Source of the DNA: Promethearchaeota archaeon
GTDB taxonomy: Archaea; Asgardarchaeota; Lokiarchaeia; Sigyniarchaeales; SOKP01
Length of the DNA: 46,551 nucleotides
Assembly (NCBI GenBank): GCA_048941265.1
Contig: JBHLNT010000011.1
Span: 1-46,551 of the forward strand
Reading direction: 5' to 3'
Positions 1-46,551 of the stretch are shown here, piece by piece (positions within the stretch are counted from its first letter, which is position 1; every line of letters starts with the position of its first letter). The translations under genes and the position numbers were made by a program. Below the pieces are notes generated by a model. It was not told the DNA's origin. It searched no databases and worked only from the letters and a program-made list of their open reading frames with translations.

Positions 1-1
1 G

Positions 2-484
2 GAAAATATTAGAAGATCTGCGATAGCAACTGTAAAATGTGGTTATTGCGGATTAACTAAAGATGTATTAGTGAATTCCATATCAGAACCTGTCGATGCA
101 TTTGGAGATTTTATTGATATTTATTATGCAGATCAAGAACTTTTAAGATTAGAAAAGCGTATTGAAAAACTGAGAAATGACCAAGAATGGGGGGATTTAG
201 CCTTTTGTTATTCAGTATTATCTGATATATGCAGAGCTAAAGCAGCTGAATCATTAGAAGATGAAGAAAACGTTGATATAGATGAGGCTAATAAATGGAA
301 GGTAAGGGCGGAGGAATATAAAAGAAAAGAGAAAGATGCCCTATTAAATTTAGAGGCAAGTGAATTAGAGGGAGGCATTAAAACTGATGATGAGTCATTG
401 TTTACTGAACACGATGAAAGTTCAATGAAAAAGGAGAAAAAGATTAAGGATATTTTCGATGATCCAGGCTTCTTAGAATTCTAG
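2..484 (+). CDS. elf1: Transcription elongation factor Elf1-like protein (5' truncated by window) with long helical/acidic C-terminal extension
   Basis: Frame is open from nt 2: ENIRRSAIATVKCGYCGLTKDVLVNSISEPVDAFGDFID. This matches the second CxxC and the SEPVD-Y/F-x-x-W/F-ID motif of Elf1. The ORF track start at 71 is internal. Confidence 0.8.
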   Translation, partial: ENIRRSAIATVKCGYCGLTKDVLVNSISEPVDAFGDFIDIYYADQELLRLEKRIEKLRNDQEWGDLAFCYSVLSDICRAKAAESLEDEENVDIDEANKWKVRAEEYKRKEKDALLNLEASELEGGIKTDDESLFTEHDESSMKKEKKIKDIFDDPGFLEF

Positions 485-555
485 CTTAAGATTTTAAACT
501 AAAACCTAGTATGGTTTGGGTTCAGAACAATACCTATTCTGCTTGAATCCTTTTA

Positions 556-2292
556 TTAAGAATTATAGCTCAAGATCTTTGTTTTAACATTTGAAGGAAT
601 GTGAGTCCAAATTGGCAATTTTAAGATAAAATTAAAAAACTGTTTATTATTCATTTTTTGATGTTTAATAAAGTAGTTCCAATTATAATAAGCTAAATTA
701 TTGAAAATATTCATCAAATTAACTCCCAAAGGATTATATTTTGATGAGAAAAATCTAGCTAGAAAGCTCCCTAGACGATTTGTATGGGGACTTGATTCAG
801 GATACACAGATTCGACTAGAGGCCTGTTAAAGATTTCATAAATAGAAATGATTGGAATGAGTTTATCTAAATATTCATTTATTTTTACCATATAGTTTTC
901 ATCATTTAAGGAAAAGGAACTTAATTCATTTAATTTTTTAACAGCATAACGAAAATGTCTCTCTTTAAAATAAAGCCACATTTTAGCCATTTCATCTCTT
1001 AGATCTTTTATTACTTTTGTAACCTCAACATCTTCAAATTTAAATGCCTGTGATTTTTCGAATTTATAAATAAGAGTTAATAATATTGAATTAATAGATT
1101 CTTGATCAAACTCATCCTCGCTTTCATCCTTACTTAATAGTTTATATTTTAATTCTTTTTCAGTGGGGCTATGGACTGTGTGTGTAAATAAAGGTGTTGT
1201 CCATAAGAATTCCCTGAGTTTTTCCATTAATTTTATATTTTGACTATATTTTTTGAGAACAAAAAATTGTGTTGATAGATATTTATTTGGAATAAGGCAT
1301 TCAAGAAAGTATCTTATTTTATCAATAAAATTTAAGTATTTTATCACATTTTTCCTTTTTTGTTTAAGAGTTGAGATTTTTTTTGTGAGAAGCTTGTTTA
1401 AATTCATCAATTTCTTTATATATGAATAAAAATCTATATCATACTTTTGAACAATGTATTCATGCGAGATCAAGGGAGTTTTTAAGAATTTTTGTGACGC
1501 AGAATCAAAGTCGTCTTTTTTTACGCTCATAGCATGATCTCCAATCGTATAAGAAAAGATAACCTTTTCAAGAGCTTCTTGTAATGATTTAAATTGGCCT
1601 AAATTGTTTGGCACACCGGTAAAAACACCATGTAGCAAGGTGTTAACTCCTTTGAAAATATTATGATCATATTCTGAAATTATTACTGATTCAAATTCAC
1701 CTGGATGATGTCTTTTTGACTTGAGTTTCTTATTAAAAAGCACAATTGCTTGATTCGCTTTGTGGCATACGGTATAACTCCATTTTAAAAAGGGTTGTAT
1801 GAATTTTACCATCTTGAGTTGATAATTATAAAATTCAGGTCCAAAATAGATTGGAAATCCAAATCCACGTGAGGTAGCAAATATGAATTGAAATACGTTT
1901 CTATTTTTTTCTCCTTTCAATAATCCTGGAAATTTAAAGTGCAAAACTATTTTCGGGTAAAGAGCAGCTAGTCCTAAATTCATCCAAGCTTCAAATAAAA
2001 TAATACTATCCGGAAATCTAAATGAATCTGTTTTACTTAAAAAATCATCGCTTAATGTATTAAGAGCAGTTGGGATGGTAAAAAGCCAATCTCCTTTTTT
2101 TTTAATAGTTGTTAATCCTTCTTTAAACTTTTTAAAGATTAAAGGTTGAATTTGGTTTTGTATTTCGCTTTTTTTTTGATAATAGTTATTCATTACTCGA
2201 AATAAAGATAGCATTTCAAGGATTTGTCTCTGAGAATTATGTACTACTCTTACATGAGTAGTTTTTTCCAATTTTGGAGTAGAACTCTTCAA
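556..2292 (-). CDS. Hypothetical protein, 578 aa, largely helical
   Basis: Long ORF with TTG start; no motif recognised. Confidence 0.75.
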   Translation of the reverse strand: MKSSTPKLEKTTHVRVVHNSQRQILEMLSLFRVMNNYYQKKSEIQNQIQPLIFKKFKEGLTTIKKKGDWLFTIPTALNTLSDDFLSKTDSFRFPDSIILFEAWMNLGLAALYPKIVLHFKFPGLLKGEKNRNVFQFIFATSRGFGFPIYFGPEFYNYQLKMVKFIQPFLKWSYTVCHKANQAIVLFNKKLKSKRHHPGEFESVIISEYDHNIFKGVNTLLHGVFTGVPNNLGQFKSLQEALEKVIFSYTIGDHAMSVKKDDFDSASQKFLKTPLISHEYIVQKYDIDFYSYIKKLMNLNKLLTKKISTLKQKRKNVIKYLNFIDKIRYFLECLIPNKYLSTQFFVLKKYSQNIKLMEKLREFLWTTPLFTHTVHSPTEKELKYKLLSKDESEDEFDQESINSILLTLIYKFEKSQAFKFEDVEVTKVIKDLRDEMAKMWLYFKERHFRYAVKKLNELSSFSLNDENYMVKINEYLDKLIPIISIYEIFNRPLVESVYPESSPHTNRLGSFLARFFSSKYNPLGVNLMNIFNNLAYYNWNYFIKHQKMNNKQFFNFILKLPIWTHIPSNVKTKILSYNS

Positions 2293-2466
2293 TGACTATA
2301 ATCAACTTGAGATCTAAATCATCTATCTAATAATGCTAAGTATTTATTATGATTTTAAGTATTTTAATTTTGATTAAAAAAATGATATCTTACTGATTAT
2401 CAATAATATTATCTAATTGACATAAAATTAAGAATAAAAATTATGAAAAATAAAAAGTTCCTTTTT

Positions 2467-2907
2467 CTATTTTTTCCGCTTTGCAAATAATTGCTTCAAT
2501 TCACCCATAATGGCCCCTCTTAGACTTTGAGGACTGGCAGGGCGACTAGGTCCGGCGGGTGGGCCTCCGGGTGGGCCGCCGGGTGGACCTCCGGGTGGTG
2601 GAGGTGGACCTCCAGGCGGACTTCCAGGCGGACCTCCAATAGAGGGCGCCATAGGTGCTGCACCAGGGGAGACTGGAGCTATCCCACTTCTAGTTTTTAT
2701 GGCATTTAAATCATTTGTCATTGTGTTAACTCTAGATTGTAAATTTGAAATTTGTGATTTTAAATCAGCTAAAGATGAGTCAACAAGGTCAGGTATGCGT
2801 AAAACAATTGTCATTATTTTTTCAACAATATCCCCAAACGCATTTACTTTTTCTTCTATTGGGGATTTCTTTGCTTTATCAAGGAAGCTTGCAAATTCTT
2901 CGGCTAT
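2467..2907 (-). CDS. Coiled-coil / polyproline / C-terminal amphipathic basic helix protein (candidate actin regulator, VASP/WH2-like), ~146 aa
   Basis: Frame stays open upstream of the track start (2814) to ATA at 2907, 6 nt after a GGTGA Shine-Dalgarno, giving MAEEFASFLDKAKK... Heptad segment, GGPP repeats including GPPPPP, C-terminus SLRGAIMGELKQLFAKRKK. Confidence 0.75.
   Translation of the reverse strand: MAEEFASFLDKAKKSPIEEKVNAFGDIVEKIMTIVLRIPDLVDSSLADLKSQISNLQSRVNTMTNDLNAIKTRSGIAPVSPGAAPMAPSIGGPPGSPPGGPPPPPGGPPGGPPGGPPAGPSRPASPQSLRGAIMGELKQLFAKRKK
2545..2640 (-). repeat. GC-rich low-complexity GGPP/PPG coding repeats
   Basis: GGPPGSPPGGPPPPPGGPPGGPPGGPP; synonymous codons vary between units, consistent with selection at protein level. 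Confidence 0.85.
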
Positions 2908-3066
2908 GTCTAATCACCAATAAATTTAGTTAATAATTATATTTTGAAAGATTAAATTTTTCTAATAATTATATAATAGTTATATTTAATAAAAATATGT
3001 TTTAATGTAAAAAAATCTTAAAACTTGAATAATAAGAATAGAAAAAAAGTATGAAATAGAGAGAAC

Positions 3067-3687
3067 CTAACTCATTTCAGTGATAGAATTCTGTAGTTTT
3101 AGCCATAAATCATTAAGCTCATCTCTCGTTTGAACATATTGTTCAATTTCTTTAAGTAAAATATTTCTGGCCCTATCGAAATCTCTTTGTAAATCATTTA
3201 GTTCATTTTCTAGCATGGTGAGTTTACTTCCCTCAATCATTTTATTCTTTGTTTTCTCGATGCTTAAAGCTTTTTTTATTACGCCTGACCTTCTACCAGC
3301 GATATCCGTAAGGGCATTTGCAAATAAGTCCATTCTGGCTGCTAAATCATCCTTTCGAATGGCTAGATCTTTGATCGCATTAACATAATTGTTATTTGCT
3401 TCGATGTATTGATCGTTCTTATGAATAAAATCTTGGTAATGATTTACTTCCTCGTCTTTTACATTGGATTTAGACTCTCTGGCAAGCGTTTGCATTTGTT
3501 TTAATACATCTCTAAATGTTCTATTAAGCATTTGTCGTGCTATGTTGAGTTTTGCGATATTATCTGCAAGTTTTATATGAGAATCTGAGACTGTTCTCTG
3601 TAATCTCGCAACCTTTTTAAGATGAGAAGCTAATTCTTTTTCCATTTTGGCAAGGTCTAATTCATCTTCATGAGTGATTATTGGCAT
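3067..3687 (-). CDS. All-alpha coiled-coil protein, possible BAR-like domain
   Basis: 206 aa of long amphipathic helices, a single proline near the N-terminus, size of one BAR domain; GAGGG SD upstream. Confidence 0.6.
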   Translation of the reverse strand: MPIITHEDELDLAKMEKELASHLKKVARLQRTVSDSHIKLADNIAKLNIARQMLNRTFRDVLKQMQTLARESKSNVKDEEVNHYQDFIHKNDQYIEANNNYVNAIKDLAIRKDDLAARMDLFANALTDIAGRRSGVIKKALSIEKTKNKMIEGSKLTMLENELNDLQRDFDRARNILLKEIEQYVQTRDELNDLWLKLQNSITEMS

Positions 3688-3783
3688 TTTATTAAATCCC
3701 TCAAATATTTTTTATTTTGAATTTTTACCTACATTATATTATTATCATAATACCTTTTTTTTTTTATATTTTTATGCTCAATA

Positions 3784-4818
3784 TCAAAAAGGAAAGATAG
3801 CAGTAATGATATTATCTTTAAAATTGGCCTTTATAACTTTAGCTCTAATTTCTTTTCCCAACAAATTATCCGAATATTGAAATGGCTTATTTAGAAGTAT
3901 TTTTATTCCAATATCTTTAGTAATTTTTCCTATGCATTCATTAGGCCATCTCCCTATGGAAGCGAACTTTAATTTTATGATATCCCCTTTTCTATAATTT
4001 AGGGGGATTGCCATTTCTCTTTTTTGAATACCGAAATCATTAGGGCCCAATTTTAATTTAATATTATATTTCTTTTCTAGTTTCGATAGTTGTTTATAAA
4101 AATAGCCCCATGATTTGGGTCGAATTTTCTTTAATTTTCTACCTGTCTTATATATTAAATATTTCTGAATTCCTAGTTGAATTTTTTTTTCAGAAAAACC
4201 CTGCTTCCTTAAAGTAGTAACAAATTTAATAATATCTTCTATATCCTTATCATTTTCTCCAGGAAACCAGACTGGGGCTAATAATACGTCTATTTTAGTA
4301 TTAAGTAAAATATTAATATTTTTAATCAAATTTTTTAAATTATAATTTTTACAATCGCATAAATATTCGGCTTTTTCTTGATTCAATGTATTTAGGCTAA
4401 TATTTATACGTGAAAGCTTATTATCTTCTAGATTTTTGACAATCTGACGGTTTAAAAGTACTCCATTACTTTGCATTGAAATAATTTCAACACCTTTGAT
4501 AGTCCACAGTTTTTTTAAGAGATTATCTAATTCAGGATAAAGTAGAATCTCTCCATATGGAGCAATATGAATTTCAATGTTAGAATTACCCTTGATGGAA
4601 ACAATTTCATTAAGTTTTTCAACGAGATAATCGGAATTCACGATGAAATTGGCATCATAATCTCCAGCACTAACGAAACAATATTTACATTTGAGATTAC
4701 ATAAGGTTAAAGGTTTAATTTCAATGATGTTTGTTCCGCGATCAATTATACCTATGAAATCGACTCCATAAAGCGGAATAGCTGAATTTTGATCAATATA
4801 AATCGTATTAAAACTCAT
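3784..4818 (-). CDS. Radical SAM protein (archaeal COG2100-like, C-terminal TRAM-like region)
   Basis: CNLKCKYC CxxxCxxC motif; GIIDRGTNIIEIKP N-terminal motif. Confidence 0.85.
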   Translation of the reverse strand: MSFNTIYIDQNSAIPLYGVDFIGIIDRGTNIIEIKPLTLCNLKCKYCFVSAGDYDANFIVNSDYLVEKLNEIVSIKGNSNIEIHIAPYGEILLYPELDNLLKKLWTIKGVEIISMQSNGVLLNRQIVKNLEDNKLSRINISLNTLNQEKAEYLCDCKNYNLKNLIKNINILLNTKIDVLLAPVWFPGENDKDIEDIIKFVTTLRKQGFSEKKIQLGIQKYLIYKTGRKLKKIRPKSWGYFYKQLSKLEKKYNIKLKLGPNDFGIQKREMAIPLNYRKGDIIKLKFASIGRWPNECIGKITKDIGIKILLNKPFQYSDNLLGKEIRAKVIKANFKDNIITAIFPF

Positions 4819-4830
4819 TTTGTAGCATTT

Positions 4831-5904
4831 TTATAGTTTATATCTTAAAATTCCAACAATGGATCCTAAATCTATAATTTGTTGACCCGTAGAACTTTGA
4901 CTACTTAAGATATCAATTTCGCCTCCAGAATTTTCCACATTGGTAATTATGTTTTCAATTTTAAGTTTTTGTTTTTTTGAAGTACCTCGTATCAATAAAT
5001 CTGCTACAAATAATTGTTTAACAGCACCTTTCTCAGAAGCCTTGCTGTTTTCATCAATACCAATTGAAATTAAATCGGGCTCTGTGTTAAATAATTTAAA
5101 AATTTCTTCAATTTTTTCAGTTTCTTTTAGAATTTTCACTTTTTCCTTCAATCCCTCCAATTCCTTAGATTTTAAAGTCTCTCGGATGGCACTTTCCGTA
5201 CCGGAGCTAGCATGTATACTTCTGATTTTAGGTATATATTCTGGATTATATTTTTCTTTTAAATAATTTAATAGTAAATCTCTTGTATTTCCAGGTCCAC
5301 AAAAAATAATTAAATCAATACTAGTCGAGTTTAGATTTTCATCAACAACTTTTTTAACGTTTTCAAAAAAGTCAGTTAGAGCTTTATTTCTCTGTGATTG
5401 TTCATATCTTTTTCCAGGTATATGGGATTTTATTGTCGCGATTCTATTATGACTAAAATTAGTAATACTTTCGATTGTAGCTAGTCCCGTTTCGATGGCT
5501 ACCATTAATATGATGAAATTAGTCTCAAATTTAGATGACTGTTTTAATCTTTTCATCTCGTTGGGCGACCACTTTTCCTTAATTATTGTTAATTTCTGTC
5601 CAGTTTCAATATTAAAGGTATGATATGTGCCAAAACTCACAAAATCATCTGGTCCCTCTAAAATTGTCCCCTTAACTCTCAATCGATTTGAAAACTCATG
5701 GAAGGAAACATCTTCAACATTTAATTTTAAAAACATAGGTTTTCGTTCCCCTTTCGAACCTTCTTTAAGTACGACTCTTCTATGGGTTCGCTTAGCTATT
5801 TTGTCATTCTTTGATATGATGTTGTATAATGTCCAAAGATCGTTTAAATTATCTATTTTAATCGTGATTTCTCCTTGCTTTTGATTAAAATCAAGAATTT
5901 TCAA
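4831..5904 (-). CDS. pelA: mRNA surveillance protein pelota
   Basis: DLWTLYNII, FHEFSNRLRVKG, GTYHTFNI, GPG and C-terminal GILRY motifs. Confidence 0.95.
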   Translation of the reverse strand: MKILDFNQKQGEITIKIDNLNDLWTLYNIISKNDKIAKRTHRRVVLKEGSKGERKPMFLKLNVEDVSFHEFSNRLRVKGTILEGPDDFVSFGTYHTFNIETGQKLTIIKEKWSPNEMKRLKQSSKFETNFIILMVAIETGLATIESITNFSHNRIATIKSHIPGKRYEQSQRNKALTDFFENVKKVVDENLNSTSIDLIIFCGPGNTRDLLLNYLKEKYNPEYIPKIRSIHASSGTESAIRETLKSKELEGLKEKVKILKETEKIEEIFKLFNTEPDLISIGIDENSKASEKGAVKQLFVADLLIRGTSKKQKLKIENIITNVENSGGEIDILSSQSSTGQQIIDLGSIVGILRYKL

Positions 5905-6055
5905 ATTAAAATCTAAACTCCAAAAAAATATACTTATATTACTAAAATAATGGATAATAGAAAAATTGAATTACTCTAATTTAAGTTAAAGATGATACAA
6001 ATTTGAAAAAATAGAAAAAAAATAAAGAAAAATATACAAAAAAAGTTAACCTGAG

Positions 6056-6205
6056 TTATTGTTCCCCTAAAGCTTGTTTAACTTTCTCTAATTCTTCCAT
6101 ACGCTTCTTTTTTTCCTCTTCGCGTTTTCTCATCTCTGATTCGTCTGGTTTGGCTAAAGATACCCCTTTCTTAATTTCATTTTCAAGCTCTTTATCTATT
6201 GGCAT
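6056..6205 (-). CDS. 49-aa microprotein with WH2-like N-terminal motif and charged helix
   Basis: ATG at 6205 preceded by AGGTG SD; MPIDKELENEIKKGVSLAKPDESEMRKREEEKKKRMEELEKVKQALGEQ*; T-rich tract downstream on the minus strand; shorter than any ORF in the track. Confidence 0.75.
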   Translation of the reverse strand: MPIDKELENEIKKGVSLAKPDESEMRKREEEKKKRMEELEKVKQALGEQ

Positions 6206-6280
6206 TTTTCTACAACACCTTTTTTTTTTTATATAATATAAAAAAACTTATTTATAAGTTTTAGTTTATAGAAAATAGAT

Positions 6281-6730
6281 TTATATAATTTCTAATTCCA
6301 TTAAATATGCGTCTTCTTTTGATTGGTAATATTGAACTATTTTCTGTACGATTTTAAAGCCAAATTTATGATATAATTTTATAGCATTAGAATTTTCAAC
6401 TTGTACATTTAGAATGATTTTTTTAATATCATTTATTTTTTTGATTTTCTGAAGAGTATCGTATAAAAGACAAGAACCATACCCTTTTTTGTGGTATTTC
6501 GGATTAATTAAAAAGTTGATTATATTCGCTCTATCTAGTCTATCTTTGACTACAATAACGAATCCAATGATTTCTTTTTTAAATTTATTTTTTTCTAATT
6601 TTAAAAAAAATAAATTTTTTCGGATTAATTTCTTAATTAAATCCTCCGAAAAAGCGTTTTGATTAAATACTTTTTTTTCCAAGAGAGATATTTTATTTAA
6701 ATCATTAGAAGATACTTGTGTTATTTTCAC
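6281..6730 (-). CDS. RimI/Ard1-family GNAT N-acetyltransferase
   Basis: INPKYHKKGYGS, LNVQVENSNAIKLYHKFGF, YYQSKEDAYLM. Confidence 0.9.
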   Translation of the reverse strand: MKITQVSSNDLNKISLLEKKVFNQNAFSEDLIKKLIRKNLFFLKLEKNKFKKEIIGFVIVVKDRLDRANIINFLINPKYHKKGYGSCLLYDTLQKIKKINDIKKIILNVQVENSNAIKLYHKFGFKIVQKIVQYYQSKEDAYLMELEII

Positions 6731-7872
6731 TTAAATCCCCTGATTTCTTGTTTAAATATTTTAATCGGTGTTCGCTCTGTAATTTGACAATATTTTCCTC
6801 TGAATGGGATAATTTCTTCTATAAATCCTTCTAATTTGTTATCTTCTAAGAAATCGATAAATTCATCTGTTAAAGCAATATAATAAGGCAACTTTATTCT
6901 ATTCTTTTCGATACTTATTAGTTCTTCAGGAATTTGAAAATTTGACAAGATTAATTCTTTAGCAGTTGTCGAAATTTCTTCAGCAATTTCAATTTGGGCG
7001 TATATCAACAGCCCCTCCTCAGTTATTTCCTCATAAGGTAATTTAATTGTTTTGGCTCTTCTTAGATAGCGGTTTTTTAATTGATGATAATCTTTTGCTT
7101 TAATTGTGCAAAAATGAATTTTAAGAGAAGTATGAGGAGCTAATTTTTCAACAAGATTCATTGCTGTTTCTTTACTATTTTCAACAGAGGCAATAGTATT
7201 TTTTTTTAATTTAAATCCTTTTGCTTTTAAATATTGACTATTAGGATAACATATTTCAAATTCGTTCAAATTAATGAATTCAGCTCCAATTTTATTTAGC
7301 AAGAGAATAAAATCCTCAAGATTTTTGCTATAATCATATTCTGGAATTACAGGAACCTCAGCTCCTACAGAAATTCCTTTATTTAAAGCAAATTTAATAT
7401 GTTCCCATTTATTTTTTGGAGGATGGAACCGTATCTCATCTAGACCCGCTTCTGCTAATTCCTTTGCAATATATTCATTAAAGTTAATACCGTTCGTGTA
7501 AAGATGTACATGAAACTTCTTCCCTTTCATTTTCTTCACATATTTTATATAATCAAGAGTTTTTTCTAAGTTTGATTCTAAAAGTGGTTCGCCACCCGTT
7601 ATACTCATTCCCTTCGCGTTGATTTTGTTTATTTCAATTAATAAATCCTCATGAGAGAAAACTTGAATTTCATCAGCGAAAGTTTTATCTTTTCCTTTCC
7701 TCTCTTCTGATATTGGGCAATACCATGAACAATGATCAGGATTTTGACATATACCATTTAAAAATAAAACGACTTTAGCTCCTCTTAAACAAAGTTGACA
7801 TCCTTTAGGGATGTTTCTTCCTTTTATATAGAAAGTATTTCCTTTAGTTTCTGAGATCTTGAACCTTTTTAT
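6727..7872 (-). CDS. Radical SAM protein (COG2108-like); true start is upstream of the track start
   Basis: Frame is open upstream of 7608: ...PKGCQLCLRGAKVVLFLNGICQNPDHCSWYCPIS...GMSITGGEPL. The likely start is ATA at 7872, overlapping the upstream TAA stop. LDEIRFHP motif present. Confidence 0.85.
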   Translation of the reverse strand: MKRFKISETKGNTFYIKGRNIPKGCQLCLRGAKVVLFLNGICQNPDHCSWYCPISEERKGKDKTFADEIQVFSHEDLLIEINKINAKGMSITGGEPLLESNLEKTLDYIKYVKKMKGKKFHVHLYTNGINFNEYIAKELAEAGLDEIRFHPPKNKWEHIKFALNKGISVGAEVPVIPEYDYSKNLEDFILLLNKIGAEFINLNEFEICYPNSQYLKAKGFKLKKNTIASVENSKETAMNLVEKLAPHTSLKIHFCTIKAKDYHQLKNRYLRRAKTIKLPYEEITEEGLLIYAQIEIAEEISTTAKELILSNFQIPEELISIEKNRIKLPYYIALTDEFIDFLEDNKLEGFIEEIIPFRGKYCQITERTPIKIFKQEIRGFK

Positions 7873-8570
7873 CGTTGATATAATTTTTTTCGTATAATCG
7901 CCTTTTTATTTGATAATTTTTTTAGAACTTCTTCAGTTGTTTCATTTATATCAATCTCTCTTTTTAAATACACACCAGTTCTGCCATATTTTTCTCTTTT
8001 TAGGAGAACTTTTTTACGTTCCATTAAAGTTTCAATACTTATTCCTAACTCTTTTGCAACTATTGGCTCATTATTGATTATGGAAGCTTCTTCATGTCCC
8101 CTTGGATTCGGTTTTATGAAAACTAATCTTTTATCAATGCCGGGCACTCTTATACCTAATTTTAGTTCTTGTAAATTTATTTTTCCCCCAAAATCATAAA
8201 ACTCTAATGCTTTTTTGTCTAATTTAGTTAAGGGAATAGTAATACTTTCCAATTCGCTTAAATAGATATAAAGTTTTATTGAATCTTTTGGTGTTGCCAT
8301 AATAATTTCTCTAAAATAATGCATAAAACCGTTTTTATTCAAAATAAATTCAATTCGGAATGATTGAATTGGTTCAATAAATATAATATCAATATCACTA
8401 TTTTTATGTACATTCCCTCTAGCAACACTTCCATAAATATAAGGTGTTAAACCTTCAAACATTTCTAAAAGCTGTATAGCTCTTTCTCTTTTTGAATTCA
8501 GTAAAGTCCAATCAGATTTAGAATATACTATTGATTCGAAATGATCTCTTAAGATTTTTTCTTTTGACAT
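7869..8570 (-). CDS. Nucleotidyltransferase domain protein (archaeal COG2413-like)
   Basis: YGSVARGNVHKNSDIDI pol-beta motif; EFYDFGG, RVPGIDKRL, GRTGV. Confidence 0.9.
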   Translation of the reverse strand: MSKEKILRDHFESIVYSKSDWTLLNSKRERAIQLLEMFEGLTPYIYGSVARGNVHKNSDIDIIFIEPIQSFRIEFILNKNGFMHYFREIIMATPKDSIKLYIYLSELESITIPLTKLDKKALEFYDFGGKINLQELKLGIRVPGIDKRLVFIKPNPRGHEEASIINNEPIVAKELGISIETLMERKKVLLKREKYGRTGVYLKREIDINETTEEVLKKLSNKKAIIRKKLYQR

Positions 8571-8573
8571 GAA

Positions 8574-9416
8574 TTAAGATAGAATTGACGATTTTAATAT
8601 ATTTGATTCTATCATATTTATTATTATCCCTAATAAAATTGTCTCATAGAATTTAAAAGAACCTCTACTTTTATCTAATATTTGTAAATTAGATGAGAGA
8701 GTATCAAATTCTTTTGAACACGTCATAATATCTTTTAGATCTTTATTGGGAAGAAATAAACTGGATTTCTTACTAAAGATAATATATAACTTTGATAATA
8801 ATTCCTTTTGCTCTTTAATAGTAGTGATAATTTTTTGAGTAATTATATTAATTTTGGGATTAATTAATATCATTCCAAGATTATTTTCATCAAATAAAAT
8901 GGAATTATATAAAACTTTTGATTTATGATCAATAATAGTGTAATAGCTCGAATTATTAATTAATTGTTTCTCTTTAAGAAAATTCAAAATGGATGTAAAA
9001 AGATTTTGAGATTTGTCTTGGAACTGTTTTTCAAAAGAAAACCGTTTTAGGGATGATTTGATGTTAAGGGTTATATTGACAACGTTAAAACCATAACTAG
9101 CTAGACCCTCTGTTAAGACCTTAAATACCCTTTTTCTCAGGTTAGCTCTAATTAATAATATTGATGGTTTTCGCATATTGCTATCTTTTAAGACATTATT
9201 CACCGTAATACTAAAGTTTTTGACTATAATATCTTGATTAAATTGCTTAAAAGATTGGGATTTAAAAAAAAATTGGTGTAATGCAATATTAGATAAAGTG
9301 GATCTCCATCTATAACTCTCCTTGAAAATTTTCACCGTAACCAAGAAGACGATTAATAAAATAATTACGACTGAATCGATGAATATCCAATTAAACTGAA
9401 AAATGTTTATTGCCAA
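8574..9416 (-). CDS. Hypothetical protein with N-terminal TM helix, degenerate alpha/beta-hydrolase-like pattern
   Basis: Hydrophobic N-terminus; LTEGLASYGFNVV segment; no nucleophile elbow seen. Confidence 0.6.
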   Translation of the reverse strand: MAINIFQFNWIFIDSVVIILLIVFLVTVKIFKESYRWRSTLSNIALHQFFFKSQSFKQFNQDIIVKNFSITVNNVLKDSNMRKPSILLIRANLRKRVFKVLTEGLASYGFNVVNITLNIKSSLKRFSFEKQFQDKSQNLFTSILNFLKEKQLINNSSYYTIIDHKSKVLYNSILFDENNLGMILINPKINIITQKIITTIKEQKELLSKLYIIFSKKSSLFLPNKDLKDIMTCSKEFDTLSSNLQILDKSRGSFKFYETILLGIIINMIESNILKSSILS

Positions 9417-9417
9417 G

Positions 9418-9732
9418 TTATTCTACAACTTCTTTTATCCAATTTAAATATTTTTCTAATCCTTTTTCAATTTTAAACCCAATACATTCCGGATTCTCAT
9501 AGCTATGGGTTTCAATAATCTTCTGAATAATTAAATCGCTTTTTTCATCTGTTGTTTTTATCAATAATAAATGTTCGTTATCCTCTTGAATGTTGCCTTT
9601 CCATTTATAGATAGAAAAAATATCCTTTACAAGATTCACACAAGCCGCAATTTTATTCTCAACTAAGATTCTTGCTATCTTTTTTCCCTCTTCTATACTA
9701 GGTACAGTAACAAAAAACAGGTATGGACTCAT
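9418..9732 (-). CDS. cutA: Divalent-cation tolerance protein CutA
   Basis: IAACVN, SIYKWKG, LLIKT, HSYENPE motifs. Confidence 0.95.
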   Translation of the reverse strand: MSPYLFFVTVPSIEEGKKIARILVENKIAACVNLVKDIFSIYKWKGNIQEDNEHLLLIKTTDEKSDLIIQKIIETHSYENPECIGFKIEKGLEKYLNWIKEVVE

Positions 9733-9964
9733 TTCACCTATATCACCTTCATTCTATCACTTAATGTTATAAAAGGTGGTTCTCTTAAAATTTATTTTAT
9801 AATTTTTAAAAATAGTATTCAATTAGAAAAATGAGTTTGAAAAATTCTGAAAAAAGAAAAATTAATGATTTACTCAAAAAGAAATTATAAATAATAATAA
9901 TTATATTATTATTAAAAAAATGAAATGAGTAAAAATATTTAGAAATTAAGAGGTTTAGGTCGCG

Positions 9965-10690
9965 TTGTTACATAATTTATATCTTATCCATCAGCATACG
10001 GGTATATGTCTAATCCATAGAAAATATGGAACTATTGAATTTAACCAAGATTTAGTGTCAGGTTTCCTTACAGCATTAAAAGATTTCTCAGTTGAATTCT
10101 CTAAAGGTTCAGGTGAATTAAAAGTAATTGATATGCAAGTTTTCTATTTAATGCTGGTTTTCAAGGAGGGCGTATTGGTAACGGCTGCAGCGGACAAAAA
10201 TGATGATAGTAAAATCACTCATCGGGTTTTAAGTGATATTATTGATAGGTTTACAAATCAGTATGGTGAAACCATTAAGACATGGAAAGGAGACGTAAGG
10301 ATTTTTAAAGACTTTCATGAAAAAATTGATGACATTTTACAAAATGGTAGAGTTGCTGAAATAAAACTAAGAATTCCTATTCTAAAAATTTATAAAAAAG
10401 ATTTTGAGAAATCACAGAAAAAACTGGCCAAAAGTGGATTGATTATCTCGGAAGAGGATTTAAGGAAGGTTTCAGATAAAAAACCTGAATGGACTAAAAA
10501 GAGATTACCAAAACAGGTAATATCTCAAGGATTTTTAGACAATAGGCAGTATGAAATCGCTCATTTAGCCGATGGGTTCCATACAGTTGCTGATATTGCT
10601 GAAGAAGTTGGAGTTCCTGAGGGAGATGTTCAAATTATCATAGATAGTTTGGATTCTTTGGGTTTGCTCCAATTTATAGAAATTGAATAA
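9965..10690 (+). CDS. Longin-domain protein with C-terminal winged HTH
   Basis: LYLIHQHTGICL...QDLVSGFLTALKDFS longin pattern; ADGFHTVADIAEEVGV HTH. Confidence 0.75.
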   Translation: MLHNLYLIHQHTGICLIHRKYGTIEFNQDLVSGFLTALKDFSVEFSKGSGELKVIDMQVFYLMLVFKEGVLVTAAADKNDDSKITHRVLSDIIDRFTNQYGETIKTWKGDVRIFKDFHEKIDDILQNGRVAEIKLRIPILKIYKKDFEKSQKKLAKSGLIISEEDLRKVSDKKPEWTKKRLPKQVISQGFLDNRQYEIAHLADGFHTVADIAEEVGVPEGDVQIIIDSLDSLGLLQFIEIE

Positions 10691-10912
10691 CAGGGTTTTG
10701 ATATTCTTTACTTTTACTTATTGAAAATAAATTTACAAATAGTTTTTATAAATAATTTCATATAATTCATTCACTTTAAATGTAGAATTTGAATTTCCAT
10801 AATTTAATTAAATAAATCCTTATTTTCTGTTATTATAATAAAAAATTTAAATGATTTTGATATTAAACAATTAACCTTTTGAAACTTGTATGATAAAATA
10901 TTGTGATCAAGG

Positions 10913-12388
10913 ATGAATTTAAATAGGATAGACGAAAACATCTATGAGATAAAACCTAAGGCATTAATGGTAAGAGTTCACGGTGAGATTAAAAAGTTTC
11001 AGATGCGTGTTCCTGCTCATATTTATGCGAATGAATATATTTTAGGGAGGATTCAACAAGATAGAACTTTGGAGCAAATTAGTAATGTTGCTTGTTTACC
11101 TGGAATTGAAAAGCATGCAATTGCTCTTTCAGATGCTCATCAAGGCTATGGTTTTTGCATTGGTGGTGTAGCTGGAACCGATGCCAACTCTGGAATGATA
11201 TCTCCCGGAGGAGTGGGTTATGATATCAACTGTGGAGTTAGGCTTCTTCGCACTAATTTGTTTTTAAAAGAGATACAACAAATACTCCCAGATTTATTAA
11301 ATTCTATCTTTAGAAATATCCCTTCTGGATTAGGATCCAAAGGTAAATTAAATATAAATTATTCTGATTTAGATAATGTTTTAAATAATGGTTTAAATTG
11401 GGCGTTAGAAAAAGGTTATGCCATCGAAGAGGACTTAACCCATTGCGAAGAAAATGGTTGTTTGAAAAATGCAGATGCAAGTTTAGTATCCGAAAAAGCA
11501 AAACAGAGAGCGATCAAACAGCTAGGTTCTTTAGGGAGTGGAAATCATTTTCTTGAAATTCAGAAGATCGATGAGATTTTTAATAAAGATATTGCAAATA
11601 AATTAGGATTTTACGATACAAATCAAATAACAGTCATGGTACATACTGGTAGCAGAGCTTTAGGACATCAAGTATGTACGGATTCATTACGAAATATTGA
11701 ACGAGCTATGAAGAAATATAATATCGAAGTACCTGATAGAGAATTGGCATGTGTACCAGCTGATACACCAGAAGCACAAAATTATTTAAATCAAATGGCT
11801 TGTGCTGCTAATTTTGGATTTAATAATCGACAATTAATAACTCATTGGATTAGAGAATCTTTTCAAAAATTCTTCAATAAAAAAGATTTTGATGAATTGG
11901 ATTTACATTTAATTTATGGTGTTTGCCACAATATATTAAAAATTGAGGAACATGTGGTCGATGGCAAAAAAATGAAATTAAATGTTCATAGAAAGGGTGC
12001 TACTAGAGCGTTCCCACCTGGCCATTCAGAGATTCCCCGGGACTATAAAGATATAGGACAGCCAGCCTTAATTCCGGGAACAATGGGTTCTGCTTCTTAT
12101 ATATGCGTTGGAAAACCGAAAGCTATGGATTTATCATTTGGTTCAACTGCTCATGGATCTGGAAGATTAATGTCTCGTTCTAAGGCTAAAAAGAGATATT
12201 GGGGAGAACAAATCAAACAAGATTTAAGTCAAAAAGGGATCCTTATAAAAGCTGCTTCAATGCAAGTAATTGCCGAAGAAGCTCCAGGAGCGTATAAAGA
12301 TATTGATCAAGTAGTAAATGTTAGTCATGACCTTGGAATTGTAGAAAAGGTTGTTAGACTAGTGCCTGTAGGTGTTGTTAAAGGATAA
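10913..12388 (+). CDS. rtcB: tRNA-splicing ligase RtcB
   Basis: DAHQGYG, GYDINCG, GSGNHFLE, HTGSR, HRKGAT, STAHGSGR, EEAPGAYK. Confidence 0.97.
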   Translation: MNLNRIDENIYEIKPKALMVRVHGEIKKFQMRVPAHIYANEYILGRIQQDRTLEQISNVACLPGIEKHAIALSDAHQGYGFCIGGVAGTDANSGMISPGGVGYDINCGVRLLRTNLFLKEIQQILPDLLNSIFRNIPSGLGSKGKLNINYSDLDNVLNNGLNWALEKGYAIEEDLTHCEENGCLKNADASLVSEKAKQRAIKQLGSLGSGNHFLEIQKIDEIFNKDIANKLGFYDTNQITVMVHTGSRALGHQVCTDSLRNIERAMKKYNIEVPDRELACVPADTPEAQNYLNQMACAANFGFNNRQLITHWIRESFQKFFNKKDFDELDLHLIYGVCHNILKIEEHVVDGKKMKLNVHRKGATRAFPPGHSEIPRDYKDIGQPALIPGTMGSASYICVGKPKAMDLSFGSTAHGSGRLMSRSKAKKRYWGEQIKQDLSQKGILIKAASMQVIAEEAPGAYKDIDQVVNVSHDLGIVEKVVRLVPVGVVKG

Positions 12389-12394
12389 AAAGGA

Positions 12395-12832
12395 TCATAT
12401 ATCAAACACTATATTAATTTCCACTCTATTTAATTCTTCTTCTATTTTCATAAAAGAATAGGTAATTGCTTTAACTTCTATTCCAATTTCATGCTTATTT
12501 TTATCAAATTTTTCACCTTTTAGGATTGCCTGTAATTCATATTGTTCATTAACTTTTTTAATGTATTTCACCTCGATTTCACTAAATACTAATTCTTCAA
12601 CATCAAAAAGATATAAAAATTCACTTAGAAAATCAAACAAGAGAGCTTCCTTATCTTCTGCTCCAATTCTTATAACTTTATCAATTTTGGGCTTTATTTT
12701 CGTTAAATCTGGAGTAATTGTCGCCATTAAACTTAATGCTGTTTGAGCAAAAGCTTCTTCAAGGGTCTTAGCCCAGGATTTAACTTGTACATCTGCTGTA
12801 TGATCGATGAAAGTATAGCCTGATTCCTTCAT
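12395..12832 (-). CDS. Archease (RtcB activator)
   Basis: DHTAD, EVKAITY, C-terminal FDI; convergent with rtcB. Confidence 0.95.
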   Translation of the reverse strand: MKESGYTFIDHTADVQVKSWAKTLEEAFAQTALSLMATITPDLTKIKPKIDKVIRIGAEDKEALLFDFLSEFLYLFDVEELVFSEIEVKYIKKVNEQYELQAILKGEKFDKNKHEIGIEVKAITYSFMKIEEELNRVEINIVFDI

Positions 12833-12933
12833 GAATTGCTTTATTTTTTATCAGCTATTTTATAATTGTTATTATAGTAATTATAAGATAAAAATATATG
12901 AGTTTAAAATAGTTTTAATAAATTTGTTTATGT

Positions 12934-13431
12934 ATGTTGAGTTTATTTGAGACTAATAATTTTTTCTCATTGAAGATTTCAATGAAAAAACGATATTCAA
13001 ATGATGAATTAATTTATTATCGCTACTTTTATAAAAAAACTAATGTTTATCCTGAACACATAATAATCATTAGGAATTTTATCTTTTTTTTTGTGAAAAA
13101 TCAGGATTATTTTAAAGCAAAGCTCCATTTGGGTTCATTTAGAAGGAATTTGGGGAGTAAGGTGCTAATAGTAAGAGCAGAGAACATTTTAATAAATTTG
13201 TTATTTGGATTCTTTCCAGACCTTTATATTCACGATATTGTAAGCAGCATAAATAAATATACTGGAACAGTTAATGTGATCATTTATTTTATATCTTTTG
13301 AAGAAAGAGGGATTGCCATAGGAAGAAATGGAGAATACATCAAAGCAGTTAACGAAATTTTCGAAAAATATATTAGATTTGAAAAAGACATCGATTCTAT
13401 TAAAATTAAATGTGAATTTTTTCAGCTATAA
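12934..13431 (+). CDS. Divergent archaeal NusA-like KH protein
   Basis: ERGIAIGRNGEYIK KH motif; first KH degenerate; real start may be ATG at 12982. Confidence 0.6.
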   Translation: MLSLFETNNFFSLKISMKKRYSNDELIYYRYFYKKTNVYPEHIIIIRNFIFFFVKNQDYFKAKLHLGSFRRNLGSKVLIVRAENILINLLFGFFPDLYIHDIVSSINKYTGTVNVIIYFISFEERGIAIGRNGEYIKAVNEIFEKYIRFEKDIDSIKIKCEFFQL

Positions 13432-13436
13432 CCTAA

Positions 13437-14198
13437 TTACCAAGGGACATCTTTTAAGCCTAAAAAAAAAGCGACTGTATTAGCAATAACACTGACTGAA
13501 GGGGTTAAAATAAGGAGAAATATTATTATATTTATATCTGGAATCCAAAACAAATCTGGAATAAAAATAGCAGGAATAGAAGTTAAGAGAATGGCAAATA
13601 GGGCGAAATCAAGCTGATCGATTAGAGGTGCAGGTGCGCCACTTTCCATATTAAAACGCCTTTTAAGAAAACTTCCAATGAGATCCCCTAGGGCAGCGCC
13701 GTAAGCACATAAAACTATTCTAATAATAAGAGATACAAATCCAGCTGGAAAGGTTCCCCCAATGAAGTAGTATTTATAATAAGAGATATCCTTATAAAGT
13801 ACAAATAGTCCTTCTTTGGCGGATCCCCTTTGATATTCAGCAATAGATGGCCATATAATTAGAAAAAGAAAAGCAACTGCAATGGAAATTGGAATCCCCA
13901 AAAATAACGGTCCTTTAATTAATCCATTCCAAGTTTTATGATCTCCAAAAATTCTTCTACCATCCCTAAAATATTTTCCTTTATCAATAGGTTTACCTCC
14001 TCCTACAAGTACCATTCCAGCATTAGAGATATATGCGGGAAAAATGAAAAGAAGACTAAAGAGTAAAATGGCAATCCAATCTGAATAACTATAAACCAGA
14101 GAAATGATGAGAAAATCTAAAAATAATAAACAAGCAAAGAAAAGTGCCAAACCAAAAGTAATTTTTTTATGCCTTTCTTCGATAAGATTTTTTTCCAC
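13437..14198 (-). CDS. carS: CDP-archaeol synthase
   Basis: PAYISN, PIDKG...DGRRIFGDHKTW, GDLIGSFLKRR, DQLDF, LKDVPW. Confidence 0.95.
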   Translation of the reverse strand: MEKNLIEERHKKITFGLALFFACLLFLDFLIISLVYSYSDWIAILLFSLLFIFPAYISNAGMVLVGGGKPIDKGKYFRDGRRIFGDHKTWNGLIKGPLFLGIPISIAVAFLFLIIWPSIAEYQRGSAKEGLFVLYKDISYYKYYFIGGTFPAGFVSLIIRIVLCAYGAALGDLIGSFLKRRFNMESGAPAPLIDQLDFALFAILLTSIPAIFIPDLFWIPDINIIIFLLILTPSVSVIANTVAFFLGLKDVPW

Positions 14199-14595
14199 GT
14201 TTTTTTCCTTCTAATTATTGAGAAATTTTTCTTAAAAATTAGATAATTAAATGTTATTATTATTAATAATATTATTTTTTTAAGGTTTTAAATGAATTTT
14301 TGGAATTTTTTTAAGATATTTATTAATACAAGCTTAATAGATATTGTTTGGCAAATAATTATCTTTAAAATTTCCGACAATAATATTGTTAATTATTGAT
14401 AAGGTTATACATTTTAGAGATTATATTAAACATTTAACATTTAGAATTTAATTTGATGATTAATAAGTAACTTTATAAATGGGTTTCGACTGCAATATAT
14501 ACATTGATATAGATATGGAAGTTCGAAATAATGATTGATTTTAACAACAATAAAACCATTATTTCGAGTGGACTAACTAATAAAGGTGCGATGAA
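14199..14595. promoter_or_regulatory. Candidate replication origin / cdc6 regulatory region
   Basis: ~400 bp very AT-rich intergenic directly upstream of cdc6; mini-ORB-like TTTCGAGTGGA (14562-14572) and TTTCGACTGCA (14484-14494); 11-bp inverted repeat 14523-14533/14557-14567. Confidence 0.45.
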
Positions 14596-15891
14596 GTGTT
14601 GAAAAATCCAAATGAATTTAATATTGACAGATTCTATGAAAAATATCGAAATGGACCAAAAATTTTTAAAAAAAGAGATGCCTTAGAACCGTCTTTTATT
14701 CCAGATGAATTACCTCATAGAGATGCCCAAATCCAAAAAGTGGCCGAATTGACGGCATGTGCCTTGCTTGGAGACACTCCCCCAAATTTTTTATGCTATG
14801 GATCAACAGGTACTGGTAAAACTGCAACAATTCGATATGTGAGTCAGAAATTAGAGCAACAATGTACAGAAGATAAACCATGGTGGATTTATATTAACTG
14901 TAGCGTAGTTTCTACACCATATAGAATATTAGCTCATATTTATAATAGGATTTCTGGATCTGAAAAGATACCTCCGACAGGGCTTCCAAAAGATATTATC
15001 TTTAAAAAGTTATTAGGTATTTTAGATCAGAAGGTTCAATCCATATGCTTTTTAGTATTAGATGAGATAGATATGTTAATTGAAAATCAAAAGGGAACAG
15101 AAATTCTGTATGATTTAACAAGATTAAATGAAAATTTAGATTGGTGTAAAACTAGTGTAATTGGGATTTCTAACAAATTAAAATTCAAGGATTATTTAGA
15201 TCCTAGAGTTGTATCGAGTCTGGGGCAAGAACATATAGTATTTCCCTCATATAATGCAGATGAATTAAGAGATATCCTCAATGAAAGAGCAAAGATCGCA
15301 TTTCATGAGGGAGTTATTAAGGATGATGTGATTCCTTTATGTGCGGCATTAGCAGCGAAGGAACATGGAGATGCTAGAAAAGCGCTCCAATTATTAAGAA
15401 AAGCAGGAGAATTGGCGGCAAGAGCTCAAAATAAATCAGTAACTCATAAACATATCGATGATGCTCAAAATGATTTAGAAAAAAATCATATTGTTGAATA
15501 CATAAAAGGGTTGCCCCTCCAAGCGCAAGTTGTGCTATCAGCAATTTTCTTAATTTCAAAATTTAGTCCGGATCATATCATAACTTCAGGAGATATTTAT
15601 GAAGTCTATTCTAAATTAACCCTAAAAATACCTGGAGTACGCAGATTAACAGAGAGAAGAATTAGCGATTATATTAATGAGTTAGCCCTAGCAGGCATAA
15701 TACTTGCGAATTTAAAATCAATGGGTCATTATGGGAGGACTAAATTCATTAAATTAGATATAGACTTGGAATTATTAGAAAATATTTTCTCAGAAATTGA
15801 CAAATTTCAAAATATATTGAATTATAAACCAATTTTATTGCAAACCGAATTTACTAGTTTTAAAAATAATATTTTTAAAAAATTAGGTTAA
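14596..15891 (+). CDS. cdc6: Orc1/Cdc6 replication initiator
   Basis: PDELPHR, Walker A GSTGTGKT, Walker B VLDEID, HGDARKA, winged helix with GHYGRT. Confidence 0.95.
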   Translation: MLKNPNEFNIDRFYEKYRNGPKIFKKRDALEPSFIPDELPHRDAQIQKVAELTACALLGDTPPNFLCYGSTGTGKTATIRYVSQKLEQQCTEDKPWWIYINCSVVSTPYRILAHIYNRISGSEKIPPTGLPKDIIFKKLLGILDQKVQSICFLVLDEIDMLIENQKGTEILYDLTRLNENLDWCKTSVIGISNKLKFKDYLDPRVVSSLGQEHIVFPSYNADELRDILNERAKIAFHEGVIKDDVIPLCAALAAKEHGDARKALQLLRKAGELAARAQNKSVTHKHIDDAQNDLEKNHIVEYIKGLPLQAQVVLSAIFLISKFSPDHIITSGDIYEVYSKLTLKIPGVRRLTERRISDYINELALAGIILANLKSMGHYGRTKFIKLDIDLELLENIFSEIDKFQNILNYKPILLQTEFTSFKNNIFKKLG

Positions 15892-16571
15892 CTTATAAAC
15901 TCCCATTTATTAATATTTTCTGCTATTTCACTCAAAAAGTGTGTAGCAGATCCCTCATCTTTTTCTTTAAGTAAAAGAAACAATTTAGCTAAATGTTTAC
16001 AAAATTTTTTGTTTTCTAATCTTCTCGTCTGAAAATCATGACAATTATGGTTTAATATTTTATTATTGGTATTAATTTCAATGATATAGGATTCTTTTTT
16101 GGAACCAGTATACTCTGCTTTAATGTTTCCTTTTTCAAAATTAAATTCTTTAATAGCAAAATCTTTTTCAGAAACGGATACTGTCCTATTAATCGTTCCT
16201 TTATCTAAGAATGCTTTTAAAAGCGTATTAAAATTTGAGTTTTTATCCATTTCAAAGTTATTTAGAGCCCTTAAACTTTGTTCTGTACTTTCTATTTTGA
16301 ATAAAATAGATTCTTTTCTTTCTGTTTGCCAATTTTTTAGCTTTTTATTTAAATTTTGAGGCAGTGTAATTATATCATGTTCATCTTTTTCCAATAATTT
16401 AGTTTCTATGGAATTTTGAATGAATTCTTTTGCTTTTTGAGGAGATAAAATGAATAATTCAAAAGAGATTGTATAAATCAACTCCTTAAGGGAAATATAC
16501 GGTAGATCTATTATTTTCCATACATATATGACAAGTTCTGACAGATTATTACGAGGAATCGCGAAGTTCAT
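15888..16571 (-). CDS. Protein with C-terminal SWIM-like Zn finger
   Basis: YIIEI...HNCHDF...FCKHL; helical N-terminal domain. Confidence 0.7.
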   Translation of the reverse strand: MNFAIPRNNLSELVIYVWKIIDLPYISLKELIYTISFELFILSPQKAKEFIQNSIETKLLEKDEHDIITLPQNLNKKLKNWQTERKESILFKIESTEQSLRALNNFEMDKNSNFNTLLKAFLDKGTINRTVSVSEKDFAIKEFNFEKGNIKAEYTGSKKESYIIEINTNNKILNHNCHDFQTRRLENKKFCKHLAKLFLLLKEKDEGSATHFLSEIAENINKWEFIS

Positions 16572-16617
16572 GATTTTTTCAAAAATTTGAAAAACTTATT
16601 CATCTAAATAATATAAA

Positions 16618-18414
16618 TTAATAATTCTTAAAATCAATTGCAGATCCCTTTAAAGTATCTAATTCAATCGTACTAATTATTCCGGGCGTAGGACTTATTC
16701 CAAAACTCTTCATAAAATCGGTTTGTGATTGAAAACATCCCGAATTAACCAAAGATACTTGATTATATTTTCCCATCCCATAAATATGTACATGTCCTGT
16801 GTGGAATATATCAGGAATTTTATCTATTACAAGCCAATCCTTATTAATTGGAGCAATTTGTGTTTTCTTTCCATAAATTGGAGCTAAATGTCTGCAAATT
16901 AGTAATTCTTTCATGGTTTCGATTGGATTATTATTATCTAATCCAGGAATCAACTGATTCATATCAATTAAGCTATCTCCATGGAAGACTAGTGTTTTTA
17001 CATTATGTGTTTTAATAACAGCAGGATTTCCGATACATTTAATTCCATTATTAATTAAGGGTTCAACATACTTTTTAGGCACTGCAGGTCGAGGAATAGC
17101 ATTTCTAACAGGTTCATGATTACCAGAACTATAAAAAATCTTTATATACTCGGGGATTTCAGAAATTAATTCTGAAGCTTTTTTATATTGATGATATAAG
17201 TCTTTGATTATTAAATCTTCCTCTTGATTAGGATACACACCGATACCATCGATTAAATCTCCATTAATAATAATATATTTAATCCTTCCTGCAATTTCTC
17301 TTAAATTTTTATTGCCAATTTTGCCATTTAAGAACATTACAAATCTATTCCACAAATTTTCTTCAAATTCCTTACTTCCGATATGTGTATCAGAAATAAG
17401 GGTTATCGAGATAGGATCAGGAGATAATTCTGGTTGAAAATCTCCGGGAATGTCTATTTTCGTTAAATTATTTGAAAACATTATCCCTTTTTTACCCGTT
17501 TCTCCTGGATTATAAATGCCATCAACAAAAATCATTTGATCCATAATAGTTCTTTCAAGAGTTTTAATAATTTCTTGATTTTCGATATCTTTTTTAATAA
17601 TTACATTTGTTTTACCTGTTTTATCTTCTAAAGTAAGAAAGTAATTTCCGTTTTTGGTCTTCCTTATCTCATTTACCATCCCTATAATGGCAAGCTCTTG
17701 GCTTTTTGTATTTCTTAATACGTTACCAATATTTGTTGCTGAGAGTGTATCGCCACGTTTTTTCATTAACTCTGAAAGCTGGTTAAATTTATCTATAGTT
17801 AATGCATAAAAATCATCATAATCTCCGTTTGTGTATATTTTTCCCGTTGGATCTTTAAGTACTTCGTATTCAACATTATATTCTTTAGCAATTGGTTTGT
17901 ATGCCAGTGTTGATTTTGCAGATTCTGTTGGTTTAATTTTTAATTCTTTTTTTTCTGTTACTTCTGGAGGTTTGTACTTTTTCGAACTTTCTTCATGGAA
18001 TACATTTTTTTGATTAATTTCTGCTTTCATTTCCTTGTAGTCTATTGGTGAGGTAATATTCATTTGCTTTTCATTATTTATGTCTTGAAAAATGTTAGAT
18101 TTTTCATTGTAAGCATCTATTTCATTTGAAACTTGTTCAGGGAGATTAGATTCTTCTTTCAATGATAACCTCTTTAAAGCTCTTTGAATCTCATCATTTG
18201 AAATCGTTTTTAAAAAATCTTTTGTAAGATGTCCATTGAATTTTGGAATAAAGCTAGTTTCTTTAATAATAATATTCGCTTTTTCTAAGGGATTGCTTAG
18301 ATTACTAATAAATTCCAACATAAAGGGAGTTATATTTATTCCAGAATCAATAAATTTTTTGAGAATTAGCCTATATTGCTCTGAATTTAATTCGTTCAAT
18401 GTATGTTCATCCAA
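16618..18414 (-). CDS. polB: DNA polymerase D small subunit DP1
   Basis: SDTHIGS, GDLIDGIGVYP, GNHE, FHG, RHLAPIYG, HTGHVH phosphoesterase motifs; OB fold. Confidence 0.95.
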   Translation of the reverse strand: MDEHTLNELNSEQYRLILKKFIDSGINITPFMLEFISNLSNPLEKANIIIKETSFIPKFNGHLTKDFLKTISNDEIQRALKRLSLKEESNLPEQVSNEIDAYNEKSNIFQDINNEKQMNITSPIDYKEMKAEINQKNVFHEESSKKYKPPEVTEKKELKIKPTESAKSTLAYKPIAKEYNVEYEVLKDPTGKIYTNGDYDDFYALTIDKFNQLSELMKKRGDTLSATNIGNVLRNTKSQELAIIGMVNEIRKTKNGNYFLTLEDKTGKTNVIIKKDIENQEIIKTLERTIMDQMIFVDGIYNPGETGKKGIMFSNNLTKIDIPGDFQPELSPDPISITLISDTHIGSKEFEENLWNRFVMFLNGKIGNKNLREIAGRIKYIIINGDLIDGIGVYPNQEEDLIIKDLYHQYKKASELISEIPEYIKIFYSSGNHEPVRNAIPRPAVPKKYVEPLINNGIKCIGNPAVIKTHNVKTLVFHGDSLIDMNQLIPGLDNNNPIETMKELLICRHLAPIYGKKTQIAPINKDWLVIDKIPDIFHTGHVHIYGMGKYNQVSLVNSGCFQSQTDFMKSFGISPTPGIISTIELDTLKGSAIDFKNY

Positions 18415-18647
18415 AGTTGAATTATTATTATTTTAGTAGAAAACAATTAAATCCTTTGTTATTAAAGGAAAAACATTTTTTCTTTTTATATAATAAGGCA
18501 GTGATAAATTAACAATCTCTTTAGATTAAAAAATAGAATTGAATAGTGGATTAATAAGTGAATTTATTTTTTACAGAAGAATAATCATATTATATTCAGA
18601 ATATTTTATATTAAAAACTCCAAAATTAGATTATAAGGTTTTAATTC

Positions 18648-21600
18648 ATGGTAGAAATGAGTAGGGAGATGCTGGAATATTTTGAAACAATACAGCGTAA
18701 AGTTAATCAATGTTATGATATTGCTGAAGAAGCGCGCAAGAAAGGATTTGATCCAGAATTATTTGTTGAATCACCACAAGCTAAAGATTTGGCTGGAAGA
18801 GTAGAGAAATTGGTTGGTCCTGAAGGGGTTGCTGATGTTATAAGAGACTTAAAAAATCAAGGACAAAGTGATGATGAGATTACTTTTCATATTGTATCCG
18901 ATATTTTAGATGGAAAAATCGGTAATATGGAATCGTTAGAAGTTAAAGTTGAGAGAGCCATCCGAGTAGGGTTGGCTATAAAGACAATGGGAGTCGTAAG
19001 TGCCCCTCTTGAAGGAATTTCAAAAATTAAGATTCGAAAGGATCAACAAGGAACTCAGTATTTATCATTATATTTTGCGGGTCCAATCAGAGCAGCGGGG
19101 GGTACTACAGCAGCGTTGTGTGTTCTCATTGCTGATTATGTGAGAAGAAAATCAAATATACCAAAGTATAGCGCCACTGAGGGAGAGATCGGAAGATATG
19201 TAGAAGAAGTGAAGTTATATGATAGAAGAGTACACCTGCAATATCCCTCATCAAATGATGAGATAAGGTATGCGGTTGAGCATCTACCTGTTGAGATCAA
19301 TGGAGATTCAACAGAGATTGAGGAGGTATCAGCATTTAGAGATCTTCCAAGGGTAGAAACCAATAATATCCGAGGAGGCGCTTGTCTCGTATTAAATGAT
19401 GGGATTCTCCTTAAAGCACCGAAGCTTCTTAAAATAGCTAAAAGTATGCATTTGGAGGGCTGGGATTGGTTAAGTGATTTAAAAAAAATTTCATTAAAAG
19501 AGGATAAATCTAGTGATGATCATAAAAATGATGTCATTAGTAATGTCCAAGAGAAAGCTGTGGAAGAAATAGTGCCAAATAATAAATTTGTTTCCGATAT
19601 TATAGCAGGTAGACCTGTTTTTAGCTATCCATCGATGGTGGGAGGGCATAGGATTAGATATGGGAGATCACGTAATACAGGTTTAGCCGCTGGAGGACTT
19701 CATCCAGCCACAATGGCTATATTAGATGATTTTATTGCTATAGGGACTCAACTCAGGATTGAGCGTCCTGGAAAGAGTACAAGCATTTGTCCAGTAAACA
19801 GTATTGAACCTCCAATTGTGAAATTGAAAAATGGGAATGTTATTAGTGTTTCAAGTGTTGATAAAGCACATAAGATCTTTCCTGAAATAGAAAAGATCTT
19901 ATTTTTAGGAGATATCCTTTTTGGTTTTGGAGAATTTTCTGAAAATAACCATAAATTAATTCCATCGGGCTACGTAGATGAGTGGTGGGCATTAGCATTA
20001 GAAAAAGCAGATAAGTCTCTTAAATCATTAAACGAGAAGATAAGTAAATTCATAGAAAATCCGTTTGAGAATAAACCAACTGCCGAAGAAGCAATAGAAA
20101 TCTCGAAGAATTTTAAAATCCCTCTTCATCCTGCTTATATAGATTTTTGGGGCAATATTTCGGTGGAGGAATTAGAAGAAATGAGAAATATTTTTTCTAA
20201 AAATTACTTTGGGAATTCAAATAAAGAAATTATCATAGAAAACGATAAATTCATAAAAAATCTCCTAGAAAAAGCATTTATAAAACATAAAATTAAGAAT
20301 AATAGGATCATTTTCAGTAAAGCTATGAATTACATTTATATAGCGATTTTTAACCTCGAAAATACAAATTCACCTAAACTTGAAAATAATGAAACTGTTT
20401 TTTCCTACTTTTATAAATTATCTTCAATAAAAATCAAGGATAAAGCTCCATATTTCATGGGATCTCGCATGGGACGCCCTGAAAAGTCCGAAAGAAAGAG
20501 TATGAAAGGAGTTCATACATTATTTCCATTAAGCGATAAAGTTGGGAATTCAAGATTAGTCGAAAAAGCTATAGAATTTGGCAAAGTGAAGATTGATGTA
20601 TGTCGGAAGAAATGTCCTAAATGTGGGATGGTATCCATATTTAATATTTGTCCAAAATGCAGTACTCATACAGAAGTGCATAATATTTGCGAAAATTGCA
20701 AGAAACTTTTACCTAAAGACGAGGAAGAATGCTCGAATTGTAAACGGTATGTAAAAACCTCTAGTGAAGCGATGTTTAATATAAGAGGATATGTTGACAC
20801 GGTACTGAATTCTATGAATCTACCCTTGCCAAACAAATTAAAAGGAATTTTTGGTATGACCAGCAAATACAAGATCCCAGAACCTATTGAAAAAGGCATC
20901 TTAAGAGCTAAAAATGGTGTTTTAGTGTATAAAACAGCGGAAGTTAGATATGATGCGACTGATATACCACTTACTCATTTTAAACCAAAAGAGATCGGCA
21001 CATCTATTGAAAATCTTAAAACACTTGGATATCTCAATGATTATAAGGGCGCTTCTTTAACTGATGAGAATCAAATTCTTGAATTAAAAGTTCAGGATAT
21101 ACTCCTTTCTGATGATTGTGCGAATTACTTCATTAAGGTTGCTAATTTTTTAGATGATGAGTTAGAATATTTTTATAAAATGAAGCGATTTTATAATATT
21201 AGCAAAAAAGATGATCTTATAGGGCACATGGTTGTAGGGTTAGCTCCACATACTAGCGCAGGGATAATAGGACGGATAATTGGATTTACTCCTGCACGTT
21301 CAATTTATGCCCACCCATATTGGCACGCTGCGAAACGCCGTAATTGTGATGGTGATGAGGATGGGATAATGCTCCTTTTGGATCCTCTTTTAAATTTTTC
21401 AAGACATTACTTACCTAGTAAGATCGGGGGAAGAATGGATGCTACATTAGTAATCAGTACAATTTTAGATCCAAATGAAATAGATATCGAAGCACATAAT
21501 TTAGACACTCATTTCCGATATCCATTGGAATTTTATGAAGCGACTGAACGATACGCATCCCCTTCAGAGATAGAAAACATAATGAACTTAATTAAGAAAC

Positions 21601-22103
21601 GATTAGGAACTAAAGAACAATACGAGCGAATTGGATTTAACATTCCTACCAAAGATATTAATGAAGGCCCTATAACTTCAGCCTATAAGACATATGAGTC
21701 GATGGATGATAAAGTTGATGGGCAATTGCATCTTGCAAAAATAATTAAAGCTGTTGAGGCGAAAAACGTTGCGAAAAAGATTTTATCCTCTCACTTTAAT
21801 CCAGATATTTTAGGGAATTTGCGAAAATTCGCTATACAAGAATTTAGATGCGTAAAGTGTAATGAAAAATTTAGAAGACCCCCTATTTCGAACGGAGGAA
21901 AATGTCCCACTTGTGGGAATAATGTAATTCTAACAGTAAATCGAGGTGGAATTGAAAAATATATACCACGCGCCCTTAAACTGTGTGATGAATTCGACTT
22001 AGATAGCTACACTAAACAGCGCATGGAATTAATCGAAGAATATGTAACAAGTCTAACTAATAATCCTAAAATTAAACAGCAAAAATTATCTGACTTTTTC
22101 TAA
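18648..22103 (+). CDS. polC: DNA polymerase D large subunit DP2
   Basis: YFAGPIRAAGGT, RMGRPEK, HAAKRRNCDGDED, Zn-finger CxxC clusters, C-terminal PIP box QQKLSDFF. Confidence 0.97.
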   Translation: MVEMSREMLEYFETIQRKVNQCYDIAEEARKKGFDPELFVESPQAKDLAGRVEKLVGPEGVADVIRDLKNQGQSDDEITFHIVSDILDGKIGNMESLEVKVERAIRVGLAIKTMGVVSAPLEGISKIKIRKDQQGTQYLSLYFAGPIRAAGGTTAALCVLIADYVRRKSNIPKYSATEGEIGRYVEEVKLYDRRVHLQYPSSNDEIRYAVEHLPVEINGDSTEIEEVSAFRDLPRVETNNIRGGACLVLNDGILLKAPKLLKIAKSMHLEGWDWLSDLKKISLKEDKSSDDHKNDVISNVQEKAVEEIVPNNKFVSDIIAGRPVFSYPSMVGGHRIRYGRSRNTGLAAGGLHPATMAILDDFIAIGTQLRIERPGKSTSICPVNSIEPPIVKLKNGNVISVSSVDKAHKIFPEIEKILFLGDILFGFGEFSENNHKLIPSGYVDEWWALALEKADKSLKSLNEKISKFIENPFENKPTAEEAIEISKNFKIPLHPAYIDFWGNISVEELEEMRNIFSKNYFGNSNKEIIIENDKFIKNLLEKAFIKHKIKNNRIIFSKAMNYIYIAIFNLENTNSPKLENNETVFSYFYKLSSIKIKDKAPYFMGSRMGRPEKSERKSMKGVHTLFPLSDKVGNSRLVEKAIEFGKVKIDVCRKKCPKCGMVSIFNICPKCSTHTEVHNICENCKKLLPKDEEECSNCKRYVKTSSEAMFNIRGYVDTVLNSMNLPLPNKLKGIFGMTSKYKIPEPIEKGILRAKNGVLVYKTAEVRYDATDIPLTHFKPKEIGTSIENLKTLGYLNDYKGASLTDENQILELKVQDILLSDDCANYFIKVANFLDDELEYFYKMKRFYNISKKDDLIGHMVVGLAPHTSAGIIGRIIGFTPARSIYAHPYWHAAKRRNCDGDEDGIMLLLDPLLNFSRHYLPSKIGGRMDATLVISTILDPNEIDIEAHNLDTHFRYPLEFYEATERYASPSEIENIMNLIKKRLGTKEQYERIGFNIPTKDINEGPITSAYKTYESMDDKVDGQLHLAKIIKAVEAKNVAKKILSSHFNPDILGNLRKFAIQEFRCVKCNEKFRRPPISNGGKCPTCGNNVILTVNRGGIEKYIPRALKLCDEFDLDSYTKQRMELIEEYVTSLTNNPKIKQQKLSDFF

Positions 22104-22131
22104 TAATAATTTGGACATAGAATTTTCTTTT

Positions 22132-23493
22132 TTAGATAAATCTATTACTTAAAACAGGAGAGCCGACCCTCTGATGCATTCTTCTGCCTGTTTTTCGAAA
22201 TATACCGGGTTTACTTTCTTCAGTTATTAAAGTTAAGGATTCGACCATAGTAAGAAGGTCATCTAAATCGTCAATATAATCTTGATCATTTTCAGCTCTA
22301 ATTATTTGTTCTGATAAATTTTCCAGTTCTGATCTATTTTTTTCTAAAATTTCAATTCTTTTAGCCTTCTTATCATAAACCATTTGACCTCCACCCCAAG
22401 GAGAATTATTCTGTTGATAAAGATATGTAGTAATATCTGGAGCATAAGGAAATGGATAAGTCCAGCAAGAAGCATGGGCCCATAAAATTTGTCCAGGTCT
22501 ATGATCTGCGATCTCAACAATAAGCTCATCTGAATTAATATCATTAAGATCATAAGCAACAATCAACCCTTTAGTGTTTATATCAACCTCGTCCCAGATT
22601 TTAAAGGGTTTTTTCAAGATTTCGGAAGCTGCCATTGCCAAAATTTGGCTGGAACGGTCTGGTAAGGATATTATACACGGAATCTTTATTTTAACTGCGT
22701 CCAATACACTTTTTAATCTTTCAATTCCATAATGACATAAGGAATACGAATCAGAGATATAAGCATAGCGCCCATACATGCCTTCATTTATACCATAAGG
22801 AGAAAGATGCAGCAGTATTGAACCATTAAGCACTATATGCCATCCCCGTAAATCCGTATGATCTAATGAGCGGGAATTTTTCAAAGTTAATGCTCTGTCA
22901 ATCATTCCTTTTAGTGATTTTGCCATAAATTGAATATCTTTATCTTGACTCTCTTGAATTGTTATTAAAAGTCTCTTGGTTTCATCAATGTTGCCTGTCA
23001 TTATTTTATTAAATCCTAATAAATACCTGCAAAATTCACTGGTTTCAAGTAATTCTTTCGCTCCAGATAATAGATCACAAGCATCTTGATTCAACATCAT
23101 AAATTCTAAATTCACAACCAGTTCAGAGATGATTTTTTCATCATAAGGTTTTATTTTATTTGCTCTTGATAAAAACGTAGCTGCAATGCTATGAGCACTT
23201 TCTTCGTATAATTCGTAAGCAAGATCGTATAAAGTATCAGGATCATTCGGATTTTCACGAATTTTTTTCACCAGATCCCCCCACTCATCACCAATTAATT
23301 CTCGAGTAATTTTTTCAAATAATTCAATTACATCATCCCATACAACTTCAAGGTAAAAATAACCAGGATAATCCAGAATTTCTCTAATATTGGAATATGC
23401 CTCTTGTAAATTTTGATTTTTCAGATTTTTTAAAAAAGTTTGTCTGATTTGCTTATATTCCTCTGGAAAATTTATTTTATTCTCTTTAGACAT
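22132..23493 (-). CDS. Hypothetical protein with N-terminal TPR-like helices
   Basis: 453 aa ORF; PNDPDTLYDLAYEL TPR-like pattern; alpha/beta C-terminal part. Confidence 0.65.
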   Translation of the reverse strand: MSKENKINFPEEYKQIRQTFLKNLKNQNLQEAYSNIREILDYPGYFYLEVVWDDVIELFEKITRELIGDEWGDLVKKIRENPNDPDTLYDLAYELYEESAHSIAATFLSRANKIKPYDEKIISELVVNLEFMMLNQDACDLLSGAKELLETSEFCRYLLGFNKIMTGNIDETKRLLITIQESQDKDIQFMAKSLKGMIDRALTLKNSRSLDHTDLRGWHIVLNGSILLHLSPYGINEGMYGRYAYISDSYSLCHYGIERLKSVLDAVKIKIPCIISLPDRSSQILAMAASEILKKPFKIWDEVDINTKGLIVAYDLNDINSDELIVEIADHRPGQILWAHASCWTYPFPYAPDITTYLYQQNNSPWGGGQMVYDKKAKRIEILEKNRSELENLSEQIIRAENDQDYIDDLDDLLTMVESLTLITEESKPGIFRKTGRRMHQRVGSPVLSNRFI

Positions 23494-23624
23494 TTCTATC
23501 TACTTATATTTTCAAATCACATTAAGCATTAAATTTTTTCAATTTTTATAGTAAAGATTTGTTCATTTAAAATGTTAGCAATTAATTTAGTAATATTGAA
23601 TTAGAAAAATTGGAGAATAAAGAA

Positions 23625-23804
23625 TGCAGGAGGTGGGATTTTCATGGAAATCCATCGAAATGATGGCCAACAATTTGAACCCACGAAGGACTATTCCACT
23701 CTCTCTAAGAGAGAAATACTCTCTTTGGCTAGAGCCTCAGTCTAGCGCCGGTAGTCGCATATTCGATCTGAAAAAATGGCTAGACCGTACTTGGCTACCC
23801 CTGC
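23625..23804 (-). tRNA. tRNA-Leu(GAG) with three BHB introns (23751-23780, 23699-23728, 23639-23673)
   Basis: Acceptor GCAGGGG/CTCCTGC, anticodon arm CTAGA-CTGAGGC-TCTAG, V arm GGA-ATAG-TCC, T arm GTGGG-TTCAAAT-CCCAC. Removing 30+30+35 nt gives an 85-nt cloverleaf. Confidence 0.9.
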
Positions 23805-23967
23805 GTTAAAATTTAGTACTTAATAATTGTTTTAATCTATTAAAATAGTTAAAATTTTAAATTTTTTATTAAAAGTTTTTTTAACATATTAAATGAATTA
23901 TTGAAATTTTAAATCTTTTATTCTTTATTATCTTATAACATAGAAATAATTATTTTTACGATGAATT

Positions 23968-24762
23968 ATGTCAAAATTAGATACAATTATCTTAGAAATT
24001 GAAGAATCTGAAAATTATGCGATAATTTATTTAAATCGGCCTGAACAATTAAATGCATTAAATTTTCAATTAGCAGAAGATTTTAATTCTGCATTGGAAT
24101 TGCTCTCTAAAAAAGAAACTATCCGATGTGTAGTTATCACGGGAAAGGGTAATGCGTTTTGCGCTGGAGGCGATTTAGGTGCGTTTAAAAAGGCAGAACA
24201 CCCCGATTCTTTTTTATTTGATTTGGCAACAATTTTCCATAAAGGGATAAAATTATTAAAAACCATAAATGCACCATCAATCGCAGCTATAAATGGTGCT
24301 TGTTTCGGAGTTGGACTTAGTCTAGCATGCGCTTGCGATTTAAGAATATGTTCTGAAAAAGCTAAATTTGGTGTTGCTTTTACGAGTGTTGGGCTTTCTC
24401 CAGATTCCTCACTAACCTTTCATTTACCTAAGATTGTTGGGTTGCCGATGGCTAATGAAATGGCAATTTTGAATAGAATTTTGGATGCTGAAGAAGCAAT
24501 TAAATATGGGTTAGTATCAAAAGTTGTCTCTGAAGAATCAATGATAAAAGAAGTGAAAGAAATGGTAAAAAAAATTAGTCATGGACCTACAATGGCATAT
24601 GGGAGCACAAGAAAATTATTTACAATGTCATTTTCTAATGATTTAGAATCTCAATTAAATGAGGAAATAACAAATATCAAAAAAAACGCAGCTTCAGAAG
24701 ATTTCCAAGAAGGAGTTAGTTCATTCTTAGAAAAAAGAAAGCCAAATTTCAAGGGAAGATAA
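23968..24762 (+). CDS. Enoyl-CoA hydratase/isomerase (PaaG-like)
   Basis: LNRPEQLNALN, AFCAGGDL, AAINGACFGVG, GLSPD, FLEKRKPNFKG. Confidence 0.92.
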   Translation: MSKLDTIILEIEESENYAIIYLNRPEQLNALNFQLAEDFNSALELLSKKETIRCVVITGKGNAFCAGGDLGAFKKAEHPDSFLFDLATIFHKGIKLLKTINAPSIAAINGACFGVGLSLACACDLRICSEKAKFGVAFTSVGLSPDSSLTFHLPKIVGLPMANEMAILNRILDAEEAIKYGLVSKVVSEESMIKEVKEMVKKISHGPTMAYGSTRKLFTMSFSNDLESQLNEEITNIKKNAASEDFQEGVSSFLEKRKPNFKGR

Positions 24763-24984
24763 TTTATTGAGGATATATACTGAATTGATTAACTGAGGGT
24801 TCATAAAAACTAATTTAGGAGAGTATTTACCAAGAATTTTTTTAAATTCATTAAAAATCACATTCTATCGAATCATAAAGGTTAAATTCCTATATTTTTA
24901 TTTTAAAGAGGACAAATGAATTAAATAGATTAATAAATTCTAGTTATATAAATCATATAAATCACAAAATAACGGTATTGATTC

Positions 24985-26001
24985 GTGAGTGTTGATAGAA
25001 AAAGATTAGAGGCTTTATTGAAATGGTATAAGCAAGAAGTCAGTAAGGATTTAATTGCAGCGATTATTGTAAATAGAGAAGGTTTAGTAATGGAAGCGAT
25101 CTCTGGAACTTCGGATGATAAATCAATTGATGAAGAAATTGTAGGGGGTGTGAGCGCTTTGGTTGAGCCTGTACTCAATAGAATCACAAAAGAATTCAGT
25201 TCGGGAGCTTTTGGAACGGGAACATTTGATACCGAAGATTATCGATTAATATTTTGTGAAGCTGGACCAGAATCAATTTTTGTTACAGTATTAGATAGTA
25301 TGGGTATGGTTGATCCCGTTTTTCCATATGCTTATTTGGCAGCAGAAAAAATTGCGAGAATTTTTGATGGTCGCACTGTCAGTCCTGTTATTCCTAAAAT
25401 TATTACTGAAAGAGCTGCGGCTCAAATTGAACGAAAAATAGATAAAATCCAAAAACTTAAAATTAAATCAGGAGAATATGCTTTTAAATTAATCTTAGGC
25501 GGGGACGGAGCCGTTGGTAAGACAAGTATGGTACATCGTTTTGTAGAGGATGTGTTTGATGTAGATTATAAATCAACAATTGGAACTTCAATAATGAAAA
25601 AAGAATGTACTTTTGAGGGATTAGAGTCAAAAGTTCGATTTGTCATATGGGATTTAGCAGGTCAGGCTCAATTCAAAAGGGTAAGGCAATCTTATGTTGC
25701 TAATGCAGAGGCAGGAATTTTAGTATTTGATGTGACAAGAAAAGATACTTTTGAGAATGTGAAGCTTTGGTATGATGAAACAGTAAAAGAAGCACCAGAT
25801 ATTACTTTAATTTTAGTGGGTAATAAGATTGACCTAACCGATTCAAGACAAGTTTCAAAAGAAGAAGGGGAGGCTTTGGCCAATAAATTAGGATTAAGCT
25901 ATATAGAGACATCAGCAAAAACAGGTGAGAACATAGAAGACGCCTTTCAAATGCTCGCTTTACAAATAATAAAAATCTATGTTGAAGCTGTAGAAGTATA
26001 G
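24985..26001 (+). CDS. Roadblock/LC7 domain fused to Rab-like small GTPase
   Basis: N-terminal AAIIVNREGL roadblock pattern; GDGAVGKTS, YKSTIG, WDLAGQ, NKID, ETSAK. Confidence 0.9.
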   Translation: MSVDRKRLEALLKWYKQEVSKDLIAAIIVNREGLVMEAISGTSDDKSIDEEIVGGVSALVEPVLNRITKEFSSGAFGTGTFDTEDYRLIFCEAGPESIFVTVLDSMGMVDPVFPYAYLAAEKIARIFDGRTVSPVIPKIITERAAAQIERKIDKIQKLKIKSGEYAFKLILGGDGAVGKTSMVHRFVEDVFDVDYKSTIGTSIMKKECTFEGLESKVRFVIWDLAGQAQFKRVRQSYVANAEAGILVFDVTRKDTFENVKLWYDETVKEAPDITLILVGNKIDLTDSRQVSKEEGEALANKLGLSYIETSAKTGENIEDAFQMLALQIIKIYVEAVEV

Positions 26002-26103
26002 AGCCTCTGGGGGGATTTGAACCCCCGACCGAATCATCTAATCGAATGCTTTACTCGATCAATTGATTACGAATCAATCGCTCTACCACTAAGCCACAGA
26101 GGC
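26002..26103 (-). tRNA. tRNA-Thr(CGT) with ~30-31 nt intron at the anticodon stem/variable loop junction (~26031-26061)
   Basis: GCCTCTG/CAGAGGC acceptor, U discriminator, ATTGA-TTCGTAA-TCAAT, GGGGG-TTCAAAT-CCCCC; insert has ATCA/TGAT helix and an ATCGA/TCGAT hairpin. Confidence 0.9.
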
Positions 26104-26155
26104 AATAAATATATCTTATTAATTATAAATCAAAAAGAATTTTAAATTTTTTCTA

Positions 26156-27172
26156 ATGAATAATAATCCTCAGATTGGGAATCTTGGAGAATTTAGGCTA
26201 ATAAAATTAATCGAAGATTTGGTTAAAAAAAAAACTGGAAAAAAATTGTTAAGAGATGATGCCTTTTTTTATTCTCTTAAGGATGAAGAGTTAGATAAGG
26301 ATTTAATCCTAAATTCTGATATGCTTGTATCGTCCACTGACGTCCCTCCTCAAATGAATTCTTATCAAACTGGGCGTAAATCTGTTATTATGAATATAAG
26401 TGATTTAATCGTAAAGGGCGTTATTCCAAAAGGTATTATAATATCTTTAGGGTTACCAAAGGAGCTTAAGAAAGATGATTTTAGTAATTTAATACATGGA
26501 ATTATCGATTGTTGTATGAATTTTAATCTTGATTATATTGGAGGTGATATAAATGAAACAAAGGAAATTATTATTAATCCAACTATCTTTGGCTTTAAGG
26601 GTCCCTCAGCTATAATTTTCAGAAAGGGGATGAAAACAGGTGATATATTAATTGCCAATAATAGATTTGGTTTAACTGGAGTTGGTTTTGATCTTCTTCT
26701 AAATAAAAAATCAGATTTGAAGGGACTAATTAATTATGAAAGATCTGTCATGAGTGTATTAGAACCTAATATCCCCGGAACTGAGGCATTTATTTTATCT
26801 GAACATAAATTTGCTACATCGAGTATTGATTCATCCGATGGTTTAGCAAAATCATTAATAGATTTAATGTTATCTAATCCAAATTATGGCTTTGAGATTG
26901 ATTTTAATGAAAATTTAATAGATCCCGAAGCTCTACTTTATTCTCAAGATTATAATGTTCCATTAGAGGAATTAGTGTTTAATGGGGGCGAGGAATTTAT
27001 TCATTTGTTTACAATTAAGCCAAAAAGCTTTGATGCTGTTCAAAAAAAAGTTAAGGCTAAAGGGGGGCAAATGTTTAAAATTGGAAGAGTTATATCAGAA
27101 GAAAAGATTTATTTTTTAAAGGAAAATAAGAAATTAGAGTTAAAAAGTCGTGGATTTGAACATTTTAAGTGA
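26156..27172 (+). CDS. thiL: Thiamine-monophosphate kinase
   Basis: GEFRLI, DDA, NISDL, IGGD, IDSSDGL, GGEEF, GFEHF. Confidence 0.92.
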   Translation: MNNNPQIGNLGEFRLIKLIEDLVKKKTGKKLLRDDAFFYSLKDEELDKDLILNSDMLVSSTDVPPQMNSYQTGRKSVIMNISDLIVKGVIPKGIIISLGLPKELKKDDFSNLIHGIIDCCMNFNLDYIGGDINETKEIIINPTIFGFKGPSAIIFRKGMKTGDILIANNRFGLTGVGFDLLLNKKSDLKGLINYERSVMSVLEPNIPGTEAFILSEHKFATSSIDSSDGLAKSLIDLMLSNPNYGFEIDFNENLIDPEALLYSQDYNVPLEELVFNGGEEFIHLFTIKPKSFDAVQKKVKAKGGQMFKIGRVISEEKIYFLKENKKLELKSRGFEHFK

Positions 27173-27316
27173 TTTCTTACATTAGAAGGATTCAAGCGAT
27201 TTTGTAGTTTTAAATGACACAAAAAAAGTTTTATATTATTATAGATTTACACTATTACATTTTTACTGTAAAATTTATTTTTTTATAAATTATTATATTT
27301 ATATTTCTATGCTTAA

Positions 27317-27422
27317 GGGCCATTAGCGCAGGCAGGTAGCGCAGCAGGCTTTTAACCTGAAGGTCGTGGGTTCGATACAAACTAGGAAATTCTCCTATTT
27401 TGCGAGAATCCCACATGGCCCG
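27317..27422 (+). tRNA. tRNA-Lys(TTT) with 32-nt T-loop BHB intron (27377-27408)
   Basis: GGGCCAT/ATGGCCC acceptor, CAGG-CTTTTAA-CCTG; TTCG/CGAG central helix with ATA and AAT bulges, inner TAGGA/TCCTA stem. Confidence 0.92.
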
Positions 27423-27549
27423 CGATTTTTTTTTATCATTTAGGATAGTACAGATTACAATTAATTATAAAGGAAATCGAAAATAATAAAGATCAAATTC
27501 TATTCTGTAATAATATATTTATATACGAATTCTCTCTAAGTTCTTAAAC

Positions 27550-28557
27550 ATGGATAATTCTGAATATAAGCTTCCATCTGATGAATCTGAGCAACTTTTG
27601 GTTAAATCACAAGAAAATTCTAATCCAGAATATGGATGTGAACCTGATAAAAGAGACATAGAGACTCATCTTGAATATGGAGTAATTAATCTTGATAAAC
27701 CGAGTGGACCAACTAGTCATGAAGTAGTTTCATGGGTGCGAAAAATTCTTGGAATTTCAAATGCGGGTCATGGAGGCACATTAGATCCAAAAGTCACTGG
27801 TGTGTTACCATGTGCTCTTGGGAAAGCAACACGAGTTCTCTCAGCCTTATTAACTGCTGGAAAAGAATACGTTGGTGTAATGACTCTCCATTCTATTGAA
27901 CCAAATAAAAAAATTGAATCCGTTTTTAAAGTTTTCACTGGCAAAATTTATCAGCGCCCTCCTTTGAAATCTTCAGTTGCTCGGAAATTAAGAATAAGAG
28001 AGATTTATTATCTTATTTTGTTAGAGATTAAGGACAATAGAGTATTATTCCGAGTAGGATGCGAAGCAGGAACTTATATTCGAAAATTATGTTTTGATAT
28101 AGGTGAAGCACTCTGTTCGGGTGCTCATATGCTTGAATTGAGACGGACTAAAGTAGGGAATTTTAATGAAAACACAAATTTGATTACGCTTCAAAATTTA
28201 AAAGATGCATATACTATTTATCAACAAGAGGGCGAGGAGTATTATTTAAGGAAAATAATATTTCCAATGGAAAGAATGGTAGATCATATGCCAAAAATTT
28301 TTATTAGAGATACTGCAGTAGATGCGCTATGTCATGGAGCAGATTTAGCTGCTGCTGGAGTTTGTTATATTGATGCTAGGATAAGTTCTAATATGTTAGT
28401 AGCATATATGTCCCTTAAGAAAGAACTTATCGGCTTTGGCATTGCACAGAAAAAGGCAATGGATATTTATAAAGCTAAGTCAGGTATTGTCGCTAGAACT
28501 AAAAAAATTTTTATGGAACGCGGTGTGTACCCCCGTTGGAGTGAAAAAAGCAAGTAA
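27550..28557 (+). CDS. cbf5: H/ACA pseudouridine synthase Cbf5
   Basis: LDKPSGPTSHEV, GHGGTLDP, QRPP, GTYIRKLC, PUA domain, YPRW. Confidence 0.96.
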   Translation: MDNSEYKLPSDESEQLLVKSQENSNPEYGCEPDKRDIETHLEYGVINLDKPSGPTSHEVVSWVRKILGISNAGHGGTLDPKVTGVLPCALGKATRVLSALLTAGKEYVGVMTLHSIEPNKKIESVFKVFTGKIYQRPPLKSSVARKLRIREIYYLILLEIKDNRVLFRVGCEAGTYIRKLCFDIGEALCSGAHMLELRRTKVGNFNENTNLITLQNLKDAYTIYQQEGEEYYLRKIIFPMERMVDHMPKIFIRDTAVDALCHGADLAAAGVCYIDARISSNMLVAYMSLKKELIGFGIAQKKAMDIYKAKSGIVARTKKIFMERGVYPRWSEKSK

Positions 28558-28584
28558 ATTAAGAAGATATAAAGTACTGAGATC

Positions 28585-29226
28585 ATGAGTCAAAAAAATC
28601 AGCATTATTCAACTAAGTATCCAGATGTAAAGTTAAAGGTCTATACGATTTCAGAAAGTTTACGTAGACATCTTTATATATTTAAAACTGCGACTGGTGT
28701 GTTTTCTTTTAAAAAGATTGATTTAGGAACACAGATTTTAATTGAACATATGACTATTTCTAAAGATCCCAGTGTTTTATTAGATTTAGGATGTGGCTAT
28801 GGTTCAATTGGAATCGTTTTGGGCTATGAATCTCCTCAAAGTCAAATATATTTTATAGATATTAATAAAAGAGCCATCTGGTGTTCAAAACAAAATATTA
28901 AAATCAATTTTCCAGAGAATAGGAATCGTTTTATCGTGTTAAATGGGAATTACCTTGAACCCATAAAAAGAAAGAATATTAAGTTTGATGGGATTTATAT
29001 GAATCCTCCGATGAGAAAAGGAAGATCAGATTTTCTTAAATTAATGAATGAAATTCCTAGTGTCTTAAAACCAAATGGATTTTTTCAATTTGTAATTAAA
29101 AAAAAAATGGGTGCTTCTTATATAGAGAACTATCTTATTAATCATTTTCAGGAAGACAAATATAATTTTAATATTTTGTGTAAAAGAAGTGGGTATTGGG
29201 TTTTCAATTTAAGATTAAATAATTAA
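28585..29226 (+). CDS. RsmC/MTS-family SAM-dependent methyltransferase
   Basis: GVFS..IDLGT, LDLGCGYG, DINKRA, NPP. Confidence 0.9.
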   Translation: MSQKNQHYSTKYPDVKLKVYTISESLRRHLYIFKTATGVFSFKKIDLGTQILIEHMTISKDPSVLLDLGCGYGSIGIVLGYESPQSQIYFIDINKRAIWCSKQNIKINFPENRNRFIVLNGNYLEPIKRKNIKFDGIYMNPPMRKGRSDFLKLMNEIPSVLKPNGFFQFVIKKKMGASYIENYLINHFQEDKYNFNILCKRSGYWVFNLRLNN

Positions 29227-29332
29227 TTGTAGAATTATTGAAATTTTAATAGAATTTTAGAAAAATAGAAAAATTTTTTACCACCACTTCACTAATTTAA
29301 TAATAAGTTGGAACTTTAAGAGGAATTATTTT

Positions 29333-29590
29333 TTGACCAAGAAAAAAAAAATTGACGTATTATTACACGAACTTGTTCCGAAACATAAACTTTTAACTAA
29401 GCAAGAAACACTTGAACTCTTAGATAAATATCAAATTAGTGTTATTGATTTGCCACAGATCCTTGAGAAGGACCCAGTTGCTATTGCAATTGGAGCAAAA
29501 GAGGGTGATGTAGTAAGGATTATACGAGATTCTAATACTACAGTAAAAAAAATAAACTATTATCGATATGTTAAAAAAGAAAAAGCCTAA
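29333..29590 (+). CDS. rpoH: RNA polymerase subunit Rpo5 (H)
   Basis: HELVPKH, LPQI..DP, GDVVRIIR, YYRYV. Confidence 0.95.
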   Translation: MTKKKKIDVLLHELVPKHKLLTKQETLELLDKYQISVIDLPQILEKDPVAIAIGAKEGDVVRIIRDSNTTVKKINYYRYVKKEKA

Positions 29591-29643
29591 TAAAAGTTCT
29601 TTTTATAAAAATTTAAATTAATAGTAGGGGTGTAAATTAAAGT

Positions 29644-32600
29644 TTGATTTCTGAGAATTTATCAAATGAAGATAAATGGGTAATATTAAAGAGTCTATTT
29701 GATGAGAAAGGATTAGTTCGGCAACATTTAGATTCTTATAATAATTTCATTGAGCTTGAAATGCAGGAAATTGTGAATGAATCTGGTGAAGTAGTGCCCG
29801 ACATTCCCGGATTCAAGATAAAATTTGGGAAAATCAAGGTTGGTAATCCTAAAGTCCGTGAGGCTGACGGAGCAACTATGGAAATAACCCCCATTGAGGC
29901 CAGAATTAGAGAACTTTCATATGCAGCTGACATCACATTAGAAATGACTCCAATTACGATAGATGAGAGAACACAGAGAGAAGAAGCAGAAGAAACACTC
30001 GATATTTATATTGGTAAAATTCCAATAATGTTGAAAAGTTGCCGCTGTCCACTAGAGAATTTATCAGAACCAGAATTGATAAATCGCGGTGAAGATCCAT
30101 TAGATCCTGGCGGATATTTTATAATAAATGGGACTGAAAGAGTATTAGTAACTCAAGAAGATTTAGCTCCTAACAGGATATTAGCTGAAGAGGCGAGTAG
30201 AAGTTCAAGTGCTACTCATCAAGCTAAAGTATTTTCAACTCGAAGTGGATTTAGAGCTCCAGTTACAATAGAAAGGAAGAAAGATGGTAATTTAAGGGTT
30301 TCTTTCCCTTCTGTACCAGGAAAAATACCATTAGCCATTCTAATGCGTGCTCTAGGATTACATTCTGATAGAGAAATTTTCGAAGCGATATCAGAAAATC
30401 CAGAAATAGAAAAAGAATTAATTCCAGTTGTGGATGTTGCTGCCGAAATTCAGGTATTAAAAGATCCTGAAAAATCTCAACAAAATGCTCTTGATTATAT
30501 AGGAAAACGTGTTGCTATTGGACAAACTAAAGATTATCGTATTCGTAGAGCCCTTCAAGTTTTAGATAGATATCTTTTACCTCATATCGGTAACAATGAA
30601 GAAGATAGAATCAAAAAGGCCTATTATTTGGGACAAATGGCTCAAAAAGTTATGGAACTTGCATTAGCACTAAGAGAACCAGATGATAAGGATCATTATG
30701 CTAATAAACGGCTGAAGTTAGCAGGAGAACTGTTCACATCATTATTTAGAGTTGCGTTTCTAAATCTTGTTAAAGATATTAAATATCAATTAGAGCGAAC
30801 AGCTGTTCGAGGCAGAGCTCCAAACATAAAAACAGCAGTAAGAGCAGATGTAATTACTGAAAGAATAAGACACGCATTAGCAACTGGAAATTGGGTCGGT
30901 GGAAAAGCAGGCGTTAGTCAACTTTTAAATAGAACAAATCACGTAGGCACTTTAAGCCACTTAAGACGAGTAATATCACCTTTAAGTAGGAGTCAACCTC
31001 ATTTTGAAGCAAGAGATCTTCACCCTACTCAATGGGGTAAAATTTGTCCTGCCGAAACCCCTGAAGGCCCTAACTGTGGTTTAGTTAAAAATCTAGGTTT
31101 AACCTCGATTATCTCTGTCGGAACTGATGAGAGAATCCTTGAAAATATATTACTTGATTTAGGAGTAATACCTATAAATCAAGTTAAAAATATTAGGGGG
31201 GATAAAGTCAAGGTGTTTCTCAATGGTAAATTAATTGGAATTCATCAACAATACAATTCATTCATACGTCAAATTAGAGAGAAACGTAGGAAAGGAGAGA
31301 TTGGTCAATATGTTAATATTGGTTATTATCATGAGTCAAGGGAAATCCAAATAAATTGTGATGCCGGAAGAGCAACTAGACCTCTTTTTGTATTAAAAAA
31401 CAAAAATTTACTAATTAAGATGGAAGATATTGAGAAACTAAAACAGGGTAAATATATTTGGTCTGATCTAGTACAAAAAGGAGTCATTGAATATCTAGAT
31501 GCTGAAGAAGAAGAAAATGCCTATATAGCGATGTTTGAAGAAGATATAACTGCTGAGCATACTCATTTTGAAATATCTCCTGCTGCAATTCTAGGTATAT
31601 GTGCCTCTATTATACCTTTTCCTGAACATAATCAATCGCCAAGAAATACCTATGAAGCTGGGATGGTCAAGCAGGCGCTAGGATTATTTGCCGCGAATAT
31701 GCATTTGAGATTAGATACTAGAGGTCACACATTACATTATCCTCAACAACCACTAGTTAAGACCAGTCCCATGGAAATAGTCGGATTTAATCAGCGTCCT
31801 GCTGGTCAAAATTTTATTATTGCCATGATGAGTTTTGAAGGTTTTAACATAGAAGATGCGATTATAATTAATAAAGCTTCAATAAATCGTGGGTTGGCTC
31901 GTAGCCATTTCTTTAGAACTTACGATGCTGAAGAAAGAAAATATCCGGGTGGTGAAGTAGATAAATTTGAAATTCCTGAAAGAGGGGTGAGAGGATTTAA
32001 ATCTGCCGAGTCATATCGCCTATTATCTGAGGAAGATGGGATTATTGAACCTGAAACCAAAGTAGATGGAGGAGATGTACTAATTGGTAGAACTTCTCCA
32101 CCAAGATTTATAAAATCTTATGAAGAATTTGAATTAATGCAACCTAATAGAAGAGAAACTTCTAAAAATATGCGGCATAATGAAAAAGGGATTGTTGATA
32201 CCGTTATTATTTCGGAAACGGTTGATGGTAACAAACTTGTTAAAATTAAAGTGAGAGATTTAAGAATACCTGAATTAGGAGATAAATTTTCTTCTCGTCA
32301 TGGACAAAAAGGTGTACTTGGACTTTTAGTACCTGAATGTGATATGCCATTTACTTCGAAAGGAGTAATTCCTGATATTATAGTTAATCCCCACGCTATG
32401 CCATCGAGAATGACTTTAGGTCAGCTTTTTGAGGGTATTAGTGGTAAAATTGCATGTAATATGGGGAAACTAGGTGATGCTACAGCTTTCGAATGGAAAG
32501 ATATCACCAAACTTCAAGAACAATTAGTTGAAGCTGGATTTGAATTCAATGGAAGAGAAGTGATGTATAATGGTATAACAGGAGATAAATATGAAGCTGG

Positions 32601-33015
32601 AATTTATTGTGCTCCTATATATTATCAAAAACTGTATCATTTAGTAGCAGATAAGCTACATGCTAGAGCAAGGGGACCAGTACAAATTTTAACAAGACAA
32701 CCTACTGAAGGACGTGCTAGAGAGGGAGGATTAAGATTTGGAGAAATGGAACGAGATTGCTTGGTTGGGCATGGTTCGGCTTTATTGCTTAAAGAACGAT
32801 TGTTAGATGAGTCAGATAGAACAATAATTTTAGTATGTGAAAAATGTGGTCTCCTAGCTGTTTATGATAGGAATAGAGATAAACGATATTGCCCAGTATG
32901 TGGAGAAGGAACTGTAATTTCAAAAGTTGTTTGTTCTTATGCTTTCAAACTACTTTTACAGGAAATGATGAGCTTAGGGCTCGCACCTCGCTTAAAATTG
33001 AAGGAGAAAATTTGA
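29644..33015 (+). CDS. rpoB: RNA polymerase subunit Rpo2 (B), unsplit
   Basis: GGYFIINGTERV, CPAETPEG, GDKFSSRHGQKG, GGLRFGEMERD, C-terminal Zn ribbon. Confidence 0.98.
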   Translation: MISENLSNEDKWVILKSLFDEKGLVRQHLDSYNNFIELEMQEIVNESGEVVPDIPGFKIKFGKIKVGNPKVREADGATMEITPIEARIRELSYAADITLEMTPITIDERTQREEAEETLDIYIGKIPIMLKSCRCPLENLSEPELINRGEDPLDPGGYFIINGTERVLVTQEDLAPNRILAEEASRSSSATHQAKVFSTRSGFRAPVTIERKKDGNLRVSFPSVPGKIPLAILMRALGLHSDREIFEAISENPEIEKELIPVVDVAAEIQVLKDPEKSQQNALDYIGKRVAIGQTKDYRIRRALQVLDRYLLPHIGNNEEDRIKKAYYLGQMAQKVMELALALREPDDKDHYANKRLKLAGELFTSLFRVAFLNLVKDIKYQLERTAVRGRAPNIKTAVRADVITERIRHALATGNWVGGKAGVSQLLNRTNHVGTLSHLRRVISPLSRSQPHFEARDLHPTQWGKICPAETPEGPNCGLVKNLGLTSIISVGTDERILENILLDLGVIPINQVKNIRGDKVKVFLNGKLIGIHQQYNSFIRQIREKRRKGEIGQYVNIGYYHESREIQINCDAGRATRPLFVLKNKNLLIKMEDIEKLKQGKYIWSDLVQKGVIEYLDAEEEENAYIAMFEEDITAEHTHFEISPAAILGICASIIPFPEHNQSPRNTYEAGMVKQALGLFAANMHLRLDTRGHTLHYPQQPLVKTSPMEIVGFNQRPAGQNFIIAMMSFEGFNIEDAIIINKASINRGLARSHFFRTYDAEERKYPGGEVDKFEIPERGVRGFKSAESYRLLSEEDGIIEPETKVDGGDVLIGRTSPPRFIKSYEEFELMQPNRRETSKNMRHNEKGIVDTVIISETVDGNKLVKIKVRDLRIPELGDKFSSRHGQKGVLGLLVPECDMPFTSKGVIPDIIVNPHAMPSRMTLGQLFEGISGKIACNMGKLGDATAFEWKDITKLQEQLVEAGFEFNGREVMYNGITGDKYEAGIYCAPIYYQKLYHLVADKLHARARGPVQILTRQPTEGRAREGGLRFGEMERDCLVGHGSALLLKERLLDESDRTIILVCEKCGLLAVYDRNRDKRYCPVCGEGTVISKVVCSYAFKLLLQEMMSLGLAPRLKLKEKI

Positions 33016-33189
33016 ATAGATTTTTTATTACTCTTTATTATCATTTTCTTATAACTCTAATTATTTATATAATTCAAAAAGGTAACAGAAACAAGTCCTA
33101 AGCATCCACTTTGGTTGTCTTAATAATTGTTTAATTATATTCCAGAATAATTTATTCATAACGTTTCATTGATAGGTGGGTAAAGAAAT

Positions 33190-33480
33190 CTAATATCCCA
33201 CTTGGAGCAAGAAGAAATGAATCGAAAACGCTAAAAATAAGGAACCAGACACAATAGTTATAACTGATAGCCTAATTGAAATTTCCCTTCCATATTTGGT
33301 ATATAGTACTAATATTAACAAAAATAGCATCCCTAAACCAAAAAAAACCCAAGCTAATACCCATAAGACGATTGAAGGACCCTCAAAATATTCTTCTATA
33401 GGTCTTTGCTCTTCCCAGGGCCACTTAAAATTGTTTTGCAGAATTATATTAGTTATCAAAAAAAATAAGGTAAAAATCAT
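33190..33480 (-). CDS. Small membrane protein
   Basis: 96 aa with 2-3 hydrophobic segments. Confidence 0.65.
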   Translation of the reverse strand: MIFTLFFLITNIILQNNFKWPWEEQRPIEEYFEGPSIVLWVLAWVFFGLGMLFLLILVLYTKYGREISIRLSVITIVSGSLFLAFSIHFFLLQVGY

Positions 33481-33619
33481 TGTTAACCAAATTTTAATTT
33501 AAAAGCTTGTTTATGCTATAAATTTTTCATTTTTTTTTAAGTTTTTTAATAAATAGAATTTTAAAGATATGTTCTCTTATTATTATTAAAATTTTTAAAA
33601 AATCAAATTATAAGGAAAA

Positions 33620-34396
33620 ATGCATTATTTACGTGAGTTAGTTGAAAATCCTTCTTTAAAGGATCCGGCAAAAAATCATTTATATATTCACCGTCATTTC
33701 TATAGATATTCAAAAGGTGATTTTATAGGTCCTGCTCTAAAGATATCTATTACAAAAACAAGAATTACTCTTAGGGGATCACATGAATATGAAGATTTAA
33801 TTCAGGAAGTTGTACTTCAAACGACAAATAAAGATGAAATCGATGTTAATGGTGTTTTAATCACAGGAAGTAATGTTAATGATGATCTTCAAGCTTTAGG
33901 TTTAAATTGGAATTTAAAAAAATCAACTGGTAAGACAAAAAATTACAAAGCCGATATATCAGATAAAATTCCAAAAAAAAATTTACTCAAAACTATTGAA
34001 AAATTTCGAGTAAATTCATATCTTTTAATTTCATTTAATATTAACCCAGCTTGTAAAGTTTCTACTAAAAAAAGGATTCCCCAACCATCTAAGAAAAAAG
34101 TTGAGGAAGATGATATTAACTCCAGAATTCAATTCTGTACTGGAATAATTGAGAATACCGAAAAGAATGTCAAATTGCTAATAGATTCGGCATTACCAGA
34201 TTTTAAATCTGAAATTCCCAATCAATTCAAAAATTTAACATTATTAAATAATTATAATATCGAAGAAATTATTATTCCTAAAGATGTTACAAACTCTATG
34301 ATATTAAGAATATTAGCGATTAGAAAAGGGAAAATGTTTCGATCCCTACGAATTGATGATGAAATAATAGAAAAACAGTATAATATTGTCGTGTGA
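33620..34396 (+). CDS. Hypothetical protein upstream of TFE
   Basis: 258 aa ORF; HRHFYRYSKGDFIGP N-terminal motif; no function recognised. Confidence 0.7.
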   Translation: MHYLRELVENPSLKDPAKNHLYIHRHFYRYSKGDFIGPALKISITKTRITLRGSHEYEDLIQEVVLQTTNKDEIDVNGVLITGSNVNDDLQALGLNWNLKKSTGKTKNYKADISDKIPKKNLLKTIEKFRVNSYLLISFNINPACKVSTKKRIPQPSKKKVEEDDINSRIQFCTGIIENTEKNVKLLIDSALPDFKSEIPNQFKNLTLLNNYNIEEIIIPKDVTNSMILRILAIRKGKMFRSLRIDDEIIEKQYNIVV

Positions 34397-34497
34397 AATT
34401 AAAATTTGTAAAAAATGCTATAACATTTTAGTTAAATTTAATTTTTATTAAACACTTATAAATATCATAAAAAACTAAAATAAATAGGTATAGTGGT

Positions 34498-35110
34498 ATG
34501 TCTTTAAATCCCTTTTTAAGATCTCTTTTATACCTCATTGGTGGCGATGTAGCAATTGAAGTCGGAATAGAACTTTTAAATTCTGAAAATGAAGATATTA
34601 CTGATGAGGATATAACTGAAAATATTAAAGAACGCATTGAAAAGAAAGGAATAGATTTCGAGCCCGATGATAGTGATATATTAAAACTAAATACTGTTCG
34701 AAAAACACTCTATAAATTATATAGTGAAAAACTAGCTCAATTTAGACGAATTCGTGATAAATCCACGGGAAAGTTTACATATATAATGTAAGCTCCGGCA
34801 ATGGTTCATCTACTACTGGTGGCACGAATTTGATTTCATCGAAAGTATTTTATTGGAAAAAAAGAAGCTGGTTCAAAGGAAGTTGAGAGATAGATTGCAA
34901 TATGAGGAAAATAACTATTTCTTCATATGTAAGGCCTGTGGAATATCAAGTACAAAATTTAGATTCGATGAGGCATTTGAATTAAATTTTAGATGCCCTG
35001 AATGTGGAGGTCCCTTAGAGGCTCAGGATAATCAAAAAATTATTGATTTTTTAAAGACAAAGATTGTTCTTAATCAAAATATAACAATTAGTAAAGAGTT
35101 TGAGGAGTAA
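34498..35110 (+). CDS. tfe: Transcription factor E alpha, interrupted by a short insertion/intron
   Basis: 5' part: wHTH ITDEDI...LNTVRKTLYKL...RIRDKSTG. 3' part, in the +1 frame: WFIYYW...RLQYEENNYFFICKAC...FDEAFELNFRCPECG. Confidence 0.9.
34771..34801 (+). other. Putative BHB-like intron in tfe mRNA (28 or 31 nt)
   Basis: Inner stem GTTTACAT/ATGTAAGC, central helix CGGG/TCCG, bulges AAA and GCAA, outer CCA/TGG; contains an in-frame TAA; removal restores the frame. Confidence 0.75.
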
Positions 35111-35115
35111 TAATT

Positions 35116-35649
35116 TCATTTTTTCTTTTTAATAAACGCAATATCTCCCATTGAAGTAGTTGAGGATTTTTTCATGTATTTTTCAGTATTAACTTTAATT
35201 TCATCGGTGGCTTTTAGGATTTGAATATTATAGACTTCTTCAATCTTTTTTGCTAATTTTAAATTTGGTTCTACCTTCCCCGATTCAATTCTTCTAATTA
35301 AGGAGGGCTTTTCATTTAATTTTTGAGCAAATTGTTCTTGGGTAAGGTTTTTTTGCATTCTTGCATTTCGAATTCTCTTAGAATAATCAGAAACAATTTC
35401 TATCGATGGTTCAAGAGGAATAATTGACTTATTAGATGATTTACTTATTGTATTTTTTTGTTTATTAATGGAGATTCTTTTTATACTGGATATTTCAGTT
35501 TTAGGTATTATCTTTTTTCCATATTGGGCGCAACTTTGACAAACTGTTATTTTTGCTCCTTCGATTAAGACTTTTTGACCTTTACCCCAAATTTTGCCTC
35601 CACAAATGGGACAGTCATTATCTATTCTAATCTTTTTTTTATTATACAT
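35116..35649 (-). CDS. mbf1: Archaeal multiprotein bridging factor 1
   Basis: CPICG..IEGAKITVCQSC Zn ribbon plus HTH LTQEQFAQKLNEKPSLIRRIESG. Confidence 0.93.
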   Translation of the reverse strand: MYNKKKIRIDNDCPICGGKIWGKGQKVLIEGAKITVCQSCAQYGKKIIPKTEISSIKRISINKQKNTISKSSNKSIIPLEPSIEIVSDYSKRIRNARMQKNLTQEQFAQKLNEKPSLIRRIESGKVEPNLKLAKKIEEVYNIQILKATDEIKVNTEKYMKKSSTTSMGDIAFIKKKK

Positions 35650-35862
35650 AGAAAATCTTAAATTATATATATTAAAAATAAATCGTGTTATATGGTATAA
35701 ATTAGATAAAGGAAATTCTTATAATTTATGTTTTTATAGAAGTTTTATAAAATATAAAATATAGATTTTTTTTAAATCAAAAATTTAATTATAATGAAAA
35801 GATAGACTTAAATTTATATGAATAAAAGTTTATTATTAAATTAAATTCTTTCAAATATAAAC

Positions 35863-37089
35863 TTGGGTTTACTCATTTTGACGACGACGAAAGATAAGAA
35901 AAAGAAAGAAGAGACGAAAGATGGGGAGTATTTAATCACATACACGAGACATCTTGAAAAAAGGCTTCGTAATTTAGAAACTGAAAAACAGCTGTTAGAT
36001 GCAGAAAGATTAAGATTAGAGCAAGAGCTTCATAGTCTTAGGAATGAAATTGACAGATTACGAGAACCACCTTTAGTTTCAGCAACAATTATCGATATTT
36101 TAGATGAAAATAAAGGAAGAGCAATTGTAAAAAGCTCAACGGGTCCTAGCTTTGTAGTAAATGCCAGTAGAAAAGTGAAGAATGAGAAATTAAATCCTGG
36201 AATGAGAGTTGCATTAAATCAGCGTACTTTTGCTATTATGGAAATATTACCTACAAAATTGGATCCTTTCGTTAAAGGAATGGAAGTTATTGATTCAATT
36301 CCAGATATCTCATATGGTGATGTTGGTGGGCTGGAGGAGCAAATGCAAGAAGTTAGAGAAACCGTGGAATTGCCACTTAAAAAACCAGAATTATTTAAGA
36401 AAATAGGAATAGAACCTCCCAAAGGAGTTTTACTTTATGGTGCTCCAGGTACGGGAAAGACTTTATTAGCTAAAGCAGTTGCTCATGAGACTGAAGCAAC
36501 TTTCATAAGAATAATTGGATCAGAATTAGTTCAAAAATTTATTGGTGAAGGAGCTCGTTTAGTGAGAGAAATTTTTAATTTAGCGAAAGAAAAAGCTCCA
36601 ACAATTTTATTCATAGATGAATTGGATGCTATAGGATCTCAAAGGCTTAAAATTGCGACATCGGGAGATAGAGAGGTCCAAAGAACTTTAATGCAGTTAT
36701 TAAGCGAACTGGATGGCTTTGATATAAGAGGAGATGTAAAGATTATCGGTGCTACAAATAGGGTCGATATCTTAGATCCTGCATTATTGAGACCTGGAAG
36801 ATTTGATCGAATGATTGAATTTCCCATCCCAGATGAAATTTCAAGAGAAGCAATTTTTAAGATTCATACTAGGAACTTAAATGTGGAGAATGACTTAAAT
36901 ATCAAAAAGTTTGTTAATCTTACAGAAGGTTCTACAGGAGCAGATATTAAAGCAATATGTACTGAAGCGGGAATGTATGCTATACGTAGAGATGCCGAAA
37001 TGATTAAGGAAAATGATTTTATTGATGCTATAAATAAAGTTATGCGTAAAGCAAAGGAGAAATTTGTAGATTCAAGACTTTACATGTAA
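35863..37089 (+). CDS. pan: Proteasome-activating nucleotidase
   Basis: Coiled coil + [28 protein letters not shown], HbYX tail LYM; start may be TTG at 35878. Confidence 0.96.
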
Positions 37090-37185
37090 AGATATTTTTC
37101 TTCTTAAATTTTTATTTCAATATTAACTTATCTAGTAATAGTTAGATTATTTATCTATAAAGTATCTACGAGCTAAATTTATAAA

Positions 37186-37677
37186 TTGAGTATTAATTAT
37201 TTATTAGGACTGCGGAAAGCTAAAGCTATATGTGATTATCAGTTTGGACCGAATATAACCGACATTCTATTTAGGAATGAAGAGGATATTCGCCTTGAAA
37301 GGTCAAAAAATACAGATAAAATCAGATACATATATATAAAAGACAAATTACTATTAACTTTGCGACCAAATAATGGGTTTTTCACGTTAAGTTTTTTTTC
37401 TGCTAAAAAAATTATAAAAAATACCACACCTCCAAAATTAAGGGCAATTGTATTAACTGAAATTTCAGAATTTATTAAACAAGGACGAAATGTTTTCTGT
37501 AAACATATTATTAATATTGATGAAAATCTAAGACCTATGGATGAGGTTATTATAGTTGATCAGAATGATGAGTTATTAGCAATAGGGAGGTTAAAAATTC
37601 CGATTGCTTATGTCAAAACTTTTAAAAATGGCGTGGCTATTAATGTTAGAAAAGGAATTAATAAATCAAAAGGTTAA
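37186..37677 (+). CDS. PUA-domain protein (archaeosine TGT C-terminal-like)
   Basis: DYQFG, GRNVFCKH, RPMDEV, GVAINVRKG. Confidence 0.85.
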   Translation: MSINYLLGLRKAKAICDYQFGPNITDILFRNEEDIRLERSKNTDKIRYIYIKDKLLLTLRPNNGFFTLSFFSAKKIIKNTTPPKLRAIVLTEISEFIKQGRNVFCKHIINIDENLRPMDEVIIVDQNDELLAIGRLKIPIAYVKTFKNGVAINVRKGINKSKG

Positions 37678-37714
37678 AAATTAAAATTAATTTTATAAAT
37701 ATAGTGAAAGAGTT

Positions 37715-38191
37715 ATGAAATTGCCTAAAGAAATGCAAAAAAAAGCAAAAAATAAACCGAAACGTCCTCAAGCAGTTAAAAAGAGAGAGGGTCAACAATT
37801 CGGATCTAGACAAATGCGTAGAAAAATGCAGCAACAGGGTATAGACATGGATCAAGTCGATGCTACAAGAGTTATTATCGAAGGACCTGAGAAAACTCTC
37901 GTTATTACTCAACCTGAAGTAGTTTTAATGAGACAAGCAGGTCAAGAGATTTACCAGGTAATTGGAACGGCTGAAGAATTTTCTCCAGAAGAAATTGCGG
38001 TCAATGAAGCAGAGAAAACAGAGGAGTTAGAACCATTAGATGAAGCTGAAATAAAAACTACAATTACTGAAAATGATATAATGCTAGTAGCAGCACAAGC
38101 AAATGTTGATCGCGACGAAGCTGAAGCTACATTAATAGATTGCAATGGTGATATTGCGAAAGCTATTTTACTTCTTAAAAATAGACCTTAA
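37715..38191 (+). CDS. nac: Nascent polypeptide-associated complex protein
   Basis: RQMRRKMQQQGI, YQVIG, UBA-like DIMLVAAQA...GDIAKAIL. Confidence 0.93.
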   Translation: MKLPKEMQKKAKNKPKRPQAVKKREGQQFGSRQMRRKMQQQGIDMDQVDATRVIIEGPEKTLVITQPEVVLMRQAGQEIYQVIGTAEEFSPEEIAVNEAEKTEELEPLDEAEIKTTITENDIMLVAAQANVDRDEAEATLIDCNGDIAKAILLLKNRP

Positions 38192-38285
38192 ATTCTTAAA
38201 ATGAGAATTTGGATAATAAGAAAACATTAAGAATAATGAAAACATTTAAAATATATTAATAAGGAATTATAAGGAATGAATAGGC

Positions 38286-38642
38286 ATGTCTAAAATTAAA
38301 AAAAAAACTGAAGAACGCTCAACAACAACTATTTCGAAAAAGGACATTGCATTTGAGAAATCAATCCGGTTTTGTGCTTGGTTTTTTTTAATCTCTTTAA
38401 GTGTATTTCTCGCTTATTATGGCATTTTTGATGTTTTATTAGAAAGAATTGATCTAGAAATCACTGCTGTGCTGTTTTCCTATGCTATTTTCACAGGAAC
38501 ATCTTCGGCACTTTGTTTTGCCTTATCAACAAAAATAAGTAGAAATAGAGACAGGAAGAGCGAAATATTTATAGATTGGATTATTGCTGAATTTTTGCTT
38601 TGTATGTTTGCTATTTTTTCTGTAGCTGTTTACCAATGGTAA
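38286..38642 (+). CDS. Small membrane protein (3 TM)
   Basis: Three hydrophobic segments. Confidence 0.7.
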   Translation: MSKIKKKTEERSTTTISKKDIAFEKSIRFCAWFFLISLSVFLAYYGIFDVLLERIDLEITAVLFSYAIFTGTSSALCFALSTKISRNRDRKSEIFIDWIIAEFLLCMFAIFSVAVYQW

Positions 38643-38645
38643 AAA

Positions 38646-38978
38646 TTATTTATAATCATCCCTTGATGGACTGAAAACCTCTATAACTTCAGCAGTTTCT
38701 AATATTTTTGCACCGTGTTTTTCCCAAGCATCAAAAACATAGCTATCTCCTGTTTGAGCTATAAAATTTCCTCTAGTTTCGGTTATAAATTGTAATTTTC
38801 CCGATATTACATATCCTATCTGATGAGCCTCGTGATCATGGAGAGGAATTTCAGCATCCTTTTCAAGATCAAAAAAACATAACATAACAGAATCGTTATA
38901 TGCCATCGTTTTCCTATAAATTCCATCTAAAGCTTTAAATTTTCGGATACTATCTTTATTTACTGGTCCTTTTATCAA
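38646..38978 (-). CDS. Cupin domain protein
   Basis: PLHDHEAHQIGYV, HGA, FSPSRDDY. Confidence 0.9.
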   Translation of the reverse strand: MIKGPVNKDSIRKFKALDGIYRKTMAYNDSVMLCFFDLEKDAEIPLHDHEAHQIGYVISGKLQFITETRGNFIAQTGDSYVFDAWEKHGAKILETAEVIEVFSPSRDDYK

Positions 38979-39401
38979 TTCTTTTAACCTCTTGTTTCGA
39001 TTTAATAATTTTTTTATTTAAATATATACAAGATTAATTCTTATAAAATTTTACAATAAAAAATGAAAAGCTTTTCACTGACTAGCGACAGAATTCTCTA
39101 AGAAGAGAAATTAGAAAACTAATAAACTCTCTAAATACAAAAATCTTAAAACGTTAAGAATTTCAAATAGAAAAACTTTTATGAGATCATTATCGCATTA
39201 ATAGGAAAAATTAAAATTGAAATTACAAATAAATTTTTATATTTATTGAAGAAAAGTATAATGTAATTAATTAATATTTTTTCTGCATGAAAGAGATAAT
39301 TCAGTTGGGATTGCCGACAAAAATTTTTAATGTATTAGTTTAAGATTAAAATCTATTTTAAAATAGATAAATTACAAATAAAAGATAATTGATGGATTAT
39401 A

Positions 39402-41519
39402 ATGGTTTTTGTAGAACAAATAAGGGAATATAAAAATAAAAGTAAATACCTAAAAAATTTATTACCGAGGGTCTTTAGAACGGAAGGGGATGTAGTTGAG
39501 TTTGATCCTTTTAAAATTGAAAATAGTATAATTAATGAAACTGGATTGAATAAAAAAACTGCCAATAGATTAACTGAAATTGTAGTGAGAAGGATCATAT
39601 CATCAGGTATTCAATTTCTTTCAGGACCTCATATCAGGGAAATTGTTTGTTCTGTTCTTTCGGAACAACACTATGAAGATCAGAGAAAATTATATACTCG
39701 AATTGGGATGCCTTTAATGGATTATGAAGCTATTTTGGACCAAGGAGTTAACGAAAATGCTAATCAAGACATGAATCCCGAAAGTATTCATCATTGGGCC
39801 GCTAATCGAATATCAGAAGAATACGCGCTTTTAAGACTTCTAGATTCAGAAGAAGCTAAGGCTCATATGTATGGTGATATCCATATTCATATGCTCAGAT
39901 ATTTTGATCTTCGTCCTTTCTGTCAAGAATGGGATCCTCGCATGATTCTCGAGCATGGTTTACCCCCAGTGGAAAGTTGGCCGCATTGCAGTAAATCAGC
40001 TCCTGCAGGAAGTTTAAGAGTTGCTGTAACTCATTTGGCAAAGTGGTTAGGCATTATCCAAGGAGAATTTTCAGGTGGACAAGGGTATGATTATATAACT
40101 ACATTTTTAGCGCCCTATGCACGAGGAATTTCAGATCGAGAAATTCAACAATCCATGCAATGCTTAATCTTTGAAACTAACCAAATTTTCGCGGCACGAG
40201 GAGGACAAGTACCTTTTACTTCAATATCTTGTACTCCAACTGTACCTGAAGGTTTAATTAAGATTCCTGCGATAGGACCGCATGGAAAAATTATTGGGTC
40301 TTATGGAGATTATAAAGAAGAATGTTTAAGACTTTTTGATGCTTTAACCGATGTCTATATTAAAGGGGATCAAAATGGAAAACTTTTTGCCTTTCCAAAA
40401 CATGAAATAAAAATTAAAAAAGAATGGCTAAAAGAATTTGAACCCTCTTACTTAAAATTAATGGAAGAAGTAGCTAATATGGGCACCCCATATTTTCTAA
40501 ACATGTGTCCGGATTGGATGCCCGATGAAATACATAGTCAATGTTGTAGGAAATTTCTCAGCGGAAATGAAATCATTAATAAATGTATTTTAGATCCTGA
40601 AAAACGAAAAAGTGCTAACGTATGGGAAAATTATGTGACAATTGGTTCACTTCAAAGCGTAAGCTTGAATCTCCCAAGATATGCCTATTTATCTCGAAAT
40701 GAAGACGATTATCTTAAAATATTAGAGGAAAAAATGGAACTCTGCGCTAAAATTTTAATAAAAAAATGGAAATTAATGGACAGAAGATTAAAATCTGGAC
40801 ATCTACCACTCTGTAGCGGCACAATTAAAGGAAAATCAATATTCAAATTACAGGATCAAAACCTCTCAATAGGATTTACAGGATTAAACGAAGCCGTTAA
40901 AAGTTTAACTGGAGAAGAACTCCATGAAAGCGATAATGCCTACAATCTGGGCAAAAAAATACTGGAATTGATGGTTGCTAAGTGTAATACCATGACCGAA
41001 CGAGATGGATATTCCTATTCTCTATGGGAGCAACCTGCAGAGAGTAGTTCTGGTCGCTTTGCTAAATTGGATTTAAAGCACTTTCCTAGGAAAGCAATTC
41101 CTCAGTCGTCAGGTAATTCTGCCTATTATACAAATTCAGGTCATTTCAGATATGATGCTGATATTTCCTTATCAGAAAGAATAAAAAAGCAAGGAGATTA
41201 TCATCCTATTGTAAGTGGTGGTGTAATTACGCATATTTGGCTTGGAGAACAGAGACCAGACATTCATGGTCTATGGGAGCTTACAAAGAATATCTGTCTT
41301 AACACAAATACCGCATATTTTGCGTATACAACAGATTTTACTTATTGTCCACATTGTCGAAAAATGTTTCGAGGTGGTAGTTTTACTTGTCCAAAATGTG
41401 GATCACTTGACGCTAAAGTCTATTCTCGAATTACTGGCTATTACAGTGAAGTTAATAGATATAATGCAGGAAAGATTGCTGAATGGAAAGCTCGTAAAAG
41501 GGAAAATAATTTCTTTTAA
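39402..41519 (+). CDS. nrdD: Anaerobic class III ribonucleotide reductase with ATP cone
   Basis: ATP cone, GDIHIH, SGGQG, QCCR, EQPAES, CPHC/CPKC, SRITGYY glycyl-radical motif. Confidence 0.95.
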   Translation: MVFVEQIREYKNKSKYLKNLLPRVFRTEGDVVEFDPFKIENSIINETGLNKKTANRLTEIVVRRIISSGIQFLSGPHIREIVCSVLSEQHYEDQRKLYTRIGMPLMDYEAILDQGVNENANQDMNPESIHHWAANRISEEYALLRLLDSEEAKAHMYGDIHIHMLRYFDLRPFCQEWDPRMILEHGLPPVESWPHCSKSAPAGSLRVAVTHLAKWLGIIQGEFSGGQGYDYITTFLAPYARGISDREIQQSMQCLIFETNQIFAARGGQVPFTSISCTPTVPEGLIKIPAIGPHGKIIGSYGDYKEECLRLFDALTDVYIKGDQNGKLFAFPKHEIKIKKEWLKEFEPSYLKLMEEVANMGTPYFLNMCPDWMPDEIHSQCCRKFLSGNEIINKCILDPEKRKSANVWENYVTIGSLQSVSLNLPRYAYLSRNEDDYLKILEEKMELCAKILIKKWKLMDRRLKSGHLPLCSGTIKGKSIFKLQDQNLSIGFTGLNEAVKSLTGEELHESDNAYNLGKKILELMVAKCNTMTERDGYSYSLWEQPAESSSGRFAKLDLKHFPRKAIPQSSGNSAYYTNSGHFRYDADISLSERIKKQGDYHPIVSGGVITHIWLGEQRPDIHGLWELTKNICLNTNTAYFAYTTDFTYCPHCRKMFRGGSFTCPKCGSLDAKVYSRITGYYSEVNRYNAGKIAEWKARKRENNFF

Positions 41520-41560
41520 TAATATTTAAATTTTATAAGAAGTATGTAAAATTTATTATC

Positions 41561-42307
41561 ATGAATATTGGCGGCATAATTGATATTTCTACAAAAGATA
41601 TTCCAAATAAAGCAGCCATGGTCATTTTTACTAAAGGGTGTAATTTCAATTGTGAATTTTGCCATAACAAGTATTTATTAAAAAATAATATTGGGAAAAA
41701 AATTAAAATTAAAGAACTAATTAAATTAGTAAATAAGAACTCGTTGGTTAATAGTTTAAGTATTACAGGGGGAGAGCCAACACTTCAAGAGGATTTAATA
41801 GATTTTTGTAAAGAAATTAAGAAGTTAGGGAAATATATTAGTATAGATACAAACGGCTCTAAACCTGAAGTCATTCAACAATTGATTCCTTTTATTAATA
41901 GAATTGCCTTAGATATCAAAGCACCGTTGAAACAAAATAATTTAAAAAGAGTTGTTCGTCAGAAAATAAGTCCAACATTCATTCTTAACACATTTCTTAT
42001 GTTAAATAAAATTAAGACAATTGCTTTTGAAATTAGAACTACTTATGTTGAAAATCTATTGAAACCAATAGATATTCATGAGATAATTGCATTTCTCAAG
42101 GAACATAGTTTTTCGAGTAATTATGTCTTGCAACAATATCAATATTCTGAAGGAGTTGGTGAAAAATTTAAAAACAAATTTCATATGCCGTCACATCTTA
42201 ATTTGCTCAATATCCTTAAACCTTATAAGGATCAACATTTACCATTTGATATTTATATTAGAGATGATATAGTTGGTTATCGCAACCTTATTGAATTAAT
42301 TAAATAA
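41561..42307 (+). CDS. nrdG: Anaerobic RNR activating radical SAM protein
   Basis: GCNFNCEFCHN, ITGGEPTLQ, DTNGS, DIKAP; follows nrdD. Confidence 0.92.
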   Translation: MNIGGIIDISTKDIPNKAAMVIFTKGCNFNCEFCHNKYLLKNNIGKKIKIKELIKLVNKNSLVNSLSITGGEPTLQEDLIDFCKEIKKLGKYISIDTNGSKPEVIQQLIPFINRIALDIKAPLKQNNLKRVVRQKISPTFILNTFLMLNKIKTIAFEIRTTYVENLLKPIDIHEIIAFLKEHSFSSNYVLQQYQYSEGVGEKFKNKFHMPSHLNLLNILKPYKDQHLPFDIYIRDDIVGYRNLIELIK

Positions 42308-42410
42308 TTTGAGTTAGTTAAAATTTCACTTAAAAAGCCTTGCTTAAGTAGATTTTTTTAATTGCTTTTTTTATTTTCAATTTAAATATTATTAGGACAT
42401 ATTTTTTATC

Positions 42411-42728
42411 ATGAGTGAAATAAATACATTAAAAACAATTCAGAAAAAAATTGATGAGTTTATAAGGAATCATGGGGAATATTGGCCTCCTCTTTCTATG
42501 CTTAGCGCAGTTATAGAAGAGATTGGAGAATTAGCACGTGAGATAAATCATTTAGAGGGATTTAAACCAAAAAAATCAACAGAGAAGCAAATTGATATTG
42601 GTGAAGAGCTTGGTGACATTATTTTTGCAATTATTTGTCTAGCAAATTATTATAATATTGATTTAGATGAAAAAATAAACTACATTATTGATAAATACCA
42701 AAAAAGAGATTCGACTCGTTTTATTTAG
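42411..42728 (+). CDS. MazG-like nucleotide pyrophosphohydrolase
   Basis: EEIGELARE...EELGD, KYQKRD. Confidence 0.9.
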   Translation: MSEINTLKTIQKKIDEFIRNHGEYWPPLSMLSAVIEEIGELAREINHLEGFKPKKSTEKQIDIGEELGDIIFAIICLANYYNIDLDEKINYIIDKYQKRDSTRFI

Positions 42729-42864
42729 AAAGTAGAGAGAGAACTAAATCTTTATTTTTACGGAATTTAAGAATATAAGGGTATAATATTTTAATTCCAT
42801 AGATAATTCTTACTTTTAATCTATTGAAAACAGATAAATGTAAAAATTCACTTTTATTATAGAA

Positions 42865-44046
42865 ATGTTAAGAGAAGGTTTAAAAAAGAGTGAAATAATA
42901 AGAATTTTAGGAAATAAATTATCTAAAGATTATTCTTATGAGTCGGGATATATTCTAGGATCAATGTGCTCTGAGCCAATTGATTTTGCAAAAGAAATAT
43001 ATTTTAAATATCTCTCTAAAAATTTAGGAGATCCCGGACTATTCCAAGGTACGGCTAATTTAGAAAAGGAATTGGTAACTGAGATTGGAATGCTTTTTGG
43101 TGGTAAAAATATTGTAGGATCGATAACTTCTGGAGGAACCGAGGCAAATCTTATGGCTATGCGAATAGCTAAAAAACTTAGACCTGATCTTAAGAAAGCT
43201 GAATTTATAGTACCCCTTAGTGCTCATGCATCCTTTGATAAAGGAGCTGATATGATGTTTGGGGGTATAAAGCTTCGTAAAGCAAATTTGGACAATAATT
43301 ATAAAGTAGATCTGGATCATTTCGAAACTCTTATAAATAATAATACTTGCGGAGTGGTTGGGATTGCAGGAACAACCTCATTGGGAATTGTTGATCCAAT
43401 AAAAGAAATGGGCAAAATTATTGAAGGGAAAGGTATATTTTTTCATGTTGATGCTGCCTTTGGGGGTTTTGTTCTTCCATTTCTAAGTGAACTGAATTAT
43501 AAGGTGCCTCCTTGGGACTTTCGTGTAAAACAAGTAAATTCTATAACAGCAGATCCTCATAAAATGGGACTTGGACCAATACCAACTGGAGGTTTTTTTT
43601 TAAGAGATCATTCTATTTTAAAAAAAAATGGTTTTGATATTCCATACTTGGCAGGTGGAAATTTTAAACATCTCCATTTAGTCGGAACTAGACCTGGGGG
43701 GCAGGTTATAGCGTTCTGGGCAATCATTAAGTTGTTAGGCATAGAAGGATTTGTTAAAATAGTAAAGAAATGTATGGATAATACAAATTATTTAATGAAA
43801 TTAATAGCTGAGATTAATGGAATTAAGCTGGCGACTACACCTGAAATGAATATTTTAGGAATTACTACTGAAAGCGGGAAAAGTATACTTGAAATTGACG
43901 AAGAACTACGAAAGAGAAAGTGGATGCTCGGTAAATTCATTAAGTTAAATTTAATCAGAGTAGTTATAATGCCACACGTAACTAAAAAGCATTTATTGAA
44001 CTTTGCTAATGATTTGGAGGATATCGTAAAGAGATTGAAAATTTAA
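42865..44046 (+). CDS. mfnA: PLP-dependent tyrosine/aspartate decarboxylase
   Basis: ILGSMC, NLGDPGLF, SGGTEAN, HVDAAFGG, DPHK, GTRPG, RVVIMPH. Confidence 0.92.
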   Translation: MLREGLKKSEIIRILGNKLSKDYSYESGYILGSMCSEPIDFAKEIYFKYLSKNLGDPGLFQGTANLEKELVTEIGMLFGGKNIVGSITSGGTEANLMAMRIAKKLRPDLKKAEFIVPLSAHASFDKGADMMFGGIKLRKANLDNNYKVDLDHFETLINNNTCGVVGIAGTTSLGIVDPIKEMGKIIEGKGIFFHVDAAFGGFVLPFLSELNYKVPPWDFRVKQVNSITADPHKMGLGPIPTGGFFLRDHSILKKNGFDIPYLAGGNFKHLHLVGTRPGGQVIAFWAIIKLLGIEGFVKIVKKCMDNTNYLMKLIAEINGIKLATTPEMNILGITTESGKSILEIDEELRKRKWMLGKFIKLNLIRVVIMPHVTKKHLLNFANDLEDIVKRLKI

Positions 44047-44060
44047 AACAAATTCTTTTA

Positions 44061-44672
44061 TTATTCCAAATCTTTCCAAGAATTTAGTTCAAAAATTTTA
44101 AACTTTTTACCAATTATATGTGATATCTTATCTAATTTATTTAATATCAAAATATCCGTAGGATTTTCTTTTTCAAAAATAAAGATTATATCGCGTTTGC
44201 TCCAATCCTCATTTGCTAGTTGATTTATAAGACGTTCACATTTTTTTTTGATATTTTCTAACGCTTTTTCTGATAAATTTGGATTAATTATTGTATAATC
44301 TTCTATAAATAAAGGTCCGCCTGATACAATTAAATTACGGGGATCAATTCCAATGTTTTTTAACTTTTTTTTTGATGAATTAGCTGAAATTAAGATTATT
44401 GTATTACTTTTTACTAAATCTAATATTTTATTTTTTAAATCTTCAGAGGGCTCTATTACCCTCATATCTTCATCACTTAAATACGCAGAGAAGATTGGGT
44501 TGAGCTTTTGGTAGAGAGCTTTTAAATTTGATAGAAAGCTTTTGTATACTACTTCATTTAGATTGTAATTTGGGACTGTTTTTCGAATTATTATTTTAAT
44601 ATCAATTAGGTCATCTATTGCCGTCAATAAAGCTTTCACTTCCTCTGAATATAGTTTCTTCATTTTGTACAC
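44061..44672 (-). CDS. Hypothetical archaeal protein (DUF2100-like)
   Basis: KKKLKNIGIDP..IVSGGPL..DY..INP pattern; family recalled, not searched. Confidence 0.6.
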   Translation of the reverse strand: MYKMKKLYSEEVKALLTAIDDLIDIKIIIRKTVPNYNLNEVVYKSFLSNLKALYQKLNPIFSAYLSDEDMRVIEPSEDLKNKILDLVKSNTIILISANSSKKKLKNIGIDPRNLIVSGGPLFIEDYTIINPNLSEKALENIKKKCERLINQLANEDWSKRDIIFIFEKENPTDILILNKLDKISHIIGKKFKIFELNSWKDLE

Positions 44673-44813
44673 CCAATTATATTAACATAAATAAGGAAAA
44701 ATAATTTTATTAGTTATCGTTTGACTGTCGTTAAATAAATATTTAAAGACTAAAATTAATTTAATATTTAGTAGAGATTTATATGGGACAATTATTTATA
44801 ATAATGAGTTCAC

Positions 44814-45506
44814 ATGGGAAAAGAAAAAAAACCGAAGCTTGGAATAAAAACTTCTAGATATTATACAAAACAGTGTGATAACTGCAGTTCTGAATACCCA
44901 AACTGGTTTACTAATTGTCCTAACTGTGGAGCTGCATGGGATGAAGCAAAAGAAATACAAGATGCCGGAGAAAATATTAAAAAAACTATAAAAATCGTAG
45001 TAAAAATCACTGAAGAGGATTTCACTGAAGCTATTAATATTGTAAAACTGATATTTAGCGCAAATCAAGGGCAAAATTGGTATCAAATAAAAATGGACAT
45101 GAAAATGGATTATTATATAGCTGAAATAGCTGAAGTACCTCTTGGATCAGTCATAATGTACTATATTGAAGTTAGTTTGGAAAACGGTGAAACATTCACA
45201 GAAAATAATAATGGAAAATATTTCTATTATAAAGTTGGCTCTTCAATTGAAGATAATGAAATAGATTCACTAGAATCTGAAAAAAAAACAATAAAAGATA
45301 ATTTAACTGATTCACGAATACCTGCTCAAGATTATCATCCAGAATTAAAGACGTTTAATGATAAAACAGCTGAGAATAACAATAATACGACTATATTCGG
45401 AAAACCACAAACTCAAGTTGATCCAAATTTAAAATTATGTCCTCACTGTAATTCAAAAATAAAGAAAATGTGGAGTAAATGTCCCCTATGTGGTAAGGAT
45501 GTTTAA
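44814..45506 (+). CDS. Protein with N- and C-terminal zinc ribbons flanking a beta-sandwich
   Basis: CDNC..CPNC; YYIEV...ENNNGKYF; CPHC..CPLC. Confidence 0.75.
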   Translation: MGKEKKPKLGIKTSRYYTKQCDNCSSEYPNWFTNCPNCGAAWDEAKEIQDAGENIKKTIKIVVKITEEDFTEAINIVKLIFSANQGQNWYQIKMDMKMDYYIAEIAEVPLGSVIMYYIEVSLENGETFTENNNGKYFYYKVGSSIEDNEIDSLESEKKTIKDNLTDSRIPAQDYHPELKTFNDKTAENNNNTTIFGKPQTQVDPNLKLCPHCNSKIKKMWSKCPLCGKDV

Positions 45507-45589
45507 TAATATCAAATTTTTATTAAATTACACTCTTTTTGCTTACTTTAAAATCAGTTTATAAAGAAAGTAAGGTAAAGATATTAAAT

Positions 45590-46551
45590 TTATAGTTTAG
45601 CACCACACTTATTGCAAAATGCGTAATCCGAAGAAAGCATTGCCCCACAATACTGACATATTATAATATCTTTTCGTGTGCTTTGAGTTTTTGAAGAATC
45701 AGTAACTTTAGGAATAATTGGCTCAGGGGTAGTATCAAAAAATTCGGGTAAATGTGGAGTACTTGGAGTTTGTTTTACGTCCTTTTCGAAATCTGCCACA
45801 TTAGGTATAATTCTAAGAGTTGATGACTCTTGCTTATCAGTAGTAGTTTTATCTCCAAATGGGATAAATGAAGCGCTTTGAGCGGGCTCGGGTGGTTCAG
45901 ATTTTTGGGTTAACGTTTGAAATAAGGTTGAGACTTCAGGTTCCTTTTTTTCTGGTTGGGCTGCTTGAAATGGTACAAATGTTTCTTTTTTTTCTTGAGG
46001 AGAAGTGTGGAATGCCATAAATGGTTGAGTTTCGCCTCCTAATTCTGGTATTGCTTCTTTTTTGCCTACTTTCTGCATTTCTTCTTTTAATTTTGCTGCT
46101 TTTTCCCGTTTCTTTTGAAGTTCCTTTTCCTTCTCCAATTTAGCTTTTTCTTTCTCTTTTTTTGCCTTCTCTTTTTCCTCCTTCCCAGCTTTTTGCATTT
46201 CCTCTTTAAGCTTTGCCGCTTTTTCTTTTTTCTTTTGAAGTTTCCTTTCTTTTTCCTCTTTCTTTTTCTGTTTTTCTAATTTTTTTCTTTCTTTCTTAGA
46301 AATTATCGTTTCAGGCATATAATCAACAAGCAGTTCAGATACGGGTTCAGATTTTTTAAATTCTTCTGGACCAGGTGCCGGGACTGGGATATTTGATGTA
46401 AAAGGGATTGCTTTGGGCTTATATGCTGGTGGTTCTGATGACACTGAGATTTCAGATTTCGTATTAAAGGGAGGTTCTGGCTCTACCTTTTGAACTTCTT
46501 CTGATAATATTTGTTCTGGAGTTTTAAATTCAAATTCCATTGTGTCTCCAG
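45590..46551 (-). CDS. Low-complexity protein with C-terminal zinc ribbon (probably 5' truncated)
   Basis: Pro/Glu-rich, K/E-rich helix, CQYC..FCNKCG; frame is open to the window edge. Confidence 0.7.
   Translation of the reverse strand, partial: GDTMEFEFKTPEQILSEEVQKVEPEPPFNTKSEISVSSEPPAYKPKAIPFTSNIPVPAPGPEEFKKSEPVSELLVDYMPETIISKKERKKLEKQKKKEEKERKLQKKKEKAAKLKEEMQKAGKEEKEKAKKEKEKAKLEKEKELQKKREKAAKLKEEMQKVGKKEAIPELGGETQPFMAFHTSPQEKKETFVPFQAAQPEKKEPEVSTLFQTLTQKSEPPEPAQSASFIPFGDKTTTDKQESSTLRIIPNVADFEKDVKQTPSTPHLPEFFDTTPEPIIPKVTDSSKTQSTRKDIIICQYCGAMLSSDYAFCNKCGAKL
46060..46250 (-). repeat. Two-copy intragenic repeat, 120-nt offset
   Basis: LQKKKEKAAKLKEEMQKAGK / LQKKREKAAKLKEEMQKVGK. Confidence 0.85.

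Follow-up and report, generated by a model that had tools for sequence, protein, structure and literature searches.

In the accessible part of Valentin-Alvarado et al. 2024 (PMC11291895), introns are reported in 92–95% of the tRNA genes of three Asgard genomes, with over half of the genes carrying several. A more recent preprint (Goswami et al. 2026, 10.64898/2026.10.13.758758) describes, in its accessible sections, up to five intervening sequences per Asgard tRNA gene, repeated intron gains, D-arm inserts that are often missed by tRNAscan-SE, and two paralogs of the splicing endonuclease EndA in 44 of 60 genomes; by the same account, the splicing of these inserts is so far without experimental proof. 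The bulge-helix-bulge motif at which such introns are cut comes in strict and relaxed (hBH, HBh′) forms, the relaxed ones being tied to archaea with heterotetrameric endonucleases (PMC4090602, accessible part), and Asgard archaea are described as having an (αβ)2 EndA with an L1 loop (PMC5829648, accessible part). A three-intron gene is on record from Pyrobaculum islandicum, whose tRNA-Pro(UGG) is interrupted at 25/26, 37/38, and 56/57 (Sugahara 2007, as cited in the accessible part of PMC4090602). A first-pass annotation of the DNA studied here held that triple-intron tRNAs are described mainly from Thermoproteales; given the multi-intron tRNA genes already published for Asgard archaea (PMC11291895; 10.64898/2026.10.13.758758, accessible parts of both), this framing is outdated.

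Here, we analyzed a stretch of 46,551 nt (hereafter, the window) from the draft genome of a Promethearchaeota archaeon (G000). The host is an Asgard archaeon, an assignment supported, among other evidence, by a Ras-family GTPase gene next door to the locus of interest. We are highly confident that the window contains a functional, single-copy tRNA-Leu(GAG) gene with three introns that would be processed by EndA and RtcB. The gene is a well-documented example of an element type already described for Asgard archaea—and leaves knowledge of the mechanism unchanged.

Architecture of the tRNA-Leu(GAG) gene

The gene occupies 180 nt of the minus strand (Table 1); it opens with the 5′ strand of a tRNA acceptor stem and closes with the complement of that strand plus an A. 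Its extent coincides exactly with the interval proposed in the first-pass annotation, to which our analysis adds the strand. Introns account for 95 of the 180 nt, in line with the earlier estimate of more than half of the gene. Exons have a GC content of 56.5%, introns of 37–40%, and both the window and the genome of about 30%. Exon 1 matched the uninterrupted ortholog in L004 as one contiguous block at 100% identity, and a 21-mer within exon 2 found exact matches in 15 public genome records. A split or permuted tRNA gene was rejected on the grounds that the four exons are colinear, and group I or group II introns on the grounds that the inserts measure only 30–35 nt.

Removal of all three inserts in silico yielded an 85-nt sequence that ARAGORN called as tRNA-Leu(gag) with a perfect class II cloverleaf. 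This product has an acceptor stem of 7 bp (one G·T), anticodon and T stems of 5 bp each, an anticodon loop of 7 nt in which GAG occupies positions 34–36, a long variable arm, and A73. The last two features are the leucine identity elements of archaea. When none, one, or two of the introns were removed, ARAGORN returned either no call or a wrong one. Numbered according to the ARAGORN cloverleaf of the spliced product, the introns lie at 21/22, 43/44, and 59/60, and none of the three uses the canonical 37/38 site.

Standard scanners overlooked the gene, as had been anticipated. ARAGORN without introns reported 0 tRNA genes in the window, and the Rfam tRNA model at its gathering score retrieved only the gene at 26002–26103 from the window and not the three-intron gene. 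Even at E ≤ 10, an Rfam search of 23400–24050 produced nothing tRNA-like; weak matches to CRISPR-DR63, MIR824, and sR11 in this interval all fell far below threshold and were dismissed as chance. With introns allowed, ARAGORN assigned wrong anticodons to partly spliced forms and to candidates from our structural scan; the gene studied here, for instance, came out as SeC(tca), Leu(cag), or Leu(caa). With two standard scanners blind to the gene, automatic annotation would list this tRNA as missing. The gene is another clear case of under-called Asgard tRNA sets.

The host assembly is a fragmented draft (361 contigs, 91% complete, 4.8% contamination), and apparent inserts might in principle stem from a chimeric contig or misjoined reads introduced during assembly or binning. 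We assign this a practically negligible probability: 23495–23897 is covered by one contig of 403 nt that comes from another sample and differs at one position, small overlapping contigs from a different study tile 23450–23953 with no differences, and among the contigs of other samples that cover the locus there was no form without the inserts. Moreover, near-identical interrupted genes are found in two related genomes, G007 and G003. The one difference in the other-sample contig, T>A at 23726 (plus strand), turns the sole A·A mismatch of the intron 2 inner helix into a U–A pair in the RNA.

Table 1 Coordinates of the three-intron tRNA-Leu(GAG) gene, its window neighbors, and related genes elsewhere. 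Positions without a contig name refer to the window.
Feature	Position	Strand	Length	Gene coordinates	Content
tRNA-Leu(GAG) gene	23625..23804	−	180 nt		5′ end at 23804; discriminator A at 23625
Exon 1	23781..23804	−	24 nt	1–24	Acceptor 5′ strand, U8/A9, D-stem 5′ strand, D loop through position 21
Intron 1	23751..23780	−	30 nt	25–54	21/22, D loop/D stem junction
Exon 2	23729..23750	−	22 nt	55–76	D-stem 3′ strand, position 26, anticodon stem-loop with anticodon GAG
Intron 2	23699..23728	−	30 nt	77–106	Site 43/44
Exon 3	23674..23698	−	25 nt	107–131	Long variable arm, T-stem 5′ strand, T loop positions 54–59
Intron 3	23639..23673	−	35 nt	132–166	T loop 59/60
Exon 4	23625..23638	−	14 nt	167–180	T loop position 60, T-stem 3′ strand, acceptor 3′ strand, discriminator A73; CCA not encoded
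RtcB (tRNA ligase)	11075–12385	+	493 aa		569 bits
ORF	22132–23493	−	453 aa		Adjoins the tRNA-Leu(GAG) gene
ORF	23968–24762	+			Enoyl-CoA hydratase; other flank of the tRNA-Leu(GAG) gene
ORF	24985–26001	+	338 aa		Ras/Roc/Arf-type small GTPase domain, residues 168–329
tRNA gene	26002–26103	−	102 nt		Rfam 64 bits; ARAGORN with introns: Thr(cgt)
tRNA gene with T-loop insert	27317–27422	+	106 nt		32-nt insert at a 59/60-type site
Ortholog in G003 (L003)	G003:C225, 1435–1617	+			33-nt insert with its own 4/4 central helix (two G·U)
Long tRNA-like gene	C196:2092–2272	−			
Long tRNA-like gene	C212:20439–20606	−			
Long tRNA-like gene	C212:3549–3708	−			

Exon borders, splice motifs, and predicted folding

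We set the exon borders without using any splicing motif, by comparison with the uninterrupted ortholog of G008, a genome of the same genus. This gene, which ARAGORN calls directly as Leu(gag), is identical to the predicted spliced product at 85 of 85 positions. The comparison allows a single register for intron 1, three for intron 2, and five for intron 3, and the sole register with a 4/4 central helix at each border is the one proposed in the first-pass annotation. There, a 4-bp exon–intron helix separates two 3-nt bulges, one on each strand, and the predicted cut follows the second nucleotide of the bulge; all three inserts are bulge-helix-bulge elements by this definition. The helices named earlier (GGTC/GACT, CTCT/AGAG, and TTCA/TGAA) were all present at the 30-, 30-, and 35-nt inserts, and cutting in the suggested way recreates a normal tRNA-Leu(gag) that is identical to a natural uninterrupted gene. 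Ortholog and motifs also support the sites to which these non-canonical introns had been assigned (D loop, 43/44, and 59/60).

Intron 3 has the strict hBHBh′ form with both outer helices: its central helix TTCA/TGAA is bordered by the bulges AA^T and AA^T (^, cut), the 5-bp T stem serves as h (4/4 scored), and h′ begins with two pairs. Introns 1 and 2 fit the relaxed HBh′ form as set out in the accessible part of PMC4090602. In intron 1, GGTC/GACT comprises one G·T and three Watson–Crick pairs between the bulges TA^G and AC^C (h 1/4, h′ 3/4); in intron 2, the four Watson–Crick pairs of CTCT/AGAG lie between AG^C and AG^T (h 0/4, h′ 3/4). The outer exon helix is absent from intron 2, whose inner hairpin reads AAGAGAG/CTCTCTT, and the inner helices of introns 1 and 2 contain one mismatch each.

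As a background, we counted 4/4 helices over all 6468 start × length combinations in the gene sequence and obtained 176 (2.7%), or 49 (0.76%) when a 3-of-4 flanking helix was demanded in addition. Once the one, three, and five permitted registers are taken into account, 4/4 helices would turn up by chance at all three borders in about 3 of 10,000 cases. Because the borders were set by the ortholog independently of the motif, and the proposed register alone gives 4/4, the inserts are more than chance.

The predicted minimum-free-energy fold of the precursor (−58.7 kcal/mol) includes the acceptor and T stems together with the intron 3 motif, the only one of the three motifs to form in it. In the predicted ensemble, the central helices at introns 1 and 2 are practically never paired (probability about 0), and forcing the motifs costs +6.2 kcal/mol for intron 1, +4.7 kcal/mol for intron 2, and +13.1 kcal/mol for all three together. 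Neither of the first two motifs becomes more favorable in any partly spliced intermediate, which means that folding does not yield an order of intron removal. What dominates the fold is a competing helix of 9 bp that the D-loop region forms with the 5′ strand of the anticodon stem (23738–23746 with 23779–23787; gene positions 59–67 with 18–26); its exon part, GGTCTA/TAGACT, is also present in uninterrupted orthologs. The folding models weaken the case for spontaneous formation of the motifs, but not for their existence at the borders.

Relaxed motifs in introns 1 and 2 that free-energy folding does not favor would also be compatible with a gene copy that is disabled or decaying, its inserts being inactivating junk. 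Leu(GAG) would then either be supplied by an uninterrupted copy—conceivable in the missing part of an assembly that is 91% complete—or its codons would be read by another leucine tRNA. We consider this very unlikely, since the exons are identical to an intact ortholog over their full 85 nt and each of the three inserts coincides exactly with a bulge-helix-bulge register. Likewise, no other Leu(GAG) copy turned up: when the 91%-complete assembly was searched with the spliced 85-mer, the four exons were the only match, and the uninterrupted gene elsewhere that the first-pass annotation had named as the alternative source of this tRNA was not found. The three-intron gene appears to be the only CUU/CUC decoder in the assembly; across the 27 ORFs of 200 aa or more in the window, 239 of 10472 codons are CUU or CUC.

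Variation of the gene across Asgard relatives

To follow the gene across relatives, we searched 40 related genomes at the DNA level and then mapped the exons, aligning the 85-mer with long inserts allowed to 32 loci, which places borders to within a few nucleotides. Loci L013–L016 and L020 (66–71 of 85 positions identical; probably other tRNAs or partial) were dropped, three uninterrupted thaumarchaeal genes (L027, L029, and L032) were set aside, and six duplicates of G genomes (L021, L024, L030, L031, L034, and L035) were merged, leaving 18 Asgard genomes. Across this set, the Leu(GAG) gene has 0 to 3 introns at about seven sites. Three introns are present in G000, G007, and G003; two in G017, G002, G005, L022, L023, and L033; one in G001, G019, G022, G015, L025, L026, and L028; and none in G008 and G025. 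The T loop site 59/60 is occupied in 11 of the 18 genomes, 21/22 in six, other D-loop sites in four, the anticodon stem or loop in three, and the variable arm in one. Inserts at 43/44 are confined to three of the 18—the genomes with three introns.

A single genus thus holds both the 0-intron and the 3-intron state, with identical mature tRNA sequence. Relative to the compact G008 gene, the inserts of 30, 30, and 35 nt each exceed or equal 10 nt, so that the gene counts as multi-intron (at least two introns). G007 carries the same three introns; its 11 differences from G000 comprise nine in the 95 intron nt and two in the 85 exon nt, the latter both in loops, and no central helix is broken. Per site, changes between these two genomes are about four times as frequent in introns as in exons. 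G003 keeps introns 2 and 3 and is a close relative with the first intron swapped: its D-arm intron is absent, and a 33-nt insert resides in the anticodon-stem 5′ strand instead (Table 1). Its D-loop exon reads GGCC where G000 has GGTC. Intron 1 is absent from the orthologs of G008 and G025 as well. The lower changeability of exon sites, together with a three-intron layout kept in G007 and two of the introns kept in G003, further argues against a disabled copy and for a gene under use.

In other genera, introns at the same site have unrelated sequences and keep the pairing, both at 21/22 and at 59/60. At 21/22, the intron strand of the central helix is GACT, GGTC, or GATT opposite the exon GGTC, and the inner helices differ from one another (GAGC/GCTC, GCTT/AAGC, and GCTT/AGGC), all being fully paired. 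At 59/60, TTCA/TGAA is replaced by TTCG/CGAA, a double change. Some orthologous motifs are weaker, with 3/4 pairs at 59/60 in G019, G017, and L033, and no good motif was seen at the aligner-derived borders of G015, G001, and L022.

This pattern bears on a further reading, in which the RNA would keep the inserts as expansion segments, making it an unusual and long tRNA-like molecule. Such retention strikes us as extremely unlikely: insert sequences vary freely while the splice motifs are kept, congeners have the same mature sequence without any insert, and the inserts break the D loop/stem junction, the anticodon-stem base, and the T loop—precisely the parts that must form the tertiary core of a tRNA.

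The locus is syntenic, with homologous ORFs on both sides in G008 (amino acid identity 67% left, 71% right), G003 (83% and 78%), and G001 (79% and 82%). The same locus and mature sequence with 0, 1, 2, or 3 introns provides a well-controlled case for intron gain and loss, and should also help in studying which substrates the Asgard splicing endonuclease accepts. Within G000, the three introns have no other copies, the best match beyond themselves being ≤ 16 nt (lowest E 0.068), and show no likeness among themselves. Intron 2 is made up almost entirely of (AG)n and (CT)n, in stretches mirroring the CTCTAG at the edge of the exon. Given this local-repeat make-up, its restriction to the three closest genomes, and the lack of another genome copy, the locus may represent a time series of intron turnover in which intron 2 arose de novo, by hairpin formation or slippage, and was not transposed. 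We regard this scenario as speculative and rather improbable; if true, the arrival of bulge-helix-bulge introns becomes directly testable at this locus.

Genomic setting, processing enzymes, and known systems

Rfam recovered only 22 tRNAs from G000, many of about 100 nt. A GC-island census gave 3129 islands, too many for a combinatorial intron search, and we instead used a structural scan (7-bp acceptor helix, 5-bp T stem, TTCRA, U8, GC-rich stems). This way, we obtained 42 candidates, about 39 of them tRNA-like: six measured 72–75 nt, 19 tRNA-like ones formed the largest group at 98–108 nt, 12 fell between 118 and 137 nt, and four, including the three-intron Leu(GAG) gene, between 160 and 181 nt. 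A T-loop insert was present in 15 tRNA-like candidates (29–35 nt in 13 of them, 24 and 64 nt in the other two), and for five genes removal of this insert alone led to a full ARAGORN call. Since ARAGORN with introns gives wrong anticodons, its isotype labels for the candidates were left unused unless T-loop insert removal alone resulted in an intron-free call. With T-loop inserts and long genes throughout the genome, the three-intron gene is one of the most heavily interrupted cases of a general tendency rather than an oddity. With the roughly 39 other tRNA-like genes mostly interrupted too, interruption is the normal state here, which again speaks against the view of a disabled copy and in favor of a working gene.

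The three remaining members of the longest class, one on C196 and two on C212 (Table 1), probably harbor at least three inserts each. In the window itself, a third tRNA gene, at 27317–27422, escaped both ARAGORN and Rfam on the raw sequence, and removal of its insert alone led to a full ARAGORN call of tRNA-Lys(ttt). At 102 nt, the tRNA gene at 26002–26103 has at least one intron; it begins one base past the stop of the Ras-GTPase ORF. The protein encoded by this ORF has an N-terminal half of about 165 aa without an assigned domain and is an Asgard-style eukaryotic signature protein. For the ORF at 22132–23493, which shares 67–83% amino acid identity with its counterparts in G003, G001, and G008, no Pfam family was found at E ≤ 0.001.

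As to processing, G000 encodes two EndA paralogs, each with PF01974 and PF02778. The 201-aa paralog is closest to the PDB chains 3p1z_B, 3ajv_B, and 2cv8_A (E 1e-34 to 1e-37) and also matches 2zyz_B, all of which we take to be catalytic α subunits of crenarchaeal heterotetramers. Its alignment runs gap-free across the stretch around Lys44 of 3p1z_B—presumably within the loop that confers broad specificity—with K-P-R kept, and it retains the His that is Ala in 3ajv. The 198-aa paralog is 31% identical to the 201-aa one, has Phe in place of Tyr and no aligned His, and, as expected, would fit a structural β subunit. Judged by sequence likeness, which also underlies the presumed substrate range, the endonuclease is probably of the two-subunit, broad-specificity type. 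The genome's only RtcB match lies in the same window, about 11 kb from the three-intron gene. The host thus encodes both a splicing endonuclease and an RtcB ligase.

With these components, transcription of the minus strand would produce a precursor of about 180 nt in which every intron, together with the exon beside it, would form a bulge-helix-bulge motif. An (αβ)2 EndA would cut both bulges of each motif, RtcB would join the exons, and a CCA-adding enzyme would finish the 85-nt class II tRNA, predicted to read CUU and CUC.

Compared with known systems, the gene resembles one eukaryotic nuclear gene in having three ectopic introns, one per arm region; that gene, however, is matured by the Sen complex of eukaryotes and is evolutionarily unrelated to the locus described here. 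With the three-intron genes of Thermoproteales it shares the number of introns per gene and the mix of strict bulge-helix-bulge and relaxed HBh′ motifs (PMC4090602, accessible part), as well as an (αβ)2 EndA with an extra loop (PMC5829648, accessible part). It differs from them in phylum, in having no intron at 37/38, and in that its introns are without another copy in the genome, whereas related introns recur across Thermoproteales tRNA genes (10.64898/2026.10.13.758758, accessible sections).

The closest likeness is to the published Asgard multi-intron genes (PMC11291895; 10.64898/2026.10.13.758758), which, in the accessible parts of these sources, come from the same host group and contain several short, non-canonical inserts per gene. 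Further shared traits are D-arm inserts missed by annotators, common T-arm sites, a two-paralog EndA, and gains that look repeated and lineage-specific. Unlike the present case, both sources center in those parts on Atabeyarchaeia and Freyr-/Jordiarchaeaceae, and the main text of the preprint, so far as accessible, contains 0 occurrences of Lokiarchaeia or Promethearchaeia. Relative to the Asgard cases described there, this locus differs in combining 0- and 3-intron states at one syntenic position, within a single genus and with identical mature sequence.

What the first reader, a model, noticed from the sequence alone, without database searches (positions are those of the whole stretch)
34761..34810. 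Candidate BHB-type intron inside the protein-coding TFE-alpha gene
Seen: tfe is split between two frames exactly in the conserved motif RIRDKSTG|WFIYYW. The intervening 31 nt (AAGTTTACATATATAATGTAAGCTCCGGCAA) contain a stop codon. They fold into an 8-bp inner hairpin (34773-80 with 34786-93), a 3-nt AAA bulge, a 4-bp helix CGGG/TCCG formed with the 5' exon, a GCAA bulge and an exon-exon CCA/TGG stem. Removing 31 nt (34771-34801) gives TGWFIYYW; cutting after the second bulge nt removes 28 nt (34772-34799) and gives TGKWFIYYW. Both are in frame. Size and geometry resemble the five tRNA introns in this window. Known: EndA/RtcB-spliced mRNA introns occur in crenarchaeal cbf5, but archaeal mRNA introns are rare. 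Inference: this Asgard-like archaeon splices the mRNA of a basal transcription factor with its tRNA splicing machinery, which could couple transcription to splicing capacity. I do not know of a tfe intron report and cannot confirm novelty.
Basis: partly seen in the sequence, partly recalled or inferred. Interest (0 to 1): 0.92.

Follow-up and report, generated by a model that had tools for sequence, protein, structure and literature searches.

The report
tRNA-type intron in Asgard tfe gene
The only gene for the basal transcription factor TFE-alpha in this Asgard (Lokiarchaeia-type) archaeon is interrupted by a 31-base hairpin that looks like a tRNA-style intron, and other protein genes of the same family carry similar interruptions, so these archaea probably splice some messenger RNAs with their tRNA-splicing enzymes.

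Summary

The insertion is in independent DNA contigs. It is the only tfe copy. It recurs at the same site in 4 of 127 family genomes (31 nt in two genomes of the own genus, 30 nt in both genomes of another). The 8-bp hairpin differs in sequence but still pairs. Both exons are under purifying selection. Two EndA paralogs and RtcB are present.

The same lineage has textbook BHB introns in other protein genes. One, in a PurM-like gene, occurs in about 27 genomes with strong covariation.

Best reading: an EndA/RtcB-spliced mRNA intron (confidence about 0.8).

Unsettled: there is no RNA evidence, and the exact junction is open. The canonical cut removes 28 nt (TGKWF) in this genome but breaks the frame in the 30-nt alleles. 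Exact excision (TGWF) needs a slipped, near-isoenergetic register.

The idea of coupling transcription to splicing capacity is untested. I found no prior report in 8 literature searches.

The parts
34498..34770 (+). tfe exon 1 (91 codons, ends ...RIRDKSTG)
   Evidence: ORF and translation. PF02002 matches profile 39-67. 96% identical to the uninterrupted ortholog of G001.
34771..34801 (+). 31-nt intervening sequence (candidate BHB intron). By the repeated A it is equivalently 34770-34800. The alternative canonical excision is 34772-34799 (28 nt).
   Evidence: Absent from 123 of 127 family genomes that have tfe. Present at the same site in G007, G017 and G052. Covered without gaps by DNA contigs of two runs.
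34802..35110 (+). tfe exon 2 (WFIYYW..., zinc ribbon CxxC...CxxC, stop 35108-35110)
   Evidence: Translation. PF02002 matches profile 69-105. dN/dS is 0.078 between the two intron-bearing genomes of the genus.
34763..34765 (+). outer helix h, 5' strand (CCA), pairs with 34802-34804
   Evidence: Paired in 4 of 4 alleles, one with C-G changed to U-G.
34766..34769 (+). central helix H, 5' strand (CGGG, exon), pairs with 34794-34797
   Evidence: Paired in 4 of 4 alleles. The exon motif TC[CT]ACGGGA is in 4 of 4 intron alleles but only 3 of 86 intronless ones.
34770..34772 (+). 5' bulge AAA (register 1). In the slipped register the bulge is 34769-34771 (GAA).
   Evidence: Invariant in 4 of 4 alleles. 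Registers compared.
34773..34793 (+). inner hairpin h': 8-bp stem (34773-80 with 34786-93) and 5-nt loop (34781-85)
   Evidence: 97% of cells paired. 3 pairs show changes on both sides among the 4 alleles.
34794..34797 (+). central helix H, 3' strand (TCCG, intron)
34798..34801 (+). 3' bulge GCAA (4 nt here; GAA or GAG, 3 nt, in the 30-nt alleles)
   Evidence: Alignment A1.
34802..34804 (+). outer helix h, 3' strand (TGG, the Trp codon)
34748..34756 (+). 5' arm (GAATTCGTG) of a 9-bp exon-exon helix with 34823-34831
   Evidence: Appears in the folds. 9 of 9 positions pair, with 8-9 Watson-Crick pairs, in 4 of 4 intron alleles. Intronless alleles reach at most 7 Watson-Crick pairs (0 of 85 reach 8).
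34823..34831 (+). 3' arm (CACGAATTT) of the exon-exon helix
11075..12385 (+). RtcB RNA ligase gene (the ligase expected to join the exons)
   Evidence: PF01139, 569 bits, the only copy found in the genome.

Best explanation
The 31 nt at 34771-34801 are an archaeal bulge-helix-bulge (BHB) intron in the pre-mRNA of tfe.

Proposed mechanism:
- The 5' exon end (CCA CGGG), the intron and the first exon-2 codon (UGG) fold into outer helix, 4-bp central helix, two bulges and an 8-bp inner hairpin.
- The heterotetrameric (alpha-beta)2 splicing endonuclease EndA cuts once in each bulge.
- RtcB joins the exons.
- The mRNA then encodes a normal 193-residue TFE-alpha (or 194 residues with one extra Lys).

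Shown: the interruption, its conservation at one site in four species, its conserved and covarying fold, selection on both exons, and the presence of the enzymes.

Inferred: cleavage by EndA, ligation by RtcB, and the exact junction.
For: (1) The DNA is real. X1 record 1 (966 nt) and X2 record 14 (343 nt) cover the site with 0 differences and 0 gaps.

(2) It is the sole tfe copy. PF02002 finds only this locus over its cut-off. tblastn with the intact G001 TFE finds no second copy at E below 0.009.

(3) Of 127 family genomes with tfe (135 searched), 4 are interrupted, all between GGA and TGG: G000 and G007 with 31 nt, G017 and G052 with 30 nt and an in-frame TGA. A metagenome contig repeats the G017 allele.

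(4) 98% of pair cells are standard pairs, against 21-48% in slid controls. 3 pairs carry compensatory double changes.

(5) The exon bases needed for pairing (TC[CT]ACGGGA) are in 4 of 4 intron alleles and 3 of 86 intronless alleles.

(6) dN/dS for G000 against G007 is 0.25 for exon 1 and 0.078 for exon 2. For G017 against G052, exon 1 gives 0.094.

(7) There are two EndA paralogs (107 and 69 bits) and RtcB. Passages of PMC5829648 state that Asgard EndA is (alpha-beta)2 with the L1 loop that gives broad specificity.

(8) The same lineage has clean BHB introns in other protein genes, in which the cut after the 2nd bulge base removes exactly the inserted length and restores the ortholog's protein:
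- G000 C208:3058-3086, 29 nt, in a PurM-like gene;
- three in G001, of 29, 32 and 29 nt.

The PurM-like intron appears to interrupt about 27 of 118 matching genomes in 6 genera, judged by open-frame length. 26 of these were sequenced here. They show 97% pairing, 6 pairs with double changes, and 0 of 500 shuffles as good.
Against: No RNA evidence exists: no RNA holder of the locus was listed.

The motif is not canonical in this genome, because the 3' bulge has 4 nt.

In the two 30-nt alleles the best canonical motif (H 4/4, 3-nt bulges) predicts a 28-nt excision that is out of frame. The in-frame exact excision needs a central helix with only 3 of 4 pairs and a 2-bp outer helix.

The two registers differ by only 0.4-0.6 kcal/mol when the surrounding sequence is free to fold. 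Each holds only 0-26% of the ensemble.

Covariation rests on 4 sequences from 2 lineages. 8 of 500 shuffles reach the observed score.

The single-sequence fold z-score is only -2.37.
Confidence: 0.8

Rival explanations
1. tfe is a pseudogene in these genomes, inactivated by a small insertion, and TFE function is dispensable or supplied otherwise.
For: The reading frame is broken and contains a stop. The genome is 91% complete, so a second copy could be unassembled.
Against: The same insertion persists in four species of two genera, with both exons otherwise intact. dN/dS is 0.08-0.25. The insertion keeps a fold through compensatory changes. No second tfe was found. A decaying gene would collect further lesions and would not fix pairing-competent synonymous codons.
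Confidence: 0.04
2. The ribosome, not an RNA-processing enzyme, gets past the insert, by translational bypassing (as in phage T4 gene 60), by +1 frameshifting, or by stop read-through.
For: A hairpin with a stop codon sits just after a GGA codon. This is loosely reminiscent of gene 60 (recalled, not from a call).
Against: The three bases before the resuming UGG are CAA, GAA or GAG in the four alleles. None matches a take-off codon GGA or AAG. Two alleles are in frame with TGA and two are out of frame with TAA, so no single recoding rule serves all four. In-frame reading would add 10 residues to a turn whose length is invariant in all relatives examined.
Confidence: 0.04
3. The RNA segment is removed, but by a nuclease and ligase pair other than EndA/RtcB, or by EndA at sites that no BHB rule predicts.
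For: The canonical rule fails to give one consistent in-frame product across the four alleles. The top6B insertion of this genome shows no clean BHB either.
Against: All elements of an hBHBh' motif are present and conserved. Four other protein-gene introns of the lineage obey the canonical rule exactly. Broad-specificity EndA is reported for Asgard (passages of PMC5829648).
Confidence: 0.07
4. The gene is expressed as two separate polypeptides (winged-helix fragment and zinc-ribbon fragment) that work together.
For: A TTG at 34853 opens an 85-residue ORF covering the zinc ribbon.
Against: The break lies inside the conserved beta-hairpin RIRDKSTG|WFIYYW. The 17 codons 34802-34852 upstream of that TTG are conserved as protein. 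This rival gives no reason for the conserved hairpin or for the exon pairing bases.
Confidence: 0.03
5. The insertion is an assembly or binning artefact.
For: The window comes from a 361-contig metagenome-assembled genome.
Against: Gap-free Logan contigs in two runs. Four separately assembled species genomes and one metagenome contig carry it.
Confidence: 0.01

Closest known systems
cbf5 pre-mRNA intron of Crenarchaeota (Aeropyrum, Sulfolobales, Desulfurococcales)
   Same: A short BHB or relaxed-BHB intron inside a protein-coding gene of the information-processing machinery. It is cut by a heteromeric EndA with predicted sites between the 2nd and 3rd bulge residues. It has a patchy distribution with gains and losses among close relatives (PMC2738675, abstract and passages).
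   Different: A different gene (tfe) and a different phylum (Asgard/Promethearchaeota). Here it is one of at least three protein genes interrupted at conserved sites in one family (tfe, PurM-like, top6B). Splicing of cbf5 was shown by cDNA, whereas this case is inferred. The tfe motif has a 4-nt 3' bulge and an unresolved register.
Archaeal tRNA introns at non-canonical positions, abundant in some Asgard families
   Same: Same size class (about 30 nt), same motif and same enzymes. The window's tRNA-Thr carries such an insertion. A 2026 preprint describes heavily interrupted Asgard tRNA genes with repeated gains (10.64898/2026.10.13.758758, abstract and passages).
   Different: The host is an mRNA, so excision must also preserve the reading frame. 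[quoted passage not shown] That preprint's main text has no occurrence of 'mRNA'; its supplements were not seen.
Eukaryotic non-spliceosomal mRNA splicing (HAC1/XBP1 cut by IRE1 and joined by a tRNA ligase such as RtcB)
   Same: A short intron is removed from an mRNA for a transcription factor by endonuclease cuts in stem-loops, followed by tRNA-ligase joining. The excision changes the reading frame (recalled knowledge, not from a call).
   Different: The endonuclease and motif differ. That system is stress-regulated and cytoplasmic. No regulation is shown here.

Membership tests
Archaeal BHB (EndA-spliced) intron | [quoted passage not shown] | tested here: inconclusive
   G000 and G007 have H 4 bp, a 5' bulge of 3 nt, h' 8 bp and h 3 bp, but a 3' bulge of 4 nt. 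G017 and G052 have a perfect 3-4-3 motif. So the shape is met, in relaxed form in this genome.
Archaeal BHB (EndA-spliced) intron | Cuts between the 2nd and 3rd bulge residues give a functional ligated product | tested here: inconclusive
   G000: 28 nt removed, in frame, with one extra Lys. G017 and G052: the same rule on the best motif is out of frame; a 3-of-4-pair register gives exact TGWF. The rule holds exactly in four other protein-gene introns of the lineage.
Archaeal BHB (EndA-spliced) intron | Structure conserved by compensatory change | tested here: met
   98% of cells paired and 3 pairs changed on both sides, against 21-48% paired in slid controls. This rests on only 4 sequences from 2 lineages.
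Archaeal BHB (EndA-spliced) intron | Cognate splicing endonuclease and RtcB ligase encoded by the organism | tested here: met
   Two PF01974 genes and one PF01139 gene at window 11075-12385. The L1 loop was not examined here; it is stated for Asgard in PMC5829648.
Archaeal BHB (EndA-spliced) intron | Excision seen in RNA (spliced mRNA, circular intron) or cleavage in vitro | not testable with these tools
   No RNA holder was listed. The four runs laid are contigs, and none shows a joint that removes the intron from this allele.
TFE-alpha / TFIIE-alpha | N-terminal winged helix and C-terminal zinc ribbon, matching the family profiles | tested here: met
   PF02002 hits both halves colinearly. 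The intact G001 ortholog hits 'transcription initiation factor E subunit alpha' (E = 4e-40) and TIGR00373 (E = 5e-34), both below the curated cut-offs. CxxC...CxxC is present in exon 2.
Translational bypassing (T4 gene 60 type) | Matching take-off and landing codons flanking the gap | tested here: not met
   The bases before the resuming UGG are CAA, GAA or GAG, against take-off GGA or AAG.
Group I or group II self-splicing intron | Ribozyme core of hundreds of nucleotides | tested here: not met
   The insert is 30-31 nt. No Rfam intron family hit in the window.

The most novel reading that the evidence does not exclude
This Lokiarchaeia-type family has a class of EndA-spliced mRNA introns in core genes (tfe, top6B, a PurM-like gene and others).

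At tfe, two near-isoenergetic BHB registers compete. One gives normal TFE. The other gives a frameshifted product (30-nt alleles) or a Lys-insertion product (31-nt alleles). Splice-site choice or EndA activity would then set the dose of a basal transcription factor. That would be regulated, alternative, non-spliceosomal mRNA splicing in the closest archaeal relatives of eukaryotes.
Probability: 0.12. Interest if true: 0.9.

Novelty: new member of a known kind. Interest (0 to 1): 0.72.

Why it matters
BHB introns in protein-coding genes have so far been tied essentially to one gene (cbf5) in Crenarchaeota, in the papers I could search.

Here an essential initiation factor of an Asgard archaeon carries one. 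The same family shows conserved interruptions in at least two more genes: top6B in 11 genomes and a PurM-like gene in about 27.

If splicing is confirmed, three things follow:
1. mRNA splicing by the tRNA machinery is a recurrent feature of the archaeal lineage nearest to eukaryotes. This bears on how introns in mRNAs could be tolerated before the spliceosome.
2. Gene callers will wrongly mark essential genes of these genomes as frameshifted or pseudogenes.
3. The tfe case, where the best motif and the reading frame disagree, is a natural test of how broad-specificity EndA picks its cut sites.

Tried and rejected
**RNA evidence.** The look-up of sequencing runs listed no RNA holder. The one run labelled metatranscriptomic (X20) covered only 34498-34721, from a diverged relative. 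Nothing can be said on expression.

**Repeat family.** A covariance model of the tfe motif (R1) found only tfe in the own genome (61 bits; the next hits were 16 bits, E about 2). The intron is not a repeated element.

**Descriptor scan.** A strict BHB descriptor scan of my own missed the clean PurM-like intron, because its inner helix starts with a mismatch. I dropped descriptor scanning in favour of genome comparison.

**Co-transfer of intron and flank.** The 30 nt upstream of the junction are 87-97% identical among intron alleles, against 73-77% between intron-bearing and intronless alleles of the same clade. Most of the difference is the Ser, Thr and Arg codons needed for pairing, and similar codons occur in some intronless alleles. 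I therefore do not claim lateral transfer.

**Thermodynamics.** Unconstrained and constrained folds give different winners depending on context. They do not settle the register.

**Exon-exon helix.** The 9-bp helix (34748-56 with 34823-31) is partly a by-product of the RIRD and HEF codons: 22 of 85 intronless alleles pair at 8-9 of 9 positions. It is only a hint.

**top6B insertion.** For the top6B insertion of G000 I found no in-frame canonical BHB. The best is H 3/4, removing 25 nt. Its relatives could not be fetched.

**Metagenome scan.** One metagenome pattern scan gave a single contig identical to the G017 allele.

**Literature.** Searches found no tfe intron and no Asgard mRNA BHB intron. 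Supplements were closed and not seen. Subscription journals are not covered.

Full report
**What is in the sequence.**

The gene at 34498-35110 (+) is tfe. Its first frame runs from ATG 34498 to a TAA at 34789-34791. Its second frame is open from 34802 (WFIYYWWHEF…, with CxxC…CxxC) to the stop at 35108-35110.

Pfam TFIIE_alpha matches the two halves colinearly: profile 39-67 in the N half and 69-105 in the C half. The intact ortholog of the sister genome G001 hits NCBIfam 'transcription initiation factor E subunit alpha' at E = 4e-40, below that model's curated cut-off.

Between GGA (Gly, 34768-70) and TGG (Trp, 34802-04) lie 31 nt.
- CCA/TGG outer helix;
- CGGG/TCCG central helix;
- AAA bulge;
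- 8-bp hairpin with a 5-nt loop;
- GCAA bulge.

Alone, the fold is only mildly unusual (z = -2.37).

**Organism and machinery.**

Record titles of the closest tfe loci name Promethearchaeota/Promethearchaeia MAGs, that is Lokiarchaeia-type Asgard archaea.

The genome (5.0 Mb, 361 contigs, 91% complete) has:
- two EndA paralogs, which fits the (alpha-beta)2 enzyme with the L1 loop that PMC5829648 reports for Asgard archaea (passages);
- one RtcB, which lies in this same window at 11075-12385.

No second tfe was found.

**The insertion is real DNA.**

Logan contigs of two runs cover 34400-35050 and 34708-35050 with no difference and no gap. Intronless relatives occur in the same runs: there is a joint 34763 to 34802 with seven other letters between. 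A contig from a run of another study covers 34763-34834 without gaps at 9 differences. The first two runs may be the source sample, so they exclude an assembly slip rather than give independent populations.

**Comparison with relatives.**

Of 135 genomes of the family, 127 have tfe. Only 4 have a short open frame at the C half (103-107 residues): G000 and G007 (2 of the 8 genomes of the genus with a match), and G017 and G052 (both genomes of another genus).

In the 30 loci first fetched:
- 18 of the 21 with a recognisable junction read …RIRDKSTGWFIY[YF]WW without interruption;
- the other 9, mostly of other families of the order, also have the two halves contiguous.

The turn therefore has one invariant length.

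The four interrupted alleles have the insert exactly between GGA and TGG:
- 31 nt in G000 and G007, which differ from each other by two loop bases;
- 30 nt in G017 and G052, in frame but with a TGA.

A pattern scan of 185,579 species genomes found no further carriers. The one metagenome scan gave a contig identical to the G017 allele.

On a tree of 89 distinct TFE proteins the carriers need at least 2-3 changes. G000, G001, G003 and G007 form one well-supported clade (96), with two carriers and two non-carriers. The intron has therefore been gained or lost recently and cleanly.

**Evidence that the RNA fold is under selection.**

On the 4-sequence alignment, 98% of pair cells are standard pairs, against 21-48% when the partners are slid. 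Three pairs of the inner hairpin change on both sides. 8 of 500 shuffles reach the covariation score. This is a small sample from two lineages.

The exon bases that must pair (TC[CT]ACGGGA) occur in 4 of 4 intron alleles but only 3 of 86 distinct intronless alleles (one of the 86 was mis-parsed).

A 9-bp exon-exon helix (34748-56 with 34823-31) has 8-9 Watson-Crick pairs in all four carriers and at most 7 in 85 intronless alleles. Much of it follows from the codons themselves.

**Evidence that the gene is in use.**

Between the two carriers of the genus, dN/dS is 0.25 (exon 1) and 0.078 (exon 2; 23 synonymous against 13 non-synonymous differences). Between the two carriers of the other genus, exon 1 gives 0.094, and exon 2 is saturated at synonymous sites with dN = 0.22. 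The exon downstream of the stop is thus kept as protein.

**The same lineage has clean BHB introns in other protein genes.**

I fetched 2.79 Mb of the intronless sister genome G001 and compared it with G000 by tblastn in both directions.

2,945 G001 open frames of at least 100 residues (2,530 with hits) revealed three frame-breaking insertions of about 30 nt in G000:
- tfe, 31 nt;
- C208:3058-3086, 29 nt, in a PurM/AIRS-superfamily gene;
- C98:8511-8541, 31 nt, in top6B.

The reverse search found three such insertions in G001:
- 29 nt in an AMP-binding enzyme;
- 32 nt in a Prismane/CO-dehydrogenase-family gene;
- 29 nt in a 157-residue ORF.

In four of these five non-tfe cases the motif is textbook. 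It has a 4-bp central helix and two 3-nt bulges, with an outer helix of up to 10 bp; the outer helix is weak in the 157-residue ORF. The published cut between the 2nd and 3rd bulge residues (PMC2738675, passage) removes exactly the inserted length. It restores the ortholog's residues: VTRAAL, PDPR, EYME and DEQTGT.

The PurM-like intron appears to interrupt about 27 of 118 matching genomes in six genera, judged by open frames of 303-313 residues. I fetched 26 of these. They show 97% of 592 cells paired, 6 pairs with double changes, and 0 of 500 shuffles as good.

The top6B gene is split at the same residue (47-50) in 11 genomes of three genera. Their sequences could not be fetched, and in G000 I found no clean in-frame BHB.

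These results make EndA-type splicing of mRNAs in this family the expected explanation rather than an exotic one.

**The unsolved point: where exactly is tfe cut?**

- In G000, the canonical rule cuts AA|A and GC|AA. It removes 34772-34799 (28 nt) and gives TGKWF. This is in frame but has a Lys that no relative has.
- In G017 and G052 the same register is a perfect 3-4-3 motif, yet it removes 28 of 30 nt and breaks the frame.

Register 2 is slipped by one base:
- the 5' bulge is G69 A70|A71;
- the inner helix is lengthened by A72:U94;
- the central helix is C66:G97, G67:C96 and G68:C95, plus an A·G opposition;
- the outer helix is C64:G803 and C63:G804.

With canonical cuts, register 2 gives exact excision and TGWF in the 30-nt alleles. 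In G000 it does so only if the 3' cut is set one base before the outer helix, because the bulge has an extra C.

A third possibility is a 5' cut AA|A with a 3' cut two bases before UGG. This would give TGKWF in all four alleles (AAA, AAA, AAA, AAG).

Energies do not decide. The registers differ by 0.4-0.6 kcal/mol once the context is free to fold, and by 1.6-2.2 kcal/mol the other way in a bare 54-nt context. The minimum-energy fold of 34755-34812 is register-2-like.

I favour exact excision, because the turn length is invariant and it is the only in-frame canonical solution in two of the four alleles. I hold this at little better than even odds for G000.

**Rivals.**
- Pseudogene: contradicted by selection on both exons, the conserved fold and the single copy.
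- Ribosomal bypass, frameshift or read-through: no matching take-off and landing codons, and no single rule fits both the in-frame and the out-of-frame alleles.
- Two separate polypeptides: the break is inside a conserved beta-hairpin, and the 17 codons before the first possible restart are conserved.
- Artefact: excluded and by four separate assemblies.

**Known and new.**

The closest known case is the cbf5 pre-mRNA intron of Crenarchaeota (PMC2738675). A preprint of October 2026 describes heavily interrupted tRNA genes in Asgard archaea but does not mention mRNAs in its main text.

Eight full-text searches gave no tfe intron and no Asgard protein-gene BHB intron. Supplements and subscription journals were not seen. 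I therefore file it as a new member of a known kind.

Noticed in passing
own genome contig C208:3058-3086 (+), outside the window: A 29-nt textbook hBHBh' intron in a 470-residue PurM/AIRS-superfamily gene. The canonical cut restores ...CGFHVTRAAL as in G001. The same site appears interrupted in about 27 of 118 family genomes in six genera, judged by open frames of 303-313 residues. 26 of these were fetched and show strong covariation (97% paired, 6 double changes, 0 of 500 shuffles).
   Followed up: yes
own genome contig C98:8511-8541 (-), outside the window: A 31-nt frame-breaking insertion near residue 48 of DNA topoisomerase VI subunit B. The gene is split at the same residue in 11 family genomes of three genera. 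No clean in-frame BHB was found in this genome; the best is H 3/4, removing 25 nt.
   Followed up: partly
G001 contig C6 near 877201, 396816 and 188850 (-); loci L234, L210, L200: Three canonical BHB insertions (29, 32 and 29 nt) in the sister genome. They lie in an AMP-binding enzyme, a Prismane/CO-dehydrogenase-family gene and a 157-residue ORF. All three are absent from the G000 orthologs.
   Followed up: partly
window 11075-12385 (+): The genome's only RtcB RNA ligase gene lies in the same window, 22 kb upstream of tfe. No link beyond co-location was examined.
   Followed up: no
window 26002-26103 (-) and 27324-27382 (+): tRNA-Thr(CGU) has an insertion that Rfam places in the variable region (about 31 nt) but ARAGORN places in the anticodon loop (21 nt). 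A second, sub-threshold tRNA match covers only model positions 8-63, as if broken by further introns. Standard finders under-call tRNAs here.
   Followed up: partly
window 26280-26345 (+): Sub-threshold match to a C/D-box snoRNA family (27.8 bits against a gathering score of 43), between the two tRNA loci. It may be an archaeal C/D sRNA.
   Followed up: no
window 34748-34756 with 34823-34831 (+): A 9-bp exon-exon complementarity (GAATTCGTG with CACGAATTT) brackets the intron. It is strongest in the four intron-bearing alleles, but it is partly imposed by the RIRD and HEF codons.
   Followed up: partly
runs X1 and X2 laid on window 34400-35200: Intronless tfe alleles of close relatives occur in the same sediment runs as the intron-bearing allele. 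Recombination with such alleles would be a ready route to clean intron loss.
   Followed up: no
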